The position numbers were made by a program, and so were the translations under genes. A stretch of DNA of 56,978 bases, the filler included, from Bipalium vagum (lineage: Eukaryota): the NCBI GenBank assembly GCA_037834085.1. It is 3 parts of 3 records of this genome, joined end to end, with 100 filler letters (N's around TTAATTAATTAA, not from the genome) between each part and the next. Parts side by side here need not be neighbours in the genome. Positions count along the whole stretch, not along the records: positions 19,982 to 40,815 come from JBBMKC010245682.1; 2 more parts are not named here. One strand, 5' to 3'. Below, piece by piece: positions 1 through 56,978 of the stretch. The notes under the pieces were generated by a model that was given only the letters and a program-made list of their open reading frames with translations, was not told the DNA's origin and searched no databases. Numbering within the stretch: position 1 is the stretch's first letter; every line of letters begins with the position of its first letter.

Positions 1-532
1 TCACATTGTATTAATATTTGATATTTAAATTTATCTTTAGTATAATTAAGATATTTACTTATTATTCATGTTAATTCCTCTACAAAATAAAAAAATACCT
101 TTTTCATTAGTTTTCTTATTTAATTCAATTTTACTAGTTTCGAATGAATTTTTATTATACTCAAATTTACTCTAAGTATCTTCAAACACATTTTCATGAA
201 TATAAATTGATTCATATTAGGTAATTCATTAAATAAGTTGTATGTTTTAAATAAATTTTCATTATGACCTTTAGATTTTGAATCACTAATAAAAACGAAG
301 TTTTTTAATTTATATTTAGATATAGGGTATTAGTGTAGAAGTTCATAAAATAAATCGAGATCCAAGCTTTACAATATAAATAAAAAACATCATTTTTGTC
401 TGAATTTATGATTGATTTATTTGATTATTTGAGACATTGTGTTTGTTATTTTTTTAATAAAGTATTGTTCGTAGTTTTTTGATTAATTCATATGCGTAAA
501 CGTTTTGACAAAAGTGAAGAGGTCAGTAAACT

Positions 533-820
533 TTACGAGCTAAGTGTTACGACATTGTTCATAGTAACATAACAGCGTGACACATCATTACTATCGAAAA
601 CCTTATGATAACAATTACCGATGTGGATATTAGGTACACTCTGAGTCCAGACCTCAGAAGTCAGCTTGGAGTCATTAACTGTATTATCATTTACCTGTGT
701 GATTATCAGTGTCATGTCTCTATAATATTTTAGTCTTGTATTGGATAGTTTCAAAGTTTCTACATGAACAATTTTGCATGAGTTTTGGAAAGTTGTAATT
801 TTTTTCTTTTATTAAAATTT
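533..820 (-). other. Unidentified coding-like frame divergent from UBR1 (possible exon or TE remnant)
   Basis: GC-enriched open frame of about 90 codons (CKIVHVETLKLSNTRLKYYRDMTLIITQVND...EVWTQSVPNIHIGNCYH...) with a possible donor GTAAAG near 536; no family recognised. Confidence 0.3.
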
Positions 821-1303
821 AATTGAAGTTCCAATGAACACTTTTAAAACATCTGCCGATCTCCAATTTTTATTGCCAACTTATGAGGATCAGTTACGTG
901 ATTTTATTTTTTTTTGTAATTTTAACATCTTTTTTATAATTGGTATGGAAATAATGTTTAAATTTATTTTTGTAAGTAAAAGGATTCACTAATTTAATTT
1001 TTTAAGTTTTCAATTTTATCTCAATTTAAAATTATTTTAAAACTGAAGTTTATAAATTAAATTAGAAATCAATATTGACCAGGTATTATGAGAATTAATT
1101 TAAATACTTTGAAATCGTAAAATTTAGTTATTAATTACTTATTTCATTATCTTCCTAATTTTTAAACTTAAGATAACGTTTTAAGTTATAACTTACTTTT
1201 TAATCATAAAAAATTTGATTATTGGTAAATGTTAATTTTAATATTACAACAAAATTAAACATTTGTTTAAATTCCATAAAAATATAGGACTTTATTTTTA
1301 TTT

Positions 1304-4300
1304 ATGGACTGCGAAGTTAGTTGAATTTCTTGCCGTATATCCAAACGATCTGACATTGTCTCATTCCAGATATTATTGCAAACTTCACTTATTGACAATG
1401 AGACATTTTCAAAACGATTCCTTGATTTACTTTACCGCAAATCACAATCGCTATGTAAACCGTCTCTGTCACCATTACCGGAAGACGAATACAGTTCTTG
1501 TCGCGATTTTTTCCAACATCTCGAAAACTATATCATCGGATCAGATAATAGGGAAATAATTTCCACGGGTTTATCGAAAACTATCTGTGGGAAAATATTT
1601 AAATCTCGAGAGCCGATTTACGTCTGCCGGTACCGAAAATATTTGCTTGGATAATTTTATTGATACTATTATTGTTGTAAGGGATTGTTCTACTGATGAA
1701 ACTTGTGTATTTTGCCGAATATGCTTTTTGAATAGTGAGCACACAAAACATAATTACGAGGTTTTCATTTTTTCATAGTTACATTTTTTCAAATGATTAA
1801 TCAATATTTAATATTTCTGAAAAGTGGTTTTTAATTTTGTAAAATTTTCTAAATATTATATCAAAATTAATTTGAGTAACATTATTATTGAAATTTTTAG
1901 GCTACCATAAAAATTTAATCAATATTAAACAAAAATTTATATTAATAATTATTTTGAATTTTATTTACCTCAATAAATTTAATCTGTACTAAATCAATAT
2001 TAATTAAATATTAAAAAAATTTAAAATGAATTTATGCTTTCTCGTTGGTTATCATTTCTTTTCAGATGCATATTTCTTCTGGAGGGGGTTATTGTGATTG
2101 TGGTGATGATGAAGCTTGGAAACATTTCCCACGTTGTAATTTGCATTGTGGTAACACTGATCAGTCGTCGTCATTGTCAACGGTCATCGACAATCTCCAC
2201 GACGTTCCGGATCGTGTCCAGGTCCGCTTTCTCGAGTTAAGCTCAACGATTTTGCAACAATTTAAAGCGGTTGTCATGCGACCACTCTGCAAGACCGATT
2301 CTGAGGCCCGGTCCAGAGAACTATTGCACGAGTTGGAATTTATTGATGGTCACCAATCTTCGAAAAATGACAATACTATCGCAACGGACGATCAGTTGTG
2401 TCTTTTGCTGTACAACAACGAGTTCCACAATTTCGACCAGGTCATCAATCTTTTTAAGCGGTGTCTACCATGTTCCACGGAACAGGCCACTGCATTTGCC
2501 AACATTGTCGACCGGGATGGCCGGTGCATGGCGCTCATATCCAGTGACCGTTGCGACGTGGAAATGAAACAGAACGATATTTTGTCCCGATCCAAGGCCC
2601 AGACCTCAATGGAGCTGTTGTGTCGCGTTCATCATCCATTGTTTTTGGGCGTGCAGAATTTATTGATTTACAGCTTACGGTGGTTGTATGAATTTGTCGA
2701 TCAATATCCGCGATTGAGGATTTTGTTGTGTCGGCATTTGTTTGAGGAGGAATCCATTGAGATTGAATGCGATGTTGTGGAATCAGGAGGAAAAGGAGGA
2801 GTGGCACGGTGGAAATTTGAACGGAGTTCGTTTATCGAGGACATTTTTCACAATCATGTCGAACTTTGGAAAGGTGAGATCATTATCAAAATAATGGAAA
2901 ATATCAATAATAAAAAATCGATAATAAATAATAGTTATTATAAAATAATTAATAATAAATTATAAAAATATTAATTACACAATTTACAATGATAATAATA
3001 GGAATAATATGATTAATTAATTATAATAATAGTAATTGTAAAAGAAATTAAAAAAGTAATATGAATAAATATTAAAAAAATAAAGGATGATTTTTACTTA
3101 TATATCAATTTATAGCGGCTAGAAATATCTGTACCAATTTTCTGATGACTGCTGTGTTCAAGGAGACGTATTTCAAAAAATTATTTGTTGTCGAAATGGC
3201 TAAGGTAATAATTTATTGATTTTTTAAATTGATAAATAAAAAAAAATTGATTTGCTTTCAGTTGTAAAATTTGTATCGCATTTTTAGACGCTTGATCAAT
3301 TATTTTATTCGATTTTTAGAATGAAATAATTTTTATTGGTTCACATTCCAGTTATTATTTTGCTTTACTAATTTGAAAATGTATACAATTTCATTAATTT
3401 AAATCAATAATAATAATATTTAATTATAAATATTAATTAAATTTTTAATAAAAATACTAATATTAATAGTAATAATTATAATTAATAATATAATAATAAT
3501 AATGTGCGGTCAAGAATTGTGATGCAGAAAATCACTTCATGTTGAGTTTCAGGTCGTTTCTCACAAATGGGTGCTTTTAATCGCGCAAATTGTTGGAAAT
3601 AAAAAACAAAGCTTATTGGTGTTTTCCTTAAGAAATTCATAATGAATGACTCATTTTTGGTTTCACCAAACACTAAACATTGATTTCCGGGGATTAAGGT
3701 CTGATTTTGTTAGCGATGTTGTTTGCTGATCTCGATCCAACCATTATTTCTTCAACGGTTATAATGCACAATAAAACAGGTCGATAAAGTGAAAGCAATG
3801 AGGTACTGATGACAACGCGCTGATGTTTGTGGTGTTCCTTCAGAAGATATGGGACCCATGAACCTATTTTCTGAACCTTACCCATGCCGGACTATTGTTG
3901 TTTAGTCAACATTCATTTGACTAGGCAATACCAAAGTCATTTGACGAGGATTCTCATGCAACAATTTATTGAGAGCGTCTTTATCAAAGTCGCTTTTTCT
4001 TCCGGAAGGCGTTTCATTACACATGTTGAAATTGTTTTTGAATCTTAAAATCCACCTTTATGTAGTTCTTCTAATTGCTGATTTCCGTAATATGTTTCTA
4101 ATAACTCAGCAGCATTTATTTTTCGATTTAAATCGAACAGTAAAATATTGCGGAAATGTTCTTTTTTTTCAATCTGGAATTCCCATCTTCGTAAGCAATA
4201 TTACAATTATTTTTAAGCACAAAATTTAGAAAATTATTTATTGAAGGTTTTTATCTATTCAATATTAACCCATTTCATTCCAGAATTCAAGAAATTTGAT

Positions 4301-7300
4301 TTACTTTGTGTATAATAGTTGATATAGGACCTATTAAGACTCTGTATAAGTATCATAAAAATTAAAAAAAAAATTGAGATGAAAATTGAGAAGAAAAAAT
4401 ATATTCAAAGTTAAAGTTTATCAATGCGCAATTAAAATATAATGTCTCTGCAGTGATTTAAATTAATTGATATTTCATAAAATCTTCATATAACGTGTAA
4501 ATTTCACTCTAAAGGGACATCTCCAAATTGGGCTTATGGAATGAAATGGGTTAATATCAATTATTTTTAAAATATATTAGTTTGCATTTTATGTCTTTAA
4601 TAAATTTAAAAAAGGGCAACAGAATATATGCATAAAAACCAATAGTATGATTATCGATTATCAATTTTGTCTGATTTAAAGGCGATTTATAGAAATAATT
4701 AATGTTTGTCAAAGATATTACAAAAAAACATTTAAAATCAATAATTAATATGTGAAGTGTGATAAATGCGAGAAATATTCCAATAGATTTTATTGCGAAA
4801 ATGTATAAAATATATTTTGACTAAAAATTTATATTTATATATTTTTTATATACCTATATATTGATTTTTTTTTCATATCAAATTTGAATATTAATTTCAG
4901 AACTATGCAATTGTAATACACCATTTTGCCATTGATGATCACAATGCGGAGGACTCGTTAATATCTTTGAATTGTCAGCTTTTTACAATTATCAGTTTTG
5001 TATGTCGCTTAAATATTTTAATTTGTAATAATAAAAATAATATTAATTTTTATTTCTAATAATTATTTCTAAAAATTAATATTTATTTATTGTTAAAAAT
5101 TTTCTTTTATTTCTTTAACTCTTATTTTATATGATTATATTGTTTTAATTTAATAATTTATTACTGATATAAATTAAAAATATATAAAAATATATAAATA
5201 TAAATATTAAAAAATAAATATATAAATATTAAAAATATATAAATCATTACAATTTTTTATTATTTATTTTTATTTTAATATATTTATAAATTTTGATTAT
5301 ATCTATTTAATTATATAATTAGTTAAAATTTTTATAATAATAATTTTTTATGTTTATGAGTTTTTTATGGATTGTTACTAATTTAACGTATCGGAATTAC
5401 AGGCAAAATTTTTATTGGAATATCATGACATTCTCGATAAAATAATGAAATTGGTCTATGAGTATGTGGATGCTTATTCTAAACCACTGAAACATCCTAA
5501 AATGGAAAATCGATGCATTAAACATTTTGAAAAAGAAGAAAATGATACTAACAAAAAATTTGATCCATTCGAAAGACGAATGAGAGCCCTGAATGATTTG
5601 AAATTTCTCCTAACCAGCATTTTGACGGCTTATGCTGGACATAAAGAAGAGATCGTGTCAATCGATGGAATGTCTGAAACTCCGAAATGGACAGAGAAAG
5701 GTATTGAAAATTTCTTGAAATATTTTCAGACATTCTCCGATTTTCTGGCTTTAATTCAGGTAGGTTTACTATTTATATATATTTTCATTATTTATTATTA
5801 ATATTTAATTTTCATGATTTAAAAATAATTTTTTATATTTTTTATCTTGAACAATTTTAATTTATTTACTAATTTTATTGAAAAATGTTTTCATAAATTG
5901 TTCCTATTATCTTTCTATCCCAGGATACAGACACAATCGAGCGCGTTACTGATCACCACGTTGAGCACGATCCCAATTGGAAAACAGGCATCATTATGAT
6001 GTACGATTCCATTGCATGTATCACTTTAACCGGTCAGCTATTGGTGTCCAATCCAATTTGTTGGGAAAAGGCCTTCAACATTTTCCGTGAGGTAATCCAT
6101 TCTTATCAACGTTTTTAATGTATTTTTATCTATTTGCTTTATTTTTGCCAAATCTCTCTGGTTTTATTGATTTTGTTCAAATAAATTTCAGCAAGTGGTA
6201 AAAGTGCGAATTGTCGATTTGGAACGGGGGTTCAGGAAAACCTTCCGCCTTCTTTCTTACATGACAACCGTTGTGGAGAACAATTGGCCTTCCAAATACA
6301 TCAGTGCAATTAAACCCATTCATCGATTCATGGCAACAATGCTAATTGACAAGAAATATCGAGATTTGTTGAATATTACGGTAATTTATATTTTTGATCT
6401 TGGTAAAAATTCGATCGATTAATTAAATAATAATAAAATTATTTGTAAACAACAGGAAAAGGATTGTCTATTAGACCAAGCACTGCAAATGGTTGTTTTC
6501 GCCAGCCAACAGGCTGGAAACATGTGGATACGAAACGGGTCTGTCCCATACATTCTGGTAAGTTTCAACAAATGAAATTTCATTAATTTTATTATTGATA
6601 TATTAATATTATGATTTATGTTAATTAATTTTATTAAAACTTTTATTATTATTAAAAATATAAATTTTATCAAATTTATAAAATTATTTATATTTGATAA
6701 TATTTATTAATTTATTATTTATTTTTATTATTAATATTATTTATTGATTTCATAATATTTATTAATTTCAGTTATAATTATAATTGTTTTTAATTTTTTT
6801 TATAAATTATTTTATTAAAATATAGAACCAATTACCTTTTTTCCCCCAGGGGAATAAAAAAGTAATTGATTTATTCTGGTGGGAAAAGTTAATTGATAGA
6901 TTTTGTTAATATATAATTATTGTTTCCTTTTATTTTTTAAAATTACTAATATCTATTGATTTAAAAATTTTTATCATTCATATTACTTAAAGATTTTAGT
7001 AATATTTATTATTTGACTTATGATAATTATAATTTGTTTTTGTTATTAACTCATTGTTATTTTTTTCTTTATTAGTTATTTATTATTTTATATTCTGTTT
7101 TATATGGGTATTAATGATTTTTTTTATATTAATTTTTATAATTTAATAATAAATAATTATAATTTAATAATTTATAATTTTTTTAATTTATCGATTTATT
7201 ATAATTTTATTATATATTAATTTTTATTAGACACAACAAATTAAATGTCTGACATTAGCTTCGGAGATGTTCGATAGAGATTTGCAGCTAATCCAACAAA

Positions 7301-10300
7301 TTGCGCTTTGCATACCTCCCGATCAATTTTTTCTCAAATGCATTCACAAATTCGATCTGAAAAGTTATTTTGAGTAAGATCAATTACCTATTTTTAATAT
7401 AATTAAAAAATCAATAATATTTAAATATAAAAATAATAAATAATGTATACCTAATATTTATTATTATTATTATCATTTTTTATTATTTGATTATTAAAAT
7501 AATATTTATTTTTATTATGTACTGTGTTAAATTATTCATCTAATCAGAGGTGATTCTTGTAAGCAATCGGACAAAAAAGCTCTCTTACAAAGAGTCGAGG
7601 ACTTTTTGCACACTCTGATCATGACAATATTCTTTCGACACCGAATCGGTGTTGGTACAGATATCGACCGAAAAGCCATTTACTCGCACATTATCTTTCA
7701 CATTTTGTGTGTCAAACCGATACCGCACAGTAAACTTTTGAAAAAGCTCAGTCCAACGTTGCAAAAATATCCTAAGGGTAATCTTATGGAAATAATCGAT
7801 AACGTCGCCGATCAGAGCTTACAAGGTCAAGTGGTGATTTTCAGTGCAAAAAAATCGTTACTCACCAAACATTTTGATCGATATTCCCCGTACTATTCCA
7901 TACAGGATCGAAACGAGGTTATGATTATTGATTTATTTTAAGTTTATTAATTTATTATATTTTAATTATTGTGCTTTCTCGAGGGCTATTGATTTTTTAA
8001 TCTTATCGTAATATTTTTGTTATTTATCGATTTTAGAAATATTTTAATAGGTGGCATTATTTTTTAAAAAAATATATCGATTATTATTTTTTAACTAGGC
8101 GGAACTTTGGGTTCAAAACTCATTTAAAAGAGATAATGTTTCAACAGCAATGAATCCACCTGTACCAATTGATTTGACAGATGATTGCAGCAGTCTGTAC
8201 GACTATATCTCTAATCAATGCTTCGTGAAGCTGTTGAATCTATTTCTCTCGTTTTGCATCTCCAAACGAAATGGCGAGTTTTGGACCGACACAATTCTGG
8301 ACATGGTTCTCTATTTGATCGGTGCTTCTCTGTTGGAAGACGTTAAAACTTTGGAATTGTAATTTATTGATATTTTTTCCGTTTTCAAATTTAATTATAT
8401 AATAAATTTTATAATAATCAATAATATTAGGAATAAAATTATCGATATTAATAAAATCAATCATTAATGCTATATAATATTTTAAAATCAATATTAATCT
8501 TTGTTAATCAGTATCAATATCAATATTATGATCTTAATTATATTACTAATAACAATTGATAATAATCATTATTAAATTAATATTAGCCTTATCAATCTCT
8601 TATATAATAGATTTTAATTAATCATCAATTTCAATCAATACAAGATATTGATTAATATAATCTATTGATAATTTATAAAGTTGTATTAGTTTCTATCGTT
8701 ATTGATTTTTTCACTGAAACTGTTGTTCTTTTATCAAAGCTAAATATAGATTTCTTAATTTTTGTTTTATAAAACTATAATACAATTATTTCGATATTAT
8801 AATGCTGATGACAGATGGAAGAACAACCTGAAATCACGGTAAAACATTAAAATAAATTTTGAAGTACAATGTTAATAAAACTTGAGAATTGAATTACTGT
8901 AAATATAAAAATTAATAACTAAAATTTCTGTAATATCAATGAATTGTTAATCAATAATTACTTGAAAATTTATTTATTATTGACTACTGATTAATCATTA
9001 CATAAATAAATACTAAGTTAATCAATTATTTATATTTTTTATTAACTATTTTTATAATTTATTCTATTGTTATTTATTTTATTATTACTATGATTATTAT
9101 ACTTTATTATAATAATTAATGAAACAGTATTTTATGTTATGATAATAAGATATATTTTTAAAAGATTTTTTTATATTTATTTATTAAAATTTTTTATGAA
9201 TATATTTAATTTTACGTTTCATTTTCTCTCATTTAATTTTTTTCTTTACCTGAAGACCTTTGGAAAAACGAAGACCGCTTTTTATCAAGGCTGCCACTCA
9301 AAAGAGCGCCAACAACATTATTGGCAATTTGGAAATTCTATGTGACAAAATTACATGCGACCAGCAATTGGAATTGATTAAGTAAATGCGGATGGTTTTG
9401 TTTTTTGATTGATTTGAGTTAATTTTAAAACATTTCATTCGTATTGCCTTTTCTCTTTCATTCATCATTTTACTAATCTTTATCAACGATTATGATTTTC
9501 AAACAGATGGACAATCAGAAAATGGAATGACGTATTACGAATAAAAAATTTCACAGGTGACAAAAATCCACAAACAGCAGAAGAAATGGAAATCGAAACT
9601 GAAAACGTTCAAGCCTTAAGTCAGGTAAATGAAAATTGATAATAATTTTTATCATTCAATAAAAAATTATTCTATAATATTAATAAGAAACAATAGTAAA
9701 AAAATAAAAAATCTAAATTAATAATTCATTATAAAACTGAATAATCGATTTTTAATAATGTATTTTTCAAATTTATAATATTTTGATCAGTTTTTTTTAT
9801 TAACAAGAGACATTTTTATTTTAATTCTGATAGACCAGAGTTGCAAAGGCTGACGCCGCCAAAAAGAGACGAGAACAACTGATGAACAAAATGTGGAATA
9901 TGCAGCAGAAATTCATAACGGAAAATTCTGAATTGTTGATGGATAACGCTGATCAATCAACAGTAATAATCTATTGATTAATATTTTAATAAAAATAAAA
10001 TCTAAAAAATAATAAATATTAAAAAAAATTGTATTAGTAATGATAATAAAAATGTAAATGAGAAAAGAATAATAAAACAAACAAATAAACATAATATTTA
10101 AGATATTAAAAAATATTAATTATATTTAAAATAATTAAGAAAATTAAAATAATATTTATAACTAATTATAGTATAAACATAATTAATAAAAAATTATAAC
10201 ATTAATTAAATAATTAAAACTGATATTTTAAAAAATTATAATTATTTTTAAGGATATTAATGAATAATAATAATTAAAAATCGATAAAAATGAGATTGTC

Positions 10301-11851
10301 TGTCGATTTTTAAAAATGGGATTTTATAAATAAATTTTAGGATATGGTAGGAGTTTACCAACACCATGTCTTCAACAACCAGAAAGATTGCCCGGTTCCA
10401 GTTCAATCGAAGACGATAATTCCATCGAAACGGGAAATGATTTGCATCCTTTGTCAAGAACCAAACTCTGAAGACAATGGTGATCGACCGATGGTTCTCA
10501 TCGCTGGAGCATGGCGATCATCTGTTCTGGCTCGACATCCATTCCTCAATCAACCGTCGTCTCAACAATCTCAACGTCATACCGATAATCGAATGAGAAC
10601 TGTTCCTTCGATAGATAGCAATCTCTATTTCGATGAATTGATCAACACTGTTCCATTACCTGTAATTTATTATTATTAATTATTTAGAATTTTGATGATT
10701 TTTTATATTTATTAATATTATTAGTTTTAATATTAATTAATATTGTTATTTATATTTTTTAATTTAATTTTTTATTATTTAAAAAAATTATTTTAATGAT
10801 TAATATATAATTATTATTTGTATATTTATTATTCTTTTTTAGAAAAATATTTATAAAAAATAATATGAAAACAACAACTACTACTACTACTAATGAATTA
10901 TTAGTGAATAGTAAAGGATCAATCTTAATAATACATTATTATCATTATCTATTGATTATTTATTAATTAATAATTTTTATTAACACATTCCGGCTATCCA
11001 GAACTGGAACTATCTTGTTGATGAATACGAAGGAAACGACATCGATCGAATTGTCAGTCGATCTATTGGTCCAATGTTGGACCATGCTGTAGAAACGTTT
11101 ATTACGACATGTGGACACGTGATGCACTACGATTGCAAGACAAATTATATGAGAGACATGATAAAACAGAAACAGACCGTCGCTCGAACGAAAGGTGTTT
11201 TGTATCCAAGAATTTATTATCGTTGTCCACTGTGTAAATGCGTGTGCAATATCGATATTCCGATAATCAAGGATGACTGTTTGACATTGGTGGACGGTGC
11301 TGATGGTGTCGTTCCAATCATTAATCGATCTCTGTTAAAGAGTAACATGGGTAGTCGATCAGAAATAGTGACACCAGAGCCGGCTGCACAGCAGAATTCA
11401 TTTGAAGAATGGGTGAACGTTTTTAAACTTTGCTCAATGGATTCCCAATTTGCAGCTGCTGCCAATGGCGGAAGTGGAGGAGGTAGCGATGTTCGAACAC
11501 AGATTCATTGGTGGAACAAAGTAGAGTTTGAGATTTTAATAAAAAAAAATTTTTTATTTTCTAAAGATCTGTCGATTTCACATTTATTCAAGACTTATTA
11601 TTACTATAAAATGTACTCACTTTAAATAAAATATTTATAATAAATAATATTAAAATTAAAGAATGTTATTAAAGTAGGTAACTATAATAATAAATTAAAA
11701 GAAATTTGAGTAATATTAATCGATAATAATTAATAATTTATTTAATAACTAATAAAAATATAAATATTTACAATTGTCGTAAATCGATAATATAAAAAAT
11801 CAATAAAATAAAATTTTATCAATTTTACTTCCTATCGTAATTATCATTAAT

Positions 11852-11920
<69 letters not shown>

Positions 11921-14900
11921 TTAACTAATAATCAATGATAATTTTTGTTATTGTCTTTGTTAATTTGCACGATTTTTTTCCAGCTGGGCACTCATTTCTC
12001 AAATTTTGTCAAATTCACTTCCTCGGTGCGTGTTAACGACATACCGACCACCATTGACATGTTGCTCTCCAGTCTAGCATACCGGTCGTCTTTGGCTGTG
12101 AAATTGCAACCCGCAAAGTTGACAAAGGAAACGTACAAAAATTTCGAAACCATTCGTACCAGCGTCAATGTCAGCTCGTTGCAAGAATTGGTGGAGCTCA
12201 ATTATGGAGTAATGCACACCTTGTCCGTGTGGGAAAAGGTCGGTTTTTAATAATTTTATTTTATAATCTATCTTTCTGTATTTATTATAATCAATTTTTT
12301 TTATTTTTAAAAAAATATTTATTCTAATATTCTTAGTTTTATTATTAGATTTATTTTTTGTGATTATTATTGTTATGAGTACTAGTAGTAATAATATTCT
12401 AGTCATTTAATTTTATTACTGTTATTGTGCTGATGAATTTGTATTGATTTTTTCTCAAAAAAAGATTAATAGTAAATGATCATATTAATATTTTTTATTT
12501 TCTAAATTTCTTTTGATTTTTTAAAATAAAATTATCAATATATGTATGAATTATATTTAATTTTTATGTATAAATCGAATTATTAAATAAATCAATATTT
12601 TATTTAATTTAAAAATTTTTTAAAATCAAAGTGTACTTGAGTGCAATTATAAATTAATAAATACTATATTCTTATTATGATTGATTATTAAAGAGTTGAT
12701 CAATAAATTTAAGTAATATATTTTTTATTCAATTAAAATGTTTCCATTTTTTTAGATGGTGTAATTTAAGTATTTGTAACTTCAGAAATCAATTGATTAT
12801 TTTCAAAGATTATTATTTTAATTAATTTTGTTCGATAAAATGTTGATTAAATTATTGGAAAATTTTTAATAAATCATTAAAATTATTAATTATCGAACTT
12901 ATGATTCTTTTATCCTGTAATGTGTGTCGCATTTATTAATGTCCATTTTATGTGTGCATTGTTTTTGGTATACTAGTAATGGTGTGTATGCACTTAACAA
13001 ATTCAGGTTTATTTTCTCTCTTTCTTTCTCATAGATCATGACAAAACAAAATCTGTCATTTTTCACCGATATTCCCGAACGGCATGCAGATGGATTGAAG
13101 CTTTTGATTAAGGCCGTCTGTAAATCACACCAAGTTTTGTCAGGAATCGATTCGGTTTATCGAGAATGTCAATCGTTTTGTTCATTTATCCAGCAGATGT
13201 TATTCGATTGCACCGCTCCCGGTTTCCAGGCTGCTTGGAAGGAGTTGAACAAAGTATCCAAAGTTCCGTTATTCATTCTCGAAGTTGGTGGTCATCTTAT
13301 TTTTTCCCTTAATTTAACTTACTTTGTGAGCCATTACTTACTTTTTTCGATTAATAATAATAATATATCATCAATATTAGTGAAGTTTTTATAAAAATTA
13401 ATAAATTTAATATTAACAAAATCGAAAATAATAAAACAAGTAATAATATTATTACTACAACTTTGTAGTAATAAAAATTATTATTAATTAGTAATCAATA
13501 ATATATACAAAAAATAATAAATTTAATGAAAATCATTTTTAATAAAAATACAAACAAAACTAAAGAGCCGATTTTTACAGGTCGATTTTACGTATGTTTT
13601 GGGCTGCCTGCTGTTCATGAGGTACATGTTTTTATCGGCCCACACACAAAAAACACCAGGTGAAACAACACCCGTACCGGAATCAGGCTACTACTCATCC
13701 GTTGGTACAACAATGTCAGACACCACCAACACGAGCAGCAACATTTTAGACGAAGAAAATTATTATTTCCCAAAATTACCAGAGCCATCGTCATCGTCTT
13801 TGTCATCACCGGAAACAACAGGATCAGCAGGTAGCGCGGCGACGTCGGGTCACTCTGTTGGGATACCACCATCAAAAGATCATTATCAGCATCAACTGCT
13901 TCTGATGTTCCGCAACTGCAATTACAATTTCTACATTGTCCGATTTATGTATCAATTTGTGTCCGTCCAGACCCTCTTGTCATTGAAAACAACAAATGTT
14001 GTCGATATCGATTTCGCCTTCTCACAATTGCAAGCGCACTCACCGGATCTGTGGACACCAGTAAGTAAAAAAAGAGAACCAGGGAATTTATATATTTTAA
14101 TTTTATTAATAATACTGTAATAACAATGTATTTTATATATTTTCTTTTATAACAGGTCCCATGTGAAAGGTAACATTATCAGTGATATCACAAAAATCAT
14201 TTTTTCTAATTTTTTCCAGTTAAATTATTATTAATTTCAGTGATAAAATATAAGTAGCTGTCATTTGTAAATTGAATTTTTAACTTTAAGTAATAGTTCT
14301 GTTTTTAAAACCACAATAAATTGTTGAAAGACTCTTGATGTTTCTACTACACGTGCCCTATCATATCTGTTTCTCAAAGTATCATTTACTCCTATTCATA
14401 TTTACAACTATTCATATCGACCTCAAGCATTCTTGTTAAATGAAATCTTTTAATAATGTTAGTTTCAATATTTCTTTTTGTGAATTAATTGTACCTGGTT
14501 AAAACTAATTTTAAAATTCATCATCATCCTATGTATTGTTGCAATTTATCGCTTATTTATGGAAAATAACACTCTTCCAGTTACACATTTCTGATTATTG
14601 TTTGTACTTCACTACTTTTTATTTTTTTTCTTTGGTACTTTTTCCTTTTTACTAACAATAATACCGGTTGCTTTATACTTATTAATTATTCGAATTGTTG
14701 GTTTTTCATGTCCAGGTCCTTTGATATTTATGCGAAAGATTTACCTGTTTTTCAAAGTTCTTTATGATCAAATTAAAAAAGTAAGTTTAGCTCTATAAAT
14801 ATATTGAATAAGAAATACATTGAGGAATAGGTATGTTTAATTGCTAGTCATTAAAAAACGTATTTTTAGAGTTAAATATTTTTTCTTAATTAATTTTTAT

Positions 14901-16086
14901 TAAATATAATTTTAAAAAATAATTATTGTCTTATTTCTATTATTATCGAATATTTTTCTTATTCGTATTGTGTATTAATATAGGAAAATATCGATTTGAT
15001 TTATCAATTTCAACAATCTTTGGTCAACACGGGTAATCGGTCTCATCTCGTTATTCGCTCATCACCTCAGCTCACTGCTGTTGAGGTTGCCGTCTGCTTT
15101 TCCAAATCAGTTTTGCCTTTTTTAAGATGTGCCGCAATGATTTTACACGAAATCGGATCGATTGACGACGATATATCTTCGAATTTCGGTGAGAAAAAAA
15201 AATTTTTTTCATAAATAAAAACATTTTTAGTAATGTCATATTTATTTAATATTAATATTTTTATTATTATTATTTATTGATAATTTTTTAGCTGGTGCTT
15301 ACTGCTGTGATACAGAGTTCAACTGCTTGATCAGAGCACTGAAACTGGATTTCGTTCCGTTCACCGATACCGTTTTACCGAGCCATATCAGTATTCATCT
15401 CAAAATGATCGATGATTATCAATCAGACGAAATGAAAACAATCTGGAACACAACACTACCTCACATTATACCCGAAGCACTACCGAAGCTTATCGATTTA
15501 CCAAATGAATTTACAGATATTATTACGATGGGCTTGGAACGAGGGTAAAGCACAAATTGATTTGATTAAAATCGATTTTTTTATTTCAATAGATTATTAT
15601 TGATTTACTTTTTATTCGATTTTATTGATTTTTAGTTGCTCACTGAGTCAGCAGGCCACCGGAACGGTATCGGAAATGTCGATTTGTTTGATCTGTGGAA
15701 TTACAGTCTGTTTATCGGGCTATTGTTGTCGGCGAATAGAGGAATCATCTACCCCGGCAATCAGTGGTGCCCAAATCCACGCCCGACAATGTCACAGTGG
15801 TTACGCTCTGTTTCTGAGCACTCGTAGTTCTAAAGTTATCGTGCTTTTCTATCAGGCTCGTTGGCAAATCCATTTGGATCCAATCTATTTAGACAAATAT
15901 GGTGAAAACGATATCGATCTCAAGTATTATTAAATTATCAATTTTTGTCTACTAGTTTTTTGCAGGCGTGGCAATCCGTTGTTTCTCAATTTGGAAGCGT
16001 ACGGCAAATTGGAACGAAGTTGGCTCAATCACAGCGTTGGTTGCATTGTGAACGATGCTTTCTTTTCCAACGACTTCTTTGTCTGA
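1304..16086 (+). CDS. UBR1: E3 ubiquitin-protein ligase UBR1/UBR2 family (N-recognin), 25 exons
   Basis: Hand-spliced exons, all GT-AG and phase-compatible: 1304-1315, 1370-1629, 1682-1760, 2066-2873, 3116-3204, 4901-4999, 5403-5759, 5924-6091, 6192-6380, 6456-6557, 7231-7373, 7548-7917, 8099-8358, 9256-9381, 9507-9624, 9834-9962, 10341-10661, 11002-11520, 11984-12238, 13035-13283, 13581-14060, 14984-15188, 15292-15544, 15636-15923, 15966-16086 (TGA). Domains: UBR box ([26 protein letters not shown]...GGGYCDCGDDEAWK), ClpS-like N-domain (LLLYNNEFHNFDQVI), MWIRNG and EMFDRD motifs, basic region (AAKKRREQLMNKMWNMQQKF), RING (CILCQE...TCGHVMHYDC...CPLC), C-terminal domain (CLICG...YLDKYGENDIDLKRGNPLFL). 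The 12-nt first exon is the least certain. Confidence 0.95.
3503..4645 (-). mobile_element. Degraded mariner in UBR1 intron 5
   Basis: Minus-strand fragments EKKEHFRNILLFDLN, MGKVQKIGSWVPYLL (WVPHEL motif), IITVEE and FQQFARLKAPICEKRPE; TIR-like end at about 4610-4645; many frameshifts; 3' end truncated. Confidence 0.85.
4269..4550. mobile_element. piggyBac-type MITE nested in the mariner
   Basis: TTAA target-site duplication (4265-4268 and 4551-4554) and perfect 14-bp TIRs CCCATTTCATTCCA / TGGAATGAAATGGG; no ORF. Confidence 0.9.
11853..11917. repeat. (AAT)n microsatellite
   Basis: Perfect AAT run in UBR1 intron 18. Confidence 0.95.
14153..14840 (-). mobile_element. Highly degraded Tc1-like remnant in UBR1 intron 21
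   Basis: Minus-strand IRIINKYKATGII (Tc1 HTH-like) and IQFTNDS (IFTDE-like); GC above flanking intron; boundaries approximate. Confidence 0.45.
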
Positions 16087-18495
16087 TGATTAAGATTCGT
16101 GTGTCTGTTTGTGGGGATGAGTGTGAAAAATTTACATATTCTGCAAGAGAACGCGACAGAGACTGAAAAAAGTGAGTATAAAATCAAAGGAACAACGCGG
16201 AGCTGTTTTTGTTTTTTTCATACTCCTGTTGTGTTTTTTATTGTTAATCTTGTTTTTGTCATATTGGTGATTGTGATTTTCCCTTTCATACAAACCAACA
16301 TAAATACACTCAAAAACTCTATTTGTTTACCATTGTCTTTATTTTTATTGACTACTTACATTGCCTGCCAGATCAGATGATTTCAGCTCTTCTCTCCCAC
16401 TATATCAGCGCCAGAGTCACATGTCTCACTGGGACTCCATCTGTCAGAAATAAAAAAACGTCTCAAAATTGTTGGATTTTTCTTCAAATACAACATGTTT
16501 GTCATTTTTCTCTTTATTATTATTTTATTGTTTTTTGATTGCATACATTTTAATTGACCGGTAAGTGATTAGACGAGATATTGAAATTTTTATTTCTTTT
16601 AATACTAAACAGTAACATATACTGCATAAATAAAATGATTCGTAAAAAAAGCTTATGAACATATATAAATTTTAAAATTTCAGATAGTCTTTAATCTTGT
16701 TTTGTCATTTACATACTTACATATTTAATCATAATAAAATATTAAAAGATAAACGAAAAATAAAGTAAACATGCAGAATAATAAAACTAATTAATTAGTT
16801 AAATTAGCTATTGAGAAAAAATTGATATACCAAAAGGAAGTGCGAAACATTTTGTTAACAAAAGAAATTTGTAAAAATGGAATGTAAAAGCTTTCAAACT
16901 GTGTTGTTGATTGACTTGATCTAGCCAATGACTAACGATGCTTGCGATCTCTAACTCGATTCTTCGTTATTTTTTCAATGAACCTTTTCTCTATTTGTGA
17001 CCAATACAGCAAACTCCAATATCCAAGAATCTAGGTGCTGGTTTTTAGAGACTACATATTTCTGGCACTGCATTCATGGAAATGACAAAGGCTAATAATC
17101 CTCAAGTGACAGTATCGTGTTTTTGTTGAGCATTTCCTCAACGTTTTTTGAATATTTTCGATAATTTTGCCAAACATTCATTGCTTAACAGCGCGATCAA
17201 TCTTTCTAATCCTGTTATTCGACTTTGCACACTAAAGGAAATCAGCTAAATGAATAACCAATTTAACAAACGGGTGATGATCATTTTATCTAAAAATGGA
17301 CACTTCAAGACTGTATAAATTCATATTTAACGACATTTTACTGAAAATTTCTACTGTGTATAATCAGAAAAAAGATCAAAACGTATTTTAAGCTAATGTT
17401 CGTTCTACCTTTGAAGAAACTTATTAAGTGTAAATATCCTGTGTTTTAAAATCTGTTAATAGCATTATTTAAGATATAGGACTGAAACATACCGTGAGAA
17501 ATGAAAAATAGAACTTAATACGAAATTGAATTAAATAAATCCGAAATTGAAATATTAGTCCTTGTGTATTTGATTAGTTTAATATTTATTACAATTGAAA
17601 TTTACTTAATACTTAGTAATTTTAATTAATTAATAGTGTTTATTAGAAGCGTTGACAGAGCCATTTGAATTCATATCGAAATTTATAAAAGAATTAAAAT
17701 CCCAATCGAATCATAATTAATTTAGTTTAGTTTAATTTACTAAACTAAATTTAGTTAATTTAGCTAGTTTAGAATGACATAACTATAAATTGATCTTTCC
17801 ATTTTATAAATAATAAATGACTTATTACCGCCAATAATTTGCACATTGAATTTCATTTTCAAGAATTGACCTAACTAATTCATGAAATATCGTCCAATAT
17901 AAAACAAAATATAATATAAAAACTAAGGTGCAGGGGTTAGAGTTCAATTTCGGATTTTTAAAATTCAATTTCGTAATGAAACAAAATTATCATTTAAAAA
18001 TATATATCGAATGAAATGTATGCAAATACTTTTCGAATATATAATGATGGTAAAAAACAAACCAAAAATAGCACGTATTTTGGTTTATCACTATTAAGAA
18101 TATTATTAAGGTATTATTATTCTGAAGAAATTAGATTTGATAAAAAATTAAAAGCTGGTTCCAAGAATCTAAAACGAACAGTAGAAATAGATAACTAAAT
18201 TCAACAAAAGACTAATAAAATGTGTTATGTCAAGCTTAAGTCAATTGGAAATGATGTTTATTTTATGCTTGGAATAAAGGTTTCATGTACAATAGAACGA
18301 ATGCAACACATTTAAGTGAGAAGTTGTTTATATACGAGTGCAAGTTACTTTCAAGGTATAATAGTAACAAATTTGTTTCTATAAAAAGAAGAATAAGAAA
18401 GGTATTTATCCTAACCCTAATTTTTTTAAAATATTCTTATATTTTATTTAGGGAAAACTGTGTTAATGTTTTTTTTGCAAAATTGTTGAGTTGTA

Positions 18496-18500
<5 letters not shown>

Positions 18501-18556
<56 letters not shown>
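18501..18556. repeat. (AAT)n microsatellite
   Basis: Perfect AAT run; it produces the poly-N tail of ORF 18285-18566. Confidence 0.95.
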
Positions 18557-18557
<1 letters not shown>

Positions 18558-19687
18558 GAGTTGTAAAAATAATAATAGTGGTAATATAATCCCAGTTTTA
18601 ATTGGGAAGGTAGTTTTTATTGTGGACGTTTAATTCAGTTCTTAGGGTGCGGATACAGTATTTTAGTGGGTGTTTTGATTCAGATATGGTTGAGAGGGAC
18701 GGACACAAAATTTTATAAAAGTGAGGAGTTACGAGTACACGAAAACAAGTTACTACGTCTAAGTAAAATAGTAACAAAATTATAAATTAACAAGATTATA
18801 ATAATAAAATTTTTTAGGTCAAGTATAGAAAGTTGATTAACATAAAGTTATTGGTATTTCTTATTCTAAACAGTCATTTTTATGCTAATTTTTTCCCTAC
18901 GTAGTTGAGGTTAAGTCCAGAGAGCTAATGCTCATTTTCATTCATTTAACAATTTATCAAGAATTTCTTAGCTTTGAAAATAGAGCTCAACTCTATGAAA
19001 AGGAAAGCGTTCTTTATTAGATATTTTTATTTGAAAATCTTCCAATTTTCCAAAACTAATAATTAAAACAAAATCATTTCTGAAATAAATAGATATAAAC
19101 AATTTCGACAGAGATCGGCTAATCCGGATTCGCATAATCTGTATATTTGTGTTGGATTTATTTAATAATAGTGTGTGGTTGGCGTGTAGTAGCGTCAGTA
19201 GCAGCAGCAGAGACAACAACAGGTGGCATGCCATTGGAGTGTAGTCATTCATGTGATGTGTGCAATATTATTTATCAAATTTATAGTCCAACATAGAGAT
19301 TGTTTAGCAGATGGAGTTAAATTATATATGTAGACTGGGTTAATTTTATCCATTTTGCTTAATTGTCTGAAATTTTGAGGCATTAAATTTAGGTTTGCAC
19401 AGGCGGGAAGATTGGAAGACGTTTATTCCATTTATCTCCATTTATTCTACAGAGAGGTCCGAACAAAAGAGAATGGAAGATTAGAATTAATCGATTTAAG
19501 TGAATAGCAATACATGTAGTTTTAACCATCTTTGTTTGTTTGCATTCCATCGAACTATTCGACTAAAAACTGTTCCTTTCAAAAGGTCTCTTTCATATTC
19601 ACTATTAAAAGAGGAAATATTCTTGTAACTACAGCAGTTATATTTTTGTGTATTCATTTTAAATAATAATATAAGATCAAGGTAATA

Positions 19688-19881
19688 CCGTTGATACTCG
19701 AATATAAGTCGAGGGTTTTTTTCTATAAAATTTGATGAAAAAAACGGGCTCGACTTATATAAGAGTCAGCAGTTTTAACCAATTTAATGGCTGTATATAT
19801 ATGCAATGTATCACGTTGTGTTCATAATTGAATACTAGTTATCATTTATGTTTCGTTTTTTTTCCAGTTTTTCTCAGCATC
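19688..19881. mobile_element. Tc2/pogo-like element terminus, truncated by gap
   Basis: TA followed by CCGTTGATACTCGAATATAAGTCGAG, with an internal inverted copy CTCGACTTATATAAGAGT; resembles TA-CCGTA...CTCGAGTATAAGCCG Tc2-type ends. Confidence 0.6.
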
Positions 19882-19981
19882 NNNNNNNNNNNNNNNNNNN
19901 NNNNNNNNNNNNNNNNNNNNNNNNNTTAATTAATTAANNNNNNNNNNNNNNNNNNNNNNNNNNNNNNNNNNNNNNNNNNNN
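19882..19981. other. Artificial contig linker (N44-TTAATTAATTAA-N44)
   Basis: Exactly 100 nt with a six-frame stop spacer at 19926-19937. Confidence 0.95.
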
Positions 19982-20189
19982 TTTTTAAATTTTTATATTG
20001 TGCATAATTTAAATTTTTAATTAATTTTAAATTTAATTTTAATATTTATTTTAAAATACTTTTTATTTTAATTTTTAATGGCACAATATATTAATTTATT
20101 AAGATTGGAAAATTTGTTCAAATATTATTGTTTTAAAAAGCCTTTCAAAAATATAATGTTCAAAATGATTGACTTTGTTGATATCGCAG

Positions 20190-23100
20190 GTAACAAATGT
20201 GATGAAGATATATTATTTTGTCAAACCTATATCGGTAAGGAGCATCCAAAAACAAAGAAATTATGGTTGTCCCTTCACGAGCTGTAAGTTACAACGAACA
20301 AATTAGAAATAATGTGTTAGACGGACTACAAATTGGGTAATTAAGTACTGAAAAAAAAAACAAAAACTAAGGCATAAAGTAGATACATTTATTTATTCAT
20401 TGATTTTTTAGTTATTGTTACGAAACCTAGCGTTTCAAGATTTTATGATTCTTCTTCATTTAATAACCGGTTCTTAGTTTTGTATATAGTATCAATATCT
20501 TCAGGTACATTTTTAAAGTAAGTCTTCTAAATTCAGTAAAAATAAATACGCTTCATATGGTGCCATCACAATTTTATCAATTATAATGTATCATCTTCCT
20601 TTATCAATGGTTCGAATAAAATCTTCATCGCTATGATCTATTGGATCATGTCCTGAAAGATCATTTTATTCTGAATTCTGGTTTTTCTTAATGATTTCAA
20701 GAAACAACCTTGAATGACGTTACTGAACATAAGGTCCCACGCTTGTAATGTTAAATGAGCACATCCACATTTAATCAATAAAAAAATTTTAATTTTATAA
20801 TAAGGGCTTTATAAAACATGGTATAAAATCTTTGCAAATTTATCTCACAACCCCTGTAAAAGTTTAACATTTTAAACAAACAAAAATATTCAGTGATACT
20901 TTAAATTCAAAAAATATTTTTCTATTTAAAACCTTTTTATAGTGCTTTTTAAATTATAACATTATTCCTTTATGAGGGAGCTGAATTTTCTAAGTGGTTT
21001 TGTCGATGGTAAAAATAATATTTCAATATTGGATATTATTTGTACCATTTAGATCAGATCTTGATCGCCTGTCAACTGAAACATTTTTCGTTCTTTCAAC
21101 AAATGATAACAGAGAACGTACATATTAAAATTATATTTCAATAAAAATAAAAATTATTTATATTTTTGATTCTACCTCATTATCAACAGCCCAATATATT
21201 TGCGTGATAGACAGAAAATACAAAACGATAAAGACTTGCCCAATCTTTTTGCAATATTACCCAAATAAATAATCTTTTTTCTTTTTTTAAATTTCTTCTT
21301 CTTAAACCCTTTTCATTGTTAATAACATTTTCCAAAAAACTTAATAATAAAAAAATAAAAAACTGTTATTATATATTGCGCTTTTTTCTTGATCAGATCT
21401 GAATAAAAAACTGTTAGATCAAAGAAGCTCTGCAAATAATTGCAGATAAATAATCAAATATCTTTTTTTTATTTTATGGATTCGTACATTAATTTAAGAG
21501 AGAAAGGATTATTAAATTTGTTTAAATTATTCTTTTCAGCTGAAAAAAGGTTTACTAATTTTCTCATCTTGAGAATCTGGCAGAATCACGACTGCTTCTC
21601 CGCCCGTGCAAAGTTTTCCTATTACACTTTCCATTGTTCTTCCCTCTGCAGCTGCAGCTGTCAAAAGATGCCCCGTTGTAAAGTATTTTCTGTGTCAATG
21701 TAATTATTTTTTTCCGATTTTTTACCAGAGAAAACTCAGAAAATGAAATCTTGCCTTTTTAATTTCATTAAAATCTTCCATGGAAATATGACCCGTTCAT
21801 TGAATGAAAATTTAAAACTTTTAACAAATTTTCTAAAGTTCAATCTTTAGGAAATTATTTTTTGTAATTTCCCTTTCTCTTTGGAAAATATCGGAAAATT
21901 GTTCCAGAAAGATCGGAGAAAATATTTCATTGTATACAGTTTAAAAATTTTTGTTTTAAAATTTCCAACTTAATTAATTGATTAATTAACTAATTATTTC
22001 TTAAATAACGGTCAGCTGACGTCCTTAAGAATCTCACTGGAAAGTACAGTAATTATTAAAAATATTTATTTTATTAAAATATACATAAATTTTTTTCCAA
22101 TTTTTTTATATGGTTTTTAGAATAATAAATTATTTTATTAATTATGATATTTAAATTTCACAATGCGATATCCTTTTTCAAAGACATATTAATTAATGGA
22201 ACAATCGCAAAGGGAAATGAAGCAACCTCCATTTATAACAATATCATTATAATTTAATATAATTTACTACAGTCGTTGCAACATTGAGAAAAAATTTATT
22301 ATTTTTTTATTCATAATTTATTTAATTTAATATTAATAAATCAGATTTTATTTTTATAAAATGTAAATTACGAAATTCGATGTTGAATTTAATACGTTAT
22401 TTTAGAAATATTAAAATAAACATTGAAAATGGTATAATTTTTAACATTTTCTGTATATTTTATTCATTTTAAAATCCCAATTAATGTTTAAAGAACATTA
22501 AGAAAAAAGAAAACAACTTTTTAAAAAAATTAATATTAATTGATTTTAATTATTATCATCTAATTTATATTGAATTAAAATATATTAGATATTATTATTT
22601 ATTATATATAATAGTATTTATTACATAATAATATTAGATAACCAAGAAAGTTCGTGACCATTTTACATTAATATATTACAAGTCAAATAATAAAACAAGA
22701 ATGTAACTATAATGAATTTAATGAATTAATGAATTAATTAAAATAATCAACCTCACAATCTTCCAAGAAGATAAAAGTTTATAAATCCCGTATTTATAAA
22801 ATTTAGAGTCTTTTGAAGTGAAAAAGTTGCCAACTTCCAATTCAATCTCTTTTCTAATTTTGAATTCCTTTTGTCTGAAATGATTGTCTATGGCCATAAA
22901 AAGATGGTAGTCAGTTGAAGAAATATCGGGAGAATATGGTGTATGTGACAGAATTTCCCAATTTAATGCAGATTTTTTGTGTGTGCTAGATGTTTCATCA
23001 TTTAAATTAAGAACTGTTGTCAAATCTTGGCATGATAAATTTGAATTCTCTTCAATAATTTCTTGCAACTCTCCGTCATTGATGTCTGAAGGTCTGTCGG

Positions 23101-24710
23101 AGAGTGGTGCTTCTTCGAGTGATTCATCTTTGCTGATTTTTGCAACTTACTTCTATGCTTTTCTTCGTTTCAAGGCATCATCTTCAAATGCTTGTCATAT
23201 CCTACGGCATGCCTCTGAAGCATTAGACACCAATTTGTACAGGTACAACATGTATTATCTGATTATCTTGGAATCAATCAACATTTCTTAATTTTTAAAA
23301 GCGGTCACAGATATATAGGAATAATAATGCAATATAAAATGTTTTTATGAAATAATAATTTTATTTAAAAATCGTTATAGTCATTTATATATCGTTATTC
23401 TATGTATATACAAAATGCGCACTAATTTTCTTGGTTACCTAATATATAATATTATTTATTATGTACTGATTTTTATAATATTTTTTATCATATATTGTTA
23501 TATAATATACACTGTTAATTTACTCAAATTCCATAAAAAAATCAATAATTAAAACAATATTAGTTATTGACTTTAATGAATTATTAAGATTATATAAAAT
23601 CTTCATAATTCCTTATATCCCCTTCAAAGATATCTCTTCAGCTTTTCCAAATTCTTTTCAATCTGCTTCACGTCTCTGTTCTTTTTTAGTTACTTCCTTC
23701 CCTATGTTTCGTATCCTATGTACATCGTTATCGGAATCTGTTTGGTTATGCCTGCCCAGGTCATCTCTCTTCTCCTTGCGGCTTATGCTGTTTTCGTTCC
23801 GCATTTATATTGGTGTTGTTTTTCTTTTCATATTTTCCAATTTTATTGTTAATTTTTCAATTTCCTCAACGGTCTTCATTTCGTGCATTTCAGTCTCTCT
23901 GCTGACATTGTCGTTGTTTATGCAATATAAAAGCATTCTGACAACTAACTCATCTTCTGTTAGCTGATGTGCCGTTCCTTTTTATCCTTCTGTTTGACCT
24001 GCTGAAAAAAAGTATGAATACTCTCTTAACCGCGTCTGTATTGTAGAAATTATTCACAATCTGTCATCACATCCTTTTCTTTTGCAACCAATAGACCTAA
24101 TTGAGCTTCAAATCCATCCGTCAAGTTTTCTGTTCTTTCATACTTCTCTATCATGTCTTCTTCTATCATAGAATAAATAAGAGCTTCGCGCATTTATTTG
24201 GGCATCTTCAAAAAATCGAAACAATTTTAATTTATTTTTTTACTGAATTATAAGATTATATAAAATTTTCATAATTCGTAATGTACTTTATTATATATAA
24301 TATTATTTATCATATAATATTATTTTTTACATTATTTTATTTTTTATCTTTTATTATATATTTACATATTATAAATATTATAGACTTTATTTTGAAATTT
24401 ATTTACCAGTGTTTTTTTCCAGTGCATCATAAGTCCCTGTTACAAATTAAAATTGGACAATTACCTTGAAACCAGGAATTTCTTACATGCTCATTTCGAT
24501 CACCTGGGAGAAAATACAATGTTTTCTTGCTACGTTAATGAATATTTAACAAATGAAGTTTTGCTATATAAATTCTATTCCTATTCCACGTACATCTCAT
24601 GCATCCTGGGGCCCATTATTCTCATTGCTATATCCATCCTCATTCTGATTCTGTGCTACTGGATCGACAGGTGCAAAATATGGGCCAACGATAAAGCAAT
24701 AATTACATAG
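20190..24710 (+). CDS. BK-channel beta-subunit / TipE-like (KCNMB/CaKB-like) protein: extracellular loop and TM2 exons
   Basis: Exons 20190-20283 (xNKCDEDILFCQTYIGKEHPKTKKLWLSLHE), 20321-20336 (LRTTNW) and 24423-24710 (CIISPCYKLKLDNY...FSCYVNEYLTNEVLLYKFYSYSTYISCILGPIILIAISILILILCYW...*). Phases match. The pattern parallels KCNMB C-x-Q-V-Y-V...HQLLTNPK-CSYIPPC...FSCY...VILTKLY...LFWP-TM2. Confidence 0.7.
21010..22285 (-). pseudogene. Degenerate multi-exon gene fragment antisense within the KCNMB-like intron
   Basis: Minus-strand blocks with host-like codon bias (KYFTTGHLLTAAAAEGRTMESVIGKLCTGGEAVVILPDSQDEKI; RFLRTSADRYLRNN; TQIYWAVDNE then GT) separated by AT-rich spacers; they could not be joined without stops or frameshifts. 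Confidence 0.4.
22634..23442 (-). mobile_element. Internally deleted mariner
   Basis: TA-flanked TIRs (TTAGATAACCAAGAAAGTT / AATTTTCTTGGTTACCTAA); LNWEILSHTPYSPDISSTDYHLF; central transposase region missing. Confidence 0.9.
23600..24230 (-). mobile_element. Non-LTR retrotransposon (LINE) remnant
   Basis: GC-enriched minus-strand fragment with RRREMTWAG, similar to the R..W.GH..R motif at LINE ORF2 ends; degraded. Confidence 0.4.
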
Positions 24711-26384
24711 ACAAATGATCATAGACGTTTCATATGAGAACGTTTGAATGTAGAATTTTCATTGCAATGTAAATAAAAAATGTTAAAGCTTTATTTAATC
24801 TAAATATATATTCTAATTAACCTAATTTTATTTTATTTATTATTTAAATTTAATACGTGAATTAAAATCTTCATTAAATCAAAAAGTATTATTAAATTTA
24901 TTTTAATTTAATTTATTTTGAAAATTTTTAATATTTTGTCTTTTATATAAAATTTTGTTAATAATATTTTTATTTAATAATTATAATATTTAGTAAATAT
25001 ATTTTTCTTTGGTTTGACATTTTCGATTCTCAAATTTTGTTCAGATTTAATATTTGGTTTCAGGATTTTTGATAATTTTTCTACAGAATTATTTTGTTTC
25101 CACAATGGTCACAGCTTTAAGGAGAAATTGCTAAGAATCTTTTAGGAAGAATAATCAATTGCTTTTTGGTTCAAAATACAGTTCAAGATCTTACAAAATC
25201 CTCAAATTTTTCTAAGTTCAATACAATACAAATATGTCTCCATAAAGGTAACTAATGTGAAAAACAAAAAATAAGAAATAAAATCCCATATGATATGATT
25301 TTTGATCATATTTATCAGGAAAATTGAAAGTTTTTAAAAATTTGTTTTTTCATCACAACTTAATAATTAAAACAAATATCTTAAATCTCACAAAAACCTT
25401 CCAGATATATAAAAAGGAGAAAGAAACGAAAATGACTAAAATATTTTATTTAATTTATCATTACCGTAAAAGCTAACGTATAATACGCAGACTACATTTA
25501 AACCTTGAAATTGAGGGAAATTAAATATTCGCATATGATACGGAGCCCAATTTTTTAAAAATAAAAAGGTTAAATAATTTTTTTATTCTTGAGATTTTAA
25601 CTTGTCTTATAAACAAACCACGTATTTTATGAAAATACAGACAATTAACAAGTCAGTAAGACTTCTTCGTCTTCAGAGCTTCTAGAAAGAAGAACTCTAA
25701 AATTATCCTCTTCAGTATCTTCTTTCTTTCCATCATAGTAATTATTTTTTGATATCATATGCATTGATATTCGTGTTCTTGATGTTCTTGATGTTGTTTT
25801 TGGTTTTGTAAAGTCAATATTACTTTTTAGAAATTATTCTCAATCTGATTAGTTAAGTAAAAAAATAATATTTTGTTCATTATCAAAATTAAGGACTACG
25901 TTTACCTTGACTCCTAATTGTTCTACGACTCAAGTTCAGTTGTACAAAAACTCAAAGTATTATACGTAGTCCGGGATTCAAGATCGGGTCATTTGATAGA
26001 TTTATGGGATATGATTTGTCGTTGTAATCTGATTTTGTATGTAAAACTTTGGTTGGAATAAAATTTTCACGAACTTTAGTTAACTGTATTTTAATATTTT
26101 AATACTTTAATGATTTATGTGCATTAATAAAATTATATAAGTCGAAAATGTTAATGATTGAGTGTTAAAATAATTGATTAACAAGAATTTTTATTTTATT
26201 TTTATTAGTCAATAATATGAAATTGATAAGTCACACGAGTATAATAAATACTCAACAGTGTTTTTAATTCCAAAGATCAAAAGTCAAACAGCAATTGGTA
26301 GTAACCACCAGAAATATGTAAACTTAAAACAAGAGCACATCAACTTTGTCATTAATCAACTCGAGACCAGTTAGAATAATAATT

Positions 26385-26552
26385 ATTATTCCTGGAAGTC
26401 TTCCAATTTTTTCAATATCTTCATAGTATTTTATCGATCTTCTAAAGTTTGAAGCAGCAATTCTGAGTCTTTTTGCAGTATCACAATTTTGATATCATTG
26501 TTTGTTTAAGACATCAATCGTTTCTTACTGTGTAGTCATTGATAACTAGTAA
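26385..26552 (-). mobile_element. Tc1 transposase N-terminal (HTH) remnant
   Basis: Minus strand reads MTTQ*ETIDVLNKQ*YQNCDTAKRLRIAASNFRRSIKYYEDIEKIGRLPG. Confidence 0.6.
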
Positions 26553-27594
26553 TAATTTTAATCTGAAAATTATTTACAGATTCATCATCAATTAAATAAA
26601 CATAATTCAAATTTTACCTAGAAAAAAAATAAAATTAGCGTGGTAAAACAAAATTAATTTGGTTATCAAATTTTTCTGGTAACCTTTAATAATAATAATA
26701 ATACTTCGAAAATGAGATTTTGTTTATAAAAAATATATTACTAATGATAAAATCATTGTTTGCTTTTTTCAAACGGTTTTAAGTTATAGAGTTTGATCTC
26801 ACTGCAAAATTTAAAACGTACACCAAATTACGTCAGGTGACCCTCTATGAATTTGCAAAGTGTACGTATTAGATCTAAACCTAAATTTCACTTTTTAATC
26901 TTTTCCAAACCGGTTTTTACTTGATAGTTTTATCATTCAAGCATCTTCAAAATCTTCTTTGGAAATTGACTTCTGTATTATCGGTTGGAATACTTTCTTT
27001 TCTAAATTTTGTAAAATGAAATTTAGTCCAACTACGATAATATCGACATCTCTGTTTTCATTGATATATTTGCAATCTACGGAAAAGAACGAAAGTCATA
27101 GAAACAAAGAGGAAAGAAACTTGAAAATTGATAAATATTGAAATGAAAATCTAATAAGTTAATATAATCACTAATGAATTTAATTATGTCAATTTTCCCC
27201 CCATTTTTACGATAATCTAATAAATTGACTCTAGCTGCTGCTTGTTCATTAACGAATATTGCTCTAGGTCTAATTAATATTTTTAATTTTTAGATTGTCA
27301 TTCATAAATAGGAAGGGGTGAAAATATTAATTAAATAAAATCAGTAATCTTTTATCTCTCCGGATTCAGACAATTCGTGAAATTATTATTTGCTCATTTA
27401 ATATCTCCAAAAGCTGTTTAGAAGCATTAGTTAATGTATCCTGACGGTTGCCGTTAAAACAGGCAATAGTTTGAGAAAATATTTTTTACCCAGAGTCCAT
27501 TTAATAAGGGAAAATGATATCATCAAGAAGAAATGAAAAAAAGCGAAAATATTAGTTAAGGTTAAATATAAAACACTTTATAAATTTAAATATA

Positions 27595-27980
27595 CAGGGT
27601 ATCATAAAAATGTATCTACAATTTAAATATAAATCGTTAAGTAATTAAAAGTCCTTATTACTTGTTTTATAGTTTGTTTAAATACTCCAATAACTGGTAA
27701 GAAATTACCGCTATTTTAAATCTATAAATTTATACTTAAAGGATGAATCATGAAAAGTAGGTTGAACTTTTAGCATAAAAAAATTTATTATCAAAAATTA
27801 CTTCTAGTTTGAAAACATAAAAATACAGACCCTTTTCAATAAAGAATTTTAGATAGATCCTCCAACAAGACTGACAATCAGTCGAATAAAGAATAAAGTT
27901 GAAAAAGATGGAACTATCAATGTCAACAGAAACCGTTCTAGAAGTTCTAGGTGTGTATATATCTTTTTTGAGACACCCTG
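27595..27980 (+). mobile_element. Non-autonomous Tc1-like element (DUF4817-type HTH)
   Basis: TA-flanked imperfect TIRs CAGGGTATCATAAAAATGTATCTACA / TGTATATATCTTTTTTGAGACACCCTG; internal DPPTRLTISRIKNKVEKDGT. Confidence 0.8.
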
Positions 27981-28080
27981 TATATATAAAGTTTGTTTAA
28001 ATAGTAAATCTTTATATAATTTTGAGATGTTCAATTTACTATTATGAACTTCCATTATGAAGCATGTGTATGGATTAAAT

Positions 28081-28390
28081 ATCACTTTAAGTGGAGCTCT
28101 TCACATTTTTCAGGCTGACGAAACATTGATAAATAAACGAAAATACAATAGAAAATACAAGAGATCCAGTTAGTATGCGACTTGCACACATCCATCATTA
28201 TCGCAAAGATACTTTATTTATGACTAATGGATGGCGAGCATAGCGGAATATTACAGTTAATCATTCAGAAAACTCTGTGGATCCTCAAACAGGAGCCCAT
28301 ACAAAATTAATTGAAAATTTGTGGATGAGGCTCAAGCATTTTATAAGATCTAATTCTTATAGAAATAGATAAAAATTGGATGAGTAAATT
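28081..28390 (+). mobile_element. Merlin (IS1016/ISXO2-like) transposase remnant
   Basis: IFQADETLINKRKYNR...FMTNGWRA*...TVNHSENSVDPQTGAHTKLIENLWMRLK matches Merlin motifs (DE..KRKYNRG; TVNHS..FVDP.TGAHT..IE..W). Confidence 0.9.
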
Positions 28391-29119
28391 TTTATATTTG
28401 GTTCGAAAATTTAAAGACTCTGATATTGGATCAATTAATTAAAATAATCACCATATAAAATTATGAAAATCAATTATAAAAAAGTGTCCTAAAGTTTAAA
28501 GTCTTTTTTAACCTTAACAAAATATTTTAGGAGGAACGTCTGTGAATATAGAGATATTTGAAAATGAATGTCAATGTCAATGAGGATAAACCCTAATGAA
28601 CCGAATATAATCTCAAAACAAAAGAAACCCGGGACTTTCCATCATCATACCAAAGAGATGTTTGTATTATTTAAAAAATCAACGGTAAAATATTGTTACA
28701 CAAATCGGGGTTGATGTATGATCACTCGTTACATTCAATTTTAATTATTTATTTTCTAGATTTGTCTAAGAGTCAGATAATTAAATTTAAGAATAAATTT
28801 TTCTAAGTGGCATTATTTTTTATATTTGAAATTTTAGTCTGAAAAGAAAATAAAATTTTTATCTGTGTTTTACAATTGCATGTCGCGATAAATAATTGAA
28901 ATGAAAGTTTTTTGTTAATTTCTTTTATTTTTGTGAAAAAAGTGTTAATTTTAAAATCTTGTTATCATTTCGTCGTTGTTCTCTATCATATTTGCCGAGA
29001 ATGTGAATTTTGTGAAAAATTTAATTGAAAACTGTTATGAATTTAATTTTTCTTGCTTGTAATTAATCGAATTTTTATAATTGCTTATTAATGGTTTTAA
29101 ACCTTTTTAAAAAAATTTA

Positions 29120-30287
29120 TAAGGTTGTAACAGTTTGTCGCTTTTTTATAAAACTGTCTTTTAACATTAAAAGTTATAAAAATCTTTAATAAACATATAG
29201 ACATCTATGCGTTGTTTAAACATATCAATTGAAAATATTATCGATTAAATATTTTAAAATTTAGATTTTTTAATATTTTTTTAAAATGGAAAAAAATAAA
29301 ATGCATTTTAGGAATCTTATATTATTTTATTACCGTAAAGGTAAAAGTGATTTCGAGACAGTGAAGAAGATTTGCTCTGTCTATGGAAATGATTCAGTTT
29401 GCATTTCAAAGCACTTCCCGTATGAGGTTTTTGCTGTTCAAAACCGGGATGTTTGAGTTGGAAGATAGAGAGCGCTGTAGTAGTCCTCCTTTAGAAAAAG
29501 GTGACTTCTAGTATCAGTAATTGAAAAAGATTCCATTCGAAAACAAGATCAATCACAGAAAGACTCAAGATATCTAATGTGAGTGTGTCAAGGTATTTGA
29601 AGACACTGGGGTACATCAATCGTCTTGATCTTTGGATACACCATCAATTGATTGAGAAGCAATTAATGGCTCGTGTTTCAATTTTTAGTTCCTTATAAGA
29701 AACAAATCCGACCCGTTTTTGAAAAGAACAATTACTGGCGTCAAAATGGTTGTTTTTAATGATCCGAGACGTAAAAGGTCCTGGTCAAAATCAAATTAGC
29801 CTCCAAAAACCATTGTAAAAGCTGTATTACATTCAAAGAAAACCCTTCTTTGCACTTGGTGAGATTGGACGGGTATAATATATTACGAACTCCTTCCATA
29901 ATGTCAGACGTTAAATTCCATCAAATATTTTTCTCGGAAGGCTATTATTTTCCACCAAGATAACGCCCAATCTTGTGTCTTTTATGACAGCAGAAAATCG
30001 CAGAGTTTTGTTGAAAGGAACTAGCACTTTCCGATTTTCATTTATTCAGATTCCTACAAAATTTTCTTGCTCTAAAAATTTTCAAAAAATCAGGGACTGC
30101 AAAAACGAACTGAAGTGATACATAGCTCAAAAAAATTCTGGAGGATGGGTTGATGAAGCTTCCTCAAATATGCCTAAATGTTGAGAAACAGAATGGTACA
30201 CATTTGACCGATTAAATAAATGTATAAATTTCTTTATTTTGTGTTTGATTTTTAGAAATAAAACGATACGAACTTGTTACAACCTAA
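29120..30287 (+). mobile_element. Near full-length degraded mariner
   Basis: TIRs TAAGGTTGTAACAG / CTTGTTACAACCTAA-TA; MEKNKMHFRNLILFYYRKGK, LDLWIHHQL, LHSKKTLLCTW, IFHQDNAQ; many stops and frameshifts. Confidence 0.9.
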
Positions 30288-30320
30288 TATATTATAAGAT
30301 TGAAACCTTGAAATTTACAT

Positions 30321-31190
30321 CAAAAGGTGAACACACTAAAATCAGGACACAAAAGTCATTGTTTAAGAAAGACTAAAATCATCTTTTTATTTCACAACAA
30401 TGCATAAATTACATTACATAAAAACTAAAAAAATTAGATGAAATATTAATAGGCTACTGAGCGGACTTTCCATCTGATTGATCTCATTATCATTTGGTAA
30501 GGTACTTTATTATTGTGTTTTGAAGCCCATTTCCTCAATTGAAACTTTCCGGCCTTCTGGATCTTCTGACCGGTTTTCTTTAGTATTCCTTTCACAAGTG
30601 ACCAATATTTCTCAATAGATTGAAGTTCTGGATTAATAGATGGATTAAAATCTTTATGAACAAAATTGACTTGTTTGTCATGGTACCGTTTTATTGTTAT
30701 TTGTGTAGTGACAACTTGTGAGGTCTCGTCAAAACAAAGGTTTCAATTGATTTTTTCTTATATAAGACTACACTCTCTTTTGCAAGCATTCATCAACATA
30801 TATGTGGCTATTTAATATTCCCGCTATCACGTACCCTTCACTCTTCAGAGCACATAAATATATCGCCTACCAAACCATATTCTTTTGAAAATTTTGACTT
30901 TACCTTCTTTTTGCATTCTTCAAGGGTATTCTTTAGTGTTCTAGCTGTATAAAAAACTTGACCAGTAATATATTTTTTGTACAAATACATTTCATCATCC
31001 AAACACATTGTGCAGAATTAATTTACTTTCTAATTCCTTAGACAATAAACTTCAAATATTATTTTATTCATCTATTTATTTACCATCTATTTATTTTATT
31101 TACCATGATTTTAAATTTCTATTTTTTTAAAATTAATTTTTAAAAAAAGAGCAGTTGAAAGTGTGTTCAAATTGTGGTGTGTTCACTTTT
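30321..31190 (-). mobile_element. DD37E-like (ITmD37E-type) Tc1/mariner remnant
   Basis: Imperfect TIRs AAAAGGTGAACACACTAAAAT / ATTGTGGTGTGTTCACTTTT; minus-strand LKPLF*RDLTSCHY and NFVHKDFNPSINPELQSIEKYWSLVK, similar to FWPDLASCHY...NPPN.PELRPIEKYW. Confidence 0.7.
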
Positions 31191-32269
31191 TAAATGGACT
31201 AAGGTACTCATAATTCTAATATTAAATAATTAATAATCAAAATAATTAATAATTAAAAAAATAAATAAATAATGAATTTGATAATTATACTTTGGTTTGA
31301 TTTTAATGTGTTTTTAGTTTCAGTTATTATTTATTTATTAAATTATTCTTTTTCCAAATAATATTATATTAAATTTTTGTCAAAATTAATCATTTACAAA
31401 ATATATATTGCTGATATAAAATTGAGGATTTATTTGACTAATGGAGTAAATCTCCTTAGTCCAATTCATCACCTAAATTCATAATTATGTTTTGAGTATT
31501 ATTATTATCTGTAATAGGATATAAAACTGCTCTCTAAAATGCATTAGGATGCTTAACCAAATGATCTAACTCTAAATGATGAATATAATTTATCCTGTAT
31601 TATCTTAAGCTCTCTTTTCAATATAAAAGGTAACCTTGGAAATAATTTTCATTTAACTAAATATTTATAGTTCATTTATAGATCCTATCCTTCTTCGGGA
31701 GTCCTTTATTGAAAGCTAGGTATATTATAAAAAAATTACTTCAAGTGCAGCCACAAAGTACTGATATTGATTATTCTTCATTATTATTTATGTTAATGTT
31801 ATGTTATTATTTACTTTAATATTTATGAACTACTTTTCGTTATCGGAAGAAGACCAAATAGTTGTAATTTATTAAATTTTATTTGAAAAATTACTGAAAT
31901 TCTTAATTCAATTAATAATTCCAAATTTTCTAAAATCTCGACATTATGTATTTTTGGGTTCAGAGAATATATACTGATAAAACGTTAGAAGTTTAACTAC
32001 CAACAGTGAATAGAATGTCACAGTCTGTTTGTCTTAAGTCATCTTTGAAACAAAAGCTTTTCTATTGTCTTCACAATAATTCATGACAGCAGCATCTCAT
32101 AAGTAGAACCTTTTGATACCCATCATAAAAAATGTATCGGCATCTCCTTTGTAAGTTGAAAAGGTGTAGCAGAATTCGGTGTACTTATTGCGAAAAGGAT
32201 GGAAAGGTGTTTAATGTTTTATCATAAATTTTCTGATATTAAAGTGATTATCTTAAAATAATCAATATA

Positions 32270-32271
<2 letters not shown>

Positions 32272-32315
<44 letters not shown>
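32272..32315. repeat. (AAT)n microsatellite
   Basis: Perfect AAT run. Confidence 0.9.
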
Positions 32316-32317
<2 letters not shown>

Positions 32318-32329
32318 AGGACTTGTATA

Positions 32330-32690
32330 AACCCTATAAAAAGTTATAGGGTAAATTTTATTCAGCATAAGACTGCTAATTTTGAATATCTTCCAGGTCT
32401 TGAATATCTTTCGATATTTTTCCATATAATGTCTTCAAATGTATCCAAAGGAAAAAATAAACCTGGCTTATTTCGCATATTTTCCATCTTCAAACTTCCA
32501 AAGATCACAAATTCTTCCAATCTCTTTGAATTTTGCAAGTATCTTCCTCATTATCCTCGCGAAACACATCTTTTCCCATTTCAAGAGTGCAAATGTTACT
32601 TATTCGAGCTTAGCTATCAGTCAAGAAATTTGCACTTTTTCTTCAATGGATACTTATTAAAGGAATTAAACACTCATTAAATTTCAAAAA
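32330..32690 (-). mobile_element. Tc1-like (DUF4817-type) 5' remnant
   Basis: Minus strand reads VSIEEKVQIS*LIAKLE*VT...RKILAKFKEIGRICDL. Confidence 0.55.
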
Positions 32691-32738
32691 TCTTATTTCA
32701 TAGAAAAATGTAAATTGAGTACATTTAATTATTATGTA

Positions 32739-33103
32739 CAAGGTGTCCCAAAAGTCAGTGGTGATTTGAATGTTTTATAATTTTTTGAAAATTTGATTTA
32801 ATTGAAATTTCTTTACATTTATATGATAATCGATCTTTAAAGTTTTATTAAGACTTAAAAAATTTCAGGTAAAATGAGTTTTTGTTTTAATATTTCATTT
32901 AATATGGTAGGTATGCTAAGTGAAGACACCAACATTAAAATAGTCATCTTAATGGCGAAATGGCAATCTCAAACCAAGGTGAGTCTGGAAATAATTCGAG
33001 TCTGGAAACCATTGCGAAGGTGTATAAGAAATTTTTGCAACATGGAACTGCCCATGATTTGCCAAGGATTGGTCGACCAAGAAATGATGTCAGCAATGAT
33101 GTA
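32739..33103 (+). mobile_element. Tc1-like (DUF4817-type) element 5' part, interrupted by a mariner
   Basis: TA plus CAAGGTGTCCCAAAAGT terminus; MLSEDTNIKIVILMAK...SLETIAKVYKKFLQHGTAHDLPRIGRPR. Confidence 0.8.
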
Positions 33104-33105
33104 TA

Positions 33106-34392
33106 CACCCTCCATTCCAAAAATAACCGAACTTTAAAAAAAGGCAATCAATATTTATTTTGAAAAAACAATTTTTATTAATCAATTTAATCGCCTTCTG
33201 CATTGATACACAAATTTGCACGAACTAACAAGTTGTCAAACGACTTCTCTATGTCCTTTTTGATGATGGTCTTTAGGACATCGGTCACTGTAATTTTGAT
33301 GGCCTCAACCGACTCGTGAAGTTTTTCTTTGATCGTCGAATGAAGCTTGGGGAACAGATAGTAGTTGCACGAAGCGAGATCAGATGAATATAGTGAATGT
33401 TGCAAAGCAATAATCTGATTCTTGATCAAAAATTTAGTCTCAACTCTTGAATGATGTGATGGTGCATTATCGTCCTAAAGGGTCCAACTGCCGGTTTCTC
33501 GATATTCTGGTTGAACACGACGAATTCTTGCCAGCAATCGCTTCATGACATCTAAATAAAAGTCTCCTGTGATTGTTTGGCCGGCTGGAACAAGCTCTTT
33601 GTGGATAATTCCTTTGGAATCGTAAAAGAAAATCAGCAAAACCTTCACTTTTGATTTTTCCAAATGAGATTTTTTCTGTTTTCCCTCATCCGGCGATCTC
33701 CATTCAGCACTCTGCCGCTTTGTTTCGGGTTCATACCTGAAACATCACGTGCCGTCACCGGTAAAAATCGTTTTCAAGAAGTTTGGGTCCTTCCGAGCAC
33801 TTTTAATGATGTCTTTGCTATGATCAGTTCGAGCAATTTTTTGGTTTTCGGTGAGTTTATATGGAGCAAACCGCGAATTAGCCTTACGAAAACAAAATAC
33901 CTCATTCAAAATGTGGTATGCAGTTGTTTGACGAATGCCTAATTCCATTTCAATCAATTTCACCGATTTTTTATTATTTTTGGTAAATTAACGCATTTTT
34001 TCAATGTTATCTTTTTTGGACGGCCTGGTCTTTCGTTGTCATTCATGGTTTCCCTACCCGATTCGAATCGCTTGAACCACTCGTATACTTGCGTACGAGA
34101 TAGACATTCATCACCATACGCAGATTGTAGCATTTGATGGGTTTCGGTAAAAGATTTATCAAGTTTAACGCAGAAGTCAATTGCAGCTCTTTGTTTGAAA
34201 TTCATTTTCTAACCGAAATATTAAACAGACTAACAAAAACGTAGGAATTACTCACGTTGTTTATATCCTAATGTCATGAAATTTTTATCGATTGTCAATG
34301 AATGATCACGTTACTAGTGGTATAATGTTAAAGTAAATGGCGCTTGTAGTACTATTTTTTTAAAAATTCTGTTATTTTTGGAATGGAGGGTG
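33106..34392 (-). mobile_element. Full-length (1287 bp) mariner with frameshifted transposase
   Basis: TA target-site duplication; 30-bp TIRs CACCCTCCATTCCAAAAATAACCGAACTTT with 2 mismatches; transposase 34205 to 33187 in four ORF pieces (MNFKQRAAIDFCVK, RFAPYKL, IFTGDG, DDNAPSH, YSSDLASCNYYLFPKL). Confidence 0.95.
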
Positions 34393-34987
34393 TATTGTTG
34401 AGCTCCAAATTCTGATACTTTATATTGGATTGAGGAATAATTTCGTGCCGTTTATTTTTGAATTTTTATAAATCTCTAATTATTTGGTTTAAAATTAAGT
34501 TTGTTTAAATAATTAATAAATATTTAAATTTCAAGGTACTTAATGAATATTACTTAAACATGTAATTTTATAACGATTAGAAAATAAACATCCAAGTCGA
34601 CAAATATAAAAAACATTATTGATTTAAAGTTTCAAGTATAAGTATCAAAAATAAAAAATTAAAATATGATAAAATAAAATAATCACAAAACAGAGTAGAT
34701 ATCACATTTTTAGTAATCTGGACAAAAGATCGTTCTTCTTCAAAAATAGAAAAATAAAACAAGTAGACCATTTTATCTTAATTAATTTTTTATTTATTAC
34801 AATATTTCATAAAAAGCATAAAACATGAATAACAAAATAACTTGTAATAAGTCAGAATAAATTAATAAATTGGAATAAAAACTTTTCAAAACAGGTGTAA
34901 AAGAAAGACAATAGATAATAACAACAAAAATAGTGCTTAGTTACAAGTAAAGTATAATGAAGAAATTTCTGTTACAAAGATTATGAG

Positions 34988-35430
34988 TAGGGCACGGATT
35001 TTTATGACCTAAAAAAACAGAAATATGACCAAAATAATACAGAAATATGACATTCACAAAAAATATAACCTATTGAATTTTGACAAAATTACATCTCAAA
35101 TTACCAATTATTATAGTTTAAGAACGAAATAAAAATCAAACAAAGTATGATGTAAAATTTTATTCATTAAGCGCTTATGAATTATTGCAATAAATTACGA
35201 AAATCATAATTTATGAGAAAGAGTTATGTTTTTTACGTTGTTAAAATGGTAACTTCGTTCCATAAATATTGATGCTTGCTGTTTAAATTGGACTGTTCAT
35301 ACAAATGTTATTTGGAGCTTGTTTTTGGCTAAATACTTCTGGTGGTCATTTTTGAAATATTAATTGTTTATAACGTGAACTGTGAAGACAATCAATTATG
35401 TAGATGATAAATATAAAATATAAAAATATT
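34988..35430 (-). mobile_element. hAT-related (CGGBP1-like) transposon end remnant
   Basis: Terminus TAGGGCACGGATTTTTATGACCTAAAA with subterminal AAATATGAC repeats; degraded C-terminal motif QAP...ERS...MIFVIYCN on the minus strand. Confidence 0.5.
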
Positions 35431-35749
35431 ATCCATGATGACTATCTTTAAAACTTTCATCTTTGTTTTTTGAATTCATCCTAAATACGAATAATAAATA
35501 TTTAATGCTAAGAGGAAGCCTAAGTGCTCGGATTTTATTTGAAAAAAACGTAAAATACTTGTTTGTATTAACCTTTCTTGTCGAATCTTTCAAATCATAA
35601 TTTGTCAAAACGGCTTTCTTATGAGATTTTTAACGAAAAATTTCGTTTGTTGAAACACAAAACACATCTCTTCAAATAACGCAGTTATATCTTGTGTAAA
35701 ATATTTTTATACTACGACATATATAAAATATATATACAAATTTACTGAG

Positions 35750-36060
35750 ATTGTGGAGCAAGGCAGACTCAATAATGTTTAACGTTGAGTTCCTGTAAAC
35801 AACTGGGAAGGCAGTCATTAACATGGAAACTTCATCATTATGCAGGACAACGCTCGCCCTCATGTAGCCAAATTAGTCGATTCCTTCTTGGAACAAAACA
35901 CACAATCACCTTACTGTCCCGATATGAACCTGATAAATCGCTTCCAAACTTTAGAATACAGAAATCAATAAACAAAGTCCTTAACTGGTATTTGGGATAG
36001 AAGACAACACTTGGGCTGAGACGTGAGCTGAACCGATTAAGAGACGTTAAGAACGGTATC
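35750..36060 (+). mobile_element. Tc1/mariner catalytic-domain fragment
   Basis: HGNFIIMQDNARPHVAKLVDSFLEQ...SPYCPDMN. Confidence 0.8.
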
Positions 36061-36304
36061 ATTTTGTGTCTATTTTTTTTTAATCGACTGGGTATTTAAA
36101 TGTTTGTTCTAATAAAAATCAAATCAGACTGATTAAAACACTCAAATGGTAGATAACACTTTAAAAATAAAAATTATTCACCATGACAAATCAAGACACA
36201 ATATTAATTTTATAAATTTGTATATTTTAACTTTGTTGAACAAATAAACAAAATTAAATTATTATATTGATAAATCCCGGAGAGATAAGGTTTTATGAAG
36301 GATT

Positions 36305-36390
36305 TTAGAATGCTCTTCGCTAACCTAGCCTCAAGAGCCCTCAATAGAAACAAGCGCCTCTCCGCCCTACTGGACGTAGAGAAGGCAATA
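36305..36390 (+). mobile_element. LINE reverse-transcriptase fragment
   Basis: ANLASRALNRNKRLSALLDVEKA (LDVEKAFD motif of non-LTR RT), strongly GC-enriched. Confidence 0.7.
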
Positions 36391-37443
36391 AAAGAGAAAA
36401 GATGGAAAATAACAAAAAAGTTCTTATTTTGATAATGATAGAATAATTGGGGAACTATCCAATTATCCTATCCAGATTATTTTTAAGATTTTATGAATTA
36501 ATTAGCAATCAAAATATTCAATTTGTAATCAAATTTTTATTTATGATTGACTTAAAAAAATAAAAAATAATTACTAGTAAATACACTTGGGTTCTGAAAA
36601 GCTGGACGAAATTCTCTGAACTGATAACTGTTAAAAATAATGTTCTTCTCAATATTCCTAAATCGGAATATGAATGAAATATTTGTTCAAGAATATCTTC
36701 AAATTTGATGTTTCGATTCTTGACTTGAATTCTTCCTTTGACTTTCTTTTTATTATTCTAGGATCGGAATATAATTGAGCCTATTTTCTCTGGAATATCT
36801 TCTCAAAAATTGATGCTTCGGCTCTCAATTTGAATTCGTTGTTTTATCTTCTTTCTTCAATTCTGCTTGAAATTGATTGCTTTTATTCTAGTTTGGATTT
36901 AATATGACACTCTCCTATCAGAACCAATTTGATTTTTTGCAAATAAATTTCCTTTTGTCAATTGCAAGAATATCTGCTTACACTCTAATTTGATTTCCTG
37001 TCTTCTACACAGCAATTAGATATAAATTGTTTGGTGTCTCTAATCAAAAATTTTTTTGATTTATATTAATATGTTCAACCTCTTTTTATTTATAGCAATA
37101 TAAATTTACCATATTTATTTTTATATAAATTTTTAGTTATTCATTTCTTTATTTAGTTGGTATTTTTATTTTTAGTAATTATTCTTATCGTTATTTCTAA
37201 ATTTATAATTATTTTAATTTATTTGTTATTTTTGTGAATATTATTTATATTTTATTAATTTATTTATTTTTCTCGGGATATATCAATTATTTACACATAC
37301 ACATAAATTTTTTATCAAAAAACATGCATAATGTTTTGTAAAGAATTTACATAATAAAAGATTAAAGGATCACTGGATTTACAACATTGAATTAAAGTTT
37401 TGTACAAAATGTTAAATGATTTGCATCACAAAACAATGTTAAG

Positions 37444-37576
37444 TTTTTAATAATTTTTTCGATCATTTCCCTTCTGCTTCCTTGCCTGGGAGTAGTCTCC
37501 ACAACTATAGTAAATCCTGAAATTGTAAAAAAATATCGAAAGACTTTCTGCACAATCTCATACAATTTGTGTTGGG
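37444..37576 (+). CDS. TM1 exon of the KCNMB/TipE-like gene (out of order, or first exon of a tandem copy)
   Basis: FLIIFSIISLLLPCLGVVSTTIVNPEIVKKYRKTFCTISYNLCW-G followed by donor GTACCT at 37577. Hydrophobic helix then Y-x-K-T-x-C-T-I, like KCNMB TM1 plus first Cys. The phase-1 end joins exon 20190 (G+GT) in frame. Start unresolved: ATG 37324 (MHN) plus intron 37333-37443, or a 1-nt frameshift near 37444. Confidence 0.6.
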
Positions 37577-39862
37577 GTACCTTATTTTACTGATACAAGA
37601 AAATATTTAATTGAATTAATTTTTGTCTCAATAATTTTAAGAATAAATATGAACGAACGAATACTCAGACAAATACTAAAATAATAATATGTAAATTCTG
37701 CGTAAAAAATATTCTCTTTTTCTTTTTTATTTATAATTTTCTGAATATAATTTTTATTGTATTGAATTTTGATTTTATTTTGTCTTTATATATCAAAGCT
37801 CACTTTGAAATTTGATTGTGTGCGCTACAAAATCTGAATTTGACAATTGTTCAATAAAAACTGAAATGATAAATAATGAATTTTGATGAATCTTTCAATG
37901 AAACAAATCATCTCACTTCAAAATTGGAGAACTGAAAGAAAAGTGATAATACTTATAAATATGAAAATAATATTGCTAGAACATATTTCGTTAAGGTTGC
38001 TTTGCTAGGTCTACTACACCGTGATGATAAGAGCCAGTCACACATCAAATATCACAATACAAAATATAAACAACCTTCTGATGATCACCCTAGCTTATCT
38101 AAATAACAAATATAAATAGTTTAGATTTTTATGCCGATCAATAACATTTACCATCATTATTGACAACAAATGGAAGTTGTCAAAGACTTAATCACGAACT
38201 ATGACATGCTGGAAATATTCTACGAAATTGATGAAGACAATAGCGGTTCTTTATTGTTTCATTCGTTTTCGATATTAATTATTCCGTAAAGGCATCATCA
38301 CAAAGGATACTCTTCAGAAACATTTATATTATAAAAACTTCAGTGATGGTGATATAAAAGTGAAATAAAGTGTATTATAAAATAACCTTTTTACTATTAT
38401 TAACAAGGATTGGATGAGCTTGTTTGACAGATTCGGTTCAGACAGAATAAACTTGGACATCTTCTGTTCCATAATTATGGTTGATCCAAAACGATGGTAA
38501 CTTTTCTTTATTTCAGTTATACGTAGTTGTAAAAATTGAAAATATATTTTATAATTTTTTCTGTTTTCGCTCAAATAAGATATTAAAATTTTTTATGACA
38601 ATTTTATTCTTAATAAATTTTGTATATATTAATTAAGCATGAATTAATTATTTATGAACAAAAATAGTATATCTTGATATATTGTATAAAACATAAATAG
38701 ATAAAATCAATTTATAAAGTGAAATTATTAAAAAGGCTTGTATGGTAATTTTATTTAAAGAAAAATCTCATTTTTGAAGTTTTATTATTATTATATATAT
38801 TTTGTTTTAAAATTATTTTAATTATTTTAATTATTTTAATTATTTTTATTTTATTATTATTTTATTATTATTAATATTATTATTATTTATAAAAACATTA
38901 TTCTATATATTAATATTAAAATGTATTTTTTTCAGAGTTTCGCTATAAATATATGAATGAAAATAATCATTTAAAATTATGGAAAAAAATAATCTCCTAT
39001 ATTTCCATATTTAAATTTTATTCACAATAAAATCAGAAATTTTTTTATTAATACCAAGATTGTATAAAAATGTTTTTTTAAATATTTAAATATTCTATTT
39101 ACTCAAAATATGTTAATAGTAAAATTTATTTAAAGAGACTTAAAAAATTATTCTTCAATAAATTCTGAAATTTAAAGTTTTACATAAAAATCAATATTAA
39201 TTATCATATTTTATATCACATATTTAAAATAATAAATAAATTATGATTATTTATGATTATTGATCTATTTAAGACTTGGTTTATTTTTAAGACTTGGTCT
39301 TATTATCATATTTCAGCCTTTGACATATACATTTGTTAAATATGACTTATTAAAATAAATTTATTAATTTAAGTCGATGTATTGATTTTAAAAAAAGATT
39401 TTAAAGCGATTTTTTTATTAAACAAATAATATTTTTAAATTTTAAAATAATATTTAAAAAAATTAATAACTCATTGTGCCATTAAACAATATATGGATAT
39501 TGATATTATTTGTGTCACTTATCAAATCTCAAATCAATGTTTAATAAAATAATTTAAAATAAATAAATAAATATTTGTATAAATATAAATAATTTGATGC
39601 ATAATAAAATAAATATGTAATGTATAACAAATAATTTTCAAGGTTGAGAAACCAATAATGACATTATTTTTTGTGTATTTTTATATTTCTTATTTTTAAA
39701 GGTATTAATTGATTAAATATCAGTAATTAAATCTTTATCTTTAATTATTATTTCTTATAACTGAAATCACGGTACAAGCTTATGGAGGTACAATCTGTAC
39801 TTCTTTCAAAAATATATTTCTGTGAAATTGACCAAGACTCTTCGGCTCTGCTTAGTTTGGAG

Positions 39863-40137
39863 CAGTGGCATTCAACCTTTTTTAGCCTAACGCCCACTTT
39901 GCTACATTCCTATCTATAAAAATATCTATCGCCCATCCAAAATTTTAAAAACTTATTAAAATCCAAATAATGTTTATTGACAAAAGAGAATGCAATATCT
40001 ACAACTGGTATAGTAGTTGAAAGAGTTATCGAGACCCCTGTGCTTGATGTTTCAATGCCAAGGACTTCTTCCTAACGCCCACCTAATATTTCAAAATGCC
40101 CACTAGCGGGCGATATCGCCCAGGTTGGAGGTCACTG
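39863..40137. mobile_element. hAT (Buster/Charlie-type) MITE
   Basis: Imperfect TIRs CAGTGGCATTCAACCT / AGGTTGGAGGTCACTG; 8-bp target-site duplication GTTTGGAG / GTTTAGAG (7 of 8 match); subterminal CGCCCA repeats. Confidence 0.85.
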
Positions 40138-40815
40138 GTTTAGAGGCTTACCTTTCATTCCTTTTCATGATGTAATGATTGACGCAATGACATAATCTGG
40201 ACTGAATTTCTATTCAACTGTTTATTCATCTGACATAGGTTTTCCTTATAGGCTTTTTTTATACATCGTCAGAAATTGGTTCCTGACTCAGATGCAATTT
40301 ATAAATTGTCCCTCTACTTATGTATGTGGATTGTGGTAGTAGAATTTTTTTCTTGTCTGAGTTCTCAATACTTTATACTGTTGTAAATAAAACTTGTTCT
40401 CAACATTATTGAGTTCACAATGATGTCTTCTATTATCATTTTATAACTAAGTAATTTTGGCTTACATTTTGATTATTATATATGCATCTTAAATTAGGTC
40501 ATGTGAAAAGTTCAGATCGATTTTAGAAAAAAATTTAAAATATTAAAATTATAAATTTATAAAATGAAAGGTCCTCAGATAAACTAATGAAAACCACATC
40601 AAAAATTTTTTTAATACCTTTGACTAAATTCACTTCGTTTTTGACCCATTTGTTTTATTTATTACAAAACTACCAGTTTCCCTCATTAACATGAAAAGTA
40701 AATTTTTATTAAAAGAATAGAATAATCGGATTGATAGTTAGTCAAAGAACATTTTGAAGTGATCATTTAACCAGGTTTTCAGTTCACAAGTTCCAGTTGA
40801 AAATGAAATAATAAT

Positions 40816-40915
40816 NNNNNNNNNNNNNNNNNNNNNNNNNNNNNNNNNNNNNNNNNNNNTTAATTAATTAANNNNNNNNNNNNNNNNNNNNNNNNNNNNN
40901 NNNNNNNNNNNNNNN
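40816..40915. other. Artificial contig linker (N44-TTAATTAATTAA-N44)
   Basis: Same 100-nt structure as 19882-19981. Confidence 0.95.
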
Positions 40916-41879
40916 TGACTGATGAAGAACTGAAAAATAAAAGTTCAAAACATGTTTCATGAAAATATATATTTGAATAAATTTTGTATTCATTTAATAA
41001 AAGGCGTATATTCAAAAAATAAATTTATATTGTTCACAAGATTAAAATTAAAAAAAAAAAAAAATAAAAACAATAAATTACTTTTTAACAAGTTATGGTA
41101 AATATATTATTAATTTTCAACTTCATCAAGCCTGTTATTAATAGAAATTAGAGAATGAAACAGTTTTTTAAATTAAAATAGTTAATTTATGCAAATTTAA
41201 ATATATCACTTTTCCTATAAATTATCAGAGTTTTTTTAATTCTGTAATTTTTCCTTTATTGAATATTTAATACTTTATAAGGCTTATAAGATATCTCTAT
41301 TCAGTTATTTTCTTAGAATTTATATTCAAATTTTAATTAATTAAAAATAAAATTCATTTATTTTTATCATTACAGTATTAGTAAATTAGAAAATGAGTAT
41401 TAACAAAGAATTATTTAAATTTCTGAAAGAATTAGGATTTAAACTTAGAAAATTTCAATTTGAGAAAGATGAATTCAGAATATATTTTAAATTATTTTTT
41501 AAGATAAATTTATAAAATATAAAAAGATTAAATAATAAAAGGCATAGAATTATCGGTGTGAAAATTAAATAAAGGTAATTTAAGAAGAATTATTTTATAA
41601 ATTATTATGAAAAAAAAATAAAATAGCAAGTTAAGGTTAATTCGAATTCATCAAATAGTATAGAACTTCAAATTATATTATATTCATTAAATATTAATTA
41701 TTATTACACAATATCCAATTATTAAAACACATGTTATAAAATACAATCGATTTTGATAATTATAAAATTATCCAACAATTTATAATATCAATAAAATAAT
41801 ATTAGATAAAATTTCAATACAACAATTTGTTTGAATAATGGCTTAACATTTCAGCGATACTTAAAAATATGAAATGATT

Positions 41880-42135
41880 CTACCTAAATTATCGGAAACA
41901 GAAAAATTTTACAAAATAAATCTCGTAACTTTTTTCATCTCACGCTATAAAAATCAATCGTTTTTGGACTGTTTAGTCACAATCGATGAAAAGTGCTTTC
42001 TGTTCAATAACGTACGACAGAAAAGGACCTGAAAAAGTAGAAAAAAGCCCAGAAACAGTTACAAAGGGGTTGCTGAGTATTTGCTGAACTGCAAAGGCAT
42101 TATTTATTATGAACTTCTCTCACGCGGTGAAAGAA
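41880..42135 (+). mobile_element. Mariner fragment
   Basis: LSETEKFYKINLVTFFISRYKNQSFLDCLVTIDEKCFLFNNVRQKRT (ITGDEKW region). Confidence 0.8.
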
Positions 42136-42789
42136 TATTATTAATTTCTTTTGTTGTTTAAATTATACCAACTTAATTATTCTCATATAAGACTTCTGAA
42201 TAACTTTCTTTGTATTTTTATTGGTTTTGTGAAAATTTTAAATTAAACGAGAAAAAGTTTTTAATGTCGTAAGATGTGAAACTTAATTAAGATATCTTAT
42301 GAAAATAAATTTAGATTGAAAAAGAACATAAATTGAAAAATTCTGTATTAGATAATAATTATGCTGATTATAACATAATAATAATTACATAACATGCCTT
42401 GAGTTCTAGAAAAATAATTTACTTTTGTTTTTTGGGGTACCACCAAGAAAGGATAAAGCTCCTCATTAGCTATATTCTAACTATATGACACCAGTTTCAT
42501 TGATTGACCTATCTAACTCAATTTAAGTTTCAACTGTTTAGCCCATTTCCCAGAAGAGTTTTCAGAGTACACTAAATGATCCTCTTTAGAAAGTAAAAGA
42601 TTTCAATGAAAAAATTCGAACGAAATTGAAATTAAGTCATCCTTTTTACATTTTACTTCGTTAATCTATCTTTCAAACTAATCTTATTTATAAAATAATC
42701 AACCACTAATTGACATTTTATTGGGATATCTATTTCAAAGGGAAGTTTGGGAAAGATAATGATTTTTTATAGATAAATCTCTATATAAG

Positions 42790-43080
42790 TAATAAAGTCA
42801 GGATTAACCTTAAGAAAGGTATTGTTGTTTGGTCGGTATAACTGAAATGATATCATTTAACAAGAGGTTCTGGATACTGGTCAAATCAATCATTACGTAT
42901 TCTGCGTTCAGCAGTTGAGAAAATCGAACATGAAAATAAGAAAATTGTTAAGTGTTAAACTAAAAAGATGTAGAAGTCAGTCAACATAACACTAGACCAA
43001 TAATATATTTGGTGAATATATAACAATTGTACAAACCTAGGTAGGAGATTTAAATACATTCTTCATTTTTAGTTTAAGCT
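42790..43080 (+). mobile_element. Mariner fragment
   Basis: KSGLTLRKVLLFG...EVLDTGQ...FCVQQL. Confidence 0.6.
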
Positions 43081-43105
43081 GGCGGACGAAAAAAAAATTT
43101 TTTAT

Positions 43106-43985
43106 TTAAAAAAACGGCGAGAAATTTTGGTCACTATATTTTTTAATCAATGTCGGTATAATGTCAATATCCACAAAAGATGATTTATACGGTCTAGGAG
43201 TTTCTGCTAAATCAACATTTCCGACTTTGAATGTGGAAAACCATTCCTGAAATTTTCTGACATTATTACCATACGTATAGATTTGGTTGATTAATCTTTT
43301 TGCTTCTGATGCTATTTGATATTTAAACAATTTCTTGATTCACACTGAAATATTAAGAATATGAATTTTATATCTTTGCTTTTTCCTTTGGAAAACATTT
43401 GAATTTTTTTCAAGTAAAAAAACAATAAATGATAAGCGTTACTTTTCAATGTATATATATTAATATAAATCTTGTGTGGTACCCATCTTCCTACTTTGTA
43501 TACCTTTCCCATGGCATTCAGAAGTCTGGTAATTGAAGAATGAGAAGCATTTAATGATTTAGCAAGATCAGTTTGAGTTTGGCAGGGATCTTTAGCCACT
43601 AATACTAACAGATCTTGATCTTCAAACACTTTCGTTTTTCCTGGACTCTCTTTATATTCCACCGTAAAATATCTTTTGAATGCGGCTTTTGATAGAGCAT
43701 TGTTCCCGTAAGCCCCAACAAGGATTCTAAGTTTTTTATGTAGATTTTTTTAATAGCAAAATGAAATGACATCACTTCCAGGAAATGATGCTTATTTGGT
43801 ATCTAAGAAGCTATCTAAAAAAGAATAACAAAGATATAGTTAAATATATCAAAATATATTTTACAGATTATTTTTGAGAAATGCATAAACAATATATATT
43901 TAAATAGTTTATTTGAACAAATGAATAATTTTCCTTTATTACAGGTATTTAAAAAAGGTTCACTTTCAATGCATATACCCAATAT
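43106..43985 (-). mobile_element. Two adjacent mariner 5' fragments
   Basis: Both fragments are visible in the ORF track: QEWFSTFKVGNVDLAETPR and LNAMGKVYKVGRWVPHKI. TIR-like end AAAGGTTCACTTTCAATGCATATACCCAATA at about 43955-43984. Confidence 0.8.
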
Positions 43986-44947
43986 ATTTACAATAGACCT
44001 TATTTTTCAACAGAAATTTGCATCATAAACCACATTTAGTATTTCTCTTCTCTTACGATAGTAATTTAATTATATTATTTTGTTCATTATTTTATATTTA
44101 GTTTTGCTAATCAGCTATTCATATGAATTTATCTTTAATTATACGTAATTATTCAAAGAGAACTGAAACAGGTTTACAAAATGAAAGAAATTACATTAAA
44201 ACATGTATTTTGTTAAATACAAATAAAAACAACGTTTCAGAAAACAAGTAGTAGAGTATCACAAAGTTTACAATCTCTTCAAATGTAAAGGAATGGATTA
44301 CATTAAAAAAATCATTGTAAAAGATAAAAGAAAAAAGTAAATGTTAATATATTTCTTTTAAAGAATATTTTAAAATTATTAAAAATAATTATTTATTTGA
44401 AATTATTTATTTAAGTGAAACGATAAAATATGAAAATACAAAAAAAATGTAAACAAGAAGTTGTATATCAAATATTTTCATCTCCTTATTTTTTAATAAA
44501 ATACTGTATATTCTTATTTATCAATGCCACACTTTTAATTAGAGAAAATCGAAGAGAAAAATAATAATAGTATTACGAATGGCAGAATACTGAAGGAAAA
44601 AATGAATATAATTTTTAAAACAAGAAGATTTTCTTATTTTAAGTGCAATCATTGGTTGTAAAAGGGGTCAGTTCAAAATTATGAAAATAAATTATAAAAG
44701 CTTAACTTATAAGTCAAAACCAAATGATTATTAAAACAAAGATAATCTTAGTAAAAAGATTTTTAAATTAAAGGAAAAAAAGATCATCTGTGAATAAAAA
44801 TTGAATACAAAGAATGGAACTATCAAAAGATAATCTTAAGAATAAATTCTAACATCGATTTCAGATGAGCAAAATAAGTCGGAAAAAAAATCAGACGTTC
44901 AAGAATGTTTATATAACATGAAATTATATGTAAGATATGAAATTTCT

Positions 44948-46082
44948 TAGTAAAGTTAAAAAGTACTTAGACTTTACCACAAATATTGAAGATAGTTCAA
45001 TAAAAGTTTGCACGTAAAATAATAATTGTATTTTAGTATAAAATATACGATTTGTTTAAATATTCAATTTTGGTTTGCACTAGATTAAATTAATTTAAAA
45101 AATGTTCGAAAATGTTGAATTTTGCACTGTAATCCGTTTTTGCTCTCTTAGAGATCTGGAAAGAAGAAATTTAGTAATCAACTTCAAGAGGTATAAAGAA
45201 AAGAATAACTTATATAATTTATAACTGGATCTGAAAATTTTCATGTGGTCGAACAGTATTTTTGATCAGACCAAAAGTGAAAGACGTATCAAAATTAGTG
45301 AAGAAATGATTAAAAATTAAAAAATATTGTGATAAATGAAAGGAAATTTACTCAATCTCAAATATTTGAGAGGCTAAGTGTATGCAAAAGTACCACCAAA
45401 CTGCTTCTAAAACAAATGAGAATCCGAATGTTATGTAGTGGGTTTTTGTTCACATTTTTTAACAGCTAAATCTTTGTCTATTGGAGGCAGTCGATAAAAT
45501 CTTTTTCGAATATAATAATTACTGACTAAGTGTTACTGAGTCTATACCTTTCTTACTTTAAAAGAGAGTCAAAGAAATGGGTTTTTTGAAAATGAGAAGC
45601 CATTCAAGGTATAGAGTCTCGGAATGTCGCATCATAAATGTATCTTGCCTAACGTGCTTTGGGACAGGAATAACATCTCAAATCTATATTTTCCTCTAGA
45701 AATCTTAAATTTGGGTTATTACAGTAATTTCATCTAGACCAGCCAAGAGCCTTTATCCATACGTTCTTATGAATACAACCAAGAAGACAGACACATTAAC
45801 AAAAGCTAGATTTGTGCATTCATAAAGTCCACATTTTGCATCAAGTGATTTTAGGTTGTTCAATCATCTGAAAAAAATATGCGAGAACATAAATTTTTTT
45901 CAAAGAATGATAAGAAGAATAGTGTAACAAGATTCCTCATGGCTTCAAGGGAATGGCTGATCAGAAAAAACTTACTTTATAAACAGCGGTTATGTTCAGA
46001 AATGAGATCTATAAATGTTTGTATACTTAAAAATTGTTATGAGTTATTTCTGAGAGTCTATGTACTTTTTAACCTTACCACA
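44948..46082 (+). mobile_element. Degraded mariner
   Basis: TIRs TAAAGTTAAAAAGTACTTAGACT / AGTCTATGTACTTTTAACCTTA; SPHFASSDFRLFNHLKKNMREHKF. Confidence 0.8.
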
Positions 46083-46765
46083 TCTTAGAAATAAATTACT
46101 AAACGTTTTCAAATTGATATAATAACAAAGACTAAAATGATTATGTTTGGGATATTGATCGATGTTTACGGTGAAGAAATCGAATTAAAACATAGCCAAG
46201 TAGTGAATCTAGAATTTTATATTCATTAAAAATTAAACGCGCAGACCCAATATATACCTTTATTCTGTAATAAAAGACAATGAGCAGTTATTTAATCCAT
46301 CTTTTATGAAATTTTAATTTTTAATATTGCAAAGCGTTTTAATTAATTAATTTTATTTTTTTAATTGCACATAATTTATTTCCTTAAATATAAAAAAATT
46401 AATTACCAAAATGAAATGATAAAAATCAACAAATAGGAACAGTGAAAATTCAATGTAAAAGAATTAAACAAATATCGTTGCCACTCATATACATATGTGA
46501 GAACAGTAATAATAAATTTATAAATAATAATAAATTTAAATAATAATAAATTTATATAATAATAATAATAATTTATATAATAATAAATTTATATATATTT
46601 TTTAATAATAATTAATAAGTTACTTTTATTTAACTAAATAAATGAAAGAGAAGATAATTAAGCCATGATATAATTGTTTTGAATATTATTTTTATAGAAA
46701 AATAAACCAAGAAAAAATTAAGTAGGGTGAAACTAATAATGATATTTCTTGTCTTTAACATTATA

Positions 46766-47284
46766 CAGGGTGTTCGAGATAAATTTGACATAATAAAAAG
46801 GGGATTTTTTAAATATTTGTTATAGGTGTTTACATAACTTATGGTTCCTGTACAAGTTTAATTCGTTTTTTAATTCAGATTCGTAAGTCTGTTAGTGTGG
46901 ATTTAAGAAAATCTTTTTATTGAAATTTTTTCGCATTAGTAATACTTTTCGTGTATTATATATTTAGAACTTCGACATTGGGATATTTTCTTTTTCAATT
47001 GAATATATTTGTATCATTTTAACATATATTTTTGGCAACTCACAAACTTTGGTATTGCCTTAGCCAAGTCTTTCAAAGCTTTTAGCTTTCCTCAGACACG
47101 AAGTGATTCTAAAACTGTTGTTTCTCTGCCATATTCTGAGCCTATGACTAATATTAAACCATTCAAAATTGATTAATCTATTTTATTGATAATTAGCTTG
47201 GTGATTAATAATTATGGTGATAATTACAATAATCTTATTTTAATATAACTTTGAAAATGTTCCGGATTTATCTCGACAACAATG
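46766..47284 (-). mobile_element. Non-autonomous Tc1/maT-like element
   Basis: TA-flanked TIRs CAGGGTGTTCGAGATAAAT / ATTTATCTCGACAACAATG; internal RETTVLESLRV, related to the element at 52363. Confidence 0.7.
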
Positions 47285-47887
47285 TATATCATTATCGATT
47301 ATTATTACTGAATATATTGAATTTTTAAATTTTAAATTAAAATAATAATTAAAATCAATCACATCGAATGAAAATTGATTTAATCATTTAGTATTATTTA
47401 AAACAGATAATTATCTTTTATATCTGAAGAAATCAGCTTATTTTTCATAATTAAAACTTTGTAAATGGCTTATTAGGCTTTTTATGAGTACATAAACAGT
47501 ATTAGAGGCACTGAGATGTTTCGATTTTTAAGCAATTATTTATCTATAAATAATAATTTTATACACGAAAATAATCCCATTTTTTCCTGTTTAAACTTCC
47601 AAATTTTGATAATTATATCAATAGCTCAAGTTATTATTTATATTATTAAACAATGCTTGAGCAAAAATAAATAAAATCACTTGAGCTATACTTTTAACAT
47701 ATTAATATAATATTCTTTTCTTTAGGAAAAGAAATAAGTGAGATTTATTATTAATACGTGACATTATATAATGGAGAGACAATTCCTTTTGATTAAATAT
47801 TTAGCTTAAAATAAAAAAATAGTTTCAAAGTTTATATTTTTTTCAAAAAATATAGAATACAAATTACGGAACATCCCAACATAAATA

Positions 47888-48130
47888 TTAGGTGTACAAG
47901 TTGAAAATGACGATTTTTTAAGATTGAAAAAAACGGTTTTTTAACAAAACAAAAATTTTATTTTATTCAAAATAATAATAATGATAATTTTTATCGCTAT
48001 CCACAACTTTGGTCCATTTATGTGGTAGTTTGTGAAAACAATCAAAAACCGTTCTTGTTTAAATACGATCCACTCATCAATCAAATTTTTGATATTCCTG
48101 AAGTTTGGGGAGTGCCGTTCCGAGAGACAA
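47888..48130 (-). mobile_element. Mariner 3' end (Mos1-like TIR)
   Basis: TA-TTAGGTGTACAAGTTGAAAATGACGATT; transposase C-terminus on the minus strand (NIKNLIDEWIVFK...HKWTKVVDSD). Confidence 0.8.
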
Positions 48131-48389
48131 TGTGTTATTTTGTTAACTTCTAAAAGTGTAACTCTTAAGTCATTCTGCGTTTTTCTTTCTGTTCTGAAAT
48201 CTTTGAAATATTAAACTAAATAATGTATCATTAAATAATGTATCAAAGATTTTTTGTACTATCAACATTGATAATTATTTTATTATTATTGCTCATTATT
48301 CAGTTAACTCCTTGATTAGGATGGGGCACTTTTTATTAAATTTCCTATTAATTTTCCGTGTGAAAACAGAGAATCGTTATGAATTATAA

Positions 48390-49090
48390 TTATTCTCTAA
48401 AACAATCAATACCGTAAGATAAGTAAGTATCATTATTTTCTTTCATTCTTAATAATACATTTCGACAAATTTCTCCGCTTAATTCCTTCATACTTAAAAA
48501 CAGAGAGGAAAAATAAAAGAAAGAGAATATCAAACATCCCGCAAAGGTATCAATAATGTTATAATTAATGTACTGTAGAGCAAAGTTAAAATTCAATAAA
48601 TAAATAAGTAAAAGGAAAAAAGAATTAATGAAACATTAATTATTCAACAAATTTATTATTTTTTGAAATAATTATTGGAAGAGGCTCAGAGCACAAAGGT
48701 GAAAAATTGATTTTTAAAAAAATTGAAAAATGATTATTACACAGAGTTTCTCTCTTTTCTGCATTATCGATGGTCGGAACTAATGATGGCATTTCTGAAC
48801 GATCTTTGATACCTTTAATAAAGCTGGGAATAATAGTTGAAATTCATTCCAAAGTGAAAGGGAAAAGAATTGATTTCGCTGAGAATTTCGCTTAAGATTT
48901 CAGATTATTTTCTTTGCTCAATAGAACTGTATGGGAATATATCATAATTCCCGAATTACATTACAATCCTCCACCAATTAGATTTTTCGACCGTTTTCGG
49001 CAGAAATGAAAATTTCTAATTATTTTTGATGTAACAGAAGGCTTTTTTCAATTACCCATTTTTATTGATAGAAATTGAGAATTTTATTTC
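48390..49090 (-). pseudogene. Unidentified degraded coding fragment
   Basis: Minus-strand blocks ISTIIPSFIKGIKDRSEMPSLVPTIDNAEKRETL (then GT) and SLFLSMKELSGEICRNVLLRMKENNDTYLSYGIDCFRE*; in-frame stops upstream. Confidence 0.3.
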
Positions 49091-49380
49091 GAATCATTTT
49101 TATCTATACCAGATTAGTACGGAATAAAATGAACAATGCTTTATTATTGTTATTATTATTAAAATTTAAACTGTTCTTATTATAATGATAATTCCTCTTC
49201 TTCGTTTTATTATTATTAATAATAAAAAATATTATCTTTATTATTATTATAATTATTATTAAAAAATTATTAAAATTAAAGATAAAATTATTATTATTCT
49301 TATAAATAATTTTATTGTTAATATTGTTAATATTGTTAATATTATTAATATTATTAAAATTATTAAAATTATTAAAATTA

Positions 49381-50136
49381 CATGGTAAGGCTAAAAAGTA
49401 TATGAAATATATGTTTTGTTTAAATATTCTAATTTCTTTTTCCACTAGATTTGATAACTTCAAAAAATGTTTGAAAATATAGAATTCCGAAGTATGATCC
49501 GGTTTTTACTACTGAAGGGATATAACAAGCAGAAAATTATTAATGACCTGAAATGGGTTTATGGTGAAGAAGCCCAATGTGAGGTAACCATCTAAAATTG
49601 GATCCGCGATTTTTTCATATGTCGTACAAATGTTTATGAACCATCCAAAGGTGGAAGGCCTACCGAAATTGATGAAGAAATTATTACAAAATTGAAAGAA
49701 ATTGTAAAAAAAGAACGAATAATTACTCAAGCTTAGCTTTCTGAGAAGCTAAATGTATGCAAAAGAACCACTCAGTCTAGATCAAACTGGAGTCAAACAG
49801 CTATATAGCCGGTTCGTGTCGAGATTTCTAACATTCAAGATGATGGCTAGATGAAAAATATCGTGTGAAAGGAATGTTCATCTTCTGGATATTGTTGGAC
49901 CAGTTTTTTCAACCATTTGAAGAAACATATGCGAGGACAAAAATTTGTTTCAAAGGATGATATGAAAGATCATATGACGAAATTCCTCGGGGAGAAGGAT
50001 CAAAATTTCTTTGAAATGGGCTTTAATAGAATGGTCGACCGGTGGATTATGTCGAGAAATGAGACCTTTAATAAAATTGTATTCAGTTATCTTCATTATT
50101 TCTAGTAGAGTCTAAGTACTTTTTAGACTTATCATG
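49381..50136 (+). mobile_element. Internally deleted mariner (same TIR family as 44948)
   Basis: TIRs CATGGTAAGGCTAAAAAGTA / TACTTTTTAGACTTATCATG with TA flanks; MFENIEFRSMIRFLLLKG and FNHLKKHMRGQKF. Confidence 0.85.
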
Positions 50137-50796
50137 TATTAAAAGTATTACCTCTTTATTTTTTTAAGGTTAGTCTTCCAATATTATAAGTTTTGGATTT
50201 TAAATGAGACTACTTAATTTCTTTTGAGAGATCTTTAATATTGTTAGAGTATTCATAATCCATACACCTTTCCTTCAATAATGTAAAAGACAAAAATTAA
50301 AACAAAATAATGGAATTAAAATTAACTCTGTCGTAGAAGTAACACTGCTTTAATAAAGTTTATTTATTTATTTAAAAAAAACAAGAGTGAATTAATTATC
50401 AGAATGAAATATTATTTTATTTTCAGTTTCCTTTAAAATGGAGAATACTTCATTGATGAAAATATTGTAGGGAAAATATTAAAACTTTTCCTAAAGTGAA
50501 AAATACAAAAAATTCATAATGAATTTGACTCTTCAAAAAATCTGATCAATATTCTACAAAATAATTTTGTGCAAAATAATCTTTTATAATAATAAAAATT
50601 TAACCAAATGACACCGGGAAAATTGATTTCTGTCTCTCCTGAGTATAAGGCTTAATTCAGAAATAAAACCATCCTTTGGGATCTGCAGTGAAATCAACGT
50701 TTTAAAATTGTTCTTTATTTCGACCTATTTTTGATACGGATCATTAACTTGTTAACAGCAAAATATTTATTTTGTGATAAAATGTTTTAGTTTCAG

Positions 50797-53700
50797 ATTT
50801 ATGTGGTATAGAAAACAATATGAACATTTTTAATAAGGATCAGCAAAATATCACAGCCATCAACGGCTCGGACACGGTTATGAAATGCAATATTTTAGTA
50901 AACCTGAATTTGTCAGTGAGATTTTATTATTATTTGATAATGACAAACTATTTTCAAAAATGGAAAATAATAGAAATTAATAATATTAATATTACTATTA
51001 CTAATAATAATGAAAATAATATTAATTAAAATAGTAAAAATAATAAAATAAATAATAATGAAAATAAAAAAAATTATTTGAAAAAATTATAATAATAATA
51101 GTAACATTGATTAAAATAGTAATTATAATAATGAAAATAGTAATATTAACAATAATAATAATAATAATAATAAATACTAATACTAATACTACTAATAATN
51201 NNNNNNNNNNNNNNNNNNNNNNNNNNNNNNNNNNNNNNNNNNNNNNNNNNNNNNNNNNNNNNNNNNNNNNNNNNNNNNNNNNNNNNNNNNNNNNNNNNNN
51301 NNNNNNNNNNNNNNNNNNNNNNNNNNNNNNNNNNNNNNNNNNNNNNNNNNNNNNNNNNNNNNNNNNNNNNGGAATTTTCTATTCAATATATTGACGCCTG
51401 AGCGAGATTTAAATGATTAAGATTTAATAGCTTCTCATTAAATAAATTTTAAATTATGTGAAAATAATTTTGTTTATGCTATTTACTAATGAGTAGGTTT
51501 TTTCTATAATCATTAAATTCATAATATTAAAAATGCTTTAATATCTCAATTTTGTAAATTAAAAATATTTCTGAGCAATTAAAATTATAATAATAATGAT
51601 AATAAAACTGAATAACTGTCATGAATTATTTTACATCCTTGAGAAGTGCAAGATATTTCTTATTTGTATGAATAATTAATAATAATATAATTATAATAAT
51701 TCTTAATTTTTTTTTCTTCATTATTTTTTATTTCACATTTATATTATTACTTTTTCCAGCAATATATGAATATTTCTTGGATCAAATCACCGAGACAAAT
51801 TTTGACGAGGGGTTTCTACCGAGTTACCGAAAATAAAAGATTTGATCCACAGTCTCCGGCGATTCTGAATACTCAAAGCTTTAATATTAAAATATCTCCC
51901 GTTTTGGAAGAAGATGAAGGCGAATACCGATGCAACTTCATTTATGGTCGAAAGATCTTTGCGAAATCAGTAACACTCATCGTTCACGGTATAGAAAATA
52001 AATATTTTACGATACTACTTTCAATTATGATTATAACATTACCGATGACATTCAGTTCCACCAAAAATCATCAAACATCCACCGGCTTTGGTGAAGGTTG
52101 ATGAAGGAAAAAGTTTCAAATTGACCTGTGCTGCTATAGGAAAGCCATCTCCTAAAGTTCTTTGGTATTTTCTTACTTACCCGGCGTCGGATATGAGATG
52201 GATGCCTATTGATAAAGCTTTCAGAAAGCACGATACAGGTCATTTTGAATTTATATTTTATTTTATCTTGATGAAATAAATATATTTTATTTTTATTTTA
52301 TAAATATTAAAACTGAAGCCAAATTCACAATCGGAAATATTTTAATATTTAAAATTTATAAACAGGGTATTTGAGATAAATCGCGAATATTTTCAAACTA
52401 ATATTGTATAAATATTTTTATAAAATCCATCTTACCTTCACTTGTTTAAGTAAGCTAATATATCAATAATATAAATAGATTAAAAATAATTGTGAAAGTT
52501 TTTAATGTCTTCGGAATTACAACAAAAGAACAACAATACTCGAATCGCTTTGCACCTGGGAAACACCCCAACAAATTATCAATTGGTTTGGCTACAGCAA
52601 GACAACAGTAAACATCTTCGCCAAAAGGTTTAAGGAAGATCACGACAAGGAAAATATAAATGCAAAAAGAAAAAACTACATCAAACATTCTGACTCAAAA
52701 AAGGAATGAAACTTATAATTAAATTATAATTTTTTTCGTCTCAGTATTTTACGGATGAGCAGTAAAAATCATTCTCAAGAATATTAACAGGTACAGGAAA
52801 AGAACAATGTACCATTAGAAAGCTGAACAAAATATCTACACAATTGTTAGTTTATAATTTTAATAACACCGAATCTCTGATCAGAGTCGACTGAGGATTG
52901 AAGTAGCAAGCTTTTGTGCAATTGATTGATCGATTTTCTTCAAATAATACTTTATTCTATTGATCAATGTTTTAAACACCTTAGCTATCCTGATAGACTA
53001 AATCTTGATAAGTTCGTTTCGCAAGTGAAGGCCTTTTTTAAAAATTTCGCACGAGAGCTCGTAGAATATGTGAAAGCAGCTTCTGAAGTTCTGATTGAAT
53101 GTTTGGTAATTTTTTATTCTGCTTATTTCATAAAAATGAAAAGATTAACTTTTTTAGCAATTTCTTTTCTCGTCGCCTACGAACTTTGGACCAACATACT
53201 CTAAAGAACATTTTTATCAAGCCTCCAGAACGTGGATTATCTTTCAACATATATTTCTTGCTCAAAAGCGAGCAAACCATAAGTGGACTTTCTGAAATTT
53301 ACTAAATCCAGTCCATAGAAAGCACAAAAATCTTTTAATTGCCAAAATTTCATTGTTGCCCTTTTGGAAGTCGTAAAGCATGTACAGCCTCTTATTAGTC
53401 TCACACACGCCCATTATATAACCCTCTATGTTGAATACAATAGGATCGGTTTGTGAAAAACTAATTTGTGAGAAATAATAAAATATAAAATATGATCACA
53501 AAAATCAAATCTGAAAGGTTGCCATAGAAGAAAAGGTAAGTAAAAATAGTTATAGGATGAATATTGATTTTAAAATAATCTACTAACATTCAAGCCTTGA
53601 TGACGACCAGTTTCAGAAATCAATTTGTTCGAGGGAAACCTTAAAATCGACAAATCGAATCAAGAAATGCGCGGAACGTACCGATGTGTTGCAATGAGTG

Positions 53701-56412
53701 AATTGGGATCAATACATTGGGATACGAAGGTCCTTATCCTATGTAAGATTATTTAGAACGGTAACAAGATCGACTATTGTCTTCACAGATCCACCAGAAA
53801 TACAGATGGCTAATGAAATAATAACTCAAAACATCAACCAAAATACAATTATTGTTTGCGTGGTTTCTGCTTATCCTATGGGACAGATAAATTGGTTTTT
53901 AGGAAATATTTCTCTCAAAACCAACTTTTGTACAATGTTTTATGATAAATCTATAAAATATTGTATTAGTAAGTGACAGTATTTTTTAAAATATTTCTTT
54001 ATTTTATCATTTCAAAAATATTCAACAGATTTTTCATAATAATATATAATATAATTTTTCAAATATTTTTATTAAATATTTATTAAAACTCTTAAAATAA
54101 GCAAAAAAATTAATTTAATTAATAATAATAATATTATTAATATTAGTTGTTAACTGCAATATCAACAATATCAGACAGTTTCAAAATTTATTAATGTTTT
54201 AAAATATAATAATATTCAATCAAATTTTCAATATTTAATAAACCAATTAAAAGTGCTACAAATTTTTAAAATATGTGTAGCCATTTTAAACCATAAATTT
54301 AAAAAAAAATGTATATATAGTACTGTGTACAATTTCCTGTAAGATTATATTAAAAAAATGACAATTTTCATTTATTCATTAAATCTATTTGATCCCAGTC
54401 TGATGCAATGCAGTATTGCCAACGTGTTTTACATTCCTCGAAGCACGTCTGGAACTCGATTTCACAAATTTTCATCCAATTCTTCTTCTACTTGGCTGTT
54501 ATCTCCTCAATTGAGCCAAAACGATTGCTACTGAGTGTTCTTTTTAGTTTAGAGAATAGCTAGAAAGCACACGGAGCTAGATCAGACGAATATGATAGTT
54601 GTGGAATGATATTAGTTGAATTTTTGGCGAAATGGTCTCGAATAATAATGCAGTGTGATCGGGTTTATGGTTGTGGTGCAAAAATCAAGAGTTGTCTTTC
54701 CACAAATCCGGCCTCTTGAATCGAATAGCTTCACGCAAACGACGCATGACATTAAAATAATAAATCTTAAGTATTAAATATTAAATTAAATTAAATTAAA
54801 TATTAAATATAATATTAGGCACTTTATAAAAGTTTAAAATTAAAAATATACCTAAATACTCACATTAATGATAATAAAAATCAAAAAAATTAATAATAAT
54901 AAATAGCTGACAGATCTTGATGGACTTATTGAAAGAACTTGAAAATAAAACAGATAATGATCAAAGATCAAATAATAAAAATATAAATAAAGTAAGTCTC
55001 AGGAAATCCATTAGAAAGATAGTCCTTGAGCCAAAGACATTTCAATTTTTTGTTTTAATTATTCTGATATTCACATCCACAAATCTTCATGTATGAAGCA
55101 GAATCAGGGAAAGTACTGAAACAAGAAAGATTAGATAAAAGTTTTTACGTTTTGGTTCAGAATTTGAATTAGAAAAATTTTAATATTTTTCCTATGGAAA
55201 TTTTATCAGAAGAGAGGAGCTCTAATATTTCTGGTTTTCCACATGAACTGAGATGAATATTTTATGAATATTTTTAAATGAATTTTTATTTACAACTGCC
55301 TTTACTGTGTCACAGAATGCTTATGAAAATGGCATTTTTTAATTTTCAGAATAATTGATAAAATTATTTCAAATTAATAAAAGAAATTTTATCAAAATTT
55401 AAATTTTTAAAATAACACATTGGAACCACTTATTTATGTCATAAAAATAAAATAAATATTGATTTATAGTTTCTATTTTTGCTGAAAATTCTAAATTATA
55501 TTAAAATATCAATATATTTAGTGTAATAGTATTGGATTCTTGAGTTAAAAATGATTGTTTTAATGATTAAATTTTATTATTGAATAAACCACCAAAAAAC
55601 CGCGCATTTAAAATTTTTTAATGTTTATTTATTTGATTTATAATATTTTATTAAAATTATCTTTCATTTCATTCAATTTTGGATGAAAAATAATCTTAGT
55701 AATATGGATGATCAAAAATACCTAATTCTCATTTGAATGTGGTAAGATTTCAAAAAAGGAAAGATTGTCGTGGAAACATACCAAACATTGTGCAATGTGC
55801 TTGGTGACATTGTTTTTACTAATATATAATGCAGGAGATAGTCTGAACCATTTAAACATGGGAAATTATATCTGAAAGATGATTAGCAGTAGATGATAGT
55901 GACTTAAAACAAGTTAATGAGAGAAATTTTCGAAAAATCTCTTGAGCACTTGCTGAGAGGTTTAATTGCACCTACGTGACCATAACGAATCATTTACATT
56001 TCAACTTGGTTTTGAAAATTTTCAATTCTAACTTAACACAATAAAATAATAATAATTATTATAATTGATTTTATTTTATTGTTTTAAGTTAAAAATGTCA
56101 TTAAATTATCCTCTGATTTTAAGTGTTAAATTGACAGTTTTCCAATGTTTCTGTAAATGTTTCTAAATGATAGATGAGGAGCGACCCAAATTGGAAACAA
56201 GTGACAATAAAGTCATTTCAAGGTTGAATCTTTACAGTTTGACAAAAAGAGATTTTGGAACCTACACTTGTAAAAGTCAAACGATTTTGGGTTCAGCCCA
56301 AGGATCGACACAGCTTAAAAGTATTTCTTCGTTTTAATTTCATTTAATATTTTATTATTATAAGTTGCATCGATTCTCCCTCAAGAAGAATTAACCTCAT
56401 TTGATTACAAAG
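50797..56412 (+). CDS. Three-Ig-domain cell-adhesion protein (lachesin/DIP/IgLON-like), termini unresolved
   Basis: Exons 50797-50915, 51760-51988, 52056-52238, 53611(or 53617)-53742, 53789-53968, 56174-56320, 56365-56412. Ig motifs: VMKC...ISW...DEGEYRC; PPKI...LTCAAIGKPSPKVLW...MRGTYRCVA; PPEI...CVVSAYPMGQINW...DFGTYTC. Phase-1 introns fall between domains. Confidence 0.85.
51200..51370. other. Assembly gap
   Basis: Plain N run after an AAT/ACT microsatellite, inside an intron of the Ig gene. Confidence 0.95.
52363..52800 (+). mobile_element. maT/Tc1-like 5' remnant in Ig-gene intron
   Basis: Terminus CAGGGTATTTGAGATAAATCG; RTTILESLCTWETPQQIINWFGYSKTTVNIFAKRFKED (HTH). Confidence 0.65.
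52880..53525 (-). mobile_element. Internally deleted mariner remnant
   Basis: Minus strand reads MGVCETNKRLYMLYDFQKG...LWFARF...KDNPRSGG. Confidence 0.7.
54330..54760 (-). mobile_element. Mariner 3' fragment
   Basis: MRRLREAIRFKRPDLWKDNS*FLHH...YSSDLAPCAF*LFSKLK. Confidence 0.9.
55580..56000 (+). mobile_element. Mariner 5' fragment
   Basis: MDDQKYLILI*MW*DFKK...ETYQTLCNVLGD...FKHGKLYLKDD. Confidence 0.7.
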
Positions 56413-56920
56413 GTATGATTCATGAACTGTTATTGTTATTGATTTTTTATTAATAATGATATTAGAAAAATGTGAAAGTTTTTGACCCAATAATGTTTTC
56501 AAGAAATATCGAAGCATCACATATTTATTATATTTTATGAAATCTTTATAAAATTGTTTACCGGTACATAAAATATTACCATTATCAATAATAAATCTAT
56601 TTCATACTAAAACTCACAATGTACTGTTACAGATTTCACGTTTAAATTAACGTTTTTTCATCTCTAGCTTATTGATATTTATCTTTGAGGTTTGTTCCAT
56701 AAAGGTCTTAAAGGAATCCACCAGAAATGCTCTGACCTTTTCCGGTCTTTTAATAAAATTCGTTACTTCTGGGGAATCTCAACATAAAATTCTTAAAAAT
56801 GTCAGACAGTATAAAATTCTAATGAACAGATCTATAAATATTTTCAAGGAAAGTGACTGTAAAAGATCGTATTTTGTTATATTTGATAATTGTGTAAATT
56901 CATTATATTCTTAATTCTTT

Positions 56921-56923
56921 ATT

Positions 56924-56954
<31 letters not shown>

Positions 56955-56978
56955 TTATTATTATTATTATTATTATTA
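56921..56978. repeat. (TTC)n(TTA)n compound microsatellite
   Basis: Directly visible at the window end. Confidence 0.95.

What the first reader, a model, noticed from the sequence alone, without database searches (positions are those of the whole stretch)
20190..37576. Permuted exon order: the TM1 exon of a 2-TM channel-subunit gene lies about 13 kb downstream of its other exons
Seen in sequence: exons for the loop, TM2 and stop are at 20190-24710, and a TM1-plus-first-Cys exon is at 37444-37576 on the same strand. There is no gap between them (contig 19982-40815). The downstream exon ends in phase 1 and the 20190 exon starts in phase 1. Joining them gives a continuous 176-codon frame (...KTFCTISYNLCW-G-NKCDEDILFCQTY...) of KCNMB-like size and topology. 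I found no other TM1 exon upstream of 20190 and no second copy of the later exons after 37576. Inference, most likely first: a tandem duplication whose unit is captured as a circularly permuted contig with the other halves lost in the linkers; a misassembly; or a genuinely scrambled gene needing trans- or back-splicing.
Basis: partly seen in the sequence, partly recalled or inferred. Interest (0 to 1): 0.75.

Follow-up and report, generated by a model that had tools for sequence, protein, structure and literature searches.

The report
BK-beta gene cut by contig edge
This contig holds the real last exon of a flatworm potassium-channel helper gene, but the claimed out-of-order first exon is unproven, so this is most likely an ordinary gene cut off by a short contig.

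Summary
Their phases fit, and exon-by-exon arithmetic gives 176 codons. Only the last exon (24410/24423-24710) is demonstrably a BK-channel beta (CaKB) exon: 69.8 bits, E 1.9e-20 against a flatworm family profile.

In other flatworms the whole N-terminal half, from Met through TM1 and four Cys, is one exon. This held in 18 of 18 single-ORF fragments. It is also the better conserved half in 23 of 23 held-out members.

No such exon is on the piece. Relatives as diverged as this last exon score 88.6-115.3 bits.

TM-plus-Cys frames are common on this T-rich strand: 6 by a broad rule.

The gene's real 5' exon most likely lies off the contig, which starts 208 bp before the first candidate exon. The downstream frame is then either a chance ORF or the head of a neighbouring copy.

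No RNA or read test was possible. The scan judged a similar "permuted" case elsewhere in this genome to be neighbouring genes. Interest is low.

The parts
24423..24710 (+). Last coding exon of a flatworm-type BK-channel beta (CaKB) gene. It encodes the second half of the extracellular loop (Cys of CIISPC and FSCY), TM2 (ILGPIILIAISILILILCYWI), a short tail and the stop TAG at 24708-24710. The start at 24423 is the family's conserved phase-0 acceptor (ccag|TGC).
   Evidence: 69.8 bits, E 1.9e-20 against the profile of 24 schistosomatid proteins, profile positions 170-261 of 262. 68.1 bits against the C-half profile. Pfam CaKB E 9e-5. phmmer found 9 relatives at E<=0.001, and every named one is a flatworm. 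In relatives, exon-2 fragments begin right after a Q or K codon (= AG) before the Cys.
24410..24422 (+). 13 nt between two tandem AG acceptors (24408-09 and 24421-22). Which one is used is unknown.
   Evidence: Read from the sequence; frame arithmetic. No RNA evidence.
20190..20283 (+). Candidate loop exon (NKCDEDILFCQTYIGKEHPKTKKLWLSLHE), unverified. The acceptor is cgcag| and the donor is |gtaagt. It lies 208 nt from the contig start.
   Evidence: For: N-K-C..D..F-C lands on the family's invariant N78 K79 C80 D83 F87 C89. Against: -2.0 bits against the N-half profile; hhalign E 0.048 over 3 columns; the same NKC-x(5-9)-C pattern recurs at 30215 and appears in 22% of simulated sequences; its frame is open for another 40 codons upstream.
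37444..37576 (+). Candidate TM1 exon (FLIIFSIISLLLPCLGVVSTTIV, then ...TFC...LCW), unverified. It is either a chance ORF or the head of a neighbouring copy. It lies 3239 nt from the contig end.
   Evidence: For: it is the only frame on either strand that meets a strict rule, which 2 of 200 simulated sequences also met; G+C is 33.8% against about 21-23% around it. Against: -0.5 bits; rank 52 of 1012 ORFs; hhalign E 0.28; no in-frame ATG; weak splice sites; also open on the minus strand for 64 codons.
24711..37443 (.). 12.7-kb spacer with no family exon. It is mostly transposon debris.
   Evidence: Profile scans of all six frames found nothing better than 8.2 bits, E 0.19. A mariner with 40-nt inverted ends sits at 33103-34395 (I6); its N-terminal ORF matches HTH_48 at E 7.1e-11.

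Best explanation
An ordinary two-TM BK-channel beta-subunit gene of a flatworm is cut by the start of a short contig.

Shown: 24423-24710 is its last exon. It encodes the loop half with three conserved Cys, TM2 and the stop.

Inferred: the N-terminal part, which in relatives is one well-conserved exon (Met, TM1, four Cys), lies upstream of 19982 and off the piece. The TM1-like frame at 37444-37576 is therefore not that gene's missing exon moved downstream.

I split what the frame is as follows:
- About 35%: the first exon of a neighbouring head-to-tail copy whose later exons lie beyond 40815.

In both cases no unusual splicing is needed. By homology (not tested here), the protein would bind the Slo1 pore subunit, as vertebrate beta subunits do in solved complexes.
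For: - The last exon scores 69.8 bits, E 1.9e-20, against the family profile.
- Relatives are all flatworm proteins that pass Pfam CaKB at 37.6-64.8 bits. The family profile matches human beta4 chain 6v22_E at E 3e-13.
- 18 of 18 Logan/ENA single-ORF fragments hold TM1 through CxNKCSK in one frame. The fragments then run into a V codon (= GT) just before the Cys of CATSxC: 16 of 18 by a strict pattern and the other 2 by eye. So relatives have two coding exons, and their single intron maps to 24422|24423.
- In 23 of 23 held-out members the N-half scores above the C-half. The 12 members with C-half scores of 63.0-75.0 bits have N-half scores of 88.6-115.3 bits. Here the values are 68.1 for the C-half against -0.5 and -2.0 for the two candidate exons.
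- An N-half profile of 87 sequences, run over 1012 scored ORFs of the piece, gave 8.2 bits at best. tblastn with the 87 N-halves gave E 0.082 at best.
- A broad TM-plus-Cys-plus-GT rule finds 6 frames on the + strand. Simulated sequences average 0.8.
- The first candidate exon is 208 nt from the contig start, and this gene's known intron is 4.1 kb.
I did not check it.
Against: - The three frames together give exactly the family's Cys series in the right order, and the two short frames abut within one residue in the CxNKC motif.
- The strict rule is met only by the 37444 frame, and by 2 of 200 simulated sequences. That rule was written after seeing the frame.
- The short frames are richer in G+C than their surroundings.
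- All profiles come from parasitic flatworms (Neodermata). If this animal is a free-living flatworm, its N-half may be more diverged and may hold extra introns.
- Paralogues in Schistosoma mekongi are not adjacent: locus tags 004242 and 004398 lie on one chromosome and 002077 on another. Head-to-tail pairs are therefore not shown for flatworms.
- No read or RNA data were seen.
Confidence: 0.8

Rival explanations
1. There is one gene, or a near-identical tandem pair. The contig is a rotated view of the repeat unit, either a collapsed tandem duplication or a wrong join in the transposon-rich spacer. In the real genome 37444-37576 would then sit upstream of 20190, across an intron of at least 3.4 kb.
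For: - Both contig ends would fall in the same intron, so a single break in low-complexity DNA would be enough.
- The ends are very AT-rich.
- The spacer holds several mariner-type fragments that could mislead an assembler.
- The Cys series is complete across the three frames.
Against: - It needs the two short frames to be real exons, and the homology tests do not support that.
- The contig ends share no exact overlap of 10 nt or more.
- No copy of any exon is repeated on the piece.
- It needs a new intron inside an exon that is unbroken in 18 of 18 relatives.
Confidence: 0.1
2. The short frames are relics. The locus would be a decaying or rearranged copy whose N-terminal exon was broken up and partly moved, while the last exon still looks intact.
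For: - The N-half pieces are far more diverged than the last exon.
- The 37444 frame lacks a start. Two upstream ATGs (37409, 37436) are one base out of frame across a run of five T.
- The donor at 20283 does not fit the conserved acceptor at 24423.
- The 4.1-kb intron and the spacer are full of transposon pieces.
Against: - The last exon keeps 99 open codons in DNA where about 1 codon in 12 is a stop. It also keeps most invariant residues. Uneven decay of this kind would be odd.
- Placing the 5' piece downstream on the same strand needs at least three breaks.
Confidence: 0.06
3. The gene is truly scrambled. The 5' exon lies 12.7 kb downstream of the 3' exons, and the mRNA is made by trans-splicing of two transcripts or by splicing of a read-through or circular precursor.
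For: - Phases match (1 and 1), and the joined frame stays open.
- Flatworms have a trans-splicing machinery for spliced leaders. Passages seen in PMC12582326 say that leaders in parasitic flatworms end in AUG.
Against: - No transcript evidence of any kind.
- The short frames are not shown to be exons.
- The contig edges give a simpler account.
- Spliced-leader addition is not exon-to-exon trans-splicing.
- Such genes are extremely rare in animals (recalled).
Confidence: 0.02

Closest known systems
Flatworm 'calcium-activated potassium channel subunit (beta-2)' proteins, e.g. Schistosoma japonicum TNN08463.1 (P0024) and the Schistosoma spindale protein P0001
   Same: The last exon aligns over loop half, TM2 and tail (42% identity to P0001, 53.4 bits). 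It keeps C122, S125, C127, N134, F151, C153, Y154, D199, C201 and W204 (numbering of P0007). The acceptor sits at the family's intron position.
   Different: No counterpart of the conserved N-terminal exon (YLxCAT..ECILxHL..KCENKCSKDRS) is on the piece. Several invariant residues differ (T124I, H128Y, W180G), as read.
Vertebrate BK beta subunits KCNMB4 and KCNMB2 (PDB 6v22_E, 9czh_E)
   Same: Same Pfam family, CaKB, by way of the flatworm profile: E 3e-13 and 3.8e-13. Two-TM plan with a Cys-rich outer loop.
   Different: Only distant similarity. This exon alone stays under the Pfam cut-off (22.7 against 25.1 bits). Binding to Slo1 is inferred, not tested.
Insect TipE/Teh gene cluster (Li, Waterhouse and Zdobnov 2011, PMC3240667; abstract seen)
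   Same: A related two-TM auxiliary-subunit family whose members sit side by side in a conserved cluster. This is a precedent for a neighbouring copy.
   Different: Arthropod sodium-channel partners, not flatworm genes. No clustering was shown for flatworm members, and the S. mekongi paralogues are not adjacent.
The earlier 'permuted exons' case in this same genome (note s1-751382, NIT-guanylyl cyclase)
   Same: The tail of one gene is followed by the head of another on a short contig of a fragmented assembly, so the exons look swapped.
   Different: That note is an unchecked AI report on other DNA. Here even the identity of the 'head' exon is unproven.

Membership tests
CaKB / KCNMB (Pfam PF03185), flatworm branch | Significant profile match | tested here: met
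   Last exon only. It scores 69.8 bits, E 1.9e-20, against the profile of 24 schistosomatid proteins. Those proteins pass PF03185 at 37.6-64.8 bits. The direct Pfam hit is 22.7 bits, under the 25.1 cut-off.
CaKB / KCNMB (Pfam PF03185), flatworm branch | Conserved N-terminal exon: TM1 with YLxCAT..ECILxHL, then C62, C76-E-N-K-C80-S-K-D-R-S, F87, C89 | tested here: not met
   The best of 1012 scored ORFs on the piece reached 8.2 bits, E 0.19. The 37444 frame scored -0.5 bits and the 20190 frame -2.0 bits, against 88.6-281.4 bits in 23 of 23 held-out members. Not met on this piece; the exon may lie off the contig.
CaKB / KCNMB (Pfam PF03185), flatworm branch | Two TM helices around a Cys-rich outer loop | tested here: inconclusive
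   TM2 and three loop Cys are in the last exon. TM1 and four Cys are supplied only by the two unverified frames.
CaKB / KCNMB (Pfam PF03185), flatworm branch | Association with the Slo1 pore subunit | not testable with these tools
   Needs co-expression and electrophysiology or binding assays.
Scrambled or trans-spliced gene | A mature RNA that joins the exons in canonical order | not testable with these tools
Scrambled or trans-spliced gene | Both parts are proven exons of one gene | tested here: not met
   Only the last exon is supported.
Scrambled or trans-spliced gene | No colinear copy in the genome | not testable with these tools
Head-to-tail tandem pair cut by contig ends | A second set of later exons downstream of 40815 and a first exon upstream of 19982 | not testable with these tools
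   Both would lie off the piece. Within the piece there is no second copy of any exon.

The most novel reading that the evidence does not exclude
The two short frames are real, and this flatworm's BK-beta gene has its TM1 exon downstream of its other exons in the true genome. A working mRNA would then need exon-to-exon trans-splicing or splicing of a read-through or circular precursor. That would happen in a phylum that already runs spliced-leader trans-splicing.
Probability: 0.02. Interest if true: 0.75.

Novelty: not a real feature. Interest (0 to 1): 0.1.

Why it matters
If the permuted order were real and expressed, it would be a rare animal case of a gene that needs non-colinear splicing. 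As it stands, the finding is a caution. On short contigs of a 26% G+C genome, short hydrophobic Cys-bearing frames are common, and a reader can easily assemble them into a plausible protein.

Two by-products may help annotators:
- In the relatives seen, flatworm BK-beta genes have two coding exons with one phase-0 intron just before the Cys of CATSxC.
- Their N-terminal half is the better conserved half, so it is the right probe for finding the missing exon in this assembly.

Tried and rejected
Steps that gave nothing:
- Word search with the last exon: 1 candidate, none scored. The search only sees proteins of 0.55-1.75 times the query length.
- Second copies of the three peptides on the piece: none. 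Long direct repeats or an overlap of the contig ends: none.
- Pfam on the minus-strand frame over 37395-37586 and on four other frames: nothing useful.
- Rfam and tRNA scans of 22545-40815: nothing.
- The bacterial promoter/terminator scan near 37444 does not apply to an animal genome, and I give it no weight.

Ideas considered:
- A spliced leader ending in AUG could supply the start at the 37443|37444 acceptor. Passages seen in PMC12582326 show this AUG for parasitic flatworms. For planarians I only recall it. Untested here.
- The 4-nt GGTA shared at both junction sides could be a target-site or microhomology mark. Splice consensus alone explains most of it, so I dropped the idea.
- A short minus-strand match to the family motif at 24184-24207 is a 13-codon frame inside a decayed insert. 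I treat it as chance and use it as a control.

Literature:
- A search for 'BK channel' + 'beta subunit' + 'Schistosoma' listed 3 papers. The one I opened, PMC6881696, holds the terms only in its reference list.
- I found no paper on flatworm BK-beta gene structure with that one search, and I make no wider claim.
- Supplements were not opened.

Step left out: I built no joined model, so there was no joined search, fold or junction-string search.


Full report
**What is on the piece**

- 37444-37576 is 44 codons plus one base.
- 20190-20283 is two bases, 30 codons and two bases.
- 24410-24710 is one base, VFFQ, 95 codons and a stop.

The sum is 176 codons. I counted this and built no joined sequence.

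Each peptide has only its own match on the piece by tblastn. There are no long direct repeats, and the contig ends share no exact overlap of 10 nt or more.

**The last exon is real**

- Pfam CaKB matches it at E 9e-5 and 22.7 bits, just under the 25.1 cut-off.
- The word search found nothing.
- The full HMMER scan found 9 proteins at E<=0.001. The best was 53.4 bits at 42% identity.
- Every named relative is a flatworm: Schistosoma, Trichobilharzia, Heterobilharzia, Protopolystoma, Dibothriocephalus. Some are annotated as calcium-activated potassium channel subunits.
- A profile of 24 of these proteins scores the frame 24396-24707 at 69.8 bits, E 1.9e-20. The next best of 1150 open frames has E 1.4.
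- The relatives pass Pfam CaKB at 37.6-64.8 bits. Their profile matches human beta4 (6v22_E, E 3e-13) and beta2.

So the animal is a flatworm, as earlier notes on this genome also say, and the gene is a BK-beta relative.

**Gene structure in relatives**

A profile search gave 76 proteins at E<=0.001 among 3413 candidates. Among them are 18 Logan or ENA products that look like single genomic open frames.
- All 18 carry the CxNKCSK motif with 65-117 residues upstream in the same frame. That stretch runs from Met through TM1 and the Cys motif.
- 16 of 18 match a strict pattern for the conserved tail followed by V. The other two (P0093, P0098) show a variant tail by eye.
- The V is the GT of a donor read through. 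It falls just before the Cys of CATSxC.
- Fragments that hold only the second half begin after a Q or K codon, which is an AG.

I infer that these genes have two coding exons and one phase-0 intron. That the products are unspliced frames is itself an inference from their sources and their non-homologous tails.

In the window this intron maps to 24422|24423 (ccag|TGC). It also needs a new intron inside what is a single exon elsewhere.

**Do the two short frames look like that exon?**

They do not, by any test I could run.
- Pfam: no hit at E<=10.
- Family profile: -1.2 and -0.1 bits.
- hhalign: E 0.28 over 13 columns and E 0.048 over 3 columns. Each alignment does land at the expected place in the profile.
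- An N-half profile of 87 sequences scored 1012 frames. The best was 8.2 bits, E 0.19, at 25121-25252. The 37420-37590 frame ranked 52nd, and the two frames covering 20190-20283 ranked 218th and 481st.
- tblastn with the 87 N-halves gave 276 weak matches, the best at E 0.082, and none among the listed bins at either frame.

The calibration is the key result. I trained half-profiles on 19 schistosomatid proteins and tested them on 23 others.
- The N-half scored above the C-half in 23 of 23.
- The 12 members whose C-half scores 63.0-75.0 bits have N-halves of 88.6-115.3 bits.
- The window's last exon scores 68.1 bits, while the two short frames score -0.5 and -2.0.

A typical member this diverged would carry an N-terminal exon that is easy to detect. 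No such exon is on the piece.

**What speaks for the short frames**

- A fragment alignment puts NKCDED on the invariant ENKCSKD.
- Read, the 20190 frame keeps N78, K79, C80, D83, F87 and C89.
- The 37444 frame offers a 23-residue hydrophobic stretch, a Pro just after it, and two Cys.
- Together the three frames supply the family's Cys series once each, and the two short frames meet within one residue inside the CxNKC motif.
- They are richer in G+C (33.8% and 34.0%) than their surroundings.
- A strict rule is met once on the + strand, by this frame, never on the minus strand, and in 2 of 200 simulated sequences. The rule is a TM-like 19-mer, then two Cys, then a phase-1 GT.

**Controls that weaken this support**

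- The strict rule was written after seeing the frame.
- A broad rule (TM-like 19-mer, one Cys within 30 residues, a GT soon after) finds 6 frames on the + strand and 0 on the minus strand. Simulated sequences average 0.8, and 51% have at least one.
- NKC followed by Cys after 5-9 residues occurs twice on the piece, at 20192 and 30215, and in 22% of simulated sequences.
- A closer copy of the Cys motif sits on the wrong strand at 24184-24207 in a 13-codon frame.
- The 37444 frame has no in-frame ATG and is open only from 37420. The two nearby ATGs are one base out of frame across a run of five T.
- Its splice sites are weak, and the same stretch is open on the minus strand for 64 codons.

**Reading**

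The gene whose last exon is at 24423-24710 most likely has its conserved first coding exon upstream of 19982. The contig begins only 4.4 kb before the last exon, and this locus already shows a 4.1-kb gap between candidate exons.

The 37444 frame is then either a chance frame (my estimate about 45%) or the head of a neighbouring copy (about 35%). The neighbour reading needs the N-half of this lineage to be unusually diverged and to hold an extra intron.

I cannot separate these two readings. Clustering of related genes is known for the insect TipE family (abstract of PMC3240667). For flatworms I saw the opposite hint: the three Schistosoma mekongi paralogues carry locus tags 004242, 004398 and 002077, so they are not adjacent.

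The remaining possibilities are a collapsed duplication or wrong join (about 10%), relic pieces of a decaying copy (about 6%) and a truly scrambled gene (about 2%).

**What could not be done**

- The run search found one holder, X1, of unknown kind and not on record as RNA.
There is therefore no read, depth or junction evidence.
- Only this piece of the assembly was available, so the obvious test could not be run. That test is to scan the other contigs with the N-half profile.

**Rest of the piece**

The spacer and the introns are mostly transposon debris. Rfam and tRNA scans of 22545-40815 found nothing.

**Verdict**

The frames exist as described, but the permuted gene is not shown. The simplest account is a contig-edge effect combined with exon hunting in AT-rich DNA. 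The underlying gene is a new member of a known family. Interest is low.

Noticed in passing
window 33103-34395 (minus strand): A mariner-type element of about 1.3 kb with 40-nt inverted ends, 93% complementary (I6). Its N-terminal ORF at 33960-34205 matches HTH_48 of the Mos1 transposase at E 7.1e-11. The reading frame is broken into several ORFs.
   Followed up: partly
window 38170-38247, 38291-38362, 38408-38497 (+): Three short frames separated by 43 and 45 nt read like an EF-hand pair with its own ATG. Only the first frame gives a weak Pfam hit: EF-hand_8, E 0.0023, 18.1 bits, under the 28 cut-off. It may be a small gene or a pseudogene between the TM1-like frame and the contig end.
   Followed up: partly
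proteins P0070-P0105 (relatives): In the relatives seen, flatworm BK-beta genes have two coding exons with one phase-0 intron just before the Cys of CATSxC. 18 of 18 single-ORF fragments hold the whole N-terminal half in one frame.
   Followed up: yes
proteins: In this family the N-terminal half (TM1 plus the first four Cys) is better conserved than the C-terminal half in 23 of 23 held-out members. TM1 carries invariant E40, C41 and H45. That is unusual for a membrane helix and may mark a contact with the channel.
   Followed up: partly
window 29290-30200 (+), 22718-23068 (-), 35822-35968 (+): By eye, these are further decayed mariner or Tc1-like transposase fragments with many stops. Pfam gave no hit for the two that were scanned.
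   Followed up: partly
window 36289-36429 (+): This frame holds an LLDVEKA-type stretch that I recall as a reverse-transcriptase motif of LINEs. It was not scanned.
   Followed up: no
window about 23580-24290: An insert in the 20283-24410 gap is flanked by near-identical direct repeats of about 35 nt (read by eye; the neighbouring family D1 is). It has broken minus-strand frames. It is probably a decayed mobile element.
   Followed up: no
window 24184-24207 (minus strand): A 13-codon frame begins with an 8-residue match to the family's Cys motif (7.4 bits, E 0.29) and drew 97 of the 276 weak tblastn matches. I take it as chance. It is a useful control for motif-level arguments.
   Followed up: yes
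window 39870-40140: A stretch richer in G+C with internal repeats of an ACGCCCAC-like word. By eye it looks like a SINE or MITE. No tRNA or Rfam hit.
   Followed up: partly
window 37409-37450: Two ATGs (37409, 37436) open a frame that stops at 37448-37450. That frame is one base out of register with the TM1-like frame across a run of five T. This could be a real frameshift or a homopolymer length error in the assembly.
   Followed up: partly
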